From an uncultured bacterium (GTDB lineage: Bacteria > Babelota > Babeliae > Babelales > Babelaceae), in NCBI GenBank assembly GCA_963713855.1, contig OY970209.1, positions 512,001 through 576,000 on the forward strand: a stretch of DNA of 64,000 nt, given 5' to 3'. Each line of letters opens with the position of its first letter. Within the stretch, counting starts at the first letter, position 1. The position numbers and the translations under genes were made by a program. Of the stretch, positions 1 through 64,000 are shown one piece after another. The notes under the pieces were generated by a model. That model was not told the origin of the DNA. It searched no databases and saw only the letters and a list, made by a program, of their open reading frames with translations.

Positions 1-1
1 T

Positions 2-829
2 TACGTTCAACTTGTAAGGGCCGGTGAGGCTTCCGGACGGCTTGAAACGATCTTAGATAGGCTTACAACCTACCTTGAACGAAGGCAAGAAATTGCGCGG
101 CGGGTTAGAAAAGCCGTGAGCTATCCATTATTTCAGCTCGCTTTTATTTTGCTTATAGTTACAGGCTTACTAGCTTTTGTTGTGCCTCGAATTGCAAGTA
201 GTTTTGCAAGCGAGGGGACCGAGCTACCGCTTCCTACCCGTATGCTTATGAGCATTTCCGATTTTATTACGAGCTATTGGTGGGCCATAGTGATTTTATT
301 AGCGCTGGCTTATGGGGCCTATCGTTGGTGGAAGTCAACCTCGTCCGGGGCGCGTACGGTTGATGCTCTTAAGCTCAAAATACCGATAGTGCGTTATTTT
401 GCTAAAATGGGAGCCGTAGTGCAGTTTAGTCGGACGCTTGGCATGCTTATTGAAGGAGGAGTCAATCTGGCCGAGGCGCTTGGCATTGTGAGTAAAATCG
501 TTGATAATAAAGTTTTGGCCGATGTTTTAAATGAGGCACGCGAGAATATTATTAAGCAAGGACGTATTGCAGAGTATCTTAAAAAGACCAACCTGTTTCC
601 TCCCGTTGCCATTTACTTGATAAGCACGGGCGAGCAGAGTGGGCAGCTAGATACGATGCTGTTAACCGTGGCTCAATACTATGAAGCGGAATTGACCGAT
701 TACTCTGATAGTTTGGCAAGTAAGGTAGGCCCACTGCTGACGGTATTTATGGCGCTTTTGGTAGGCTTTATTGTAGTATCTATAATGCTTCCTATTGTGC
801 GTATGGGGCAGGTAGTTGAAGGATTCTAA
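2..829 (+). CDS. gspF: Type II secretion inner-membrane platform protein GspF/PilC (5' end outside window)
   Basis: Frame is open from base 2 (YVQLVRAGEASGRLETILDRL...YP); second repeat has STGEQSGQLDTML and a C-terminal TM helix; precedes pseudopilins. Confidence 0.92.
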   Translation, partial: YVQLVRAGEASGRLETILDRLTTYLERRQEIARRVRKAVSYPLFQLAFILLIVTGLLAFVVPRIASSFASEGTELPLPTRMLMSISDFITSYWWAIVILLALAYGAYRWWKSTSSGARTVDALKLKIPIVRYFAKMGAVVQFSRTLGMLIEGGVNLAEALGIVSKIVDNKVLADVLNEARENIIKQGRIAEYLKKTNLFPPVAIYLISTGEQSGQLDTMLLTVAQYYEAELTDYSDSLASKVGPLLTVFMALLVGFIVVSIMLPIVRMGQVVEGF

Positions 830-857
830 AAATAAGCACGTTTATAGGAGAACTAAT

Positions 858-1280
858 ATGCAAACAGTAAGAACAGCTCGGCGCGGATTCACGCTCATAG
901 AGCTTATGATAGTTATAGCTATTATAGCTATTATCGGTGCTATAGTGGTGCCAAGCGTGACAAGTGCTGTAAGAAAAGCGCGTATAAAAACCACACGTGT
1001 AGGTCTTGAAAACGTTAAGAATGCCATTGAGTCATACCATGCGGATACAGGACAATATCCACCATCATTGAGCGACCTTAAAACAAGGCCATCGGACGAA
1101 AAAGCTGCAAAGTCTTGGGAAGGTCCTTATATAGAAAGAGAGCTTGTCGACGCATGGAAAAATGAGTATGTCTACACGCTTAATCCTAAAGGGACGCAGC
1201 CTCGATATGAGTTGTACTCGTGGGGAGCCAATGGCGAAGGAAGCCCCGCTGAGGAATGGATACATGCCCGAGAAACGTAA
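858..1280 (+). CDS. gspG: Type II secretion major pseudopilin GspG
   Basis: Prepilin motif RGFTLIELMIV, then Y..DTG.YP, W.GPY, D.W.N.Y.Y and LYS.G.NG; GGAG RBS before ATG 858. Confidence 0.93.
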   Translation: MQTVRTARRGFTLIELMIVIAIIAIIGAIVVPSVTSAVRKARIKTTRVGLENVKNAIESYHADTGQYPPSLSDLKTRPSDEKAAKSWEGPYIERELVDAWKNEYVYTLNPKGTQPRYELYSWGANGEGSPAEEWIHARET

Positions 1281-1788
1281 AGGCTTTACTCTTGTTGAAG
1301 TTCTTGTGGCTCTTGTTTTGCTGGCGCTACTAGCGGCAATAGTTATACCTCGCTTGACAAGAAGATCGGTGCCGGTCGAGCAAGAGCTTACTCGAAGACT
1401 CAATGAGCTCACTCGTTTGGGCCAACTTGATGCTTTAACGAGCGGCTCTTTGCATCGTATCCATTTCGATTTAAAAAATAGCCGTGTTCTGATTGAGAAG
1501 GCTTCAAAAAAACGTGATAGTCAGGGACATTTGCAGTTTGAGCCTGTAAGTGTTTCCTATAGCACTACCTCCTTTAAGCTTCCCCTTACTCTGGAGATAG
1601 AAAAGTTTTTCGTAAAGGGTAAAAATTTGTTGACTGGTGGCGAAGGAATAACAACGACTGGCGTATGGTTTTACCTCGTTCCAGAAGGCTTGGCGCAAGA
1701 AGTGACTATCAATATTAGAAACACTCAAAACCAACGTGCGACTGCTCTTTCTATTAACCCTTTTACCGCGCAGTTTAGTAAAATATGA
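1264..1788 (+). CDS. Minor pseudopilin (GspH-like)
   Basis: MPEKRKGFTLVEVL prepilin motif; position after gspG. Confidence 0.8.
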   Translation: MPEKRKGFTLVEVLVALVLLALLAAIVIPRLTRRSVPVEQELTRRLNELTRLGQLDALTSGSLHRIHFDLKNSRVLIEKASKKRDSQGHLQFEPVSVSYSTTSFKLPLTLEIEKFFVKGKNLLTGGEGITTTGVWFYLVPEGLAQEVTINIRNTQNQRATALSINPFTAQFSKI

Positions 1789-2201
1789 TGACGTCCCGTT
1801 CAGGTTTTACGCTTGTTGAAGTTATGATTGCCTTGGCTATAACGGCGCTATCGTTAAGTGCTTTAGCTGGCCTTGAAATTTCGCTTACTCGCTCTACAAC
1901 AAAGGCTTCTGCACGGTTGGCCCGCATGGAGCGCATGTCTTATTTTTGGAACGAGATCAACGCTGAGCTTATACCAAGAGAAAAGCGCGTCAAACGCAGG
2001 TTTGACGAACCCTTGCTTCAGTGTGTCTATGAGCAGCAACAGATTCCAAAAAAATCTTCACTTAAAGATATTAAGGACATTGTTATTGAGCGTATTACGG
2101 GTTCGTGGATCTTTAACGATAAAAAGCGCCAAGAACTATTGATTAGTTTTCGTTATATACCTCAAGAGGAGGATGATGAGACGCGGAATAACGCTCATTG
2201 A
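1785..2201 (+). CDS. Minor pseudopilin (GspI-like)
   Basis: SGFTLVEVMIALAI prepilin motif; ATGA overlap with the previous gene. Confidence 0.8.
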   Translation: MMTSRSGFTLVEVMIALAITALSLSALAGLEISLTRSTTKASARLARMERMSYFWNEINAELIPREKRVKRRFDEPLLQCVYEQQQIPKKSSLKDIKDIVIERITGSWIFNDKKRQELLISFRYIPQEEDDETRNNAH

Positions 2202-3171
2202 TGTATTAATCGCCCTTGCCATAGGAAGCGTATTAACGCTCCTTTTGTATGGGGCTTTGGCTCAAACAAGCCGTGTGGTAAGATTTGTTGATGCTTTAAC
2301 AGGCATAACTACCGATCTTCTCTTTGCCGGAGATCGTTTGAGTAAAGATATTCAAGGGGCTTTTGTTCCTATACAAGGTCAACTGGAAAAATCCTCTGAG
2401 CGTAAAGAAGAGGCTCAAAAGAAAGAGGGTGCTCAAGATGGGGCGCAAAAAGAAAAAACGGATGATAAGCAGAAAAAAGAGCGGATGACGGATGTATTTA
2501 TCGTTAATGACCTTTCTAAGGGCGTACGAAACGCAAAAGTGCTTCTTACCTTTATTTCGAGTAATCCATTGATCGTGTATGGCGAGTCAACACCCCGCGT
2601 TGTTAGAGTGGTGTACATGCTAGAACCCAATAAGGAAGACTCGAATCTTTTTGAACTTATTCGTTACGAATCTCTTGAGCTTCCACTAAAGACTTTTAAA
2701 GAGCACCAGGCTAAAAAATCTGTCAGAGGGTATCCTTTATTAACGCGTATTCGTCAGATTGCTGTTACTGCCATTGCACGAAAGACCGAGTCTGAGGAAG
2801 AAAAAAAAGAAAAAGCAAAAAAACAAGAAACTGACCTAAAGGATAAAAAAGCCAAGGAAGAAAAAAAGAAAAAGGAGCGTAAGCCCCCTGAATGGGAACG
2901 TGTTTCAACTTGGAACGATGAGGAGCGCATTAAAGAGAAAAAAAGTATAGTGCCTGAAAGTATTCTCATAAAAGGAGTAATGCTGGATGAGCGAAAACGT
3001 GAAGTTCCTTTTGAGTTTTTAATGCCAATTGCTGCGGCTCTGGCAACGCCGATAAAAGTGCCTGAAGAAGTAAAACCGGTACAAAAACCGACAGAGGGTA
3101 AAAGTAACGATAAAGAGGGCAAAAATACTCAAGCGAAGGGTATCGTAGAGATGAAAAAGGTGCAGCCATGA
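2173..3171 (+). CDS. Minor pseudopilin (GspJ-like) with Lys/Glu-rich insertions
   Basis: RRGITLIDVLIAL prepilin-like start, RL..DI.GAF segment, operon position. Confidence 0.75.
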   Translation: MMRRGITLIDVLIALAIGSVLTLLLYGALAQTSRVVRFVDALTGITTDLLFAGDRLSKDIQGAFVPIQGQLEKSSERKEEAQKKEGAQDGAQKEKTDDKQKKERMTDVFIVNDLSKGVRNAKVLLTFISSNPLIVYGESTPRVVRVVYMLEPNKEDSNLFELIRYESLELPLKTFKEHQAKKSVRGYPLLTRIRQIAVTAIARKTESEEEKKEKAKKQETDLKDKKAKEEKKKKERKPPEWERVSTWNDEERIKEKKSIVPESILIKGVMLDERKREVPFEFLMPIAAALATPIKVPEEVKPVQKPTEGKSNDKEGKNTQAKGIVEMKKVQP

Positions 3172-4208
3172 AAAGAGGGTACATACTCGTTCTTGCAACC
3201 TTTATTATAGCTTCATGCATACTTTTAATTTCGCTAGTTGTTAATCGTGTTAATGCGTATCGGCACATGAGTGTTGTATGGGGTGATGTTCAAAAAGCGC
3301 GATGCTTGGCCCTTGGTGGTATTGAAATTGCTATGAGCCAGCTTCAACCACTTTATGCAAAAAAGGCCGCTGAAAGTGAGAAAAAAAAGGAAGAAGGAGA
3401 GGCAAAGCCCAAAAAAGTTTCTCAGGAAGAAAAAACGGCCCCGGCCCGCGTGCTTCTTGATGTTCTTAATACGTGGCAGACCTTTACTTTGAAAGAAAAA
3501 AGCGAAGGTATCGATGGCGAGTGCAAGCTCTATATAAGCTCTGAGGAGGGAAAGATCAACCTTAATGGGCTTTATGATTTTAAAAAACGTCAGCTTGCCG
3601 AAAGTTCAAAAAAAATTGCTAGTTTTTTAACGGAAGGGCTACGAAATACGTTTGAAAGGTCTCGCCAAAAACCAGTCTCATTTATGCGAGTGTTTGAAGG
3701 TCTTTTTAAAAATCGCTCAGTGCCCGTCAATGATGCGACAGAACTTGTAACCGTTCCCGTGCTCCATGGTGTGTCAGAGACTCTATTTGAAGCACCTGAC
3801 TATAAAGGTATTGTCATAACCGATCTTTTTACCATTTTTACTCCGACAGCGACAATAAACCCCCTTCTTATTTCTAAAAGCCTAGGCCAAGCAACTGGGT
3901 TGGCGCCCTCCAAAAATAGAGATTCCAAAGTACTTGAAGAGCTTTCTAGTCTCATACAATCTCCAAATATAAACTGGGAAGATGCTTGGAATAAGGTTTT
4001 AGCAAAAGTCTATGGAAAGGAATATCGTGCTTTACCGGAGACTTTCAAAAATGTCTTTTCTGCCCGATTTGAGGCAAATCTCTTTTCTGTGGTATCCTAT
4101 GGCAAGGTGGGCTCGATTACTCAGAAAGTATGTGCTATTATAGAAAAAAATCGGGACTTATCTGAAAGTGGCCCTCCGTTTATTTGCAAACGGCTGTATT
4201 GGATATAA
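3168..4208 (+). CDS. gspK: Type II secretion pseudopilin GspK
   Basis: KRGYILVL N-terminus, A.CLA.GGIE.A, EEGKINLN and INP motifs typical of GspK. Confidence 0.82.
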   Translation: MKRGYILVLATFIIASCILLISLVVNRVNAYRHMSVVWGDVQKARCLALGGIEIAMSQLQPLYAKKAAESEKKKEEGEAKPKKVSQEEKTAPARVLLDVLNTWQTFTLKEKSEGIDGECKLYISSEEGKINLNGLYDFKKRQLAESSKKIASFLTEGLRNTFERSRQKPVSFMRVFEGLFKNRSVPVNDATELVTVPVLHGVSETLFEAPDYKGIVITDLFTIFTPTATINPLLISKSLGQATGLAPSKNRDSKVLEELSSLIQSPNINWEDAWNKVLAKVYGKEYRALPETFKNVFSARFEANLFSVVSYGKVGSITQKVCAIIEKNRDLSESGPPFICKRLYWI

Positions 4209-4243
4209 ACTATTGCAGCTATATTTACTGTGAGATCTTTAAC

Positions 4244-5659
4244 GTGAAAATAGAGACGGCCGTTGGTCTTTTTGTAGCTTTCGTGCTTGTTACCTTTTTT
4301 TATATGACTTCTCGTGTTGGGTTTTTCAACCTTGATAAGAGTAAGTACGCATTTTATACCGTGTGCTTTAATGATGCTTGTGGCCTTGAGCGCAAGGCGG
4401 ATGTTAAAATGTTTGGTATTAAGGTAGGGCGAGTAGAATCGCTAACACTAAAGCCAGAAATTCATCAGGTGTGGGCTGACATTATGGTTCAAAAAGAGTG
4501 TCTTTTATATACTGATGCTGCATCCATGATTAAGCAGGATGGTCTTCTTGGCAATAAATATTTGGAGCTTATTCCCGGAAATCCACAAAATCCGCTTTTT
4601 GACCCGTCCAATGATACTATTAAGGTATTGGGTGAAGCTGGGTCTTTTGATTCTCTCATAGCAGATGTAAGGGGCACTTCCGGTCAATTTAGTCAGGTAG
4701 CCTCGTCGATGCAAGATTTTTGTACAAACGATAATGCCTCCTTAATGAGGCAGGCGCTTGAGCAATTAAGCGAAACGTCGCGAAATTTGGCGGCATTAGC
4801 ACAATCCATTCAAGGACTTGTTGCTCGCAATGAACAAGTATTGCAAGCGACGCTAGAGGACACGCATAATCTCGTTAAAAGTTTGACTAAAGATGTCCCG
4901 CAAGCTGCTCAAAAATGTGCTTTAGCAAGTGACCACATTGAAAATGTTGCTCGAAAAATTAATGAGGGGCAAGGAATTATCGGTCAGTTGGTCAACGATA
5001 CCTGCCTGCGTTCCGATTTTAATCAAGCGGTCTGCTCTGTTAAAAACACGCTTTCTACCTTAAGCAACTTGGTATTTGTCAATGATACCCACGTAGAATC
5101 TATGCTTGGTCCTGTTGAGCACACGGGCTTTAATGATTTTAAGACGTATTTAGATTTTAGGCTCTACCCTACCCCAGAATATTTCTATTTAGGAGGTCTT
5201 GTTGGTCGGCGTTCAGGAAAAATTGAACGTGATTGGCACTCATTTAGAGAAGGTGATACCGACGCTATAGGTTTTAAGCGTGAAACTATTCGTCGATTAG
5301 ATCACTGGCTGTGGAACTTGCAGTTTGGGAGAATGACATGCAGGTGGGGAGTTCGTGGTGGTCTTTTTGAAAGTACCTTAGGGTTAGGGCTTGATCTTTC
5401 AATTCCAATGCCTACGGATAAGCTTCATTGGCTTACTACGTTTGAGGCTTATGACTTTAGAGGCCGTCTTCGCATAGATGATCATAATCCACACCTTAAA
5501 TGGATGAATAGGTTATTTTTGAATAAGAACATTTATTTTGTCTTTGGTGTAGATGATTTTATAAGCAAACATAATAGAAATGCTTTTTTAGGTGCAGGTA
5601 TTTGGTTTGATGATGAGGATATACGCTCGTTCTTTTCACCGTCCCGGGCTTGCTCATGA
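4244..5659 (+). CDS. MCE/MlaD family protein with helical region and beta-rich C-terminal domain
   Basis: N-terminal TM (ETAVGLFV), F.DA.GL...ADVK..GIKVGRV and GLLGNKYLELIPG MCE motifs; GTG start chosen by alignment logic. Confidence 0.88.
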   Translation: MKIETAVGLFVAFVLVTFFYMTSRVGFFNLDKSKYAFYTVCFNDACGLERKADVKMFGIKVGRVESLTLKPEIHQVWADIMVQKECLLYTDAASMIKQDGLLGNKYLELIPGNPQNPLFDPSNDTIKVLGEAGSFDSLIADVRGTSGQFSQVASSMQDFCTNDNASLMRQALEQLSETSRNLAALAQSIQGLVARNEQVLQATLEDTHNLVKSLTKDVPQAAQKCALASDHIENVARKINEGQGIIGQLVNDTCLRSDFNQAVCSVKNTLSTLSNLVFVNDTHVESMLGPVEHTGFNDFKTYLDFRLYPTPEYFYLGGLVGRRSGKIERDWHSFREGDTDAIGFKRETIRRLDHWLWNLQFGRMTCRWGVRGGLFESTLGLGLDLSIPMPTDKLHWLTTFEAYDFRGRLRIDDHNPHLKWMNRLFLNKNIYFVFGVDDFISKHNRNAFLGAGIWFDDEDIRSFFSPSRACS

Positions 5660-5784
5660 TTGATGAACAACCAAAAGAGCTTTTGAGAGCGTTGACCTAT
5701 TTTAGGGGCTCTGAATTCAAAACCTCTGCATAGGGCATGTTCCTGCATTAGTGCCCATCTTTCATGTTTGTCGTAAGCGTGTTT

Positions 5785-6225
5785 TCATGAGTCGCTGATT
5801 TTGATATATCCCTCTTGAACTAGTTGGATTGTCCGCGCCATGGCATCAGTATTCACTTTGATTGAGGGTAGAAGGTCTGTGTTTACCCATTTGTGGGCTG
5901 ACGCAGTTGCGCCGCACAGTTCGATCCGCACCCCGCTTTTAATAAGATCAGCGACGAGTCCTTTGTATGGATTGCCGGTCGTGATGCCGCGTTCGCTGTT
6001 GTATGAGGTGTCGTTTAGCGTCACATGGCCCGCATTTGTGTGAAAAACCGCTACAATATCCGACTTCGCGTTCCAGTGATAGCTGTCTTTCACTATGAGA
6101 TTGAGATGGAAAATTGATGCTGGTAAGTCCCCTTCAAAAGAAAGTGCACTGATGCTGAATACTGCTTTGACCTGCGATAATTTAACCGTAACATCAATAT
6201 GAAGCGTCTTTGCCGATGCGGTCAT
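5785..6225 (-). CDS. DsrE family protein
   Basis: VAVFH..AG, L...GV.IELCG, DLLP.IKV, LVQEGY pattern. Confidence 0.75.
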   Translation of the reverse strand: MTASAKTLHIDVTVKLSQVKAVFSISALSFEGDLPASIFHLNLIVKDSYHWNAKSDIVAVFHTNAGHVTLNDTSYNSERGITTGNPYKGLVADLIKSGVRIELCGATASAHKWVNTDLLPSIKVNTDAMARTIQLVQEGYIKISDS

Positions 6226-6254
6226 GTTGACCCTTTTTTGTTGATAAATCGCGG

Positions 6255-6905
6255 TCATTTGGCCATGCACGCGACGGCCTCTTCTGTCGAGAGCACTGCG
6301 TGCGCTAGGTATCGGTAGTTGATGAGGGCCGCCTGGTAGCCATCACCCCACTCTTTATTGCGAGGTCCAGCTACCGCATCTTTGACGACAGCTATTTGAA
6401 ACCCTTGCTCAAGAAATTCGCGTAGGTGTGACTCGACGCACATGTTTGCAAGCATGCCGCCAAGGATGATCTTGCCTATCTCTCTCTTTCTTAGCTGTAG
6501 AACTAGGTCATTGGTCTGTGGTCCGAATACTTTGTGCGGACTAACAACGATAGTCTTACCGTTTTCGATGTACGGTTTAAAACGCTCCAGCCAGTCTGCC
6601 CCTGAATTTTTGAATCCTGTCAGATCCAGTGGTCCCCTGCGCGCAAAAGTACGCGTTTTAAGTTCTTCAGCTTCGAGCGGCCCGTTTATTTTCCACCCAT
6701 CATCAGTTGGATAGAAATAGTGGGGTGAGATGAACACATGATAGTTATCCGCATTCGCGGCCTTGAAAAGTCGGTCTAGGTTTGCTACCGTGTGATTCTC
6801 AGTGACGCTGGCACCAACAAGGCCCCAACTTGCACCCTTCTCATTTAAAAAATCATTTTGTGGATCGATTATAACAACAGCGGTATCACGTGTATTGAAC
6901 TTCAT
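6255..6905 (-). CDS. Isochorismatase-like cysteine hydrolase
   Basis: IIDPQNDFL, HK, GMLANMCVESH, VVKDA motifs (Asp-Lys-Cys triad). Confidence 0.92.
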   Translation of the reverse strand: MKFNTRDTAVVIIDPQNDFLNEKGASWGLVGASVTENHTVANLDRLFKAANADNYHVFISPHYFYPTDDGWKINGPLEAEELKTRTFARRGPLDLTGFKNSGADWLERFKPYIENGKTIVVSPHKVFGPQTNDLVLQLRKREIGKIILGGMLANMCVESHLREFLEQGFQIAVVKDAVAGPRNKEWGDGYQAALINYRYLAHAVLSTEEAVACMAK

Positions 6906-7079
6906 TCTTCAAACTCTCATCCTTTTGATTTTCCATAAAATATGATGCCTTATCCATTCAGGTCAAGACTTTGGTTTTAAATGTAGGGAGCAGCATAAAA
7001 AAACGGGAGAAATCCGCCTGTTTTTTCCTAAAGAAGCCTTCAATTCTTTGAAAACCTATGCATATTTTTTATATAATAT

Positions 7080-7421
7080 TTGTATAATACGAATATTGAT
7101 ATGGGAAAGCTTGTAGAAACTGATGAACTTGTAATCAATCCGATTATTTATTCAGAAGTCTCTATAGGTTTTACTAATATCGAAGATTTAGAAGAGGTAC
7201 TTACACCGGATATTTTTTTGCGGGAAAATTTACCTTGGGAAGCAGCCTTCCTGGCTGGTAAGTGTTTTTTAAACTACAGAAAGAAAGCAGGTATAAAAAC
7301 TTCGCCACTTCCGGATTTTTATATAGGAGCTCATGCTTCTATAACGAATAGAGCTTTACTTACTAGAGATGGTAGAAGGTATCGCAGCTATTTTCCCAGG
7401 CTAAAGATTATTTGTCCTTAG
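7080..7421 (+). pseudogene. 5'-truncated PIN-domain VapC-like toxin, no antitoxin nearby
   Basis: INPIIYSEVS, PLPDFYIGAHA, LLTRD.RRY..YFP; the N-terminal LVD(S/T)N strand is missing. Confidence 0.75.
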
Positions 7422-7535
7422 AGTAAATTGTCTTGTAAAAGCTCGTATGTTTGAAGCCCCTCTTTTCTGGGTCATGAAGTGCTAGCGGTTAAAGTATAGA
7501 AAAGCAAAAATGTTGCTGATGAGCGGTACGTTAAG

Positions 7536-7572
7536 AGAAGGCAGAGATGGTATTTATCCCGCTCTGCCTTCT
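7536..7572. terminator. Hairpin terminator between convergent genes
   Basis: AGAAGGCAGAG / CTCTGCCTTCT inverted repeat. Confidence 0.6.
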
Positions 7573-7591
7573 TCTTTGATGTTTTTAATTC

Positions 7592-8734
7592 CTATTTTAT
7601 GAAAAGCTTTGAGAATGCTTGAGTAATGATGCTATTGCAAATCAAGGTGGAGGAACTGCTGCTTCCAGTTGTAGAACATATTCCTTGAAGAGAGAATACT
7701 GTTACATTACTTAAACCTGCATCTGCAATAGCTAAATAAAGACTATCGGGTGAAAAAACAGCTGCATACGGCGAAGAGGAAGAAGCTAGCGAATATACTG
7801 TAGGATTACTAAGGACACTTCCTGTTCCAACAGTAAATACCGTTACATCTTTCGTGGTTGTGTCAGCTATACCGAGATATGCCCCATTTGGTGAGAATGC
7901 TAACGAGAACCCTGAAAATGCTGGAGAAGGGATTGCGTAAGTCACTGGGTTGCTAAGAACTCCTCCAGTAGCAACAGAATATACGACTACGGTGTTGCTC
8001 AAGACAGCTAGATGCAAGCCATCAGGCGAAAATGCTAGTGAGAATGCGCCAAAATTATTTGAAGGTAAATTATAAGAAGTAGCTGCGCTGAGTACTCCCG
8101 AATTTACTTGAAATATGGTTACTGTGTTAGACCCGGTCGTTCCATTATTTTCGGTAGCAACAGCTAGGTATAAACCATTTGGAGAAAAGGCCATGCCACC
8201 GGGAGACATGGCTCCTCCTGGTAGTGCGTAGTTAGTTCCAGCGCTTAGTGCCGTACCTGATACAGGAAATATTGTTACGTTATTGGTAAAGTAATTACCA
8301 GTTGCTACATATTTACTGTCTGGAGAAACCGCTATTAACGATGGCTCTGTAGCGCCAGTTGGCAAAGGTGTCGAAGTGCCGCTATTTAAAACGCCATTTG
8401 TCACGGTAAATAAAGTCACGTCATTGCTGGCGTTACCGCTTACTAAGAAAGAACCGTCTGGAGAAAAAGCGACAGAAGAAGATAGCAGAGAATTACCCGG
8501 AAGCGGATAGTTAATACCATTACTAAGTACTCCATTAGTCACGTTAAATACGGTAACGTTCTTGTCGCTATTTCCTGTATTTGCTGTAGCAAGATAGGCC
8601 CCGCTTGGTGAAAATGCAGCATCATGGGGCATTGATGCTCCGGTTGGCAAAGAGTATGAAGCTGAACAAACGGCGTTATTTTTTAAACACGTTCCGAAAG
8701 CTGCTATTGCGCTCAATAAAAAAATAATCTTCAT
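7592..8734 (-). CDS. Secreted seven-bladed beta-propeller (lactonase/WD40-like repeats)
   Basis: Signal peptide, then seven repeats of (A/V)FSP.G.YLA....NVTVF.V..GVLS...Y.LP. Confidence 0.85.
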   Translation of the reverse strand: MKIIFLLSAIAAFGTCLKNNAVCSASYSLPTGASMPHDAAFSPSGAYLATANTGNSDKNVTVFNVTNGVLSNGINYPLPGNSLLSSSVAFSPDGSFLVSGNASNDVTLFTVTNGVLNSGTSTPLPTGATEPSLIAVSPDSKYVATGNYFTNNVTIFPVSGTALSAGTNYALPGGAMSPGGMAFSPNGLYLAVATENNGTTGSNTVTIFQVNSGVLSAATSYNLPSNNFGAFSLAFSPDGLHLAVLSNTVVVYSVATGGVLSNPVTYAIPSPAFSGFSLAFSPNGAYLGIADTTTKDVTVFTVGTGSVLSNPTVYSLASSSSPYAAVFSPDSLYLAIADAGLSNVTVFSLQGICSTTGSSSSSTLICNSIITQAFSKLFIK

Positions 8735-8875
8735 GTATACTTCCTTTTTTGCTTGTTAAGACTCTTTTCTCAAAAGCTATCAAAATTTTACTGGACGTCA
8801 ATGTGCGATAGCTCTGGAAATGATGAAATTAACAAATCAATAAAGGCCTTGAGCTTGATTGTTCATTGGTCATAA

Positions 8876-9775
8876 TTAGGGAAGTTGATCTTTGAAAGTA
8901 CATTCCTGAGGCCGTTTATCTTTTCTCAAACGTAAAAAAACGGGTGCTCTCAAAATGCCATAGGGTGTCATCTCCAGGTACTTAATCTCGGCTACAAGTT
9001 TAGGTTGCACCCATATACTTGCTTTTGGAGCGACTGCTTTATTCTGTAGAGGAAGATCTTCAACAATGAGTTTTTTAAGCTGTGTTAATAACTCATCAAT
9101 CATATGGTAGGTAAATCCTGTGCCAACATTGCCTATATAAGTTAAATTGCCAGCTTCATTATATAAGCCGAGTGCTAGTGACGAAAGAGCACGTTTTCCA
9201 GGAAGGTAGCCAACTATAACACAATCGATAGTGTTTAAAAGCTTAATTTTTATCCATTGAGCTGTCCGCTGGCCTTCATAATAAAGCCCGTCAACTCTTT
9301 TTGCCATAACCCCTTCTAGTTTTCTTTTTTGTATCTCTTTCCATAATGCTTGACCCTGCGTTGTATAGAAGATTTTCTCAATACCTTGCCCATCATTAAC
9401 GGTTGAGGCTAAAATCTCTTTGCGCTTTAGTAAAGGCTCATTGGTGATCGATTTTCCGTTCTTCATGAGGATATCGAATACGATGTACGATGCTTTATAG
9501 CCTTGCTGTAAAAGAGTAAAGCTTGGGTTTCCTTCTGTATCAAAAGCTACAATCTCACCATCAAGCACGGCTGATTGTGCTTTGATGTTTTTAGGAAAGT
9601 GTAATTCAGGATAAGTGTCCGTCAGATCGTTATTATTTCTTGAGATAAACTTCAATTTGCCGTGCTCTAAAACGCATAAAGCGCGGTAACCGTCTAATTT
9701 GGGCTCATAGATATAGCCCTTCATGTCTAAATAGTCGGTATTTCCTATTATTGCGTTCATTACTCGAAAGTTCAC
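8876..9775 (-). CDS. ligD: ATP-dependent DNA ligase, LigD ligase domain only
   Basis: YEPKLDGYR, LDGEIV, FDIL, EGVMAKR, WIKIK, GNVGTGF, LRAPVFLRLRKDK; no polymerase or phosphoesterase domain. Confidence 0.9.
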   Translation of the reverse strand: MNFRVMNAIIGNTDYLDMKGYIYEPKLDGYRALCVLEHGKLKFISRNNNDLTDTYPELHFPKNIKAQSAVLDGEIVAFDTEGNPSFTLLQQGYKASYIVFDILMKNGKSITNEPLLKRKEILASTVNDGQGIEKIFYTTQGQALWKEIQKRKLEGVMAKRVDGLYYEGQRTAQWIKIKLLNTIDCVIVGYLPGKRALSSLALGLYNEAGNLTYIGNVGTGFTYHMIDELLTQLKKLIVEDLPLQNKAVAPKASIWVQPKLVAEIKYLEMTPYGILRAPVFLRLRKDKRPQECTFKDQLP

Positions 9776-9878
9776 GAAGTACCCTCTTTTAGCTTGGTAT
9801 AGATGAGCTTAACAGTTGCTTAAAATTGATTGCAAGAAGAGCTCGTAAGTTCCAGTATAAGCTTGAACAATAAGCAGT

Positions 9879-9906
9879 TTGCATTATAAAAAAGAAACTT
9901 TATAAT
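9879..9906 (+). promoter_or_regulatory. Candidate sigma70 promoter for umuD
   Basis: TTGCAT-N16-TATAAT. Confidence 0.5.
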
Positions 9907-9938
9907 AACTATTAAGTAATTAGTGCTTGGATGCAAAA

Positions 9939-10394
9939 ATGATAAAAGACAAAAAAATATTTGATGGTTGTGAGATAGTTGCTATTTATAAGCCTGATTA
10001 TGCTTCAAAAGTGTTAATACCGCTTATAGAGGGCAGTGTTCCTGCCGGGTTTCCTGCATCGACAGAAAATTTTATTGATAAGTCATTAGATCTTAACGAC
10101 TTACTTATTAAGCATCCTGCGGCAACTTTTTTTGTTCGTGTTAAAGGGGATTCGATGATTAAAGCGGGAATACAGTCCCAGGATATTCTCATCGTGGATC
10201 GTGCGCTTTCTGTATCAAACAATAAAATCGTTATTGCTCGTATTAATGACGAGCTTACTGTCAAACGAATCAAGATTGACGCTCATAAGCTGTATCTTAT
10301 GCCTGATAGTGATGAGTATAAGCCTATAGAAATTACGGAGTCGATGGACTTTGAAGTCTGGGGAGTGGTTACTTTTGTTATTCATCAAGTGTGA
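9939..10394 (+). CDS. umuD: UmuD-like S24 autopeptidase, Pol V subunit
   Basis: VPAGFP cleavage site, LDLN.LLI.HPAATFFVRV.GDSM (Ser), TVKR (Lys), EVWGVV. Confidence 0.93.
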   Translation: MIKDKKIFDGCEIVAIYKPDYASKVLIPLIEGSVPAGFPASTENFIDKSLDLNDLLIKHPAATFFVRVKGDSMIKAGIQSQDILIVDRALSVSNNKIVIARINDELTVKRIKIDAHKLYLMPDSDEYKPIEITESMDFEVWGVVTFVIHQV

Positions 10395-11674
10395 CGATGA
10401 GCCGTATACTCCTTGTAGATTGTAATAATTTTTATGTATCGTGTGAGCGGGTTTTTAATCCTAAACTTAACAAAAAGCCCGTTGTTGTTCTGGGAAGCAA
10501 TGATGCTTGTATTATTGCGCGCTCGAATGAAGCTAAAGCGTTAAACATACCCATGGGTGCTCCAGCTTTTGAATACGAAGCGATTTTTAAAAAGCACAAC
10601 GTCATTGTCCACTCTGCCAACTTTGCGCTTTATGGTGACATGTCTCAACGTGTAATGCAAACAGTAGCTGAATACGCAACAGATATTGAAATTTATTCAG
10701 TTGACGAGGCTTTCTTACGCGTAGCTTCCTATGCTACAGCTTTTAAAGACTATCACCTTGAGCACGCGCATCACCTAAAAAATCAGGTCAAGCAAAAAAC
10801 GGGTATTCCTGTTTCAATTGGCATAGGTCCTACTAAAACGCTTTCAAAAATCGCTAACAGGTTGGCTAAAAAAAATCCCATCTACAATGGTGCTTTTGAT
10901 ATAACAAACCATAAAGATGTTGATGAGCTTTTGGCATCTGTAGATGTTGCAGATGTATGGGGCATAGGCTCAAGATATGCTGCATTATTGCGCAACAACA
11001 AGATCTTTACGGCCTGTGATCTTAAATATGCTGATGAAAGATGGGTTAGAAAGCATATGACGCTAACGGGCCATAAGACTTTGCTTGAGCTACGAGGAAA
11101 GTCTTGTTTGCCTTTACAAGAGTGCCCCGAGCCTAAGCAATCGATTACAGTATCCCGTTCATTTGGGAAAAAAGTAACCAATTTAAGTGATGCTCAAGAA
11201 GCTTTGGCGCATTATGTTGCTTGCGGCGCTGCAAAATTGCGTGTCCAACAATCATACGCTACTCATGTAACAGTCTTTGCTCTAACAACGCTCTATCACG
11301 AGCCTAAAAATTATTTCCATTCACTATCATGTTCATTGCCGCTTGCTACCCATTATACCCCCGACCTTATAGAAGCAGCCCAAGCTTGTTTGAAAGCAAT
11401 TTTTAAGCGAGGAGTAACCTATAAAAAGGTGGGAGTTATCTTCTCAGGGCTTGTGCCTTCAGATTTTTTACAGATGAGCGCTCTTATTCCTTTAAAAAAC
11501 AGGCAACAGCAAATAAACTGCATGAAAGCTGTCGACAGAGTCAATGATAGATGGGGACGGAATAAGCTTTTTTTTGCGGCAGAGGGCATTAAAAGGCCTT
11601 GGAAGATGTATCAGGCAAATAAATCAGCCTGTTTTACTACCAATTGGCATGAACTACTCACCATTGCCACATAA
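10391..11674 (+). CDS. umuC: UmuC Y-family translesion polymerase
   Basis: DCNNFYVSCERVF, YSVDEAF, SIGIGPTKTLSK.AN, DVWGIG, YKKVGV, C-terminal S..FTT.W.EL. Confidence 0.95.
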   Translation: MTMSRILLVDCNNFYVSCERVFNPKLNKKPVVVLGSNDACIIARSNEAKALNIPMGAPAFEYEAIFKKHNVIVHSANFALYGDMSQRVMQTVAEYATDIEIYSVDEAFLRVASYATAFKDYHLEHAHHLKNQVKQKTGIPVSIGIGPTKTLSKIANRLAKKNPIYNGAFDITNHKDVDELLASVDVADVWGIGSRYAALLRNNKIFTACDLKYADERWVRKHMTLTGHKTLLELRGKSCLPLQECPEPKQSITVSRSFGKKVTNLSDAQEALAHYVACGAAKLRVQQSYATHVTVFALTTLYHEPKNYFHSLSCSLPLATHYTPDLIEAAQACLKAIFKRGVTYKKVGVIFSGLVPSDFLQMSALIPLKNRQQQINCMKAVDRVNDRWGRNKLFFAAEGIKRPWKMYQANKSACFTTNWHELLTIAT

Positions 11675-11676
11675 TC

Positions 11677-11706
11677 TTGCATTGGACGAGCTAACATTAC
11701 TATGAT
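11677..11706 (+). promoter_or_regulatory. Candidate sigma70 promoter for ku
   Basis: TTGCAT-N18-TATGAT between umuC stop and ku start. Confidence 0.45.
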
Positions 11707-11733
11707 AGCACGAACTACAATGCGGGGGTATTA

Positions 11734-12525
11734 ATGAAGACGTCATGGAAAGGATCACTCACTTTTGGCTTGGTTGATATTAATGTAGAACTCTATTCCG
11801 CAATTCAGCCACATTCTCTCGGCTTCAAATTATTACACGCAAAATGTCATACCCCTATAACATATCTGCGTTGGTGTCCCCATTGCAAAGAGGAGGTAGC
11901 TTGGAAAGACATCGAAAAAGGTATCCAACTCAAAGATGGCAGCTATTTTATCATCACACCAGAAAACTTAAAAAAATTAAAACCTCAAAAGACAGAAAAT
12001 ATAGCCATTGTAGAATTTGTTGATTATGACGCAATAGATCTTATCTTGTACGATAAGCATTATTATGTAACACCTTCAAAAGCCCCATATAATGCATTCT
12101 TTCTATTTGCTTCTGCGCTTGAAGATCTTCGTAAAGCTGCAATTGGTCAATTTGTTATGCGAGATAAGCAATATGTCTGCGCTATAAGGCCATACAAAAA
12201 TGCTCTGCTTTTAACGACGCTCAATTACGGTTATGAGGTGAAAAAATTAGCAAAAATGGAAGAGCTTGAAAAACCGAGAATTGACCCAAAAGAGCTTAAG
12301 TTAGCTGAAACAATTATAGGAAAACTCACAAAGAAAAAATTTGATATCAACCAGTTTCAAGATACCTTTGCCACCCAGCTTGTAAAGAAGATATCCGAGC
12401 TTAAAAAAGGCATCAAAATACCGGAAAAGAAGAAAGAGATTGAACAGGTAAAGCCAGTATCTCTTATGAAGGCTCTTGAATCGAGTTTAACTCAGCTTGA
12501 ATCCAGAAAACGGGCAGAAGCTTAA
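11734..12525 (+). CDS. ku: Ku NHEJ DNA end-binding protein
   Basis: WKGSLTFGLV.I.V.LY.A, I.I.EFV, YY..P, F.D.F, LM.ALE.SL. Confidence 0.95.
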   Translation: MKTSWKGSLTFGLVDINVELYSAIQPHSLGFKLLHAKCHTPITYLRWCPHCKEEVAWKDIEKGIQLKDGSYFIITPENLKKLKPQKTENIAIVEFVDYDAIDLILYDKHYYVTPSKAPYNAFFLFASALEDLRKAAIGQFVMRDKQYVCAIRPYKNALLLTTLNYGYEVKKLAKMEELEKPRIDPKELKLAETIIGKLTKKKFDINQFQDTFATQLVKKISELKKGIKIPEKKKEIEQVKPVSLMKALESSLTQLESRKRAEA

Positions 12526-12856
12526 ATGGCTCTTTTTGAGGGCGGCTCTTAAAAATAGACGGCTCTTTTATTGACTTGGATACTAAAAGCGACTTCGCAT
12601 TCGGTAGCTCTGCAGCCAACCGTGCGCCCCCTTGGCTGAAGTTCAAAACAAAATACTTAACGTTTTTTTCTCGGTATCTCTTTCCTTTTACCTGTTAGGC
12701 CAACTCCATCGTCTATTGCCCCAATAACCAGAAAGGTAATTGGTTGGCAGTTCCTGGATTAAATATTGATTTAAAATACGCAAATGATATATACTTGTTT
12801 ATAAACTAAATTACAATCGCTAATTAAAAATGTTTATTAAGAGCAAAGGAAGTATT

Positions 12857-13657
12857 ATGAATCAACGATATGTGTATATCATGCTTTTTGCTGGTTTTTG
12901 GGTATTGAGCAGCTATTCGGCTGAAGAAACAGCCGGTGAGCCGGCAGGCAAAGTAAGCCAAGAGGCGAGAGAAATAGCTCGCGAATTGACGAATTATATG
13001 CGCGAGCTTAATAGAACCTCTCCTGGCGCTATTGACCAGTTAAAGAGCAACAAAGAAGCGTATCGAAAATTCGTATTAGAGCAGATGAAAGAGATTCAAA
13101 AAAAGAGAGAGCACTGCGAAGGAATAATGAGATATAGCGAGAAGCGGGACAAAGATGCGTTGCTTCAAATATATGCGGACAATTGGTATTGGCTTGTAGC
13201 TGATGGCGTTGATTTCGACCCTGAAAACTTCTTAAGTACTGGTAATCGATCGCTAGATGGCAAAAATAGAAAGGACGCTAAAATCTTAGTCTATTGCCGT
13301 GGTGGTAAACCTATCGCATTTGTTGCCTATCATCTTACCAGTTATCCACAAATTGGCGCGATTCGAATCTTAGGCAATAATAAAGACACGGAGGATTACG
13401 AGTATGTTGAAAAACTTTTGCAGTTTGCTTTGGATGATCTGGAAAAAATGGGAGCAAAAATCGTTGATCTTAGTACCCGCCTTGATAATGCACGCGACCT
13501 AGCTGTCTATGAAAAGCTTGGTTTTATCCAAGGCGGCACATACGGTGATGATGATGAAGATGGCGAGCATAAATATGTCGAACTCACGAAACCTTTTCTT
13601 CCATCAAAATCGAGAGTCAAATCTTTAAGTGAGCCTTTTGAAAAAGATATTCTTTAG
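12857..13657 (+). CDS. Signal-peptide GNAT acetyltransferase
   Basis: Hydrophobic leader; C-terminal L.T..DN...LAVYEKLGF GNAT motif B. Confidence 0.75.
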   Translation: MNQRYVYIMLFAGFWVLSSYSAEETAGEPAGKVSQEAREIARELTNYMRELNRTSPGAIDQLKSNKEAYRKFVLEQMKEIQKKREHCEGIMRYSEKRDKDALLQIYADNWYWLVADGVDFDPENFLSTGNRSLDGKNRKDAKILVYCRGGKPIAFVAYHLTSYPQIGAIRILGNNKDTEDYEYVEKLLQFALDDLEKMGAKIVDLSTRLDNARDLAVYEKLGFIQGGTYGDDDEDGEHKYVELTKPFLPSKSRVKSLSEPFEKDIL

Positions 13658-13723
13658 AAAGCACATTGGCAGCGATTTAACACTAATAGGTACTTATCGC
13701 TCGCCAAGATCCCAGGGAATAAT

Positions 13724-13757
13724 AGGCGCAGCTCTTTAAATGAGTGCGCCTTTTTTC
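13724..13757 (+). terminator. Rho-independent terminator
   Basis: AGGCGCA...TGCGCCT followed by a T run. Confidence 0.65.
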
Positions 13758-14129
13758 ATCCCAACCTTATTTGTTTTGTGTGATGTCGAAATGGTGATCT
13801 GGTCGTAAAGAAATCTTGATAGGACCAGAAGGTAAATTTCCACCATCTACTCCGCCAAAATCAGTTATGGTGATATTTTTTACTGGGCACCAACCTTGCA
13901 ATTTTTGACCATGGTCGTTCGATGGTTTTGATTCCACGAGGAATCAACAGATAATGATATTTAATAGAATACACAAAATCAGTGGCTTCATACTTAAAAA
14001 AATAAGGACTATTTCTTATTGTTGTTTTGACTACCTTAATCGAGTAGTAAGCGGTGCAGTTGACAAGACAGATCATTTTTTTTAGGGTGGAAGGTGTTGT
14101 AGGTCAGATAACATTTTTTTGAGGGTGAC

Positions 14130-14594
14130 ATGTTAACAATCATACTTAGCTTTCTCTTGGTATTAGCCGTCTTTAATACGTATCAGCTTAAGGGTGAAAA
14201 TTACGAGCAAAACTCTCTGGATACTATTGAAAACTTTAACAGCTCTGAATGTGCATCTTTAAAAGATAAACTGGATGGAGATAGTGAAGAGAAAAAACTT
14301 ACTCATGCACAAAAGTTAAACTTTATTCAAAATAAAATCAGTCAGCTTTTACAGGGTGTAGGCCATGAATGCGTCAACGATATTTGTACCGTTTACGTCG
14401 ATGTCAAGAACAGAGATTCACTTGAGTGCCTATGTCTTTATAATTACTTATTAAAATTATTAGGACACGATCCAGTGATGCCGCGCTATGCACTTGCAAG
14501 GATGTCATCTTTAATAGCTAACGAAACATATCCATTTTTCACCATGGATCAGGTAATCATGAGCCAGGATTATACGTTGTTTAGCCAAGAGTGA
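14130..14594 (+). CDS. Hypothetical exported protein
   Basis: GAGGG RBS, N-terminal hydrophobic leader, 154 aa. Confidence 0.6.
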   Translation: MLTIILSFLLVLAVFNTYQLKGENYEQNSLDTIENFNSSECASLKDKLDGDSEEKKLTHAQKLNFIQNKISQLLQGVGHECVNDICTVYVDVKNRDSLECLCLYNYLLKLLGHDPVMPRYALARMSSLIANETYPFFTMDQVIMSQDYTLFSQE

Positions 14595-14635
14595 TAGCTG
14601 ATTATAATTCCCGGGTATCTTTTTGAAAATTCGGT

Positions 14636-15340
14636 TCACGGCTGTTTTTTGGTATCATCCATTTGCTTATCATACACGATATCAATAAGATGAGCTGCCG
14701 ATTTCCAGCTTAAGACTTCACCCTTGCTTCTCTTTTGGTTTTCAGCGCCCGCATAAATTACGTAGCTATGAGTGACTGTTGAATGAGCTATTTCCTTAAA
14801 ATGGTCTAATCCGGCAAAATAATCGTTAACGATTGTTCTTCCAGATTTGAGCTCAATAGAAATATTTCGGAACCTTTTTCAAGAATACAATCTATTTCAT
14901 TCCAGTGATTTTGCCGCCAAAAATAGAGATGGGGTAGGAGTGCGGTGTTGTAATATTGCTTTAAAAAATCGCTTATATGCTTTGTGGTAATACATTGCTT
15001 TTTTCAAGTTCAGCAATCGATAAAGGAAGCAGCGTTAAAATGGCTATTCTTCCAGAGAGTGTTTGAGTGATAGCTTGATTTACTAAAAAGTATTCTGATG
15101 CAGTCAGGATGAAATATCCCGGTATATTGTCCTGGTCAACCTGGGTTTGAAGTAAGAAAGAATAGTTGGTGCATTCTGAATTTCATCAAGGATGATGCCA
15201 TGCGGGTTTTTATAAAATTCTAAAAATTCCCTTGGATCTTGTGTGGCTTGAGCGCGCTTATCCAAGGGTTCTAAAGATATGTACAGATAATGTGAAAATT
15301 GTACAAGACTTTTATCGCTTAAAATAGTGACACGCTCCAA
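14636..15340 (-). pseudogene. Decayed AAA_14/DUF4143 family ATPase
   Basis: Fragments in different frames: IILDEIQNAP, ITQTLSGRIAILTLLPLS, LYFWR...EIDCILE, IELKSG; no Walker A and the central region is absent. Confidence 0.8.
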
Positions 15341-15416
15341 AAACGACTCAATAAGTTAGGAATTAAGAGATGCAAAAGACCGCTAACGATCTTTTGCATC
15401 TTCATAACATAGATAC

Positions 15417-17813
15417 CTATTTACATAGAGGAAGGTTGGAGCAGATTCTGCGACGGCATACTTTAATGAACACGTCATTCGATCGGCCTTTTCTGCCATC
15501 TGAACTTGTAACATCTACAAAGAAAGTAGTGCTTCGTTTAGGTCGTACGATCGTTGTAACCGTCCTTTTTGATCTCGTTTTTTTGCGTCCGTTAGAAAAT
15601 TCTACTCGAAAAGGCGGTTTTCCTCCTTCTATCGTAGCGATCAAGCGATCGCCTTCGCCTGAAGAACATTGGCAAGCTTTTAGCTTAACTTTCAAAGCCT
15701 TGGGTTTAGGTTTCATTTGGGTTACGGTGATATGTGCAGTTGTTGTACAGTTATTTCCGTCTGTTACTGTTACAGCAAATGTTTGAGATGGCAGATTATC
15801 ACTTATCGTGACGACAAAGTTGGTTGTGACCGGCGATGTAGTAAATACCCTTGTAGTACCATTAGGAAAATGGACGGTAAATGGAGTCGCGGCCGTTATG
15901 TGTGCCTGTATCGTTGCGGTCTTATTTGTTTGCGCAATGTTAGTCAAGGTCACTATGGGCGATGGAATAGCATCCACGGTCACTGTATTTGAAGCATTAA
16001 CGCAGCCATTGGCATCGGTCAAAACAACTGAATATGTGGAAGTACCTACAGGCGGCTTAATGCCGGCGAATGTTACGGGCGATGTCGCTGCAGTGCGAGT
16101 AGCAATGACGGTTGCTCCTTGAAGAAGTCGTAGGGTGAAGGGACTCACACCGCCGGAAAAGTCTGTTGTAAGACTGATATTTGTGCCCTCGCAAATTGAT
16201 GTGCTTGACGATGTAAGCGTTACATCAGTTCCTGGGTCGACGATTATATGAACCGGGTTTGTCTCTGCGGCACATCCAGTTGCATCAAGGAGCAGCACAG
16301 AAAAAATTTCTCCCGGAGCTGTAACAATAACTCCTGGGCGTGTGAACGGTGAAGTGGTCGCAGTAAACGACATTCCATCACTAAAGAATAACTGAATAGG
16401 GCTTTTAAGAAACCCACTAAAGTTTACGATTAAATTAACGGTTGCGCTCGAAACATTACAAAACTTTGTAGCTGATGCGCTTAGTGTAGCTGCTGCTGTG
16501 GCTAAAGGTATATTGTTGCTGAATGGTGATGTGTTGCCTAAAGCCGATGTAGCTGTTGCACTGATAAAGTGTGCCGATGCGGGCGCCGGAGTAGCTGTCA
16601 AAACTTCGGTTTGGCCCGGGTTTACTCCGGTAGTTGAGCCAAGGAAAAATTGGCCTTCTGTGATTCCCGCACCATTGCGATTTACGTTATTTGCAAAGCC
16701 TTCAATCCTAAAGGTGGTTAATGGTGGATATGTTGGTGCCGTAAATAGAATGTTTGTTGAATTAATGCACTTACTTGCTTGAGTAAGCGTTGGAGGTAGT
16801 TGTCCAGCATTGGCGCCATTACTTAGAATTATACCGCTGGCCCCGTTATTAAAGATCGAGTCTTGAAGAATCGAATTTGTAGCACTTGAGCCATTTACTA
16901 TGGTGACTCCCCCAAGTGCGTTATTTTCGATTACGTTTGCTTGGCCGGTACCAGTTCCACCAATGAGATTTCCAGTGGCAACAGAGTCCAAAGTAAAATT
17001 TATTCCAAAGCCGCCATTGCCAAGAATGTGAGTACCCGTCACATCGGTTCCTATGAAATTTCCCTGAATGGTGTTGTTATGAAAAGCATGCGTCACATGA
17101 ATCCCGTCAGAGGAATTTCCCGAGATCACATTTTGCTCAATCAAATTGTTTGATGCGTTGTTCTCATAAGCGATACCTATGTGATTGTGTAGTGCCACTG
17201 CTCCCGTACTATCGACCCCGATAAGGTTTCCTTGAATGGTATAAGTGCCTAGTTCAGCACTTTGTATTAGAATACCTGCGCCTGAATTTCCCGAGATAAC
17301 GTTCTCGTCTGCGGCAAGTGGCCCGCCAATAAGAACAGATGGAGACTCTAAAATTCTAATTCCAGTCGTGTTTGGAACCGCAACAGTTCCCGTACTATCA
17401 GTGCCAATAAAGCAACCTTGAATGGTGGCCCTACCAGGGATTCCCCCGGGTGCCCCTACTTGGATACCTATCGTCCAGTGGTCAATCACCAGATTTTTGA
17501 TAGCTACGTTAGCACCACCAGCTATGAGAAAGCCTGTGCCTGAGCCAAAGCCATGAACAACCACCGTAGGAGCCCCCACTCCTCCATTTATGGTGATAGA
17601 TTGAGTGAGAGGGGGCAGTGCGCTAGTACAATTGATGATATGTGGTGGAGCACCTGGAATGCTAAAGTCTATAGTGTCACCCGATACTGCAGCCGTTATT
17701 GCAGCTCTAAGAGAACCTGCGCCCGCATTGTTCGTATTAGTCACTGTAATAATGGCACCATGGCATTTCACGCTTGTTAGCAAAAAAAGTAACGCAAAGA
17801 ATTTCTTCATCAT
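15417..17813 (-). CDS. Large secreted parallel beta-helix protein with Ig-like repeats (adhesin-like)
   Basis: Signal peptide, VTNTN..GAGSLRAAI, repeated IQGN.IG.D.TG and N.ISGN...GI, then V...D..GC Ig-like units. Confidence 0.85.
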   Translation of the reverse strand: MMKKFFALLFLLTSVKCHGAIITVTNTNNAGAGSLRAAITAAVSGDTIDFSIPGAPPHIINCTSALPPLTQSITINGGVGAPTVVVHGFGSGTGFLIAGGANVAIKNLVIDHWTIGIQVGAPGGIPGRATIQGCFIGTDSTGTVAVPNTTGIRILESPSVLIGGPLAADENVISGNSGAGILIQSAELGTYTIQGNLIGVDSTGAVALHNHIGIAYENNASNNLIEQNVISGNSSDGIHVTHAFHNNTIQGNFIGTDVTGTHILGNGGFGINFTLDSVATGNLIGGTGTGQANVIENNALGGVTIVNGSSATNSILQDSIFNNGASGIILSNGANAGQLPPTLTQASKCINSTNILFTAPTYPPLTTFRIEGFANNVNRNGAGITEGQFFLGSTTGVNPGQTEVLTATPAPASAHFISATATSALGNTSPFSNNIPLATAAATLSASATKFCNVSSATVNLIVNFSGFLKSPIQLFFSDGMSFTATTSPFTRPGVIVTAPGEIFSVLLLDATGCAAETNPVHIIVDPGTDVTLTSSSTSICEGTNISLTTDFSGGVSPFTLRLLQGATVIATRTAATSPVTFAGIKPPVGTSTYSVVLTDANGCVNASNTVTVDAIPSPIVTLTNIAQTNKTATIQAHITAATPFTVHFPNGTTRVFTTSPVTTNFVVTISDNLPSQTFAVTVTDGNNCTTTAHITVTQMKPKPKALKVKLKACQCSSGEGDRLIATIEGGKPPFRVEFSNGRKKTRSKRTVTTIVRPKRSTTFFVDVTSSDGRKGRSNDVFIKVCRRRICSNLPLCK

Positions 17814-18140
17814 ACTTCACCTTGTTTTAAATATAATACCGCCCCCCTTCCGCAATCGCTAAAAATGACGCTTTATATCCTTTTTTAAAAAAATAATGAG
17901 TTTTTTTGATCTTTCAAAATGTACTAAACCTCTTTTAAGTCCACAATACATCGAGTGCACGAAGCTGGTGGGATGCTTTTTTATACCAACATTGTTTTAA
18001 CGCGTTTTGGGTAATAAAAATGTGGTATAATAAAAAATAGCTTATAAAATGGCTTAATTTAGCATCTTTTTAAGTGCTCTCTTTATGCCGTTTTGAAATA
18101 GAAAAATATCCACAAATCATTTATGCCTCGAGAAAAACAA

Positions 18141-19535
18141 ATGTCTTTCAATATACTTCTTACATGCTTTCTACTTATCGGTTGTTTTTCTCATCAGATT
18201 ATGAGTATGGAGGAGCGACCAGATCCATCAGCGCAAGCTTCATCTTCCGCTGATAAAGCAAAAACAAAGGCGAATAAAAGGCTTAAAAGAGCTGCCGAAA
18301 GTGGTAACAAAGATTTGGCAAAAAAAGCATGTGCCCAAGGCGCTGATATGTGGCTGCGTCATGCAGGCAAGGATATCACCTTTGTGGCTCAAGCGAACTT
18401 GCAAAAAGAATGGTCTAACTGGTTTTCAAATTACCGAGAAGAATCTATACAAAGACAGAGTCGACTTCATGAACGCATACTCAATCAAGACCTCAACGGC
18501 TTAAAAGAGCTTGTTGTGCAGGGTACTGACGTAAATGATTTATCTTATGGATCTGCACTTTCGAATGCGTTTTTACATCGTGCAACAGCGATTATTAGAT
18601 GGCTTATTCCGCGTTCTAATTTGCAGGGCATTTGCTCAAGCAGTTCTTTTCGAGCTCCGCTTGGTATAATGTGCACAGCGATATTGCACTCACAAAATCA
18701 CGAGAATTCTTTTTTGGATACGCTTATACAGTATGGTGCTACTGTGCACCCTACCGATAGATATGAAATCGCACCTCTAGATTTTTTCCTGCTTGAGTTT
18801 AAGCATCAATTTTTATCCAATCTTGAAGGGGTCACCATAGCAAAAGAAGGCAATGGTGGAGAAATGGCAAAAACATTTCGGTGGCTTATTTTTCACGGTG
18901 CACATTTATTTTGTGACCAAAACGTGTCTTTGTTGGCAACCTGCCTTACGACCTTTTTTGACCGCTTTTCACAAGCCATATACCAAGGCGATAACGCAGT
19001 CATTGCATCACGCGTGCAACTTCTTGCAAGCAAAGCTCCGTTCGAACTTTCTAATGAAGAGCTTAAGTCCATTAATACCGCATTAAAAGTAGCCGTTGGT
19101 ACGAGCAACGTTACTATTGTCAAATTATTGCTTGAACTATTTAGCACTAGTTTGGAACAAGGTACGCTTCGTGAAGCGCTAGTCTCGGCGGCTTTTATCG
19201 GCCACCTTGATATTTTTTTTCTACTCTACCAGAACCTTGATGCAAGTAAAAAAAACCAAAAATATATTAATAAGGCACTTCGCATAGCTTTGACTCGCGG
19301 CCATGAAGTTTTAATAAACGAGTTAGCCCGCAGGGCTCGAGACTACCTTGATTTGCCAGCGGCCGCGGGCCATGTGGTTACTCTACTACGCAATCAAAGA
19401 TTATCCAGTCGAGTGAGACTTAGGTACGAATCGTATTATCAATTCTTGATGGGGCTTCAGCCACTACAAGATTTTCGATCCGACCCTTTGTTATCAGGCC
19501 TTTTTTCTAGAACTCCTGCCGTTAATTATCTTTGA
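18141..19535 (+). CDS. Signal-peptide ankyrin-repeat protein
   Basis: L..GTDVN, TALKVAV..SN..IVKLLL, AL..AA..GHLDI, AL..AL..GHE repeats. Confidence 0.75.
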   Translation: MSFNILLTCFLLIGCFSHQIMSMEERPDPSAQASSSADKAKTKANKRLKRAAESGNKDLAKKACAQGADMWLRHAGKDITFVAQANLQKEWSNWFSNYREESIQRQSRLHERILNQDLNGLKELVVQGTDVNDLSYGSALSNAFLHRATAIIRWLIPRSNLQGICSSSSFRAPLGIMCTAILHSQNHENSFLDTLIQYGATVHPTDRYEIAPLDFFLLEFKHQFLSNLEGVTIAKEGNGGEMAKTFRWLIFHGAHLFCDQNVSLLATCLTTFFDRFSQAIYQGDNAVIASRVQLLASKAPFELSNEELKSINTALKVAVGTSNVTIVKLLLELFSTSLEQGTLREALVSAAFIGHLDIFFLLYQNLDASKKNQKYINKALRIALTRGHEVLINELARRARDYLDLPAAAGHVVTLLRNQRLSSRVRLRYESYYQFLMGLQPLQDFRSDPLLSGLFSRTPAVNYL

Positions 19536-19599
19536 CGCTTTTATCACCTTGACTGTTTATGCGTCTAAAATAGAATAGTAGTTGTCATTAGGAACAAGA

Positions 19600-20190
19600 A
19601 TGCATGTACCTTCCAGAAAACCGACTTATCCGATAAGTCCACTTATTCTTAACCGCTGGTCATCTCGTGCTTTTTCAGGTGAGCTTGTAACTCACGAGGA
19701 GCTTATGGCCGTTTTTGAGGCCGCCCGTTGGGCGCCTTCTTCAAGCAACAATCAGCCTTGGCGCTTTATTTACGCATGCAAAGATACTCCTTTTTGGAAG
19801 ACTTTTTTCGACCTTTTAGTTCCGGAAAACCAAAGTTGGGTGCAAAGGGCATCGGTGCTTATTTTAGTAATTTCTAAGCGTCTTTTAGCCTCAGGAAAAT
19901 CTTCTCGCACGCATTCTTTTGATGCAGGTGCGTCTTGGGAAAATCTTGCTCTTCAAGCTACTGCTTTAAACTTGGTAGCACATGCAATGAAGGGTTTTGA
20001 TTATGAAAAAGCTCGTCTATCTTTGGCTGTGCCTTCAACGTATACTATAGAAGCGATGATTGCTCTAGGCCGCAAAGGCTCGGACACTTTATTGACTCCT
20101 CGTGAACGGGAGCGGGAAAAACCGTCCGGGCGTAAAGAGCTTTCAGAAATAATTTTTGAAGGGTCGTTTTTTGAAAAATATGAACGATAA
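19600..20190 (+). CDS. Nitroreductase family protein
   Basis: RWSSRAF, EAARWAPSS.N.QPWRF, FDAG...ENL.LQA. Confidence 0.93.
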   Translation: MHVPSRKPTYPISPLILNRWSSRAFSGELVTHEELMAVFEAARWAPSSSNNQPWRFIYACKDTPFWKTFFDLLVPENQSWVQRASVLILVISKRLLASGKSSRTHSFDAGASWENLALQATALNLVAHAMKGFDYEKARLSLAVPSTYTIEAMIALGRKGSDTLLTPREREREKPSGRKELSEIIFEGSFFEKYER

Positions 20191-20878
20191 CGATAGAAAG
20201 CTCATTGTAGACCACCTTGCCTCTTTCATTTCGCAAAAAAAATGGCAGAAGATGCAAGAGGTTGCTGATGAGCGTACAAAGCATATAACAGTTGTCTTAG
20301 AAAATTTGTATCAAGATTTTAATGCGAGTGCAGCTTTTCGCTCAATCGAGTGCTTTGGGTTGGCTGAAGTCCACTTGGTTGAGACTGAGGCTATACGTTC
20401 GGTAAATCGGAGTGTAAGCAAGGGAAGCGAACAATGGCTTACTATTAACACCTATCGCGGTGCGGATGCAGCCGAGCACTGTTTTGCTCACCTAAAGCAA
20501 CAAGGGTATCGGCTTATTGCGACAAAGCCTCACAAAAAAAGCTGCTCCCTGTATGACCTTCCACTTGATAAAAAAACGGCTCTCGTTTTTGGTGCTGAAC
20601 AATCAGGCGTGAGTCCTTATATCGAAAAGCACGTTGACAGCTTTGTTACGATACCAATGTATGGTTTTACGCAAAGTTTTAATGTTGCAGCTAGTGTTGC
20701 AGTCAGCTTATCTGATACGACCAAACGATTGAAAGAATCAGACATCCACTGGCAGCTTCAACCAGAAGAGCGTCTTGAACTGTTGTATCATTGGCTTAGA
20801 AGTACTATTCGGCACGCTGATTTGCTGGAAAGTCGTTTTCTTGCAGAAAGACGCGCTCAAAAGAAAGAGACCGAGTAA
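20180..20878 (+). CDS. trmH: SpoU/TrmH family RNA methyltransferase
   Basis: VVLEN....N.SA..RS, ALVFGAE..GVS, IPMYGFTQSFNVAAS. Confidence 0.88.
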   Translation: MNDNDRKLIVDHLASFISQKKWQKMQEVADERTKHITVVLENLYQDFNASAAFRSIECFGLAEVHLVETEAIRSVNRSVSKGSEQWLTINTYRGADAAEHCFAHLKQQGYRLIATKPHKKSCSLYDLPLDKKTALVFGAEQSGVSPYIEKHVDSFVTIPMYGFTQSFNVAASVAVSLSDTTKRLKESDIHWQLQPEERLELLYHWLRSTIRHADLLESRFLAERRAQKKETE

Positions 20879-22040
20879 TATGCTTACTAATCGCTGTCGT
20901 AATCTCGAGTGCAATAGTACCTACTGTGGCAGCATGTTTTGAAGGGCTTACTACAGGGTCCGGCCCTATAAGCGTCACTTCATCGCCAATGCTTACGCCT
21001 AAAACATCGGTAACATCGATAGTAGTAAGGTTCATGCTTACTACTCCAGCGATGGAAACTGGCTGAGATTTTATGAGAAAAGTGCCTTTGTTACTCAACG
21101 AGCGTGGCAGTCCTTCGGCGTAGCCCAAGGGTAAAATAGCAAGTGTTGTTGGACGGCTAGTTACAAAGCTTTTACCATATCCGACAGCTGTTCCTGGGGG
21201 TACCTTTTTAATGTGGATGATCTTAGTTTTCCAGCTTAAAATTGGCTTAAAGTGTGAGTTTGCAGGAATAGTTGTCAAACGTTGCCTGTCAAGAGCGTGA
21301 TACAAAAGTCCATACGCATGTGCTCCAACACGAGCCATGGTTAACTCTGGGTAAGAGTGTGTATGATGAAGTGATCCTGAAGAGAGTGCGTGAATGTATT
21401 GAGGATTGTAGCCAGCATCTTGGACCCCGCGCACCAGGCTGCAAAATACATTAAGTTGCTTATGAATGAATGTTTCATCCTCAATGCTTTTATCGGCAAG
21501 GTGCGTAAAAAGGCCTTCCACAATAAGTGGTGTTCTGCTTATTTGTGCTAATATTCCCCGTATCTCATCCGGCTCTATACCAAGCCTTACCATGCCCGTA
21601 TCCACCTTAAGATGAATGGATAAAGGTGAAGCATGTTTATACGCTGCTCTTATAACGCGTTCAAGCATGCCCTTGCTATAAATGCCAAGCGCTATTGAGT
21701 CTTTGAAAGCCGCATCAAATTGTGTTCCTGGATCATAGAGAGCAACGATGGGCTTACTAACTCCGGCGCTTCTTAGCTCTAGCGCCTCGTCTATTGTTGC
21801 TGTGCATAAAACATCTACCAGTGGATGCTCTTGGGCGAGCTTACCCACGATTTGTAAACCATGGCCGTAAGCATTTGCTTTTATGACGAGTGCTAACTGG
21901 GAAGAACCGATGGCCTTTTTTATTAAAGCTACATTACTTGAAAACGCCTGAGAATCGATTTCAATCCATGTGGGGTCACAAGAATTTTTTTGTCGCATAA
22001 AGCGGGTAAAAGTAGGCATATTTTTTGCAAACGTAAACAT
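20805..22040 (-). CDS. alr: Alanine racemase
   Basis: VIKANAYGHG, HLKVDTGM.RLG, GYAEG, VSMN; start codon uncertain. Confidence 0.95.
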   Translation of the reverse strand: MFTFAKNMPTFTRFMRQKNSCDPTWIEIDSQAFSSNVALIKKAIGSSQLALVIKANAYGHGLQIVGKLAQEHPLVDVLCTATIDEALELRSAGVSKPIVALYDPGTQFDAAFKDSIALGIYSKGMLERVIRAAYKHASPLSIHLKVDTGMVRLGIEPDEIRGILAQISRTPLIVEGLFTHLADKSIEDETFIHKQLNVFCSLVRGVQDAGYNPQYIHALSSGSLHHTHSYPELTMARVGAHAYGLLYHALDRQRLTTIPANSHFKPILSWKTKIIHIKKVPPGTAVGYGKSFVTSRPTTLAILPLGYAEGLPRSLSNKGTFLIKSQPVSIAGVVSMNLTTIDVTDVLGVSIGDEVTLIGPDPVVSPSKHAATVGTIALEITTAISKHITRSLSFERVFLQENDFPANQRAE

Positions 22041-22224
22041 TAAACTATAGTTTAAAGTATTGGTTGATTGTTAGCAACAATAGCAAAAAATGTTGGCTTA
22101 AGACTTTTTTTTATGCTTTTTTTACGTTTAATCCAGAAGCGTGTGCAATAGCACTTTTTAAACAAATATGCTACACTAACATTTTAAGAGAGTGCTTAAT
22201 AGGTTAATCTTTTTTTGTACAATT

Positions 22225-22836
22225 ATGAGAAAAGGCATTATCTTGCGTTCTTTTCTGCCAGAAAAACGCACGCTTATTATACTTGATCAACTTGAAGGCA
22301 AGCACGTATGTATTCCGATGCGTCGCAAAAATTTTGCGGTATGTCAGGGTATGCTTGTTGAATACCAGCTTGAAGCATGGCGCAACACCTTTCTCATAAG
22401 TGAATGTGAGCCAGTAGCGCTACCAGCCTCTTGGCTGAGAGCAGATATCTTCTTTTTGCACGGTATTCTGCAGCTATGCTCTTCTTACCTGGTTGAACGA
22501 CAAGGATCAGTAAAAGTTTTTTCTCTTCTGCAGCTATTGTATTGTGCTAAAAGAATTCCCATTCAGCCACTTTTGAGTAAAAAATTTTTTATTTGTAAAC
22601 TTTTGTTTGCCCTTGGCCTCTATCCATCACATGTTTTGAGTGTAAAACCTCTGTTTTCTTCCTTGATTTCATCTCAAGAGGATAGTATGTTTAACTTTGA
22701 TTGCAATGAGACAGAGGAACAAGCAATAACAGCCTGGATTGCGGAATCTTTGCGTACAGCTCAAAGTGAAGTTCTTGGCCAAGCGCATACGTTTCCTTTT
22801 TTTAAAGCGTTGGATATCCGCGATGAAATTTGTTAA
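22225..22836 (+). CDS. Divergent RecO-like protein
   Basis: KGIILRS......L.ILD..EGK N-terminus; KLL.ALGLYP helix. Confidence 0.5.
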   Translation: MRKGIILRSFLPEKRTLIILDQLEGKHVCIPMRRKNFAVCQGMLVEYQLEAWRNTFLISECEPVALPASWLRADIFFLHGILQLCSSYLVERQGSVKVFSLLQLLYCAKRIPIQPLLSKKFFICKLLFALGLYPSHVLSVKPLFSSLISSQEDSMFNFDCNETEEQAITAWIAESLRTAQSEVLGQAHTFPFFKALDIRDEIC

Positions 22837-25800
22837 GTTTTTACTATGTTTTTTCTCTCTATTGGCCTTCAGGGTTGATGCCCAGCAGGTATCTTCGCAA
22901 TTGTCTTTAAGCTCTATTGAAAAGCAGCTTTCCGTTCTTCAAAAAGAAAAAGAGGAGGCCAGTGCTATTCAACGTACACAAGACCTTCCAGCTCGTGCGA
23001 ATGAGCAGAGGAGCCTACGAGCTAAATTTGCTAAAGCGTCTCCCCAAGATCAGGAGTTTTTGAATAAGAAAATATCACTGGTCGCGCAGGATTATCAGAT
23101 TTTAACTGAAATTGAGCGTGTATGGCAGCAGTATAAAACGATACTCGATGAGCACATAAAGATCTTACAAGAATACAAGAATGATCCTGAATTTTCTAAA
23201 CTTAAAGTTCCTGCAAAGGCGGCTTACGGTTTTGAGGAATTTGAAGAACTCGGTCGCCGGCTGTTTTCAATAAGAACACGGTTAGCCGACCTTGAAAAAA
23301 GTCGAGCTGCAGCATATGATGACCTTTCTAAACGTAAAAAATCGCGCGCCATGCTTGAAGAGGAATACCAAGAAAAGGTCAGGCAACAGGAAGACTTTGC
23401 CCGTGCTGAATCGACAGAGGGTCAAACCCACGTTCAAAATGCTGAATTAATAGATCTTCAAAAGAGGCTCTTAAACGATAAAAGGATTCTTGCCGAAGTC
23501 AAAACGAAGGAAGCAGAGCAGCGAATTAGCTACTTAGATAGTCAAACCACAATTGCACGAGCACAGCGAGCTCGGGTAAATGAGGATTACGAAGCGATAA
23601 AAAGGGCTTTGTATGTTGATGCATCATACGTCAAAAAAGCTGAATCTGAGCTTGAACGCAAGCGACATGAGTCGGCGGCAATTCGCGAACAGTTGCATGA
23701 CGATATAAAATCGAGCAGCTTTGCAAAAGAGGAGATGCACAAGAAGGTCACCGAGGCTGCAGAACGATTAGGCATTAATCCTGCCGGTTTACCGAATATA
23801 GGTGACTGGGATAAAACGCCAAGCAATGTACAAGAATGGAACGTTTTATGCCTTTTAGGGTACCTCGCTTTACAAGAATCGGTTATAGATTTAGGTAGAG
23901 AATACAAAGAAGCTTTAGTGGAGCTTGAAAAGGCTAAATTGAGGGGCGATGAAGTAACTGTTGCTATTATTCGATCATGGCACGCACTTACGAAAAGTAG
24001 GCTTGGTTTTAGTGCGCATGCTTTGCAACAAGAGATCAAATTCTATGAGGCTCCCAAAGCTGAAATTCAGGGTGATCTTGCTGTCCTTAATGAACGTAGA
24101 GCTCGAGCCCTGACGCTGATGCAAGAGCTTAATAGTCTCCTTGAGCGCATAAAAAAATTATCTGCGTCACTTAAAATGAATGAAATTGATTTTAAAGAGA
24201 ACGCCTCCCAGTTCGAGGTATGCACCCATCGCATGCATGAAGCTGAGGATCAAGTGCGTACTCGCATGTATTTGACTGCAAAATTGATTGAAACCTATTC
24301 TACAACGATTGCTCTTTTAGAAGGTACTAATAAGCGAATTGAGACGGTTGTTAATGAATTAGGAACCAAAAGTTTTTGGGGTCGCTCAGCCCTTTCTATA
24401 ACCTGGACAGAACTTAAAAATTTCTTTCCCGACATTAAGCGATTTACGTATGATGTCATTGCCGGAATGACTCTTACGGCAAAAAACTTCAGCATGTCAA
24501 ACGTTTATTCTTGGCTTTTTAAAAATAGGTCCGCCCCATCGATTCTTCTTTTCTTTTTACGTATTTTGCTTGCCCTCCTTTTGTATCTTGCTTTGCGTAT
24601 GTATATTCCCGTGGCCCGTGACTATTTTTCTTTACCCGGAGAGGGTCACCTCTTAAAAACAAGTATTCGCCTATGGGCGAGTTTTATACTCAATTTTATT
24701 AATAGACATTCATTAAGCCTTTTTTTGTGGCTTTTGGGGTTCATACTCGTCTATTATGAACTTGCTGGAAATGCTTACTGGTCGATATCATTCTATCTTG
24801 CCTCAATACCTTTTATGCTCTATATTGTGTACGCATTTTTTGCTGATTTTAAAGCTACTAACAGAAGATTTCATTATGGCCTTTTGAGTGAGACCTATGA
24901 GTCGCGGTTTATCGTTGTTGTCTCCTTGCTCTCCTATATAACGGTTGTGTTGTTTTTCTTCAGGGCTGCGTTCATTGCTGCGAATTATCATGCTTCGGCT
25001 GTGCCTGCCATTTTACTTGCGCTTAATTTTATCGTTTTCCAATTAGCTCTTATGAGCCTTATAAGCAAAGAGTGGATTTTGCAGCTTATACCACGTAATA
25101 CGCCGTTATGGGAATGGATATACGATAACGTTAGCCATTACTATTACATTCTTTGGCTTTTTATGATTGCCATCATCATTATGAGCAATCCGTACGTCGG
25201 CTATGGCAGACAAGTGCTCTACGTGCTTGCCAGATTGGTCATTATAGGCTCATTTATACCGCTATTCTCGTACTTATATACCCGTATTAGGCGCGTTTCA
25301 TCTAATCTGTTCTTTTATTACGGCTCTGGCGAGAATTTGGTGGAGCGATTTAAGTCGGCGCGTACTTGGTATGGCTTTTTTGTCGTTCTCATGTTTTGCG
25401 CTTTCGTCATTCTTGGCCTTATTGTTGGCGCGCGGGTTATAGGTTATCATGTCGATTTTCGCGACATACTTTCTTGGTTGAAGTATGAGCTTTATAGCCC
25501 GGGTTTTGATGACGTTGGTAGACGAATTGCAGTTACGCCACTTGCTTTTTTAAAAGTTATAGTCTTTTTCTTGGCAGGGCTTGTAGCGGCTTATGTTATT
25601 AACAATCTTATACTTCGGCGCATATTTGATCCCTTACTGGTAAGCTCCGGTATCCAAAATACGGTTTTTACCTTTAGCCGCTACGCAATCACTTTTATCG
25701 CGCTCCTCATTGGTTTTAAAACAGTTGGCTTACAGTCCTTTGCGATGCAGCTCCTTCTTCCTTTAGGTGCTTTGGCTCTTGCGCTTAAAGATCCTGTATT

Positions 25801-26353
25801 GGACTTATTCTCCTATTTTATAATCCTTGTGCAAAGGCCAATCAAAATAGGAGATTTAATAGCTCTTGACGATAACGTAACAGGGGTAGTGCGTCATATT
25901 ACGCCGCGCTCGGTGGTCTTGCGAAGAAAAAATAGTGTGACAATTATGGTTCCTAACTCGCACATTGTCACAAGGCCTTTAGTAAACTGGAACTATTCCC
26001 CTAATTTCTTTGCGATGAACGATATGCTCATTACTATTCCGTATACCTGTGACCCGGATAAAGTACGCCTTCTTATTGTAAAGATTGTTGATAACAATAT
26101 TAATATCTTGAAAACCCCCGCACCCTTGATACTTCTTCACGATTTTGTTGATAACGGTTTTCAATTTATGATTAGAGCGTACCTTACAGGTGAAAAGGTG
26201 TTAGAGCAGTGGGAAATAGCTTCTAATTTGCGCCTTGATATTATTAGAACATTACGCGTTAATGGCATTCAAGTTGCTATGCCGACGCGTATTTTGCGCG
26301 TATTACCTGAAGAGAGTTGCACGTTGCCTAAAAATGAAAAAAGGGAAGAGTAG
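22823..26353 (+). CDS. Large MscS-family mechanosensitive channel with long periplasmic coiled coil (MscK-like)
   Basis: Signal peptide, long coiled coil, many TM helices, RPIKIGD.I, VPNS, VNW motifs. Confidence 0.9.
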   Translation: MKFVKFLLCFFSLLAFRVDAQQVSSQLSLSSIEKQLSVLQKEKEEASAIQRTQDLPARANEQRSLRAKFAKASPQDQEFLNKKISLVAQDYQILTEIERVWQQYKTILDEHIKILQEYKNDPEFSKLKVPAKAAYGFEEFEELGRRLFSIRTRLADLEKSRAAAYDDLSKRKKSRAMLEEEYQEKVRQQEDFARAESTEGQTHVQNAELIDLQKRLLNDKRILAEVKTKEAEQRISYLDSQTTIARAQRARVNEDYEAIKRALYVDASYVKKAESELERKRHESAAIREQLHDDIKSSSFAKEEMHKKVTEAAERLGINPAGLPNIGDWDKTPSNVQEWNVLCLLGYLALQESVIDLGREYKEALVELEKAKLRGDEVTVAIIRSWHALTKSRLGFSAHALQQEIKFYEAPKAEIQGDLAVLNERRARALTLMQELNSLLERIKKLSASLKMNEIDFKENASQFEVCTHRMHEAEDQVRTRMYLTAKLIETYSTTIALLEGTNKRIETVVNELGTKSFWGRSALSITWTELKNFFPDIKRFTYDVIAGMTLTAKNFSMSNVYSWLFKNRSAPSILLFFLRILLALLLYLALRMYIPVARDYFSLPGEGHLLKTSIRLWASFILNFINRHSLSLFLWLLGFILVYYELAGNAYWSISFYLASIPFMLYIVYAFFADFKATNRRFHYGLLSETYESRFIVVVSLLSYITVVLFFFRAAFIAANYHASAVPAILLALNFIVFQLALMSLISKEWILQLIPRNTPLWEWIYDNVSHYYYILWLFMIAIIIMSNPYVGYGRQVLYVLARLVIIGSFIPLFSYLYTRIRRVSSNLFFYYGSGENLVERFKSARTWYGFFVVLMFCAFVILGLIVGARVIGYHVDFRDILSWLKYELYSPGFDDVGRRIAVTPLAFLKVIVFFLAGLVAAYVINNLILRRIFDPLLVSSGIQNTVFTFSRYAITFIALLIGFKTVGLQSFAMQLLLPLGALALALKDPVLDLFSYFIILVQRPIKIGDLIALDDNVTGVVRHITPRSVVLRRKNSVTIMVPNSHIVTRPLVNWNYSPNFFAMNDMLITIPYTCDPDKVRLLIVKIVDNNINILKTPAPLILLHDFVDNGFQFMIRAYLTGEKVLEQWEIASNLRLDIIRTLRVNGIQVAMPTRILRVLPEESCTLPKNEKREE

Positions 26354-26363
26354 AGCTCTTCCC
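26343..26363. terminator. Hairpin between convergent genes
   Basis: GGGAAGAG-N5-CTCTTCCC. Confidence 0.5.
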
Positions 26364-26588
26364 TCATTGAGTTTTTGATGAGTGGTCTTTGTGCAGATAG
26401 TGCTTCATTTTAGCATAGAAGCCACTTATATACATGCCATATATAATGGATGAAAGCGCTACTACTCCTAAGAAGAATGAGAGTCCTTGTTCAATAAGCC
26501 CTAAGGTATGCAGAAGAAGAGCGATTCCAGCGACCATAATTAAAGTGCCACGTAGTACGTGAACATTGTTAACATTTTCGAGTGCCAT
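26364..26588 (-). CDS. Small two-TM membrane protein
   Basis: AAGGA RBS, two hydrophobic helices, similar to neighbour. Confidence 0.7.
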   Translation of the reverse strand: MALENVNNVHVLRGTLIMVAGIALLLHTLGLIEQGLSFFLGVVALSSIIYGMYISGFYAKMKHYLHKDHSSKTQ

Positions 26589-26619
26589 ATGCAGTTCCTT
26601 TATTTATACAATTTGTTTG

Positions 26620-26826
26620 TTATGAGCTTGGTGTGCGACTACGAAGGAGCGCGCGATGAAAACCTGCTTCAATGAATCCACTCACTATAAGCAACAAGGA
26701 AATAAGTATAAGAATAGTAGATCCTATTCTCTGAATGAACCCAAGGATATAAAGTACGAGGATAATTCCAAGGATAATAAAGAAGATCCCTCGCAATTTT
26801 TGGGCATGTATTTCGTTATACACCAT
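26620..26826 (-). CDS. Small two-TM membrane protein, paralog of 26364-26588
   Basis: AAGGAG RBS; LRG......GI.L.L..LG.I pattern shared with neighbour. Confidence 0.7.
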   Translation of the reverse strand: MVYNEIHAQKLRGIFFIILGIILVLYILGFIQRIGSTILILISLLLIVSGFIEAGFHRALLRSRTPSS

Positions 26827-27096
26827 TAGTAACGCTCCTTAAAAAATAGGTTTAAACATTTTGCAGTATATGACTTTTGCTCAGCCGGCGCAACTCTAGC
26901 TTGTTTTCCAGGTGAAAATGGCCTTAAAAAGCTATTGATAGGTGTGTATGAGGTTACCAATTTAAAAGGCATTATTTTAAGCTTGTACGGGTTTTCTGCC
27001 AATGATTTTTAAGATGGCGATTCTTGTGCTATACTAAGTGCACTGTTCTAACTGCTCAATTATAAAAGGTTATTCGTTTTCAGGGGGGATTCGCTC

Positions 27097-27894
27097 ATGA
27101 AAAAGCCTGTTGGCTTATTATTTGTTTTTTTTATTGCTATGGGTTTGAATGCTCGTGTAAGAGTGCTTCCAGAAGCGGTAAAATCGGAGGTTGTAAAAGC
27201 TTTTCTTTCGAGAAAGGCAGCTGTTCCTACACATAAAACTAAGCTTTTGCTGATACGACACGGGCAGACTAATGAGAATGCTCTTCGTATCGTACAGGGC
27301 CACCTCGATGTCCCTTTAAGCGAGGTGGGGATTGAAGAGGCTTCAGCGATTGCGCGAACCATAAAACAAGTTTATCCGGCTACAGCAGCTATTTATAGCT
27401 CAGATTTAAAACGAGCTTATCATACTGCTCAAGTCATTGGAAAAGCTCTTGATAAAAAGGTCAAAACAAGCACTGACTTGCGCGAATTACGATGTGGTCT
27501 AGTAGAGGGGCTGTCGCGCGATCTTCGTAAAGCGCTTTATGGTGAATGGAAAGACAAGCTCGATAAGCTCCATCCTTCACCGTATACACGCTGGCACTTT
27601 CCAGACTGGCCCTCGGGAGAAACAAAGTTTGACCTCCTTAAGCGCGTTAGAGGTGTTTTAGAACAGATAGCACAACGTCACAAGGGACAACTAATAGTAA
27701 TTGTTACTCATTCGGGTGTTATAGATACGCTAATAATGAGCTTAAAAAACCCGCATTACCCTATTCCTAACTGCAGTATCTCCCATTTTTGGTACGACCA
27801 CTCTCGATCGGAAAATCCTTTGACATTTGTCAAAATGGAGGAATATTCGGGCAAAGAAGTCTATCCAGAAGCAAATGCTCCTTCACATCTGTAA
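27097..27894 (+). CDS. Signal-peptide histidine phosphatase
   Basis: LIRHGQT, YSSDL.RA..TA, LRE...G..EG, VTHSG. Confidence 0.92.
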   Translation: MKKPVGLLFVFFIAMGLNARVRVLPEAVKSEVVKAFLSRKAAVPTHKTKLLLIRHGQTNENALRIVQGHLDVPLSEVGIEEASAIARTIKQVYPATAAIYSSDLKRAYHTAQVIGKALDKKVKTSTDLRELRCGLVEGLSRDLRKALYGEWKDKLDKLHPSPYTRWHFPDWPSGETKFDLLKRVRGVLEQIAQRHKGQLIVIVTHSGVIDTLIMSLKNPHYPIPNCSISHFWYDHSRSENPLTFVKMEEYSGKEVYPEANAPSHL

Positions 27895-27901
27895 TATCCA
27901 A

Positions 27902-29098
27902 TTACGTCGTGCAAGCAGCTACTTTTAGAACCACTTGGCTAAGCGTTGGTATAATTGTTTTGAGGTCTTTTGTAGTTTGAAGTCCTAGTTCGCAAGCTAT
28001 AGCAGGTACGGCGATGCCCAAGAGAGGTTTAAAAGGAAGTCCCATGGTGGCCCTCATAGAAAGCCCCCCACTACTATCGTTTTTAGTAAGAATACTGAAT
28101 AAGTTTGCTAATTTCTTATTTGAAGCGTAATAGGGAAGGTATGCTTGTTGCTCACTTCTGAAAGCTAAATCCTTACCTGATTTATGATACGCGTCCTGAA
28201 CGGGATTGAGTGAAAAGTAGTACACGTCAAGAGTGCGCTGAGGTAATGGCTGATAAAAGCAATGGATGCTAATAAGAACGTCTGCTGCGTAGCGATTTGC
28301 AAAAGATGCTCCTTGAAGATCATCCATGCCTGTTCCAGGAGTTTTTGCTAGCAGTACTCGGCACCCCGGCAATGCTTCTTGTATACTTTTTACTACCCCT
28401 TCCGCGCACTGCAAAGCGAGGCCTCTTTCAAAGCTATCCCCAATGGACCTTCCCACTTTTTGAGCATCGCCTGCCGCGCTGATCATGATAGTAAGTGGCT
28501 TTTTGGACGGGCATGTCAACTCTGCTTTTTCGATTTGAGGCTTTAAGTCAAGTGAAAATCCCTGTAAGGGCCAACTTTGTGAAAAATCTAAGTGGGTATC
28601 TTGAAGCGGGAGGTGGTCGACCAAAAAGCGAACATTTTGTATGGGAATACGTGCCGCTATCAACGTTTGCAAGAATGATTCTATAAGTTGGTATTTATCG
28701 TAGGTAGAGCTTTCTGACTCAAGCGGGCTTCTGTTAAGCGACATAAACAGTTCCTGTTTATGTTCTGATATCGTTGCGGATTGGACGTCTATAGGCTTTT
28801 GAAGAATATCTTCTTCGTCTAAAAGATTGAGCCAATGCGCCATTATACATGCCGCATTTAAAGCAGTATCCGATGTCCATGGGATTTCATCAGCTTCCTG
28901 CTTTAGTTGATCTTTGTGCCAGTATGATAATACGATCCTTTTTTTCTCAATGATGGGATTGTGTGGTACTGGCGTCGCGCTAAATCCTGGAGCGCTTATA
29001 CGTATGCTTATAAGCTCATTATATAAGCAACATAAGAGTATTCCGCTCATACTTGCTATCACCGTTATGACTATAAGGTATACGTTTTCAATTTTCAT
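27902..29098 (-). CDS. Membrane-anchored GerMN-like plus amidase_3 domain protein
   Basis: N-terminal TM; C-terminal FAN...AD..ISIH and PAI..ELG amidase motifs. Confidence 0.7.
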   Translation of the reverse strand: MKIENVYLIVITVIASMSGILLCCLYNELISIRISAPGFSATPVPHNPIIEKKRIVLSYWHKDQLKQEADEIPWTSDTALNAACIMAHWLNLLDEEDILQKPIDVQSATISEHKQELFMSLNRSPLESESSTYDKYQLIESFLQTLIAARIPIQNVRFLVDHLPLQDTHLDFSQSWPLQGFSLDLKPQIEKAELTCPSKKPLTIMISAAGDAQKVGRSIGDSFERGLALQCAEGVVKSIQEALPGCRVLLAKTPGTGMDDLQGASFANRYAADVLISIHCFYQPLPQRTLDVYYFSLNPVQDAYHKSGKDLAFRSEQQAYLPYYASNKKLANLFSILTKNDSSGGLSMRATMGLPFKPLLGIAVPAIACELGLQTTKDLKTIIPTLSQVVLKVAACTT

Positions 29099-31265
29099 GA
29101 GTGTCGTTAAGAAAACTACTGAGAAAGGTTAACCGCTTGATGCTTTTGTTATTTTTAAGGCCAATAGCAAGCGCTTTAGGCTGTCCAATAAAAACACAAT
29201 ACGATTTTGCCCTCGTAAGCGCTGTATAAATGAGGTTTCGTTGCAAGAGCGTAAAGTGCTGAGTAAAAATGGGAACAATAACGGCTGGATATTCAGATCC
29301 TTGGCTCTTATGAATAGTTACCGCATAAGCCAATACAAGTTCGCAAAGCTCGCCACTATCATAAGACAGAACTCGCTCATTGAATGCAACATGCACTATC
29401 TTGTCTTCGGCCTCAATACGATCAATTGTTCCTATATCGCCGTTAAATACGAATTTGTCGTAGTTGTTGCGAATCTGCATAACGCGATCACCTGTTTTAA
29501 AAGACACCCCATTAGCTATGAGCTGGCTCTGGCTATTTCCATTTAAAAGTGCCTGCAAATGATCATTAAGAACCTGTGTGCCGGCAGTTCCGCGGTTCAT
29601 AGGTGTAAGAACGATAGCATCTGAAGGGCTCATACCACGCTTTGGTATATCTGCAAATAGTATTTTTTTAAGATGATTGACGAGATTAGCAGGGTCTTCC
29701 TCTTTTATAAAGCTAAAGTCTTGGCGGCATTCTGGCACAAAAGTGACGGGAAATTCTCCTCTGTTAACGCGGTGTGCATTTGTGATAATGAGACTGTTTT
29801 GTGCTTGCCGAAACACTTCCTTCAGCCTAATGCACTGCACTGTCTTGCTTTCAATACAGTCATTGAGAAAATTACCAGCACCAACCGATGGTAATTGATC
29901 AACATCGCCGATCAAAAGCACGTGGGCCGCTAAGGGGACTGCTTTTAATAAGGCGTGGGCGATAAAAACGTCGATCATCGACGCTTCATCAATTATGAGA
30001 AATTGTAAGGAAAGTGCGTTTTTTTCATTGTGCTTAAAGTTAAGCGTTAATGGATCAAATTCAAGAAGCCTATGTATTGTTGCAGCCGACTTTCCCGTGC
30101 CTTCAGTGATTCGTTTGGCTGCTCTGCCGGTCGGAGCTGCAAGCTTATACGTGATGTGCTCGTTTTCAAGCAGCTGTAGAAGTTGCCTTATAAGAGTCGT
30201 TTTACCAGTTCCAGGGCCTCCAGTGATGATAGTTACTTTATGGCGTAGGCATGTAATAATGCCTTCTATCTGCTGATCGTTTAAGCGTATACTGTGTTGT
30301 GGCGGGTTAGTTAACCGTTCATAGGTCACTCTGCTATCAATGGTGAATGAGGGACCCTTTTTAATGAGTGCCTGTATCTTTTGAGCTATGCCTTGCTCAG
30401 CGTTAAAGCACCGTGTTGTCGTAATAAAGCACTTATCTTTATTGACGAGTTTAATTTTTCCTTGCTCGTAAAGAGTGCTTAATTGTTGCTTTAAAAGCTC
30501 GAGCATATCGGGAGTTTGCGTAAGGGACAGAAGTTCAAAGCATCTTTTTTTAAGTTCTTCTACTTCACTGTAAAGATGACCTTGTTGATTTCCTGTCAAA
30601 AGAGCAAAAAGGATGCCGGCGTGCATCCGCTGGGGGCAATTTGCTTGAAAACCGAGCTTTTGTGCAATCTCATCTGCTGTTTTAAAGCCTATTCCCCATA
30701 CTTCTTCAGCTAAGCGGTAAGGATTTTGAAGAAGATAGGGAATAGTATTATGTTTGTACTGTTTGTAGATTCGAGCTGCAAGTGCGGGGGAAATGCTTTT
30801 GTCTTGGAGAAAAACCATGATCTCAGCTATTTCTTTATGCTCTTGCCATCCTTTAGTAATCGTTTCTATGCGTTTTGTTGCAAGTCCGGAAACTTCCGAA
30901 AGTCGCTCTGGCTGCTTATCTATGATTTCGAGCGTTTTGAGCCCAAAGTAATTGACAAGCTTATCGGCGTATACTTTTCCGATTCCTTTAATGAGCCCTG
31001 AGCCTAAAAAACGCTTAAGGCCTGTAACGCTTGTTGGCAAGCTACCTTTACAGGAAGAAGCTTCAAACTGCCGTCCATATTTAGGATCAAGAATCCATTT
31101 ACCGGTCAGCTCCACTTCTTGACCAGCCTGCAAAGGGGGCAGCTTTCCTTTTACCGTCGCCGTTTTTTCATGCGGAAGTTCTAATACAAAAACGGCATAC
31201 CCGCTTTCAAGATCTTGAAAGAGAAAACGATTAATAGTGCCGCTTAGGCAATCAGCATCGTACAT
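29088..31265 (-). CDS. recD2: RecD2 helicase
   Basis: GLIKGIG, NPYRLA...GIGFKTAD, GGPGTGKTT, IIDEASM, GDVDQLPSVG, AYAVTIHKSQGSE. Confidence 0.96.
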   Translation of the reverse strand: MYDADCLSGTINRFLFQDLESGYAVFVLELPHEKTATVKGKLPPLQAGQEVELTGKWILDPKYGRQFEASSCKGSLPTSVTGLKRFLGSGLIKGIGKVYADKLVNYFGLKTLEIIDKQPERLSEVSGLATKRIETITKGWQEHKEIAEIMVFLQDKSISPALAARIYKQYKHNTIPYLLQNPYRLAEEVWGIGFKTADEIAQKLGFQANCPQRMHAGILFALLTGNQQGHLYSEVEELKKRCFELLSLTQTPDMLELLKQQLSTLYEQGKIKLVNKDKCFITTTRCFNAEQGIAQKIQALIKKGPSFTIDSRVTYERLTNPPQHSIRLNDQQIEGIITCLRHKVTIITGGPGTGKTTLIRQLLQLLENEHITYKLAAPTGRAAKRITEGTGKSAATIHRLLEFDPLTLNFKHNEKNALSLQFLIIDEASMIDVFIAHALLKAVPLAAHVLLIGDVDQLPSVGAGNFLNDCIESKTVQCIRLKEVFRQAQNSLIITNAHRVNRGEFPVTFVPECRQDFSFIKEEDPANLVNHLKKILFADIPKRGMSPSDAIVLTPMNRGTAGTQVLNDHLQALLNGNSQSQLIANGVSFKTGDRVMQIRNNYDKFVFNGDIGTIDRIEAEDKIVHVAFNERVLSYDSGELCELVLAYAVTIHKSQGSEYPAVIVPIFTQHFTLLQRNLIYTALTRAKSYCVFIGQPKALAIGLKNNKSIKRLTFLSSFLNDTHEN

Positions 31266-31271
31266 GGTCTT

Positions 31272-31934
31272 TTAGAGCTCTTCTTTTTGTGCGGTAGGCG
31301 TCGTAGCAGATTGCGCTTTTTGTATGTCATCAAGTAGCTTTTGCGCGTACTTAGGGCTTACCGTGTGTAAAACGTCAATAAGCAGTGTAGCAAGATCCTC
31401 GACAAAAGTACCGACCAACTTAAAATTGGCAAAATTTTGCGCGATAAAAGTCTTTTCGGGTAAATCAAGCCAAGGTGTTAGCGTGTCTTTGCGTTGACGC
31501 TGTTCTGCCCATTTTGCTATGACCGGCTTAATGAACCCTTTTTTCTTTTTTATGCTTTCTTTAAAGGGGTCTATGAAGGGGTTAATATTTTCAATCGCCT
31601 TATTCAAAGCGTCCTTTAAGCGCTCATTTTCTTGCTTTCTTTGAAGCGGTGACATATTTTGTGCCTCTAGAGACTGCTCAATAGAAACCATTTGAGAAAG
31701 CGTATATTCCTTGTCATTGTAGATGATTATAGTTTGTTTATTATTTCGAGAGCCATTTTGAAGTTCTTTTAATTTACGAAACGTGGTTGTTATACCTTCT
31801 ATTGGTAAATCTTTAGCCTTTATTTTAAGCAAGTTATACTTAATTTCCATCGGTGTTTGACAGACTACTTTAACGGTTGTAATGAGGGGAAAAGCAAGCA
31901 AAAGTAAGATTGATATACGATGCATAATTTTCAT
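31272..31934 (-). CDS. Hypothetical exported protein, paralog of 32075-32680
   Basis: Signal peptide; shares I.YN.K..T..QMV..E, I..W..QR and L...LID with neighbour. Confidence 0.7.
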   Translation of the reverse strand: MKIMHRISILLLLAFPLITTVKVVCQTPMEIKYNLLKIKAKDLPIEGITTTFRKLKELQNGSRNNKQTIIIYNDKEYTLSQMVSIEQSLEAQNMSPLQRKQENERLKDALNKAIENINPFIDPFKESIKKKKGFIKPVIAKWAEQRQRKDTLTPWLDLPEKTFIAQNFANFKLVGTFVEDLATLLIDVLHTVSPKYAQKLLDDIQKAQSATTPTAQKEEL

Positions 31935-32020
31935 AAAACTCCTAGAGTGTTTTTCAAATAACTATTCTTTAGTTTATGCGGAAGATCAAGGCTTGCCAAT
32001 ACGTTTTTGAAATTACTCAA

Positions 32021-32052
32021 AAAAAAGAGCGGCAAGATAGCCGCTCTTTTTT
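32021..32052 (-). terminator. Rho-independent terminator
   Basis: AAAAAAGAGCGGC-N6-GCCGCTCTTTTTT. Confidence 0.8.
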
Positions 32053-32074
32053 ATAATAAGGTGACTTAAGGTAG

Positions 32075-32680
32075 TTAAGTCTTTTTAAATGTTTTCGGAC
32101 ATGAATTTCTCAAATCGATCAAGAATAAGCTTAAATGATTTAAAAATCCGTCAGTGGAAATAAAGCTTCCTGCAAGTTTTGCAAGTTGTTTTATTTCGTG
32201 CCCATCGCCTTGACGACTCCACTGCTTAAGAACAGTATTTGGAAACTTTCTCTGTTTTGACCACTGATCTATTATTTTTACGAGCGTTGATTTAAAAATG
32301 CGAGCTTTACGCATGTATTTTTTAGTAACTTCATCGATCTTTTTATGGACCTCAGCTAAAGCATTAGCGGCACTTTTTTTTAGCTGGCCCTTTTCAACCA
32401 GCAGACCACCTTTTTCAAAATCAACCATTTGCTTGAACGTGAACCTTTTTCCATTATACGAAATAAGGTTGTCCTGCCCGAGTGCGTTGTTTTGGCCTGT
32501 TCGGAGTCTTTGTATCCCATCCTGAAGCTCAATAAAGTCCGCGGCCTTTAGGCTTGGGTTTCCGTCGATGAGCTTCATAACGTCTGATTCAATCGTAATA
32601 GGCGTAAGTGTTGCATTGCACTGCAACGTAAGGCATATAAATAAGAGTGGAGTTGTTAGCTTGATGAACCGCTGTTGCAT
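32075..32680 (-). CDS. Hypothetical exported protein
   Basis: GAGGAG RBS, signal peptide, similarity to 31272-31934. Confidence 0.7.
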   Translation of the reverse strand: MQQRFIKLTTPLLFICLTLQCNATLTPITIESDVMKLIDGNPSLKAADFIELQDGIQRLRTGQNNALGQDNLISYNGKRFTFKQMVDFEKGGLLVEKGQLKKSAANALAEVHKKIDEVTKKYMRKARIFKSTLVKIIDQWSKQRKFPNTVLKQWSRQGDGHEIKQLAKLAGSFISTDGFLNHLSLFLIDLRNSCPKTFKKT

Positions 32681-32693
32681 AGTTTCTCCTCAT

Positions 32694-34328
32694 TTAATAA
32701 CTGAAAGCTAGATTAAAAGCTAAAGTAAAGTCTTTACCGAGTCCTCTGCTACTGAATGTTATATCTCCACGAAGTCCGAGGTACAATAATCCACAACTAT
32801 AAGGAATGTTAAATTCTATTCCTCCAAAAAATTTGTGTTGTATGCCTCGAGAGTTAAGAGCAACATCAGTCCTAAAAATATTTCGTATGCGTTGTGAAAG
32901 TTCAAGCTTTTCTTCGCCTTGCCAATAAAAATCATACCCTGCCCAGCCTTCAAAGCAGTTGTAATTACATAAAAGCGCAACATTGGCATTAGCAATGGCA
33001 CCAGGCCTTACTTTAACGCTAAAAACTGATGGAAATAACGTGTCGATAATTTTCTGTTGAATAAAGGCCAAGTTGTCTTCAGCAAGATCCGGATTCGTAA
33101 AATCTCTTTCAAAGGACTCTGGATTAATTCTCTTTATGAAAAAACGGCGTTCATGAGCAGGTGCGACATATTGAATAGAAGCTTGAGAGCGTATTCCCCA
33201 GCAACTATTAAAAAAGTGTTCATACTGTGCTAATGGCGCAAAGGTAAAATGACCGTTATTGCCTAACGAGGTATCCGCAACATTTGCGGTCAATGTGTCG
33301 AGTACTGCAAATGCTAACTTTGTAAGCGTGTCAAAGGACTGTATTTGTTGAGCGACTGAGTCACCTAAAATGCCACAGATAATTTGTTGTATATCAAAAG
33401 GGGGAATAGCGCGCACTTTACAAAATGAGCCACCGATGATGCCCTGTTGAAAGGCGAAGGCCGTTGGCAATGTAATAAATCCGCCAAGACTCCAACATGT
33501 TGATTCAGTCGTCCAAGGAGCATAAAGTGCGTGAATACGTAAGTCTCCAAGTCCGAGCTTGTCGCTAACAAGATGCTCAGTAAGCAGTTCTTCGCTTTCT
33601 GATCTGCTTGAGCCCTCTGATAGCTCACGTATAGCGGTGGAAAAGCTAATAGCTTCTATCTCTTCGGGGGTCAAGAAAAAATTGCGCTCTAAGTAATAAA
33701 GAGGGAGGGAAAATTTTACGTCCCAGTTATTATTGTGACCGCCTACTCTAAAATAAAGGCCTGCTCTTCTTTCTTGCAGCTTAATATGCTCAAAAAGAGG
33801 CAAGATTTCACCAATGGGTGACGCTTCTTCTGGTCTTAAAAGCTCGGCGACTTCCTCAACGGCATCAATAAAATCTTGACCAGTCAGGTTAATATAAGAC
33901 CTAATAAATGGATCAGATCTTGTAAAAAAAAGCTTGCTTGTTTGGTTGTAAAAGGGGAGCACCGACAGATCAAAGCATCCTCTGTGTATGTCTACCCAGT
34001 TAAAAGTTGGTAAGTCATGTATGCTTCTATTAAGAATCGAATTTGTTCGTTTGTAGATGGGCACTTTCAGCAAGTTAACGACACCGCTATTTACCAACGT
34101 ATCAACTACGTCTTGGGCTGTACAAGGAGCTTGTTGAGCGCTTTCTAATTCTTTTTGCAAATCTTCATTTTGATTCTTGAAGTACTCATCAATTCCTTCA
34201 CCCAATGAAGCTTCTTGTGCACATACTCTTTCGTGAGCAGTTGCTATACATAGTAAAAATACAAGCACTGAAGATGCTAAAAAAATCATCGAATGCTTGT
34301 GCATGCTCTCCATACGTCCTCTTAACAC
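32694..34328 (-). CDS. Hypothetical exported protein, possible outer-membrane beta-barrel
   Basis: Signal peptide, GLGDLR motif, alternating strands, ends in FNLAFSY. Confidence 0.55.
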   Translation of the reverse strand: MLRGRMESMHKHSMIFLASSVLVFLLCIATAHERVCAQEASLGEGIDEYFKNQNEDLQKELESAQQAPCTAQDVVDTLVNSGVVNLLKVPIYKRTNSILNRSIHDLPTFNWVDIHRGCFDLSVLPFYNQTSKLFFTRSDPFIRSYINLTGQDFIDAVEEVAELLRPEEASPIGEILPLFEHIKLQERRAGLYFRVGGHNNNWDVKFSLPLYYLERNFFLTPEEIEAISFSTAIRELSEGSSRSESEELLTEHLVSDKLGLGDLRIHALYAPWTTESTCWSLGGFITLPTAFAFQQGIIGGSFCKVRAIPPFDIQQIICGILGDSVAQQIQSFDTLTKLAFAVLDTLTANVADTSLGNNGHFTFAPLAQYEHFFNSCWGIRSQASIQYVAPAHERRFFIKRINPESFERDFTNPDLAEDNLAFIQQKIIDTLFPSVFSVKVRPGAIANANVALLCNYNCFEGWAGYDFYWQGEEKLELSQRIRNIFRTDVALNSRGIQHKFFGGIEFNIPYSCGLLYLGLRGDITFSSRGLGKDFTLAFNLAFSY

Positions 34329-34519
34329 GAACTTTTGGCAAATCTTATGACAAGTGTGTATTTAGCTTAGCAGTCTTTTTTTTATTTGACAAAAGCGGCT
34401 CACGCATACTTCTGCAAAAAATATATAGCGCCTAAGTCTCAATACGCAAGAGACATATTTTGAGAACGGGTATACTAGGTAATAGATTCTTAATTAAAAC
34501 AAAACGCAAAGGTAATTAT

Positions 34520-35239
34520 ATGACAGCTGATGGCTTTTCATCAAAAAAGTTGCTGTGCATGGTTGAAGGTAATATTGGAACGGGTAAATCAACCTTTATT
34601 CGCATTATCAGTTCACTGCTTAAGGACATACATGGCACTTTTGAACCCCTTGAAGAGTGGCAGAATGTGGGTGGTGAGAATCTGCTTAATTTTTTTTACC
34701 AAGAGCCCATGCGTTGGGCTTATTCATTTCAAACCTATACACTTTTGACGCGGACACGACTTCAGGAATTAGTAAATAAAAGGGCCGAGTCATTACAACT
34801 GATGGAGCGATCAATCTATTCAGACCGTTATTGCTTTGCCCAAGCATGTATTGAATTAGGCTTTTTTCAGCACATGGAATGGCAGCTTTATCAAGAGTGG
34901 TTTGATTGGATTCAAAAATACGAACCATTACCAAGCGCTTTTATTTATTTACGCACCGATCCAGCAGTTTCCTACGAGAGGCTTTTGCATCGTAGTCGAC
35001 AAGAGGAGTCTGGGGTCAGCCTTGATTACATTACTTTTATTTATCAAAAGCACGAAAAGTGGCTTATTAAAAAAGAGGGTATTTTACCGTCGCTACAGAA
35101 GGTGCCAGTTCTCGTTCTTGCATGTGATGAAGATTTTGAGCATAATAAAGACGTACAGGAAGCGCATATAAAAAGCCTTATTGACTTTTTATATACGAAT
35201 TTTGGCTTTAAAGTCCAAAGGGCGCTTCCTTCCCAATGA
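34520..35239 (+). CDS. Deoxynucleoside kinase
   Basis: VEGNIGTGKST, EP..EW, RW.Y.FQ, ERSIYSDRY.F, R.RQEE. Confidence 0.93.
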   Translation: MTADGFSSKKLLCMVEGNIGTGKSTFIRIISSLLKDIHGTFEPLEEWQNVGGENLLNFFYQEPMRWAYSFQTYTLLTRTRLQELVNKRAESLQLMERSIYSDRYCFAQACIELGFFQHMEWQLYQEWFDWIQKYEPLPSAFIYLRTDPAVSYERLLHRSRQEESGVSLDYITFIYQKHEKWLIKKEGILPSLQKVPVLVLACDEDFEHNKDVQEAHIKSLIDFLYTNFGFKVQRALPSQ

Positions 35240-35263
35240 TAGTGCATACAAAAAGGTTTACTC

Positions 35264-35521
35264 ATGGCTGAAAATATGGCAGTTTACGCAAAGGTAGCAG
35301 CCTATTTAGGTGCTGCTTTTGCTATCGGTATTGGTACCCTGGGACCGACAATGGGACAGGGGATGATCGGGTCGAAAGCTTGCGAAAACATAGGAAAATA
35401 CCCAGAAAGTGCAAATAAAATCCAAACCGCTATGTATGTCGGTTTGGCGATGGTGGAAACATCCTCCCTTTTTGCCTTTCTTACCTCTATATTTCTTATT
35501 CTTTCAGTTTTCAAGTTGTAA
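35264..35521 (+). CDS. atpE: ATP synthase subunit c
   Basis: G.G..GP.MGQG helix, PE loop, conserved Glu in AMVET. Confidence 0.93.
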   Translation: MAENMAVYAKVAAYLGAAFAIGIGTLGPTMGQGMIGSKACENIGKYPESANKIQTAMYVGLAMVETSSLFAFLTSIFLILSVFKL

Positions 35522-35527
35522 GATAAA

Positions 35528-35905
35528 ATGACAATCAATCTGACTGTTTTGGTGCAATTTGTTCACTTTATGATTGCTTATTTTATTCTTGAAAGAGTGC
35601 TTTTTAGGCCTTCTGTCAGCGCTCTTAAAATCCAGGATGCTCTTTTTCACAAAAAAGTGGACCATCTGGCTGAGGGAAAGAAGAAGGTCGAAGCGCTTCG
35701 CTTTCAACTCGAAGAAGACAGAAAAATGCACCGGGAAGAGCTACAAAAGTCTATTCCTACCCTTGCTCGCTTTAGAAAGCCTCTCTCTATTGAGGAGGTA
35801 TATGAAAGTGCACGGTACGAAGAGACTGCAGCTGCTGATTATGCCAATAAAGCTACTATAAAAGCGATAGTACAAAGAATTGTGGGGAGTATTCTTCATG
35901 ATTGA
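35528..35905 (+). CDS. ATP synthase subunit b'
   Basis: INLTVLVQFVHF...FIL...LFRP. Confidence 0.75.
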   Translation: MTINLTVLVQFVHFMIAYFILERVLFRPSVSALKIQDALFHKKVDHLAEGKKKVEALRFQLEEDRKMHREELQKSIPTLARFRKPLSIEEVYESARYEETAAADYANKATIKAIVQRIVGSILHD

Positions 35906-36380
35906 CGCTTTTTTTAAACTTCTCAATTTTGGTATTTTTATAGGAATTTTGGTATACGTGTGGCGTAAGAATCTGCGTGCATTCTTTCAGAATCAGCTCA
36001 TAAAAAAAAGAGTTAAGACGGAAGAGCTTGCTCGAGAAGAATACGCTGTTTTACGGGCTCAAGAAAGCATTCAGACACAAGAACGTGATGAGCATCTATT
36101 ATTTGCAAGCCTACGCCAAAAAATGGCTCAGTGGCAAAGTGTTCAAAAGCAAGAGCTTGATGCGCTTAATGCGCAGTATGCGCGATACGAGCATGACCTT
36201 AAAAAACGAATTGCTCTTGAAATTGTCGAGACCAGGAATCGACACGTTAAAAAGACTCTTTTAGAGCGTGTACTTCAAGATTCTACAAAAGAATTAAAAG
36301 ATGCATTTGAAAATCCAAAGAAAAATGAAGCATACATAAAAGAGGCAGTCGAGCTACTAGCCCGTGATAAGGATGCCTAA
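35898..36380 (+). CDS. atpF: ATP synthase subunit b
   Basis: KLLNFGIF..ILVY TM followed by coiled coil; operon position. Confidence 0.78.
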   Translation: MIDAFFKLLNFGIFIGILVYVWRKNLRAFFQNQLIKKRVKTEELAREEYAVLRAQESIQTQERDEHLLFASLRQKMAQWQSVQKQELDALNAQYARYEHDLKKRIALEIVETRNRHVKKTLLERVLQDSTKELKDAFENPKKNEAYIKEAVELLARDKDA

Positions 36381-36928
36381 TGTTTCTACCTCCTCGCATA
36401 GCAAAACGTTACGCGCAAGCTTTTTTGAATACGACGCAGGTAGAGTATGCGCAAATCGAGCGCATAGAGGCTTCAGGCAAGAATCTTGCACATCATCTGG
36501 GCGCACTGTTTTATCTTAAAGTGCCTTTAAAGCAGGATTTTGGTCTTATTAAAGCAGTTGATGCTTTTTTAGCCCGCTACCGAATAAGTACACTGCTCAA
36601 AAAGCTAGTGCATCTTCTAGCTCGCCACAATAGATTAGCTTTGCTAGCAGATGTTTTGCAAAGCATTGCCCAAGTATATAGAGCAAGAAATAACCTACTT
36701 GTTTGCACGGTTTTGTCTTCAAGTCCTTTGTCGACAAGCCAAAAAAAGCAGATAGAACAGTCTATTGCCTCACGCCTACAGGTCACACCTTATGTTACCT
36801 ATGGCACTGATGAAAACCTTATAGCCGGCATTCGCATTGAGGCACAATATTGCGTTTGGGAGTATTCGGTGGCTAAAAAATTGCGTTCTTTAAGCAGCAC
36901 AGTATTAGAAAAGGTATATCGTGAATAA
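36380..36928 (+). CDS. atpH: ATP synthase subunit delta
   Basis: IAKRYAQA, LL...NRL, D.NLIAGI.I. Confidence 0.88.
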   Translation: MFLPPRIAKRYAQAFLNTTQVEYAQIERIEASGKNLAHHLGALFYLKVPLKQDFGLIKAVDAFLARYRISTLLKKLVHLLARHNRLALLADVLQSIAQVYRARNNLLVCTVLSSSPLSTSQKKQIEQSIASRLQVTPYVTYGTDENLIAGIRIEAQYCVWEYSVAKKLRSLSSTVLEKVYRE

Positions 36929-38414
36929 TAAGCAAATGGATCTTGTCTCGCTTTTCGAGCGTGCCCTTGAAGGACAATCAAGCCATGAATTTGATCAAGT
37001 GGGATTTGTTGTACAAGTGGGCGACTTTACCTGTGTTATTCAAGGCCTAAATAAAGTCGTCTACGGTGAGCTTGTCCTCTTTGAGGGGGGAAATCGAGGT
37101 ATCGTGTTGAACATAGATGAGGATGTCGTTACCGCTTTTGTGCTTGATGCATTAGTACCTGTGTCCGAATTCGAAACGGTAAAGCGAACGGGAAGCGTTT
37201 TTAAAACACCTGTTGGTAAAGATCTTTTGGGTCGCGTTATTAACGCTCGAGGCGAACCAATTGATGGTCTTCAAAAACTTTCCTCGTCACTTTTAAAACC
37301 CATTGAAGCTCATATTCCCGGCATTATTGAGCGAAGCCCAATTAATGAACCTTTAGAAACTGGAATCATGGTTATTGACGCACTTGTTCCAGTAGGCAAA
37401 GGACAGCGTGAGCTTATTATAGGTGATAGAAACACGGGTAAAACATCCATAGCTCTTGATACTATTATTCATCAGCGAGACAAAAATGTTATTTGTATCT
37501 ATGTTGCTATTGGACAACGTCAAGCAAGTGTTGCTCGCATAGCGCATCTTCTTGCCCAGAGAAGGGGCGCTTTCGTACACGATCATTGTAAGTGCTGATG
37601 CAGTGAGCCGGCTTTAAATCGTTATTTGGCCCCTTATGTGGGTTGTACTATAGGTGAATACTTTAGAGACGAGGGGCTTGATGCACTTATCATCTATGAT
37701 GACCTTAGTAATCACGCAATTGCTTATCGCGAAATGTCTCTCTTGATGCGCCGATCACCGGGAAGAGAGGCCTACCCAGGCGACGTTTTTTATCTTCATT
37801 CACGTCTTCTAGAGCGCGCTGGAAAGCTTGCAAAGGGTGGAACCTTACCGCTTTACCTATTGTTCAAATTCAGGCGGAGATATTGCCGCTTATATTCCTA
37901 CAAACCTCATTTCGATAACGGATGGCCAAATATTCTTGATACGACGCTTTTTAATAGCGGTGTACGGCCTGCGGTCAATGTTGAGCTTTCTGTCTCTCGT
38001 GTTGGAGGTGCAGCACAGACTTCCGCCATTAAGTCGATGACTCGCGCATTACGCCTTGAGCTTGCCCAGTACCACGAGCTTGTAGCCTTTGCGCAATTTG
38101 GCACCGAACTCGACATTATATCTCAGCGAAAACTTGCACGCGGAGCTGTTATTGTTAATCTCTTAAAACAAGCGTCTTTAACCACATACTCTTTTGTAGA
38201 TCAAACGCTTATGTTCTTTTTACTAAAAGAGAATTATCTAGATGCCGTACCCCTTTCTGAGGTGCATGAGACAGGTACCCGGTTTGCTAGCTATGTAAGG
38301 TCCGTGTATAAAAGTGTGTACGATGAAATTAAAGACACTCAAGCGGTTTCTCAAGATATGCTAGGCGCGTTAAAGAAAATAGCTCAAGAATTTATGACTG
38401 TAATGATCGGATAG
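36921..38414 (+). pseudogene. atpA: ATP synthase subunit alpha, interrupted by several frameshifts (real or assembly error)
   Basis: [51 protein letters not shown] and [12 protein letters not shown] lie in different frames. Confidence 0.9.
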
Positions 38415-38474
38415 CTAGTTTGGGGAGAAATATTTGCTAAATGCATAAGCTGCTTGTAAAATAAAAGGATGTAA

Positions 38475-38551
38475 GCGCCCATAGCTCAGCTGGATAGAGC
38501 AACAGATTTCTAATCTGTAGGTCGTAGGTTCGAATCCTACTGGGCGCACCA
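38475..38551 (+). tRNA. tRNA-Arg (anticodon TCT)
   Basis: GCGCCCA/TGGGCGC acceptor stem, ACAGA-TT-TCT-AA-TCTGT anticodon arm, GGTTCGAATCC, encoded CCA. Confidence 0.97.
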
Positions 38552-38601
38552 ATCTTTTACCCGACAAAATTCCTTACGTCTATGATACAGTTAGCTAAGC
38601 G

Positions 38602-40044
38602 TCAGCTTATTTCTTTTTTTATTCTCTCTAAATCAAAAAGCTCTGATCTGGCTAAGGTAGCAGTCTCTTCCTCTTCTTCCACTGGTGTGCATACGCCTTG
38701 GTGCTCCCATTTATAAAGCTCTCGACGTACGTTGATGCCTTGATCGGCTAAAAATCCTAAAATGTATAACGCTCGTTCCAGATCCGATGGGTGGTTGTCT
38801 GATGAGTCGGCTATCAAGTAAAGCGACTCAGGGTTATTAAAAAGCTCAACGCCCCGCAGGATAGTGCTTATAAGATTATGCTTGAGAAGATTCTTAATGG
38901 CGAATAGATCAGCTCTCTGTTCTTTGCCACGATAGTAATGTATCTTTTGGTATTCCTTGGGATCTTTTGGATGAATCCAGAACCCGCCGGTTATTTTGAG
39001 CGTTAGTTGGACTATGCTATTTGCCAAATGAGAAGCAAGTAATTTTCCCGTACGAGTACTTTGTAAAGAAGGTACTAACTCTATTCCTCGTTTCAAGTAT
39101 CTTTTAACCGTATTTAGATCTGTTTTAAAAGCGGATTGGTTGGAAAGGTCTTCTGGCTTTGCTTCGCCTTGCATGATTAAATCTTCATTTTTACTATCGT
39201 TATGATACACGTGTGCAAGCTCGTGAAAGAGCAAATACATCATAAAATCGAAGTCTGGATTTTCGCACATAGCAATATAAGTTATTCCGCTTGGTGAGAT
39301 CCTTGTGCTACCATGTACGCCACCCGTTTTTTGTTGAAGCGCAGATATTTTTCCCTGCAAGTTGAGCAAATTAATTGCTTTTTCAAGCAGCTTTTTCTGC
39401 GCATTAGTAGGTCTTTTAAAAGCACCTATGCCTTCAACCAGCCCGTACGTTTCGAGTTCTGGAAAAATTGTTTCAACCCAAAGCCTGTCTTCTTTCTGCA
39501 AGGTCGGACTGGTTGGCAAACCGAGGAGCTCTCTCAGGAACTTATAAGGAAAAAATAAGAATTCATCATTGAATCGACTTCGTGGTACATCGCGCGTTAT
39601 AAGTTGATATATGTTAGACCCTAAGTCATATGATTGTGGCAAAACTCCCTCAACACCGCTTAATTTCCATAATTCTCGTTGATGGTCTTTCCAAAGTTCG
39701 TATTGCAGGGTTTCAAGCAAAGCTACGTCAATTTTATTATAAGAATTAACGGTTGGCAGCGGCACAAGCTTTCTAAGCTCATTATACTCAGCGAGTGCAT
39801 ACTCGCCCACGTCTGGATTTTCAATGTTCGATGCAGCGTCCAGATTACTTAAAATATTCACAAAAAGTTGCATTTTTTCACGATAGCGTGCTGCATCAAC
39901 AAGTTGGGCTTGTGGAGTGAGACTTGATTCAGTGTCTTCTGATGCGGTTATGAGATCCGCTTGAAGATGCACGTTCGGAGTTAAGACTAACAAAAAAAGT
40001 AGTAGATTAAAAAAGAGTATTGATTTATTCATTGATTTTTCCAA
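38602..40044 (-). CDS. Secreted M48-like zinc metallopeptidase, paralog 1
   Basis: Signal peptide; HELAH, EQRADLFA, HPSDLER. Confidence 0.75.
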   Translation of the reverse strand: MEKSMNKSILFFNLLLFLLVLTPNVHLQADLITASEDTESSLTPQAQLVDAARYREKMQLFVNILSNLDAASNIENPDVGEYALAEYNELRKLVPLPTVNSYNKIDVALLETLQYELWKDHQRELWKLSGVEGVLPQSYDLGSNIYQLITRDVPRSRFNDEFLFFPYKFLRELLGLPTSPTLQKEDRLWVETIFPELETYGLVEGIGAFKRPTNAQKKLLEKAINLLNLQGKISALQQKTGGVHGSTRISPSGITYIAMCENPDFDFMMYLLFHELAHVYHNDSKNEDLIMQGEAKPEDLSNQSAFKTDLNTVKRYLKRGIELVPSLQSTRTGKLLASHLANSIVQLTLKITGGFWIHPKDPKEYQKIHYYRGKEQRADLFAIKNLLKHNLISTILRGVELFNNPESLYLIADSSDNHPSDLERALYILGFLADQGINVRRELYKWEHQGVCTPVEEEEETATLARSELFDLERIKKEIS

Positions 40045-40186
40045 TATAAATATATTTATTTGTATTTTATTATTATATTGGCTTGTAAATTAAAGAATCA
40101 AGATTTTGCGTACGCTCCAGATGAGCAGGGGTCCAATTATGCATCATTCATCTAATGCATCTAAGTTTTTCCCATCGCGAAAATTT

Positions 40187-41311
40187 TTAGCCCGATTTTG
40201 TTAGCTTGATTCTGTAGCTGGTATTTCTACCACCCCCTGGCAAGCGTTCGATACATCCATATGCAACGAGCTCTCGCAGATCCCTTGTGGCGGTAGCTTT
40301 GGAACAATGAGCTATTTTCATATATTTTTGAGCTGTTAAGCCTCCCTTAAAGTCTGCTAGTTCTTCTTCTTTAAATGCTCTTGCTAATACCGTTGACTGT
40401 CGTGTGTTTAACTGTGAGGAATGTTGGTTCCAGAATTCAGCTTTTCGTACTATAAAACCAACTTCTTCTTTAGTATCCAAAAGAGCGCAGTAAATGGTCC
40501 TCACGAAATATTCAACCCATGGTGTTATATTTATGTTAGCTCGGCTAGCCAGGGAAAGCTCGCGATAATATTCTTTCTTGTGCTTTTGTATTCTAGTAGA
40601 GAGGCTGAATACTATAGGTCTTTGTAATTCTTGAGACAGGGCTTTTTCTGCAATAGCTCGACCGATTCTTCCGTTACCATCATCGAATGGATGAATGCAT
40701 TCAAAATACAGATGAGCAATAGCGGCCCTGACTGGTCCCGGAAGTATATCATTAGAAGGATTTGTTTCATTAAACCACTCTATAAAATGGGTCATTTCCT
40801 TATCAAGAATTGCACTAGGTGGGGCTAAGTAATGAACAATCTCTTTGCCTGTAGTACCCGAAACTATTTGCATCGGTTCACTACCTGTTCGCCATTTGCC
40901 TATTTCTAGACTTTCGTTATGTGATACGGGTAATACCATCGCATGCCACGCGAATAGCTCTTTCTTTGAAAGAGGTTGTGCATAATTTTCTCTAACTGAG
41001 ATCATAAGCTGAGCGATACCAATGGCCCGCGGATCTTTAACAGGTTCCAGTTTTTCGGATAGGCCTAACTGGTTCCTAATTGATGACCTTACTTCTTGCT
41101 TGTCTATCCTTTCTCCCTCAATTTCTGATGTTTTTATGGCTTCAGATACCATTAGGTCAATAATGGTATCAACTTTTAAGTGATTAGGTAGATGGCTTAA
41201 ATTTTCCGATAACGAACTTGTTGCAATAGCATACTGATAAAGTACGTCTTGTATGCCAAGGAGGCTATACTCAAAGTGTGGCCACCGTGGATGCTGCCAA
41301 ATGTACTTCAT
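40187..41311 (-). CDS. Fic family protein (DUF4172-type N-terminus, C-terminal HTH)
   Basis: YIWQ...WP.F, TSEIEGE, HPFDDGNGRIGR, SKATATRDL, GGRNTSY. Confidence 0.93.
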   Translation of the reverse strand: MKYIWQHPRWPHFEYSLLGIQDVLYQYAIATSSLSENLSHLPNHLKVDTIIDLMVSEAIKTSEIEGERIDKQEVRSSIRNQLGLSEKLEPVKDPRAIGIAQLMISVRENYAQPLSKKELFAWHAMVLPVSHNESLEIGKWRTGSEPMQIVSGTTGKEIVHYLAPPSAILDKEMTHFIEWFNETNPSNDILPGPVRAAIAHLYFECIHPFDDGNGRIGRAIAEKALSQELQRPIVFSLSTRIQKHKKEYYRELSLASRANINITPWVEYFVRTIYCALLDTKEEVGFIVRKAEFWNQHSSQLNTRQSTVLARAFKEEELADFKGGLTAQKYMKIAHCSKATATRDLRELVAYGCIERLPGGGRNTSYRIKLTKSG

Positions 41312-41330
41312 GTTTTCACCCATTCTCACG

Positions 41331-41390
41331 TTATGAGCCGATTATACCATTTATTCGGCTCATAATGAAGCTTTTTTTGAGCCGAATAAA
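41331..41390 (-). promoter_or_regulatory. Extended -10 promoter flanked by three TGAGCCGA boxes
   Basis: Minus-strand TGGTATAAT at 41341-41349 inside TTATGAGCCGA/TCGGCTCATAA; third box at 41378-41390. Confidence 0.6.
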
Positions 41391-41551
41391 TTAATAGAGC
41401 CGGAAAGCTTAAGCCCAGAAATATTTAAGGCTTTCAGCAAGCAAAACCCGGGCAGTCTTTAGCGCAGAATTAGGTGCCATTAGAAACACTTGTTACATTT
41501 GAAAGATGTCCCGGGCTACTTTTTATGACCTATCAATTACGCTGCATATGC

Positions 41552-41938
41552 CTATATATGCTGATCAATAAGGATAGGGTTTCCATCGGGATCAAGTATA
41601 AGAAAGCTTGCAGCTCCGGAGGCGTTTTCATCTGCTTCTGTTACCATTTTGATACCCTTAGATTTAAGCTTGCGCTGGATATCCCTAACGTCTGTAAAAG
41701 CTTCAAGTTTATTGGCATTTTCGTCCCAGCCAGGATTGAATGTTAAAGTGTTTTTTTCAAACATCCCTTGAAAAAGCCCAATTGTGGCATTACCATTTTT
41801 CATGATAAGCCAGTGTTGCGCTATATCGCCAGTAAAGACTTTAAAGCCAAGATTCTCATAAAACGTTTTTGAAGCCTGAATGTTTTTAACGCTTAAGCTC
41901 AGCGAAAAGGTACCTAAATTCACGTTGCCCTCCTTCAA
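41552..41938 (-). CDS. VOC/glyoxalase family protein
   Basis: SLSVKNI.AS..FYE.LGF, IGLFQGMF..N.LTFNPGWD, DPDGNPILIDQH. Confidence 0.92.
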   Translation of the reverse strand: MKEGNVNLGTFSLSLSVKNIQASKTFYENLGFKVFTGDIAQHWLIMKNGNATIGLFQGMFEKNTLTFNPGWDENANKLEAFTDVRDIQRKLKSKGIKMVTEADENASGAASFLILDPDGNPILIDQHI

Positions 41939-42073
41939 TGTCGTGCTTTGTTTTTAGCTTATTAAAAAGGGATTGATATGCAAATTTTGATGGATTTGGC
42001 TTTCATCTCCCATTTCTCGCTACCGGTTCAATAAGAAGGGATAAGCTTCTATTCCTTCTTCTGATCCTTTTTG

Positions 42074-43261
42074 CTATTTCTTTTCCCAATTGTAAAGTAC
42101 GCTAGGCACATTGATTCCTTGTTCTTTTAAGTATCCTAACATATAAAGTGCTCGTTCGAGATGGGAAGGATGAGTCTCTGTGGAGTTAGCAATAAGTTGA
42201 GGCTGCTTATCATAAGTACCTCCATACGCATTAATGCCTGCAAGAACGGTGCTCAAAAGTTTATGTTTAAGAAGATTTTTTATGGCAAAAATATCAGCTC
42301 TTTGTTCTGTGCAGCGAAAATAAGCTATCTTTTGATATTCAGCATGGTTAGTTGGCGGTATCCATAAGGTGCCTCTTTTAGTAAGCGCTTCTCGTACTTC
42401 TGGAAGTACTAAAGATTTTGACAACAATTTGCCTAGGTATGTATTACGTAGACTGAAAACAAGCTCTATGCCTCGTCGAACGTATTTTTTGATAGCATCA
42501 CAGTCCGCTTTAAAGCAGTGTTTTTTGTAAAGCTCCTCTGGTGTTATTTTTTTGTCGGCTATTAAACGCTCATTTTCAGAATCGTTATAATAAATGTGCC
42601 CAAGCTCGTGATAGATGACGAATAACTGTCTATCAGGGTCTGGTGTTTTAAGCAATGCAATATATGTTAATCCAGTATCGGTTTTTCCTGAATGACCACC
42701 ATACGGATCCAGAGCGGCATATATTTTTTTTTGAATATTGAGTGAATGGACAACTCTGTCCATGAGCTTTTGAGCCTCGGGTGCGGCTCTTTCTATATCG
42801 CCTTTTTCTGCAAGAGCATTAAGCTCAAGCTCTGGTAAGATTGTTTTAAGCCATGCTCTGTCAGCTTCTTGCAACGATGACTTTGTTTCTAACTGAAGAA
42901 GTTCTCTCAGGAAATTGTAGGGAAAAAGTAAAAACTCGGCATTGGATAGAGTATTTGGTACATTGCGAGCCAGAGATTCGTTAACTTGGTGCGCTAAGTC
43001 AAACAATTGGTAAGGCAAAGATTTTTCATCTTGTCTTTTCCAGATCGCGCGCTCATGACCTTTCCAAACCTCGTATTCTTCCTTTACTGGAGTTGCTTTA
43101 ATCGCTATGAAAGAGCCCAAGGTTAATAAGTGAGATATAATGATAAAAAAATGTATTCTTGACCAGCTACGCTTAAAGACTATAGCGAATGGTAACATCA
43201 AAATCGTACACACTCGTATCGCTTTAGTCTTCATGTATTTTTGTGGCGTCCGGCCTTCCAT
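42074..43261 (-). CDS. M48-like zinc metallopeptidase, paralog 2 (short N-terminus)
   Basis: HELGH, EQRADIFA, HPSHLER; true start probably downstream of the ORF start. Confidence 0.72.
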   Translation of the reverse strand: MEGRTPQKYMKTKAIRVCTILMLPFAIVFKRSWSRIHFFIIISHLLTLGSFIAIKATPVKEEYEVWKGHERAIWKRQDEKSLPYQLFDLAHQVNESLARNVPNTLSNAEFLLFPYNFLRELLQLETKSSLQEADRAWLKTILPELELNALAEKGDIERAAPEAQKLMDRVVHSLNIQKKIYAALDPYGGHSGKTDTGLTYIALLKTPDPDRQLFVIYHELGHIYYNDSENERLIADKKITPEELYKKHCFKADCDAIKKYVRRGIELVFSLRNTYLGKLLSKSLVLPEVREALTKRGTLWIPPTNHAEYQKIAYFRCTEQRADIFAIKNLLKHKLLSTVLAGINAYGGTYDKQPQLIANSTETHPSHLERALYMLGYLKEQGINVPSVLYNWEKK

Positions 43262-45014
43262 TGCTCGTAAATAGTCTCAACGTGTGAAGGGGCAGACGTG
43301 CCCTCCTCTTCTGAATAAGTGCATATACTTTCAGTTTCCCACTTATAGAGCACTGCTGGTACATCGATTCCTTGGTGAGCTAAGAACCCTAACATATATA
43401 AAGCTCGCTCGAGACCGGATGGATGGGGGTCAAGATTTCCTATTGAAATAAGGTAAGGCTTTTCGCGTTGTAGACCATATGTGTCAAGGGCGGTCAGAAT
43501 GGCGCTAATCAGGTTACGCTGAAGAAGATGCCTGATAGCAAATAAATCGGCTCTTTGCTCGGTGCCACGAAGGTAAACCATTTTAGAGTACTCCTCGGCG
43601 CCGTGAGGAGGTGACCAGAAAGTACCATACTTTTGAAATACGCTTCGTACATAGGGATCTGCTAAAAAGCGTGCTAATAGTCTACCGATCTCAGTATTTT
43701 GTAGAGTAGGAACCAATTGTATCCCCTGCTTTAAATGTCTTCCAATGGCCTCAACATCAGCTCTAAAAGATGGATCGTTAAAAAAAGTTTGTGGATTAAT
43801 TTGTTTACTGTTGACTAAGCCTACACTTACTGGATCGTTATGATAAATATGCCCAAGCTCATGATAGAGTACGAATAATCGGGTATCTATGTCTGGAGTT
43901 CCACAAAGTGCGACATACGTTAATCCCTTACTAGTCATTGTTGTATGTCCACCAAAAAGTTCTGGATCTTGAGCCGAGTATATTTTTCTTTGCATGTTCA
44001 GTAGCTGAACAACCTCTTCAATGAGCTTTTTGTGAGCAAGAGAAGCTTTTTTAATTTTGCCTTGTTCAACGAGAGAGTAAAGTTCGAGTTCGGGTAAAAT
44101 TGTTTTAAACCACCCCTTATCCGAAGTTTCCAAAGAGGGTCTTGTTGGGAGCGCCAGAAGCTCTCGAAGAAAATTATAAGGAAAAAGTGACTGGGTGGTG
44201 TTAAATCGATCAACTGGTACATTTCTTGCTAGGAACGTGTCAACCTGAGATGCTAGGTCAATCCACTCAAGAGGTAATGATCCTCGCTTACCCAGAAGTT
44301 GCCACTTTCTTTGCTCTGCAGCTTTCCAAAGCTCGTATGCCATTTTTTCAATTTGGGCCACATTGACGTCTTCAAAAGATTTAACAGAAGGCAAAGGTAC
44401 GAGTTTTCTAAGATCGTTGTATGAGTCGAGTACCCATTTAGCGGTGTATTTATCTCGAGGAGACTTTTTAGTAAAATCAATCTTGTAAAGAAGCGTCGTG
44501 AAAGCTGCCATTTTTGTAGAGTAACTTGTAATTGGTGGTGCCTCTTCCGGTTTTTTGGGTGGGACCGGTTGAGGTGTTGGCTTTTTTAACGGAGGCTGCA
44601 AGGCTTTTAAGGCTGCGAGTGTAAGCTTGTATTTTCTTAAATAACGCTCGCCTTCCTTCTTAGAGGCGGCAGGTAAAGCATTAAATAACGTAAGGACGTT
44701 TGTAACAAGAATTTTACCCTGGGGCTTATTTTTCATTTTGACGTATTGATTAACAGCTTGTTGAAACTTTGCCAATAAAGCCTTTGTAGCTGGCACTTTT
44801 TTCGCTTTTGGCGGTTTGCTGGGTTTTTTCTTTTTGGGTGCTTTCTTTGGCTTTTTTTGCTTTACGAGCTTTTTGCTTGCCCTTTTTACTTTCTGAGTAG
44901 TACTTTTTTTGCGTTTTTTGGATTGCTCTTTGCTGGTGCTGCTTTAATACTTATTACGAAGGCCAAAAGTAGCAAATGGGATAGTATTTTTAAAAAAGAC
45001 ATCTTCTTTTTCAT
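43231..45014 (-). CDS. M48-like zinc metallopeptidase, paralog 3, Lys-rich N-terminus; one frameshift near 44930
   Basis: HELGH, EQRADLFA, HPSGLER; signal peptide from ATG 45014 is one base out of frame with the body. Confidence 0.72.
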
Positions 45015-45212
45015 AACAATTTACACCTAAATATATCTAATTGTAATTATTTTAATTGTAGCTTGCGCTAGACTTCAAAGTCAATAATTCACCTTGATTT
45101 TTAAGGTACTTTCCGATTTTAGAACTGCCCCAGGGGCCCACTGATGTAGAGGGCTTTTAAAATGTCGGGTAAAACGGGGTTCAAAAAAGGAAAAGGAGGA
45201 CTCTGGTGTATG

Positions 45213-46430
45213 GTCAATGACCCATGACTAAAGTCAAGGGCTTGCAAGTCAAGCCTGCTTAAGAGCTGATTGACGACACAGCTCATCAGACAGCGTATTA
45301 AGGTATACCTGTCTGATATTGATAGCAGCATTAGTATCAGCATGAGCTCTATGACCACATAAAGTACAAAGAATAGATGCTTAGAGCGATTACCTCTTGA
45401 TACATAAGAGCACTGAGAACATCTCTGGCTTGTATGACGAGGATCAACAGCTATAACGCTTATTCCTCGTTCTATTGCCTTATACTCAATAAAATCGCCC
45501 AATTGTCCAAAAGCCCAAGAATGCTGTAAATACTTCTGTTTCTTTGCTAATTTCATTCTCTCTCGTATATACTTTAGGTTTTCCATGACAAGAGTGTCAC
45601 CAGGAGAGCAAGATTGAACAAGAGCCTTACTAATAGAGTGGTTAATAGAGCGCATGACTCTCTGCTCTTTACCAGCAAGCCGTATCAGGAGACGCTTAGC
45701 CCCTTTCGTGCCTTTCTTTTGCAGAGACTGCCTTAATCTTGAATAGCGTTTTCTTATATGGAGAGCTTGCCTTCCAGAAAACTTTAGTCCTCTAGAAGTA
45801 GTAGCTAGGTTATAGATACCGCGATCTATCCCAATACTAGTACCTGTTTCTGCAACTATTGGTAGCTCTCTGTTAACTGCTATATGAATAGAAAATACTT
45901 TTCTATGCTTATCGTAGGATAAAACAGCAGCTGTTGGTTTACTTCCTGCCAATAAGGTACGTTGATACTTTCCTAGAGCCAGTTTTAATTTGTATCTACC
46001 GCCTATAAGAGCAATACTTACTTGTTCTTTTTCTTCTAAGAATGAGAATAGTCTAGTATCTAAATCTATACTCGTAGGCCTAAAGACAAAGGGCTTATAT
46101 TTCTTACACGCTTGAGCTACTCTAGCTATAGCTCTTATTGCCATGTTTGCATGCAAGTTATAGCGTTCTCTAAATTCTCTATAACAAATACGTTGTAGCT
46201 TATACTTATTCCTTATCTCATTTTCTTTTGCTATGTTGAGAATGAAGTTACAGGCAGAGGAAAAAGAAAAGAGAGTAGCTAGTATTGTATCAGCAAGCTC
46301 TTCATCAACGATAAGTTTACATTTTACGGTTTTGAGACTCTCCATTCCCTCATTCTAGCATCTTCTCTTTTCTACACAAGGGCAATTCCTCCCATGACTA
46401 AGTTAAGGGCTTCCTTGCCTTTTTCATCGT
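45213..46430 (-). mobile_element. Non-autonomous IS200/IS605-family element (IS1341-like, tnpB only)
   Basis: Related subterminal hairpins AAGCCCTTAACTTAGTCATGGG (left) and AAGCCCTTGACTTTAGTCATGGGTCATTGAC (right) on the minus strand; no tnpA; left boundary approximate. Confidence 0.85.
45249..46345 (-). CDS. tnpB: TnpB RNA-guided endonuclease, frameshift near 45370
   Basis: IGIDRG, VMENL, W.F.QL..FIEYKA, TSQRCSQC; the shifted frame continues CTLCGHRAHADTNAAINI to a stop at 45249. Confidence 0.92.
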
Positions 46431-46494
46431 GAGAGAATAGTATTTTTTGGGATGGGCATTCGCAGTTAAGTCACGAGTGACAAAAAGGAAAAAA

Positions 46495-46962
46495 GTGGAA
46501 AAAAAAGCAATGTTAGGAATCCTTTCAATGATTCTATTGGGAGGATGTGACATTTTCCAAAAAGAAGAAAAAAATAAAACAGCTACTCAGCAAGGAAGTA
46601 AAAACATGGGCCGGCAAAAAACACCAACGGGACTCGAGTACGAAATTATTAAAGAGGGCTCAGGCATTTCTCCTAAAAAAGGTCAGAAAGTAACCGTTCA
46701 TTATACCGGTTGGCTCGATGACAACGGTAAACCTGGAACTAAGTTTGATAGTAGCGTTGATCGTGGCGAACCTTTTAATTTCACGATTGGTATTGGGCAG
46801 GTCATCAAAGGCTGGGACGAAGGTGTGCTTTCAATGAAGATAGGCGAAAAGCGCCGCTTAATCATACCTTCAAACTTGGGTTATGGTCCCTATGGTGCTG
46901 GTAGACTTATACCGCCCAATGCAAAGCTCATTTTTGACGTTGAGCTTTTAGGTGTTAGTTAA
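46495..46962 (+). CDS. FKBP-type peptidyl-prolyl isomerase, probable lipoprotein
   Basis: LLGGC lipobox; VHYTGWL, FDSSVDRG.PF, VIKGWDEG, IPPNA.LIFDVEL. Confidence 0.94.
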   Translation: MEKKAMLGILSMILLGGCDIFQKEEKNKTATQQGSKNMGRQKTPTGLEYEIIKEGSGISPKKGQKVTVHYTGWLDDNGKPGTKFDSSVDRGEPFNFTIGIGQVIKGWDEGVLSMKIGEKRRLIIPSNLGYGPYGAGRLIPPNAKLIFDVELLGVS

Positions 46963-46975
46963 ATCTTGTTAGAAA

Positions 46976-47010
46976 AGCTAGGAAAGCATCAAATGTATGC
47001 TTTCCTAGCT
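46976..47010. terminator. Hairpin between convergent genes
   Basis: AGCTAGGAAAGCAT-N7-ATGCTTTCCTAGCT. Confidence 0.75.
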
Positions 47011-47019
47011 CTGAAGCTC

Positions 47020-47844
47020 TTAACTTAAGCTTGCTGTTTTTTGGAGTTGATCCGATTGCTCACTGAGGTATTGAAGATCGATCCAGTGTGGTAGTGGTCC
47101 TTCAAATTCGTAAAAGCCCCATGAGATATACGTGTGTATAGCCGACTGATTTGTTCTACGCACATGCAGAAAGAGCCTTTTTGTAGATGGAATTAATGTA
47201 AAAATAGAGCTCATAAGCAGTTTTTCAACATTGATCTTTTCTCCTTCTTTAACACCAAAAAGGCCAACTCGTATGCTTCCATGCTCATAACTTGGGGTTA
47301 TCATAAACTGGATTATGCCAAGTAAAACCTTAGTCTTTGCGTCTTTGGCTTCGACAATGATAGTAAGGTCATTATCTCCTGAAAAGTTTGCAAAGTCGGT
47401 TTGGTCAAAGAACTGTTCAAGCACGGTCTTTATTTTGTCGTGAGCTGCTAGCCAATCTACGTGCTCTAAACCCCGCTCAAACAAGGGAGCAAGAGGCTTT
47501 AGGAACATTTCCTTGGGTACCGACTGTGGAAACGCTTTTGCAAATTCAAGTTCCGCTTCAGCATATGTTTTAATGAGGATTGCTTTTGCCTCCTTAATAG
47601 CATGATTAAGCAGGGGTGATTTTCCCTCAATCAGTTGCCATTCTATGATGTTAGGCTTTTCCCTTAAAACCGGAGCAGGCTTTCTTTGGGTTAACTCGTT
47701 TTTAACATCTTTCAACCAGTGTAAGTCTCTTAAGGTATCCATTGTTTCTATTCTTTCATTGTTTTCAAGTTTTTTATTTGAGTGCATAAAAATACTGACC
47801 AAGCTCGAAAAAAGAGCCAGTAAAATAAGATAAAACATGCGCAT
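47020..47844 (-). CDS. N-terminally anchored or secreted GNAT acetyltransferase
   Basis: Hydrophobic leader; LFLHVR.TN..AI..Y..WGF. Confidence 0.75.
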   Translation of the reverse strand: MRMFYLILLALFSSLVSIFMHSNKKLENNERIETMDTLRDLHWLKDVKNELTQRKPAPVLREKPNIIEWQLIEGKSPLLNHAIKEAKAILIKTYAEAELEFAKAFPQSVPKEMFLKPLAPLFERGLEHVDWLAAHDKIKTVLEQFFDQTDFANFSGDNDLTIIVEAKDAKTKVLLGIIQFMITPSYEHGSIRVGLFGVKEGEKINVEKLLMSSIFTLIPSTKRLFLHVRRTNQSAIHTYISWGFYEFEGPLPHWIDLQYLSEQSDQLQKTASLS

Positions 47845-48362
47845 TCCTTGAGGCACTACGGTGCCCATCGAAATAAGGAACTAAGTGATAGGTATTGCGA
47901 GCAAAATATTAATGATGCTCTTTAGAAGACAATGACAGAGACTTTCATACCGGCCTCTCTTTGGATATGTTGAAAATTGTACATGTCACTAACAATATCA
48001 TGGAAGCTATTGCTGGGCAAGGCTTTTTTATTGGTTTTTTGATAACTCGTAAAAGGCCCCTAATCCTGCTCACTCGTCTTCCGATAAATGCGCGCTATTG
48101 TATTTTCAGTATGAAAACCGTTGAATAGTTAAATTGGGATTAAATCGAAGCTTGTTTAGCGCATGAGGCTTTTTGAACGAAAAAAAATTTCCGACCCGAA
48201 AAAGAATTGATTTTAACTATTTTGATAATTTATTATTAATTTGAAATATGTTTATGTAAATGTTTTTGTACACTATTATCAATGGGTGAGAGCCTGCTCT
48301 TGCTCATCGTCTTAGGCATAGAGCTGTCTTACCAGTGATAAGCGAATAACGAAGGTTAAGCA

Positions 48363-48599
48363 ATGGAATCGATGATAAGCTTTAGAAAAATATCTTGTAT
48401 TATAGCCACTTTGTTTGTTTCTCAAGGTTGGCATTCTATGTATGCACAGCCAAAACCGGTCGATAAAAGCAGTTGCCAAAGTACTTGCTATCAGCAGCAT
48501 CCGGTCATGTGTAGTGCTGGTATGCGCCAGTCCACTTGCGAGTATTTTCAACAGCAGCTTAGTAATTGCCTAAAAAAGTGCTCTCAGCTGAAAAGCTGA
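48363..48599 (+). CDS. Small secreted six-cysteine peptide
   Basis: Signal-like leader ending MYA; mature region C-x3-C-x7-C-x8-C-x9-C-x3-C. Confidence 0.6.
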   Translation: MESMISFRKISCIIATLFVSQGWHSMYAQPKPVDKSSCQSTCYQQHPVMCSAGMRQSTCEYFQQQLSNCLKKCSQLKS

Positions 48600-48722
48600 T
48601 CGTCTTACCCTATGGTTTTTTACCGGTTTATGGGAGATTGCGAGTTGCTTTTCAATAAATATAGTTTGATGCTCCTTCATTCTGTCCAGATAGATAATGC
48701 CTAGGGAGCCTTAATAAGCTAC

Positions 48723-49373
48723 TTAAATTCTCTTCATGCTTTCTAATGTTTTGATTGGGTCTGGCGTTTCAAAAATGCCGGCGCCGACTGCAAATATGTC
48801 TGCCCCTTCAGCTGATAAAGCAGGCAGTGTATCTATGTTGACGCCTCCATCAATGCCTATTGCAAATGAGAGTCCATGTTCTCCGCGAAGATCGTAGAGT
48901 GTCTGAAGGCGTTCGTGCGCGTGGGGTAGTATGACTTGTCCAGATGGTCCGGGTTCGACAGTAAGTAAAAGCACGTGGTCAATAATGCGATCGAAGTGCT
49001 TTATAACTTCAACGGGCGTGTTTGGTTTGATTGCAAGCCCGACCTTAATTCCCTGCTTATGATACGATTCTATTATCTGATGCGTCTTTCGATTAGATAA
49101 GTTTTCATAATGTACAGATATGAGGTCATGTTTATGGAGCGTTATCCGCTCAAGAACTGCTTGTGGATCGTCCACCATAAGATGGATCCAGAACGGTTTT
49201 TTTGTCACGTTTCTTAAAGCGTTTACAAATGCTGGACCTATGGTAATGTCAGCGGCAAAATGAAGGTCCATGATATCAAGATGAAAGCCCGCGCAGTGCG
49301 GTTCAAAAGAACGGATGATTTCTTCAAGCTTAAGCGGTGGCGCAGCTGTAATCGAAGGAAATATATGAGCCAT
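48723..49373 (-). CDS. rpe: Ribulose-phosphate 3-epimerase
   Basis: HLDIMD.HF, HLMV, GLAIKPNTP, VEPG..GQ, IDGGVN. Confidence 0.92.
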   Translation of the reverse strand: MAHIFPSITAAPPLKLEEIIRSFEPHCAGFHLDIMDLHFAADITIGPAFVNALRNVTKKPFWIHLMVDDPQAVLERITLHKHDLISVHYENLSNRKTHQIIESYHKQGIKVGLAIKPNTPVEVIKHFDRIIDHVLLLTVEPGPSGQVILPHAHERLQTLYDLRGEHGLSFAIGIDGGVNIDTLPALSAEGADIFAVGAGIFETPDPIKTLESMKRI

Positions 49374-49471
49374 AAAGAGTGTTCCTTAGGTATTTTGACT
49401 TTCAGTGTAGCTTATAGAGGAATACAGAGTATATCTTTTTTTTATTTAGAGGTTGTTTCGCTTCTTAATGA

Positions 49472-49825
49472 GGTGGAGTCCCTAAAAGTGAGCTAAAGAG
49501 AAACAGGCGCCTACGCGGCTTAATAAGAGTCAGAGTATTGACTCTTATTACAGGACAATCGTCCTGCACCTGTTGCTTGTTGTTACATACTCTTATTGTG
49601 TATGAGATAGACCGGAAAATCCGGTCTATCTCATTAGGCACATATACCAGAAAGGGAACTCACTTTCTGGTATATTAAACAACCGTAAAAAATTTAAGAA
49701 GGGTGTGGGTCAAGGGTCATAAAGCCTGAGCCAGGCTTATGAGCCCTTTCATAAGAGTCAATACTATGACTCTTATGATGACGCGTAGGCGCACGCTTCA
49801 CTGATTTTTATTTGGGGACTGAACC
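49472..49825 (+). repeat. Structured MITE-like element, copy 1
   Basis: Imperfect terminal inverted repeats, six hairpins and a closing helix; homologous to 58892-59211. Confidence 0.85.
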
Positions 49826-49913
49826 TAGATTTTTAAAGGGAATGGTAAATGATTCTGCCTGCAACTCTTGAGTGTATACGCCTAAAAAAATCTGAGTGTA
49901 TTTGTATAAAATA

Positions 49914-49941
49914 TTGCACTTTTTAACCGTTGGGGTATATT
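49914..49941 (+). promoter_or_regulatory. Candidate groES promoter
   Basis: TTGCAC-N16-TATATT. Confidence 0.4.
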
Positions 49942-50036
49942 AGGTTCATGCTATAGATCTAAAAAATGGATCTAGAATGTATCAAAAATGTTAAAATTAA
50001 GAGTCATATAGAGCATTTAGAAGTTTTGGAGGCGCT

Positions 50037-50321
50037 ATGTTTGAGAAGTTTCGTCCTCTCTACGATAGAGTATTGATAGAGCGTATTGAAAGCAATGAGG
50101 AGAAAAGTTCTGGGGGTATTATTATCCCTGATGCTGCTAAGGAAAAGGCTCAAACAGGACGCGTAAAAGCTGTTGGCTCTGGCCGTGTAACACCCGAAGG
50201 TAAAGTTATACCACCCCAGGTAAAAGTGGGCGATACTGTTTTCTTTGGTAAATATGCCGGTACGGAGGCTGCGCGAGATCTTCTTATCATCCGTGAAGAT
50301 GAAATTTTAGGAATTTTCTAA
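50037..50321 (+). CDS. groES: Co-chaperonin GroES
   Basis: RPLYDRV, GGIIIPDAAKEK, VKVGD.V.FGKYAGTE. Confidence 0.97.
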   Translation: MFEKFRPLYDRVLIERIESNEEKSSGGIIIPDAAKEKAQTGRVKAVGSGRVTPEGKVIPPQVKVGDTVFFGKYAGTEAARDLLIIREDEILGIF

Positions 50322-50361
50322 TAATAAAAGCTGTGAAAAATAATTGAATAAGGATAAAACC

Positions 50362-52002
50362 ATGGCTGGTAAAAAAATAGTATTCGGGCTAGAAGCACGG
50401 CAAAAGCTTGCTGCGGGAGTTGATACTTTAGCTAATGCAGTGAAAGTTACCCTTGGTCCTCGAGGACGTAATGTAGCATTTGAAAGCAAGTTTGGCTCGC
50501 CAAAAGTTACTAAGGACGGTGTTAGTGTTGCAAAAGAAATAGAATTGACTGATCCGCTTGAAAACATGGGCGCACAAATGGTGCGCGAGGTTGCAAGTAA
50601 GACCGCTGATGTTGCAGGGGACGGTACAACGACTGCAACGGTTCTTACACAAGCGATCTTTAGAGAAGGTAACAAGTACGTTACTTCAGGTGCTAATCCG
50701 ATGGAGCTTAAGCGCGGCATCGAAAAAGCTGTTGAAGCCGCTGTTGCAGACATTAAAGCGCGAGCGAAAAAAATAAGTGATAAAAAAGAGATCGAACAAG
50801 TTGCGACTATATCCGCAAACTGGGATACCCAGATAGGCCAGCAGATTGCTCAAGCAATGGAGCGTGTTGGTAGGGACGGTGTTATCACTGTTGAAGAAGC
50901 AAAAGGAATGGAAAGCGAGCTTGAAGTGGTAGAGGGTATGCAATTTGATAGAGGCTACCTTTCTCCCTATTTTGTGACCGATGCTGAAAAGATGGAGGCT
51001 GTGCTTAATGAGCCTTACATTCTCATCTACGAAAAGAAGATTTCGAGCATGAAAAGTTTGCTTCCTATTTTGGAGGCTGTTGCAAAATCTGGAAGGCCGA
51101 TGCTTATCCTTGCTGAAGATGTTGAAGGCGAGGCTCTTGCGACACTTGTTGTTAACAAGCTACGCGGTATTCTCAATGTGATTGCTGTCAAAGCACCAGG
51201 TTTTGGTGATAGGCGTAAAGCGATGCTTGAAGATATTGCTATTTTGACTGGTGGCAAACTCGTTTCCGAAGAGCTTGGCATGAAACTTGAAAATACTACT
51301 ATTCAAGATCTCGGACGTTCTAAAAAGGTATTAGTAACTAAGGATTTTACGACCATTATTGATGGGTATGGGGCGCCAGAAAGCATCAAAGGGCGTGTAG
51401 CTCAAATTAAGGCACAGATTGAAAATGCTACCTCAGATTATGATCGAGAAAAACTCCAAGAACGTTTAGCAAAAATTGCTGGCGGAGTCGCGGTTATTAA
51501 AGTGGGTGCTACCACTGAAACTGAGATGAAGGAAAAGAAAGATCGTATCGAAGATGCCTTAAGCGCTACACGAGCTGCTATAGAAGAAGGTATCGTGCCT
51601 GGAGGCGGTGTAGCTCCGCTACGTGCTCAGCAAGCTATTGCTGCTTTAAAGCTTACCGGAGATGAAAAGTTAGGTGCTCAAATTGTAAACAGGGCTTTGG
51701 AAGAGCCACTTCGTATCATTTCTTCAAATGCTGGCTATGAAGCATCTGTTATCGTTGATGCTGTTCGCAAGGGTTCAGGCAATTACGGTTTTGATGCAAA
51801 GACCGGTGAGTATGTTGACATGGTAAGTGCTGGTATTATTGACCCTGCCAAGGTTGTAAGAACTGCTATTCAAAATGCAGCTTCTATTGCTGGTCTTATG
51901 TTAACGACTGAGGCTGCAATTGCTGAAATACCTGAGGAAAAGAAAGCTGAAGCTGGTCACTCCCATGGAGGCCCTCGCGGAGGCATGCCAGAAATGTACT
52001 AA
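50362..52002 (+). CDS. groEL: Chaperonin GroEL
   Basis: [45 protein letters not shown]. Confidence 0.99.
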
Positions 52003-52018
52003 TTGATGCTTGAACTGG

Positions 52019-53608
52019 TTAAAGTATCTTTTCGTGGATGAGCATTTTTTGAGCTATTTTTTCAAAAAGAGGTACCGCTGTTGACGCAGCGGTCGCCTCT
52101 TTTTTTTCCGTTTCTTTAATAAATGTAACGACTATTCTTTTATAAGCGTCCTTTTCGATAAGCCCTATAAAGGTAAAAATATTGTGCGAGGGCTGATAGA
52201 CACCATCAACAAGAAGGTTAGCAGTTCCTGTTTTGCCCAAAATAGTGTATCCGTTAATGCGCGCACGCTGTGCAGTTCCTCGGGTAATAGTCTTATGAAG
52301 GATAGCTCGCAACGTGTCGACGGTTTTTTGTGAATAGAGGGTTTGAGAAAAGGTGGTTTTTTGTGCCTCGGGGCTCAGTATAAGACGAGGCGTTACCATT
52401 GCTCCTTTAAGTGCGACGAGTGAAAACGCTCTTGCAAGTTGTAAGAGCGTTGCACGTATTTCGTACCCGAATGAAAGGGAAAAAATACTCAGCTTAGACC
52501 ATCGCTCGGGGGGATTTACAAAACCTTTTTGCTCTCCGGGAACTTCTATGCCTGTTTTTTTTCCAAAGCCACAGCGACGGTAATGTTTATAAAGAGCAGG
52601 ACCGATTCTCTGTGCAACTTTTGAAGTTCCAATGTTGTTTGAAAGCTCTATTACTTGAGAAAAGGTCAATAGCCCATGCGGTTTTAACGTATTGACTTTA
52701 AACCCTTTGATGGTGGTGCTTTTAGTGTTTTCGCAATCAATGATCTCATCCGAATTGACAGAATTTTCTTCAAGTGCTGCAAGTGCTAAAAAGATTTTAA
52801 TGACAGATCCAAGCTCATAGGTATCGGTAAGCAGTTTATTTTTACTTCTTTCAACATCGTTATTTTCAAGAGGCCTATTTGGGTCAAAGTTAGGGTATTG
52901 AGCCATGGCGAGTATGTCGCCCGTTGTCGGATCCATAATTAGTGCGGCAGCTTCCTGTGCTTTAAGTTTGTTGGCTGCTGCTTTTATTTCTTCAAATGCT
53001 AAAAATTGTAAACTCGCATCAATGGTCAGCCTGACGGGTGATGGATGAGTGTCTTTTTGTCCGGTTAAAAGGTCATCATACGCTTTTTCAATGCCAGAAA
53101 TGCCATGATTGTCAGAATCGGTTATTCCGATAACAGGCCCTACTGATTCTACAGGGTAAAACCGTTTTTTTTCTGGCACATACTTTATCTCGTTAAAAAG
53201 ACTTTGACTTATGCATGATCTATCTTTTTCATCGATATGCCTTTTTACGTACATAAACTGGGTATGAGCTAAAGCTTCTCTGCTTTGCATTAATTGCTTA
53301 TAGGCACGAGGAAAATGTTCTGCCAAAAATGTGCTTATTTTTAAAAGACTTGCATCTGATAGCTTACTGGGGATAATAAAAGCACTTAACGACGGAACGG
53401 TAAGCGCTAAAGTTTTCCCGTTTCTGTCGACGATTTCAGCCCTTTCATATACTAAAGTATTTCGTTTGTGCATGTTGTCAGGAAGAGCATGGAGTAAGGA
53501 GCCATGGCTTACTTGCAAAGTGTAGAGGGTTGCTATGATTAGACCATAACACATGACAAAAAAGAAAAAAATAAAGTTAAGTCTTTGCTTTTGAGCTGTC
53601 GTCATCAT
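52019..53608 (-). CDS. ftsI: Class B penicillin-binding protein (FtsI-like)
   Basis: R.EIVDRNG..LA, R.YP, G.SGIE, YELGSVIK (SxxK), SNN, KTGTA. Confidence 0.88.
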   Translation of the reverse strand: MMTTAQKQRLNFIFFFFVMCYGLIIATLYTLQVSHGSLLHALPDNMHKRNTLVYERAEIVDRNGKTLALTVPSLSAFIIPSKLSDASLLKISTFLAEHFPRAYKQLMQSREALAHTQFMYVKRHIDEKDRSCISQSLFNEIKYVPEKKRFYPVESVGPVIGITDSDNHGISGIEKAYDDLLTGQKDTHPSPVRLTIDASLQFLAFEEIKAAANKLKAQEAAALIMDPTTGDILAMAQYPNFDPNRPLENNDVERSKNKLLTDTYELGSVIKIFLALAALEENSVNSDEIIDCENTKSTTIKGFKVNTLKPHGLLTFSQVIELSNNIGTSKVAQRIGPALYKHYRRCGFGKKTGIEVPGEQKGFVNPPERWSKLSIFSLSFGYEIRATLLQLARAFSLVALKGAMVTPRLILSPEAQKTTFSQTLYSQKTVDTLRAILHKTITRGTAQRARINGYTILGKTGTANLLVDGVYQPSHNIFTFIGLIEKDAYKRIVVTFIKETEKKEATAASTAVPLFEKIAQKMLIHEKIL

Positions 53609-53877
53609 CAGCCCTTCGGTAAACTTTTCATGTTTTTTAATCTAAGCGGGACCATTCCTGCCTCCAATGCATATGCCTTAGCATTGCCATGGCTATTTAA
53701 ATGAGCCCGAGCACTAATTAACACGGTGCGGCGCTCAAGAAGAGCAGCACGTACCTTCTCATTTTTTTGCTTGGCATGCGCGTGCTTAATATAAAAATTG
53801 GACTTATATAGATATAAGCTTATTAGTAAAAGTTGAGTGATACCTATTGAGGTGATACATCTTTTGAGTGTGCGCAC
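53608..53877 (-). CDS. Short bitopic protein, FtsL-like by position
   Basis: TM helix, short coiled coil, A...GM; abuts ftsI. Confidence 0.5.
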   Translation of the reverse strand: MRTLKRCITSIGITQLLLISLYLYKSNFYIKHAHAKQKNEKVRAALLERRTVLISARAHLNSHGNAKAYALEAGMVPLRLKNMKSLPKG

Positions 53878-54054
53878 ATTGTTGGCTTTCGTACTAATAT
53901 TCGCTCATAGAAATAACATATGAGAGGTTTTGATAGCAAGAATGGGGATCTTATAAAGCGAGATGATACGCAAGGAGCTCTTTTTTTAGCCATACTGTTG
54001 TTTATTTTTATCGACAATGAATAACATGACACTAAAAAAGGATAAGGAGAATCT

Positions 54055-54327
54055 ATGCTTATTTCGATTCGAAGCTGTAAGCACATCGCTTTTTTGTGTA
54101 TCATTTCCGCTCATTTTTGTACAAAAGCGGAGCAGCTAGAAAAACCAACAAAACCAGCATTGGAAAAAAGCATCAAAAAGAATAATCGAGTAGTTGCAAG
54201 ACCGAGGCACCAGAAAGCTGAACGTTCTTTTTTTAGGCGCGGATATGATAGAGTTGTAAGTGCCTTTGAAAAACTGATTCGCGCCTTGGGTTTTAGTAAA
54301 GAGGTAAAGCCGGTCTCTAAAAAGTAG
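54055..54327 (+). CDS. Small basic exported protein
   Basis: AAGGAG RBS, signal-like leader, downstream terminator. Confidence 0.6.
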   Translation: MLISIRSCKHIAFLCIISAHFCTKAEQLEKPTKPALEKSIKKNNRVVARPRHQKAERSFFRRGYDRVVSAFEKLIRALGFSKEVKPVSKK

Positions 54328-54358
54328 AAAAAAGGGGACAGGTCCGTCCCCTTTTTTA
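54328..54358. terminator. Bidirectional terminator
   Basis: AAAAAAGGGGAC-N7-GTCCCCTTTTTT. Confidence 0.8.
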
Positions 54359-54359
54359 A

Positions 54360-56858
54360 TTAGAAATCTACAGCACCTGTAAAGTGTACTTCGCTTACGT
54401 TTTCACTCAAGCGCTTACGATGATCGAGCTTGAAGCCTACAGCGATGCTCATAGGCATAGGAGAACGAATTTTGACACCAAAACCAACTGATTGCCTAAA
54501 GTTGAAATTGTTGTTTTTGAGTAAACCTTGCTTAATGCCATCGATGCTTGAAGCACCCGGCGTATCCCATCCCGCACCCCCATCATAAAAGACAAGACCG
54601 GCTATGTTAAAGTCGCGTGTGATAGGAAAAACAAGCTCAGCATTCATCCAGAAGGCTTTTTTAGCGCCAATTGAGTCACCAAAAATAGTTGGACCGATTT
54701 GCCCGAATAAAAAGCCTCTGACGGTGGCAGGTCCACCTATATGGTACAATTCCCGATATGGGACGATATTTTTTCCAAGCTCCTGCACAATACCCATGTG
54801 ACCATGTAAGTGAAGAATAAGGTCATACTCATTGATAAGCGGTGTGTACCAATGTGCATCAGCATCCCATTTGATAAATCCAAAGCCATTCGTTTGAAGA
54901 GGTATACCCACCTTAAAAACGGATGACCAGAGGTAGCCCCTATTTGGCGTGATAGGATTGTTTCTGTAGTCTTGTACTGCTTGAGCACTCGTCCACAAAA
55001 GGTCACCCGGCTGGAATATGCGATCAATTGCTGTTTGAAATGCATCGGTAAAGTCTTGTGATCGCTCTTCCAAAGGTGGATGGCCGATTACACGTTCTTT
55101 ATATTTAATACGCTCAGCACCAATATCAAAAAGAACGTTCATGCCGCCAAAAAAGCTTGTGTTAAAACCAAGACTCGCTGATCCACCGGTTAATTCTTCA
55201 CGTGGGGCTTCGTTTACATGTCTAAAATCAGTATATGTTGATGTTCTATGAAAAAGATCAATGCCTGTTTGAATCGGTCTATCATACAACCAAGGGTTAA
55301 TTAAACTGAGCGCTATTTGGCGGTCTTGACGCGAAACGTAGGCTGATGCGTTATAGCGGATGCCTGTACCAAAAAGGTTTGTATCGTGCGCTCCGACACC
55401 AATCTGGATAGATCGGGCAGGTGACTGAAAGTCAGAGCCATCGCCACCGAGCTTAATATCAGCAAAAATACTTCCTGTGCGTACTTCTTGAAGCATTAGG
55501 TCAAGATCTGCGAGCGAGTCGGAAAGACGGGAAATTTTCCAGTTAACCCCACTACGAGGATCGAAGTAACCGAGTCGCTCTACGTTTGCGCGAGAATCAT
55601 CCATTGCGCGAGTTGTAATAAGGCTTCCTTCAGTAAGGGTCAATTCTCGCCGTATAACTTTTTCTCTCGTTTTACGGTGACCAATGATATTTATTTGATT
55701 AAGGAGCACTGGCTGACCGAGCGTGCTTAAAAATTGTAGATCGACCGTTCTTCTTTCTTCGTCAATTTTGTCAAACTTAACGTCGATATCAGCAAAAATG
55801 TATCCTTGTTGTCCCCATAATTGGCGTAAAATCTCAAGTGTCTGTCGGATCGCTTCGCTTGAGTAAAGATCACCAGGCGTTATCGGAATACGGTCAAGAA
55901 TTTCTGCTTCGCTACAAAGCTCATTGCTTTGCGCAGATACTGAACCAACCATGTACTGCTCACCCTCTGTAATATAAAAGGTGACAATAAAGTGGCACGG
56001 GCTTTTAGGATCGCGCTCTACTTTAACGTCATCAACGCGTGCGTATAAAAAGCCATTGCTCTTATAAAAGTGCTCAATAACATACGGATCATGATGTTTT
56101 GTAGCCTCGGGCTGATAGCTTCCTGATTTATCGAGGAAACTAAAGAGCCATTCAGGCCTTGTAAAAATAAGTTTTCTCAGCTTATTGCTTTGCACGCACT
56201 TATTTCCTACAAAGTGGACCTCTCTTATGTACGAGCGTGGACCTTCAATAATCAAAAAACGTATTTTTGCTCTGTTATTCTCGCCCGGAACAATTTCTGC
56301 GCTCACCTGCGCGTCGTGGTAGTCTTTTGCTCGGTATATTTTCTGAATACTCTCGGCAAGGTAGTCGAGCTCTTCCTCTTCAACGCCACGTAAATCGGGA
56401 AGTTGAAGCTGCTTTTCAATCTCTTCCCTTTTTAGGCTTTTATTTCCTTCAAAGACGATTTCATCAACAATATCCTTTTCCTCCAAAGTGATACAAAGTT
56501 CTAACTCTTCAGGCGATAGCACACGTGCACTTACCTGAATGTTCGGTTTAAAATAACCCATACCATACAAAGAGCGGATAAGTTCACTTGAAAGCTGCGG
56601 TTTAAAAACCTGCCCTACTCTGTAGGGAATCTTTGTATAGATTGCTTCGTCCGGTACGTTTTTGTTTCCTTTGATTATTATATTTGCAATTTTAAAAGTT
56701 TGTGGGGTTGGTGTTTCTGGTGCTATTTCTTGAGACAATTGAGCATGTAAAAAAGCAGAAGGCCAAGTTATAATACCTGCAAGCAGAATAATAAGTATCC
56801 AAGGCCACGCTTGAAGGGTGCGAGTGCTTGCCATAGCGGCTCCTACAACATCGTGCAT
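54360..56858 (-). CDS. bamA: Outer-membrane assembly factor BamA
   Basis: POTRA repeats (I.I.GN, KTR..VIRREL), IGG..TVRGF, C-terminal Phe. Confidence 0.95.
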   Translation of the reverse strand: MHDVVGAAMASTRTLQAWPWILIILLAGIITWPSAFLHAQLSQEIAPETPTPQTFKIANIIIKGNKNVPDEAIYTKIPYRVGQVFKPQLSSELIRSLYGMGYFKPNIQVSARVLSPEELELCITLEEKDIVDEIVFEGNKSLKREEIEKQLQLPDLRGVEEEELDYLAESIQKIYRAKDYHDAQVSAEIVPGENNRAKIRFLIIEGPRSYIREVHFVGNKCVQSNKLRKLIFTRPEWLFSFLDKSGSYQPEATKHHDPYVIEHFYKSNGFLYARVDDVKVERDPKSPCHFIVTFYITEGEQYMVGSVSAQSNELCSEAEILDRIPITPGDLYSSEAIRQTLEILRQLWGQQGYIFADIDVKFDKIDEERRTVDLQFLSTLGQPVLLNQINIIGHRKTREKVIRRELTLTEGSLITTRAMDDSRANVERLGYFDPRSGVNWKISRLSDSLADLDLMLQEVRTGSIFADIKLGGDGSDFQSPARSIQIGVGAHDTNLFGTGIRYNASAYVSRQDRQIALSLINPWLYDRPIQTGIDLFHRTSTYTDFRHVNEAPREELTGGSASLGFNTSFFGGMNVLFDIGAERIKYKERVIGHPPLEERSQDFTDAFQTAIDRIFQPGDLLWTSAQAVQDYRNNPITPNRGYLWSSVFKVGIPLQTNGFGFIKWDADAHWYTPLINEYDLILHLHGHMGIVQELGKNIVPYRELYHIGGPATVRGFLFGQIGPTIFGDSIGAKKAFWMNAELVFPITRDFNIAGLVFYDGGAGWDTPGASSIDGIKQGLLKNNNFNFRQSVGFGVKIRSPMPMSIAVGFKLDHRKRLSENVSEVHFTGAVDF

Positions 56859-56926
56859 ATACTATTGTGGTCTAGACTCTCTTATGATACCCTTTTTGTT
56901 AAAATTAGCTAGAAAGTATCTAAAAA

Positions 56927-58270
56927 ATGCCTACTACCATAAATCTTTTATCTCTGACTAATACGTTGTCCGGTACGAAAGAGGTCTTTAAGCCGTTAAA
57001 GCCAGATGAGGTAAAGCTGTATGTGTGTGGGATTACGCCCTATGACTATGCGCATATCGGGCATGGTAGATGCTATGTGACTTTCGATATTTTATACAGG
57101 CTTCTCACCCTTCTAGGTTTTACGGTAAGCTATTGCCGCAATTTTACTGACATCGACGATAAGCTTCTCAATCGTGCCCGTTGCGAATACGATGATCAAA
57201 CTAAGTATACTGAGGTTGCTCAAAAGTACATAGATGCCTTTCAGGAAGACATGACAGCACTGGGTTGCTTGTCGCCAACCTATGAACCACGAGTTACAAA
57301 TACTATTCCTGAAATTATAACTTTTATTGAAGGACTTGTGGCTAAAAGACATGCGTATGTCGTAGAAGGCGATGTTTACTATAGCATTGAGAGTTTTTCC
57401 CCATACGGAAAACTTTCTAAAAGAAACGTCGATGAAATGATTGCGGGTGCTCGTGTTTTGGTAAATGATAAAAAACGAAACCCTCTCGATTTTGCGTTAT
57501 GGAAGTGCGAAGCAGAAGGCACATTTTGGAAAAGTCCGTGGGGATATGGTAGGCCTGGATGGCATATCGAATGTTCGGCAATGGCTTTCAAATACCTTGG
57601 TGACCAGCTTGATATTCACGGGGGAGGAATGGATCTTATTTTTCCCCATCATGAAAATGAGATCGCTCAATCTGAGGGTCTCCTTAAAAAGTCGTTTGTG
57701 CGTTATTGGGTACATAACGCTTTTGTCCGCATTAATCAGGAGAAGATGTCAAAGTCGCTCCAAAATTTTTTAACGCTTAAAGACCTTTTTAGTCAATTTA
57801 AGCCCGAAGTCGCGCGCTATCTGTTTCTGCAACATCATTATAGAAGCCCACTTGATTTTGCACTTGACGAATTACCCTCGATTGAAAAGAGTTATCAACG
57901 CCTACAAAAGCTTTTTGAAGGCACCGTTTTAGAAAAAAAGCTTTCTTTCGATGAGCTAAAGCCGATAGCACGGCGTATGGTAACGTTTTTGTGTGATGAT
58001 TTAAATACTCCCGGAATGCTTGGAGTTGTCTTTGAGCATGCTAAAGAAATACAAGAGGATGCCGTCTTAAAAAAACAGGCCTACTATATTCTTAAGCAGA
58101 TTGCTGGTTGCGCGCTAAGCCCTCTGGAGGAAAAAGTAATCACTCCCCAGATACAGCTTATCTTGCAACAAAGAGAAGAAGCGCGCAAAAAGAAAGATTG
58201 GCAAACGGCAGATGCATTGCGAGATCAGCTTAAAGCTCTCGGCTTTGACGTGCAAGATAAAAAACTCTGA
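56927..58270 (+). CDS. cysS: Cysteinyl-tRNA synthetase
   Basis: YVCG.T.Y...HIGH, GRPGWHIECSAM, DLIFPHHENE, KMSKS. Confidence 0.98.
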   Translation: MPTTINLLSLTNTLSGTKEVFKPLKPDEVKLYVCGITPYDYAHIGHGRCYVTFDILYRLLTLLGFTVSYCRNFTDIDDKLLNRARCEYDDQTKYTEVAQKYIDAFQEDMTALGCLSPTYEPRVTNTIPEIITFIEGLVAKRHAYVVEGDVYYSIESFSPYGKLSKRNVDEMIAGARVLVNDKKRNPLDFALWKCEAEGTFWKSPWGYGRPGWHIECSAMAFKYLGDQLDIHGGGMDLIFPHHENEIAQSEGLLKKSFVRYWVHNAFVRINQEKMSKSLQNFLTLKDLFSQFKPEVARYLFLQHHYRSPLDFALDELPSIEKSYQRLQKLFEGTVLEKKLSFDELKPIARRMVTFLCDDLNTPGMLGVVFEHAKEIQEDAVLKKQAYYILKQIAGCALSPLEEKVITPQIQLILQQREEARKKKDWQTADALRDQLKALGFDVQDKKL

Positions 58271-58366
58271 CCCAACTGTAAGGTACATTTTTGGGCTTGC
58301 GTACTGACGCTTGCGATACTATACTATGCCCAATCGAAGTTAGCCTTGTATGAAGGAGGATATACC

Positions 58367-58870
58367 ATGACCGCAAAGAATTTTTTGTCCTTTCTTATAG
58401 CAGTGGCCACTATCTCTTTTTTTCCCTTACATTCCTACATTCCCATTGAAGAGCTAGTGGATCTTGAGACCTCAATTGAACTTGCGGATCATCTTGATGC
58501 TGCCACTTTAAATGCCCTCCTCAAATCCTGCTTTTCGGCGCTTGCTCCCGCGATAGAGGAAATGCGCAAAGAATCTGAAAACAGTCAAACCCGGATGCAC
58601 GCCGCAAGAAACCTTATTGCCTTAATTCCTGATGTCTTTGACGATGTAAATCTTTATTTTGAGGCTGAGTTTCAGTGGAAGGAATACCATGACAGAGCTA
58701 TTACCGTAAGCGCTGGTTTGCTATCTCGTAAGTATTTTACCGATCTAATTAAGATAATTGAGACAATTAGGCACATTAAGGCTTTTGCTCCAGAATTTTA
58801 CCAAAAAAGGAGCGCCTTTACTGCTCGTATAGATAGCTTAGGTCTTTTCTTAAAGGAAAATCAGACTTAA
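58367..58870 (+). CDS. Hypothetical exported protein
   Basis: AGGAGG RBS, signal peptide. Confidence 0.65.
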   Translation: MTAKNFLSFLIAVATISFFPLHSYIPIEELVDLETSIELADHLDAATLNALLKSCFSALAPAIEEMRKESENSQTRMHAARNLIALIPDVFDDVNLYFEAEFQWKEYHDRAITVSAGLLSRKYFTDLIKIIETIRHIKAFAPEFYQKRSAFTARIDSLGLFLKENQT

Positions 58871-58891
58871 AAAACATGGGACTTTAAGCTA

Positions 58892-59211
58892 GGAAGAGTC
58901 CAAAAAGTAAGCCAAAGAGAAATAAACGCCTACGCGTCATAAGAGTCAATACTATGACTCTTATGAGGACATTGTCCTGCACCTATTGCTTGTTTTGCGT
59001 GTTACATACTTATTGTGTATGGGATAGACCGGAAAATCCGGTCTATCCCATTAGCACATATACCAGAAAGGGAACCCCTTTCTGGTAAAATAAATCTACG
59101 TAAAAAGTTTAAGAAGGGTGTGGGTCAAGTCATAAAGCCTGGGTCAAGGGTGTCTACCCTTGCGCTCGCCGCGTAGGCGTACTTCCCTCATCTTTATGTG
59201 GGCATAGAACC
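58892..59211 (+). repeat. Structured MITE-like element, copy 2
   Basis: Homologous to 49472-49825; flanked by TA on both sides. Confidence 0.85.
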
Positions 59212-59531
59212 TAACCGAGATGCTCTTCAATGCGAGCTTTAAGATCGTCCTTAGCGATATAGCCCATGTGGCGCCAGACCACTTTCTTGTTTTTTATAAA
59301 TACAATCGTCGGCACAGAGGTGACATTAAATTGTATAGCTAAATCACGGGCCTCATCAACATTAAGCTCAGCAAAAATGTATGCGTCGCCTAATTCGTGA
59401 GCTAAAGCCTGAAAATGTGGCTTTAAAAGCATGCACGGACCACACCAAGTTGCGAAAATATCGATGATAACGGGCTTTTTTGTTTGTTCTAAGACGTTGC
59501 TAGCGTTTTGGTTACTTAACGTTGTGAGCAT
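59211..59531 (-). CDS. trxA: Thioredoxin
   Basis: FATWCGPC, SVPT. Confidence 0.93.
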   Translation of the reverse strand: MLTTLSNQNASNVLEQTKKPVIIDIFATWCGPCMLLKPHFQALAHELGDAYIFAELNVDEARDLAIQFNVTSVPTIVFIKNKKVVWRHMGYIAKDDLKARIEEHLG

Positions 59532-59763
59532 AAGATCTTTACCTTAAAAATAGCTAATGATTAGGATACTGTGCAGTCTACCGTTGTCGATTTTAAAACG
59601 CAATAGATTGTGATGCGGGTCAGCATAGGAGCCGGTTATCAAACGGGGATTTGCGGCTTTTAGTAGATCGCAATTATGCAAAAAAGCCATATAACACATG
59701 CAAAACTCTTGCTATACTTAACTAGTCCTTCTTACACTGACACGTAACCCTTAAGGAGCATCT

Positions 59764-60456
59764 ATGTATCATGAAACTGTAGCAAGCCAAGAGCACGTAA
59801 AGAATCTTTTTTATCGCGTATATGCGTGGATGACTGGAGCGCTTTTAGTTACAGCAGCTACTTCTTATGCTGTTATAATGACGCCCAGCTTAGTCTATAC
59901 ATTATGGTCAAATACGTGGCTTATAGTTTCCCTAATAGCCGTTCAGCTTATTGTTGTTATAGTTTTTTCAAGCAAGCTGCCAACTCTGTCTTATAGAACA
60001 GCTTTGAGCCTTTTTCTTGCATACGTCATACTGAGTGGTGTGACGCTGTCGGCGGTTTTACTGGTTTACCCTATCATAACTATCCTTCGCGCCCTCATTG
60101 TTACAGGTGGCATGTTTGCCTCCGCGGCCGTTTATGGATATTTTACAGACACCGATCTTTCTAAGATGCGGTCTCTTCTTACGATGGCGCTCTTTGGGTT
60201 TATCATAGCTTTATTGGCAAATCTGTTTTTACAAAGTACGCTGTTTGATTTTATAATCTCCTGCGTTGGGGTAGTTCTTTTTACTGTCTTGACTGCTTTT
60301 GATGTTAATGCAATCAAGCGGTACGCAGATCAAATAGAAGAGGGTACTGAAGACTATAATAAGGTTGCCTTGCTAGGGGCTTTAAAGCTCTATCTCGATT
60401 TTGTTAACCTCTTTCTTAACATACTAAGGCTTATGGGCGGTGGCCGTAAAAAGTAG
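59764..60456 (+). CDS. Bax inhibitor-1/YccA family membrane protein
   Basis: VY.WM..AL, YGY.T..DLS, LF..LTAFD, AL.LYLDFVNLF. Confidence 0.93.
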   Translation: MYHETVASQEHVKNLFYRVYAWMTGALLVTAATSYAVIMTPSLVYTLWSNTWLIVSLIAVQLIVVIVFSSKLPTLSYRTALSLFLAYVILSGVTLSAVLLVYPIITILRALIVTGGMFASAAVYGYFTDTDLSKMRSLLTMALFGFIIALLANLFLQSTLFDFIISCVGVVLFTVLTAFDVNAIKRYADQIEEGTEDYNKVALLGALKLYLDFVNLFLNILRLMGGGRKK

Positions 60457-60479
60457 CGCATGAGGGACTGGAGGGGGTA

Positions 60480-62108
60480 ATGAACATTCGTAAGGTTGCA
60501 ATTTTATGGCTGGCGAGTTTGTATCTTCCCATAGCTTGTCAACCCGAGAAAGTTGCCACACGTAGAGACGGCCCAGAAAATGAAGAAGCGGTCATTAATT
60601 TAGTTGAAGAGGGCGTTCAATTTTTGCAAACTCATACGGTCGATGAGGTATGCGTTGACTTTACGTATAATCCCCGGTGGCGCGAACCGGACACAAAGCT
60701 TTTTCTTATAGACGAGCGCAATAGAATATGGTGTATCCGGGATGAACCCAACCTTATCTGGAAAATACTTGAACACAAAGCGACTCTGCTTTTGGGTAAT
60801 ATTCCATACGCGATGCGTGAACGTGGTGTTCAAGGGGGTTGGCTTTCATTTTTGTGGAATGAACAATTAGTACGTGTTTACGTTAAAAACGTGACAAAAG
60901 GTCGACGCACCTTTACTATGGGAGCCTTTCTGTTTTCTGAAGGGCCACGCCAGCAAGTGAAAGAGCTTGTTTTTACAGCAAGAAATCTCCTAAAACAAGT
61001 GGGGTTAAATACTGCTATTGAACGAATCAGTAGCCCAACGGGTCAATTTTTGCGCGGATCCTTCTCGGTCGCTCTTTACGATTACGATGGGATATGTTTG
61101 GCAAATTCTTACAATCTGACGTGCGTAGGATCTCGAGCACAAGATCGTATTGATGATTCGGGAAAGCAAGCTTTTGAAAAGTATGTACATGTAACAAAAT
61201 CAGCTCCTTACGGATGGGTTGACAGCGTCTATAACGGTATTCGTGAGCGAATGTTCGTTGCCCGTTTTACCTATCCAAATGCACCAGCGCATAGGTTTTA
61301 TATTCTTACCTCAGGCTATTACCCACAGGTAAACGATGAGTTTGTTGTTTCAATGACCCACGAAGCTAAAGCCGTTATGGAACGCGAAGGCGCTGAAAAA
61401 GCGTTTGCTATTTTTTCTCCTGTGACCGGTCACAACCCTTTTTATAAAGCTCGTTTATATTTAGTCGTCTATGATGAAAAAGGCGTAATAAAGGCACATA
61501 GTCGATTTCCTTCTTTAGTGGGGGTAAACGCTTATTACCAAAAGGGTCAAGCGGGTTATTTCTTAACCCAGAGAATCCTTAATGCCGTTTCTAAGAAAGA
61601 CCAAGGCTGGGCATTTATTTATATTAGAAATGCTGCAGAACTTGTTTATGTGCAGCGTGTTACATTACCTGAAGGAACCTTTATCGTAACGATACAAGGC
61701 TATTCGCCGCTTGATAAAGAGCACACGTCAGCGGCTATAGTTGAATGGCTATGCGGCAGATTGACTGTTGAGCAGCCATTATTACTGTTTCACTCACTAA
61801 ACCGTGGTGCTGCTGTATGGAATCTTGGCTTCAAGGGAACAGGCCAAGCCAATATTTACAGCGACCTTTTTATTGAGATTTATGATAAGCATGATTTTTG
61901 TGTGTCAGCTGGGGCGCAGGTACATAAGATGTGGAAGAAAATGGATGACGGCTTTAAGCACAGCCTGTCTAAACTAAAGCGTGCTTCAAAGCCCGAAGGC
62001 TGGTTTTACGATAAAGTCGGCGGTTTAACGCGTAGGTACTATATAAAAAATTGCGTATTAAGCTCCGGAGACTCGTATTCCATTTTTGTTGGATACGTCT
62101 GGCCTTAG
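60480..62108 (+). CDS. Exported protein with about four single-Cache-like repeats
   Basis: Repeated helix (V..A...L...G.E.A...F), G.F..G, YD..G...AH and GW..Y units; no C-terminal TM or output domain. Confidence 0.72.
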   Translation: MNIRKVAILWLASLYLPIACQPEKVATRRDGPENEEAVINLVEEGVQFLQTHTVDEVCVDFTYNPRWREPDTKLFLIDERNRIWCIRDEPNLIWKILEHKATLLLGNIPYAMRERGVQGGWLSFLWNEQLVRVYVKNVTKGRRTFTMGAFLFSEGPRQQVKELVFTARNLLKQVGLNTAIERISSPTGQFLRGSFSVALYDYDGICLANSYNLTCVGSRAQDRIDDSGKQAFEKYVHVTKSAPYGWVDSVYNGIRERMFVARFTYPNAPAHRFYILTSGYYPQVNDEFVVSMTHEAKAVMEREGAEKAFAIFSPVTGHNPFYKARLYLVVYDEKGVIKAHSRFPSLVGVNAYYQKGQAGYFLTQRILNAVSKKDQGWAFIYIRNAAELVYVQRVTLPEGTFIVTIQGYSPLDKEHTSAAIVEWLCGRLTVEQPLLLFHSLNRGAAVWNLGFKGTGQANIYSDLFIEIYDKHDFCVSAGAQVHKMWKKMDDGFKHSLSKLKRASKPEGWFYDKVGGLTRRYYIKNCVLSSGDSYSIFVGYVWP

Positions 62109-62128
62109 GAAAAAACGGGGGATATAGC

Positions 62129-63727
62129 ATGAGGTTTTATTACTTTTTTTTCATGAGCTTACTTCTGTTAAAGAATCTGTTTCTTTTTTGTCAGACTGAA
62201 GATTTGGATGCTATACATAAAATACAAAGAAATGCTGTAGTCCTTCTTGAAAAAGCTGTATCGTTTTTAAATCGTGAAGGGCTTGACGTTGCTTGTCAAG
62301 CTTTTGCTCTTGATCCTGCGTGGAAGCATAATTCCATTGCTCTCTTCATTTTCGGTGTTGATGGCCGAGTGTATGTTGATAATGGTTACTTTGATTGTTT
62401 CTGGAGAAATCTGGGAAAGAGAGTCGATTTTTTTGGCGATCCGCTTATTCCTACAATGATTGCGCAGGGCCAAAGTGGTGGTTGGGTCACTCATCTTTTT
62501 TTAAACGACATTCGGCACTCCTATGTCAAGCTTGTTACATTGGAGGGTAAAACGTATATTGTTGGAGCAACGTTTTTTCATCAATCTCCAGTGCTCCTTT
62601 CTATCTTGATAGTTGAAGCGATGAAGCGTTTGTGGGAGCGCGATGGCGATATAAGCGCTATCCAGCTTATAAATAACCCATTTGGATCACTTGTCTATGG
62701 CAATGCGTATGGCATTGTTATGAATACAGAAGGTGTTTGTTGGGCGCATGGAAATAACGTATTGCTTGTCGGAAGGAGCTTAACCGATCCGAGCATTGTG
62801 GGTAAATCGGCGTCGGTCGCTTTTAAAAAAGTAATAGAGACCATAAAGCATCAAGATCATTTTTGGGTTGAATTTGAAGAAAACGGCCTTACAAGGGCTC
62901 TCTATTGCAGAAAATTTATGTCAGGAAAGCTCAGAAAAACGTTTATATTCATGGCGGGCTATTATAAAAACTTTACCCCCGAGCTAGTAAAATCAGTGAC
63001 CCGAAAAATAGGTGATGGACTTAAAAACAGCAAAAATGTTCATGACTATTTAAATCGCTTAAGACGAGGTGATTTTACTCACTATTTAAAAGGAGATCTA
63101 GACATCCTTGTTACCGATGCTCACGATGTCGTTCATTATTTTAGCAATAAGGCCCGGGGTGCAGCTTTTCTAGGCAAATCAATCATCAATTACGTAGACA
63201 CTTTTAAAAGGCCTTATAACAAAATGTTGTTTGCAAAATTAATGCACTCGCCCGACGCCTGGGTGTCTCGTTTTTTGCATGGCAATGTTCTTGAACGGAT
63301 ATACGGTTATAAGGTGGAGACGCCCGAGGGTGCTTATATTGTCCAAGCCCGCGGATATTATCCTTATGAGCACCGTGAAGTTGTTCAAATTATAGTGGAT
63401 GATGCCCATGATTACCTTGAAGCGAGCGGTAGTCCGAAGGCGTTCGATGCTTTAAAAGATGTATACGGGTATTTCGTTAAAGGGACTCACTCTATTTTTC
63501 TTTATGATACACACGGTATCTGCTGGGTTTCTGGTATACGGGAGTCAAATATTTGGAGCAAGAGCGATTTCATGGCTTCGATTCCTGAAGGCTTTAGCGA
63601 TGAGAAAAAAAGAGACTCTATTCGTAGGTGGTTTGTTCGCAAAATGGTAAAGCAGTTTGGTACCAAGGAGTCCTTTGTGGTTGCCTCATACTATTATCCA
63701 GAACAAGGGGAAAAGAATGAGAAATAG
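62129..63727 (+). CDS. Exported multi-Cache protein, paralog 2
   Basis: Same repeat architecture (AC.AF..DP.W, GGWV, G.CWAHG, YD..GICW). Confidence 0.72.
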   Translation: MRFYYFFFMSLLLLKNLFLFCQTEDLDAIHKIQRNAVVLLEKAVSFLNREGLDVACQAFALDPAWKHNSIALFIFGVDGRVYVDNGYFDCFWRNLGKRVDFFGDPLIPTMIAQGQSGGWVTHLFLNDIRHSYVKLVTLEGKTYIVGATFFHQSPVLLSILIVEAMKRLWERDGDISAIQLINNPFGSLVYGNAYGIVMNTEGVCWAHGNNVLLVGRSLTDPSIVGKSASVAFKKVIETIKHQDHFWVEFEENGLTRALYCRKFMSGKLRKTFIFMAGYYKNFTPELVKSVTRKIGDGLKNSKNVHDYLNRLRRGDFTHYLKGDLDILVTDAHDVVHYFSNKARGAAFLGKSIINYVDTFKRPYNKMLFAKLMHSPDAWVSRFLHGNVLERIYGYKVETPEGAYIVQARGYYPYEHREVVQIIVDDAHDYLEASGSPKAFDALKDVYGYFVKGTHSIFLYDTHGICWVSGIRESNIWSKSDFMASIPEGFSDEKKRDSIRRWFVRKMVKQFGTKESFVVASYYYPEQGEKNEK

Positions 63728-64000
63728 TGTATATGCGTTGCTCATACTTTGCTTTTATGGTACGCAATGTCATGCTCAAAAAAGCCAGATGCTTAATATT
63801 AAGCGCAAAGAAAGCTACTCCCAGAGGATCTTACGTAAAGCTGCTGACTTTTTTGAAAGAAATTCTGTTAGCGATGCTTGCCATGCATTTACCTATGATC
63901 CTTCATGGCTCAAGGGCGAAATGTTTATTATCGTGCTTGATGAGGAGGGCATGTGCTACACCTTTGGCAGTGAAAAATCACGTATATGGGAAAATTTTGC
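63717..64000 (+). CDS. Exported multi-Cache protein, paralog 3 (runs off window)
   Basis: Manual translation MRNSVYALLILCFYGTQCHA...KAADFF...DACHAFTYDPSWLKGEMFIIVLDEEG. Confidence 0.7.
   Translation, partial: MRNSVYALLILCFYGTQCHAQKSQMLNIKRKESYSQRILRKAADFFERNSVSDACHAFTYDPSWLKGEMFIIVLDEEGMCYTFGSEKSRIWENF

Follow-up and report, generated by a model that had tools for sequence, protein, structure and literature searches.

The window, as we call the whole 64,000-nt stretch of DNA that was analysed, holds two copies of a hairpin-rich repeat that occurs 21 times in its 1.52-Mb single-contig genome, as counted by BLAST and an iterated profile. Judged by its sequence, the element appears to be a new MITE/REPIN-like variant, that is, a MITE with a REPIN-like interior, and, rather than being a new RNA gene, it is likely to be selfish DNA. 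In the explanation that we prefer, to which we give about an even chance, the element is a MITE spread by an IS5/IS427-type transposase and carries a hairpin core in which template switching repairs the hairpins and flips both the loops and the core in place. If this is right, template switching would yield "compensatory" changes and an RNA-like fold in junk DNA, which calls for caution in repeat-based discovery of RNA motifs.

Copies and layout of the element

Twenty copies are full length and one is 5'-truncated. They measure about 290-370 bp, are non-coding, and lie between genes or touch gene 3' ends. The two repeats of the window had been proposed from the sequence alone as a multi-hairpin family, and both are real: all the helices quoted for them were found in place, and they fold far beyond chance, with z = -13.6 for copy 1 and z = -10.6 for copy 2 and 0/100 shuffles as good in either case. 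In 40 relatives, BLAST, a check suggested along with that proposal, found no copy. Spacers between convergent genes are enriched for copies (11/21 vs 148/849, P=3e-4), and the orientation of the core is independent of the direction of the neighbouring genes.

In each copy, arm A of ~40 bp and arm B of ~38 bp enclose a core of 213-316 bp. The arms are imperfect inverted repeats of one another, and the core is bounded on both sides by an inverted sequence of 13-17 bp, the head. Within the core the order is H1, a pyrimidine-rich linker, H2, H3, an A-rich linker, and then, optionally, H4, H5 or a 65-nt insert. Arm A lies 5' of the core in 13 copies and arm B in 8, an assignment that rests on one arm for the truncated copy and for a few copies with eroded arms. 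No A/A or B/B copy occurs among the 21. The presence of two arm orders without any such copy indicates that the core has been inverted between the heads, and the crossover between the isomers falls inside the heads.

Copy 1 (49472-49825, +) is an "A-left" isomer whose core is co-oriented with replication, and it sits between the divergent genes rpe and groES. Its arm A (49472-49507, +; ~36-40 bp), an imperfect inverted repeat of arm B, is an IS5-type end with a decayed outer CTAG. The 5' head (49508-49520, +), a mini-hairpin with a 4-bp stem and a 5-nt loop, is the inverted repeat that bounds the invertible core. It is followed by an extra 5' H5 (49521-49550, +), a near reverse-complement of the copy's own 3' H5, which was probably added by palindrome extension, a signature of template switching. 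Next come H1 and ACC (49551-49566, +), the end module common to the sister-species family described below, and the pyrimidine-rich linker (49567-49601, +), with a conservation of 0.92 vs 0.93-0.94 in the stems. H2 (49602-49634, +; 14 bp) and H3 (49645-49672, +; 11 bp) both have tips that occur in either orientation among the copies. Two optional modules, H4 (49714-49746, +) and the 3' H5 (49749-49778, +), precede the 3' head (49779-49791, -), an inverted copy of the 5' head. Arm B (49792-49825, -) has a consensus that matches an IS5/IS427-type left end at 23/24 bases, and the TAG at the outer end (49826-49828, +) would belong to a TA duplication in a CTAG target.

Copy 2 (58892-59211, +) is likewise an "A-left" isomer with its core co-oriented with replication, located between two convergent genes, an unknown ORF and a thioredoxin gene. 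It comprises CTA and arm A (58889-58926, +), a shortened 5' head with an H5 module (58927-58966, +; H5 at 58937-58966) whose loop is opposite to that of the 5' H5 in copy 1, H2 (59019-59051, +), and H3 (59061-59087, +). Its 3' end unit (59145-59179, -) is made of a hairpin (59145-59162) and a full 17-nt head (59163-59179), in a layout homologous to that of the 5' head plus H1. The thioredoxin gene (59211-59531, -) ends at the outer TAG of arm B (59180-59213, -), which serves as its stop codon.

The optional insert is a ~65-nt two-hairpin module that lies within the H1 loop of four copies (at 22.6, 431.0, 974.6 and 1197.6 kb) and occurs once alone, beside a tRNA gene (genome ~644,880-644,953, -). 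The sister species contains 11 homologues of it, almost all of which lie in the end hairpins of that family's elements, and it appears to be a second, nested mobile module.

Searches further afield returned little. A covariance-model search of 151 genomes of the phylum, with the sister species searched separately, gave one weak outside match (E=5e-4). The H2 pattern had 0 matches in metagenome contigs, head plus H1 had 0 in viral contigs and in 0/251 genomes of one other phylum, and plasmids and phages gave no match. The head pattern by itself matched 26 metagenome and 11 viral sites, nearly all by chance in GC-rich DNA. In one viral and one metagenome contig (L045, L096), two head-like motifs face each other 65-130 bases apart.

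Terminal arms and the relation to IS427-type ends

A scan of 1.59 Mb of the sister genome with the arm B profile, leaving out about 13 kb of one contig, gave as its best match the left end of an IS, identical at 23/24 bases (E=0.0036; next match 0.77). This IS is 809 bp long, flanked by TA, and carries two ORFs (DUF4096 and DDE_Tnp_1), a layout that agrees with the IS427-group traits listed in Table 2 of PMC3281130. Arm A has only a ~9-base block in common with the right end of the IS. YTAG is present at 13/20 arm A ends and at 13/20 arm B ends, and at both ends in 9/20 copies, against a background of 7% of random windows. At seven ends, the YTAG coincides with the TAG stop codon of an adjacent gene, for example ssb, or thioredoxin in copy 2. 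The sister's orthologous spacers are without the element, yet they are too diverged to provide an empty site at base resolution, and because no empty site is alignable we infer the TA duplication.

Domains of such a transposase were absent here: PF01609 (DDE_Tnp_1) and PF13340 (DUF4096) both gave 0 matches in this genome, which is 91% complete. The sister species has 6 PF13340 matches. The parent IS5/IS427-type transposase has, we infer, been lost from this genome. Family searches of the genome also gave 0 for Y1 (PF01797), IS110, RT (PF00078) and IS630 DDE_3, and no multi-copy IS was among the self-BLAST matches listed. Conservation is 87%/76% in the inner arm halves, 59%/57% in the outer halves, and ~40% in the flanks. 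That the outer halves are the most decayed is unlike a MITE maintained by its transposase.

The suggestion of a MITE family, one of two identities offered by the sequence-only reading, is borne out by the 21 non-coding copies, the IS-like end and the YTAG at the ends. With IS427-derived MITEs the element shares a multi-copy, non-coding nature, imperfect terminal inverted repeats, TA/YTAG ends, the lack of an internal transposase, and one end that is 23/24 identical to an IS427-type end. It differs from them in its interior, a separately descended hairpin unit that is armless in the sister species, is inverted in 8/21 copies and tracks fork direction, and in that its outer ends are the most decayed. 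In the preferred explanation, an ancestral REPIN-like core would have been captured between IS427-type ends, and core and ends would have been copied in trans into CTAG sites, many of them at TAG stop codons. The element would then have been stranded by loss of the IS5/IS427-type transposase and its arms eroded afterwards from the outside, and polymerase switches between the nested inverted repeats may have kept the stems perfect and inverted the spacers.

Stem changes, inverted loops and the RNA alternative

The core could also be a selected multi-copy structured RNA, transcribed from the + strand and co-oriented to avoid head-on conflicts; we consider this unlikely. In its favour, 97.6% of cells pair in a structure drawn on 13 of the 20 full copies, and 4/36 pairs are changed on both sides, as in 1/500 shuffles, a result inflated by related copies. 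An invariant long-range helix has three fixed G·T pairs on the + strand and is paired in 158/166 cells, the predicted RNA energy is lower on the + strand in 16/20 copies, and the sister species retains the architecture with altered stems. The head loop fits what we take to be a GNRA-like pentaloop pattern.

Several of these observations have a second side. In the scored stems (H1-H3 and H5, 20 copies) there are four compensatory events, all of them singletons. Mismatches on the + strand of these stems comprise 6 A·C, 1 G·T and 8 others, counts that include alignment artefacts from H1 inserts and skip hairpins with indels. The stems, at 0.93-0.94, are barely more conserved than the linkers, at 0.90-0.92. 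The long-range helix has no both-side change, is partly deleted in four copies, and competes with H1. Over 12 bases, the 5' head is not identical to the 3' head in 10/20 copies, and some of the changes keep the mini-hairpin and break the closing helix. The consensus fold was made with a split 5' alignment, and its closing-helix count and alifold output were left unused. Furthermore, no sigma-70-like promoter or terminator was found around copy 1, there is no relation to the direction of neighbouring genes, and the element is found in one genus only. REP families, too, commonly show complementary changes in their stems as well as G·T pairs, according to an extract of PMC3733652.

The case for selection on, or templated repair of, single-stranded structure had been built on three paired substitutions between the two window copies. 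Two of them stand. The H2 change, an A-T to G-C double change, is real and private to copy 2 (1/19 scored copies), and the H5 change is real and confined to copy 1, where it goes alongside an inverted loop. The third, G-C vs A-T in the closing helix, is not a paired substitution: the position lies at the arm/head junction, is G·T in 14/19 copies, and each of the two copies carries one independent single change. The hairpin TTTTGCGT/ACGTAAAA, claimed as common to both copies, exists in copy 2 only and pairs in 110/153 cells over the 20 copies. The claim that G-T pairs favour folding of the + strand fared in between, since the three fixed G·T pairs and the energies in 16/20 copies agree with it and the derived single changes, 1 G·T vs 6 A·C on the + strand, do not. 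The + strand is most often the template for the lagging strand, so that folding or deamination of the DNA could be an alternative source of this strand asymmetry.

What points to another process is the state of the hairpin tips. Exact reverse-complement tips occur between copies, 7 v 2 in H2 and 6 v 1 and 1 v 1 in H3. In the accessible extracts of PMC8604942 and PMC8794818, the footprint of template switching is described as homogenisation of the arms together with inversion of the spacer, and PMC8794818 presents such loop inversions as rare in rRNA, which speaks against an RNA whose loops invert freely. With template switching, a single process could account for the repaired stems, the flipped loops and, by extrapolation, the inverted core; it is an extrapolation because the spacer inversions in the yeast study among these are 2-5 substitutions long and the core inversion spans 230-310 bp. 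The compensatory pattern fits template switching at replication better than selection on an RNA fold. Of the two processes named in the sequence-only reading, templated repair of single-stranded structure is therefore supported, by the reverse-complement tips among other evidence; the other process, with a + strand RNA fold under selection, is not favoured, given that loops and core invert, that the compensatory changes of the long stems are singletons, that single changes give 1 G·T vs 6 A·C, and that the 5' head changes in ways that disrupt the closing helix.

Core orientation, the sister-species family and known systems

By GC skew, replication starts near 396 kb and ends near 1,197 kb. The core lies along the leading strand in 19/21 copies (P=2.2e-4), or in 17/19 without the two copies near skew inflexions, whereas the arms do so in 13/21 (P=0.38); genes on the leading strand number 655/1,239. 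If the preferred explanation holds, fixed arms and a flipping core together would make an internal control for replication-polarity effects that is absent from ordinary IS surveys. The isomers, with the core flipped relative to the arms in 8/21 copies, do not form clades in the core tree: they require 5 changes, a number as low in 133/500 shuffles, on a poorly resolved tree in which 1/17 branches is starred and that branch mixes 3 A with 1 B. As the isomers are not clades, either the flip was repeated or cores were exchanged. Core and arm distances are uncorrelated (Mantel r=0.01 and 0.23), where the arm distances include ~10 flank bases.

Of all the steps in the preferred explanation, what causes the fork bias is the least certain. 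Flipping by template switching is symmetrical in principle, so that the 19/21 bias is left unexplained by template switching alone. In-place flipping would produce the bias only if its rate differed between the two starting orientations.

An invertible switch driven by a recombinase, with the single tyrosine or the split serine recombinase acting between the heads, would suit the clean two-isomer pattern and the crossover within the heads, and the genome has one tyrosine and one serine recombinase ORF. We nevertheless regard it as very improbable. Typical recombinase sites are longer than the 13-17-bp heads, sorting by replichore is not expected of such a switch, the serine recombinase is in pieces, and no promoter was found in copy 1.

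The core has relatives of its own. The 17-base head is multi-copy in 3/261 genomes of the phylum, and in the sister species 114 heads form 49 clusters that are without IS5 arms and have ragged, modular ends. A covariance model of the 5' module gave 61 matches in the sister species (E<=0.1, best 6.7e-11), and in the two sister alignments shown, the head, H1, linker and hairpin align with changed stems. The sister family also has stem covariation and inverted tips (13 v 2, 7 v 1). Its fork bias is weaker and in the same direction, with 29/43 matches (one spurious; P=0.03), or 27/43 by local skew (P=0.13). Covariation in the head stem extends across both species, and position 3 of the head loop is a purine in 137/137 heads, the search pattern having fixed only positions 1, 2 and 5. 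Intact cores in 20/21 copies, together with the armless sister family, suggest that the core has its own mobility or function.

In two loci of another genome (L069 and L084, genome G052), the head occurs ahead of a hairpin module in 3-7 tandem repeats, separated by spacers of a constant 8 or 14 bases, in an iteron- or telomere-like arrangement. In a Clostridia MAG, multi-copy hairpin repeats of modular build lie between genes and contain the H1 module without the head (L014, L016, L024-L026, L030, L038); one of its repeat clusters lies just downstream of dnaA-dnaN, and no Y1 gene was found in that MAG.

The same data lend themselves to a different account, which we hold possible, if on the low side, in which the core is a true mobile single-strand unit that an HUH-type or other enzyme pastes into the lagging-strand template. 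The core would then have entered or overwritten older IS5-derived MITEs either way round, and the isomers would be insertion products and not flips. That the fork bias is confined to the core, that core and arm distances are uncorrelated, and that the 49 sister head clusters are armless and ragged-ended with a weaker bias the same way all accord with it. So do the covarying head stem and the purine in 137/137 heads, which are like a recognition signal, and the ~65-nt module inserted in end hairpins of both species. There is precedent in IS608/IS200, whose orientation bias is ascribed to use of the lagging template in extracts of PMC5027513 and PMC3971601. Set against this, this genome has yielded no empty A+B MITE, no armless core and no Y1 transposase; no head lies near the 7 Y1 loci inspected in relatives, no head-flanked enzyme gene is found among the 49 sister clusters, and the small loop inversions are left unexplained and need template switching anyway. 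Carried one step further, the head-bounded core may represent an undescribed class of single-strand mobile hairpin elements with a putative enzyme, defined by the covarying 4-bp mini-hairpin with its G-C-R-N-A loop plus the end hairpin, and forming, inside fixed IS5 ends, a recombinase-free invertible segment set by fork direction. This we think rather doubtful. If true, core orientation would naturally record the polarity of replication at 21 sites on the chromosome, and the head would be a handle for finding a new mobilising enzyme.

Comparison with known systems bears on the preferred reading of a MITE with a REPIN-like interior. The family had been put forward as undescribed, and this still holds: at gathering score, Rfam gave only a tRNA in the window and nothing for the copies or for one sister element, and no description was found in the open-access literature searched, supplementary repeat catalogues aside. 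As portrayed in the extract of PMC3733652, REPINs resemble the element in their inverted pairing of short units, each a head plus a hairpin, with a structured spacer in between, in lying between genes with enrichment between convergent ones, and in having complementary stem changes. The element differs from them in a spacer of more than 200 bp with several long hairpins and in the IS5-type arms outside. It also differs from the REPs of that extract in its GTAG, a sequence placed 3' of the hairpin, within the loop of the head, and variable at two positions. A tagged REP was rejected as an identity because the unpaired GTAG or CGTC at the hairpin foot that the extract requires is absent, and a RAYT-linked REP because PF01797 is 0 in the genome and heads are 0 at the 7 Y1 loci inspected out of 11 from relatives. 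SRM repeats, in an extract of PMC11893778, are likewise intergenic DNA hairpin repeats, and the element's H4 begins with a similar short tag; the SRM pattern published there was found in 0/20 cores. The only GIY-YIG match of the genome is an ORF of 434 aa, not a small single-domain Ssn nuclease. A group II intron or retron-derived RNA was set aside because the genome has no reverse transcriptase (PF00078, 0).

The sequence-only reading had also likened the repeats loosely to HEARO/IscB RNA, for a few short words in a similar order, which it allowed could be chance. The element does share with HEARO a length of about 300 nt and a multi-copy nature. The resemblance failed: RF02033, with a gathering score of 83 bits, matched no copy even at E up to 1-10 (E<=10 for both window copies), and no enzyme gene lies within any of the 21 copies. 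The only match to RF02033 in the genome, at 22.9 bits, is at the 3' end of a TnpB gene (window 45213-45313), outside any copy.

This TnpB (window 45119-46345, -) combines OrfB_IS605 with a Cas12f1-like TNB and has IS200/IS605-type end hairpins, and the genome has no TnpA; its TNB match ends at 38 of 60 positions, and its C-terminus looks frameshifted. A second TnpB lies at 1386 kb of the genome. The IS200/IS605 group (IS608) resembles the element in its replication-relative orientation bias and hairpin-rich ends. The differences are that the end hairpins of the element stand on opposite strands as an inverted pair, that there is no TnpA(Y1), and that both TnpB loci of this genome have ends unrelated to the element.

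Elsewhere in the genome, a very large, expanded family of repeat proteins extends over ~785-1445 kb, with up to ~200 self-BLAST overlaps per locus. Within the window, positions 60480-64000 hold at least three tandem paralogous ORFs with internal repeats (542 aa, 558 aa, and one running past the window end), and these internal repeats presumably resemble Cache-type sensor domains.
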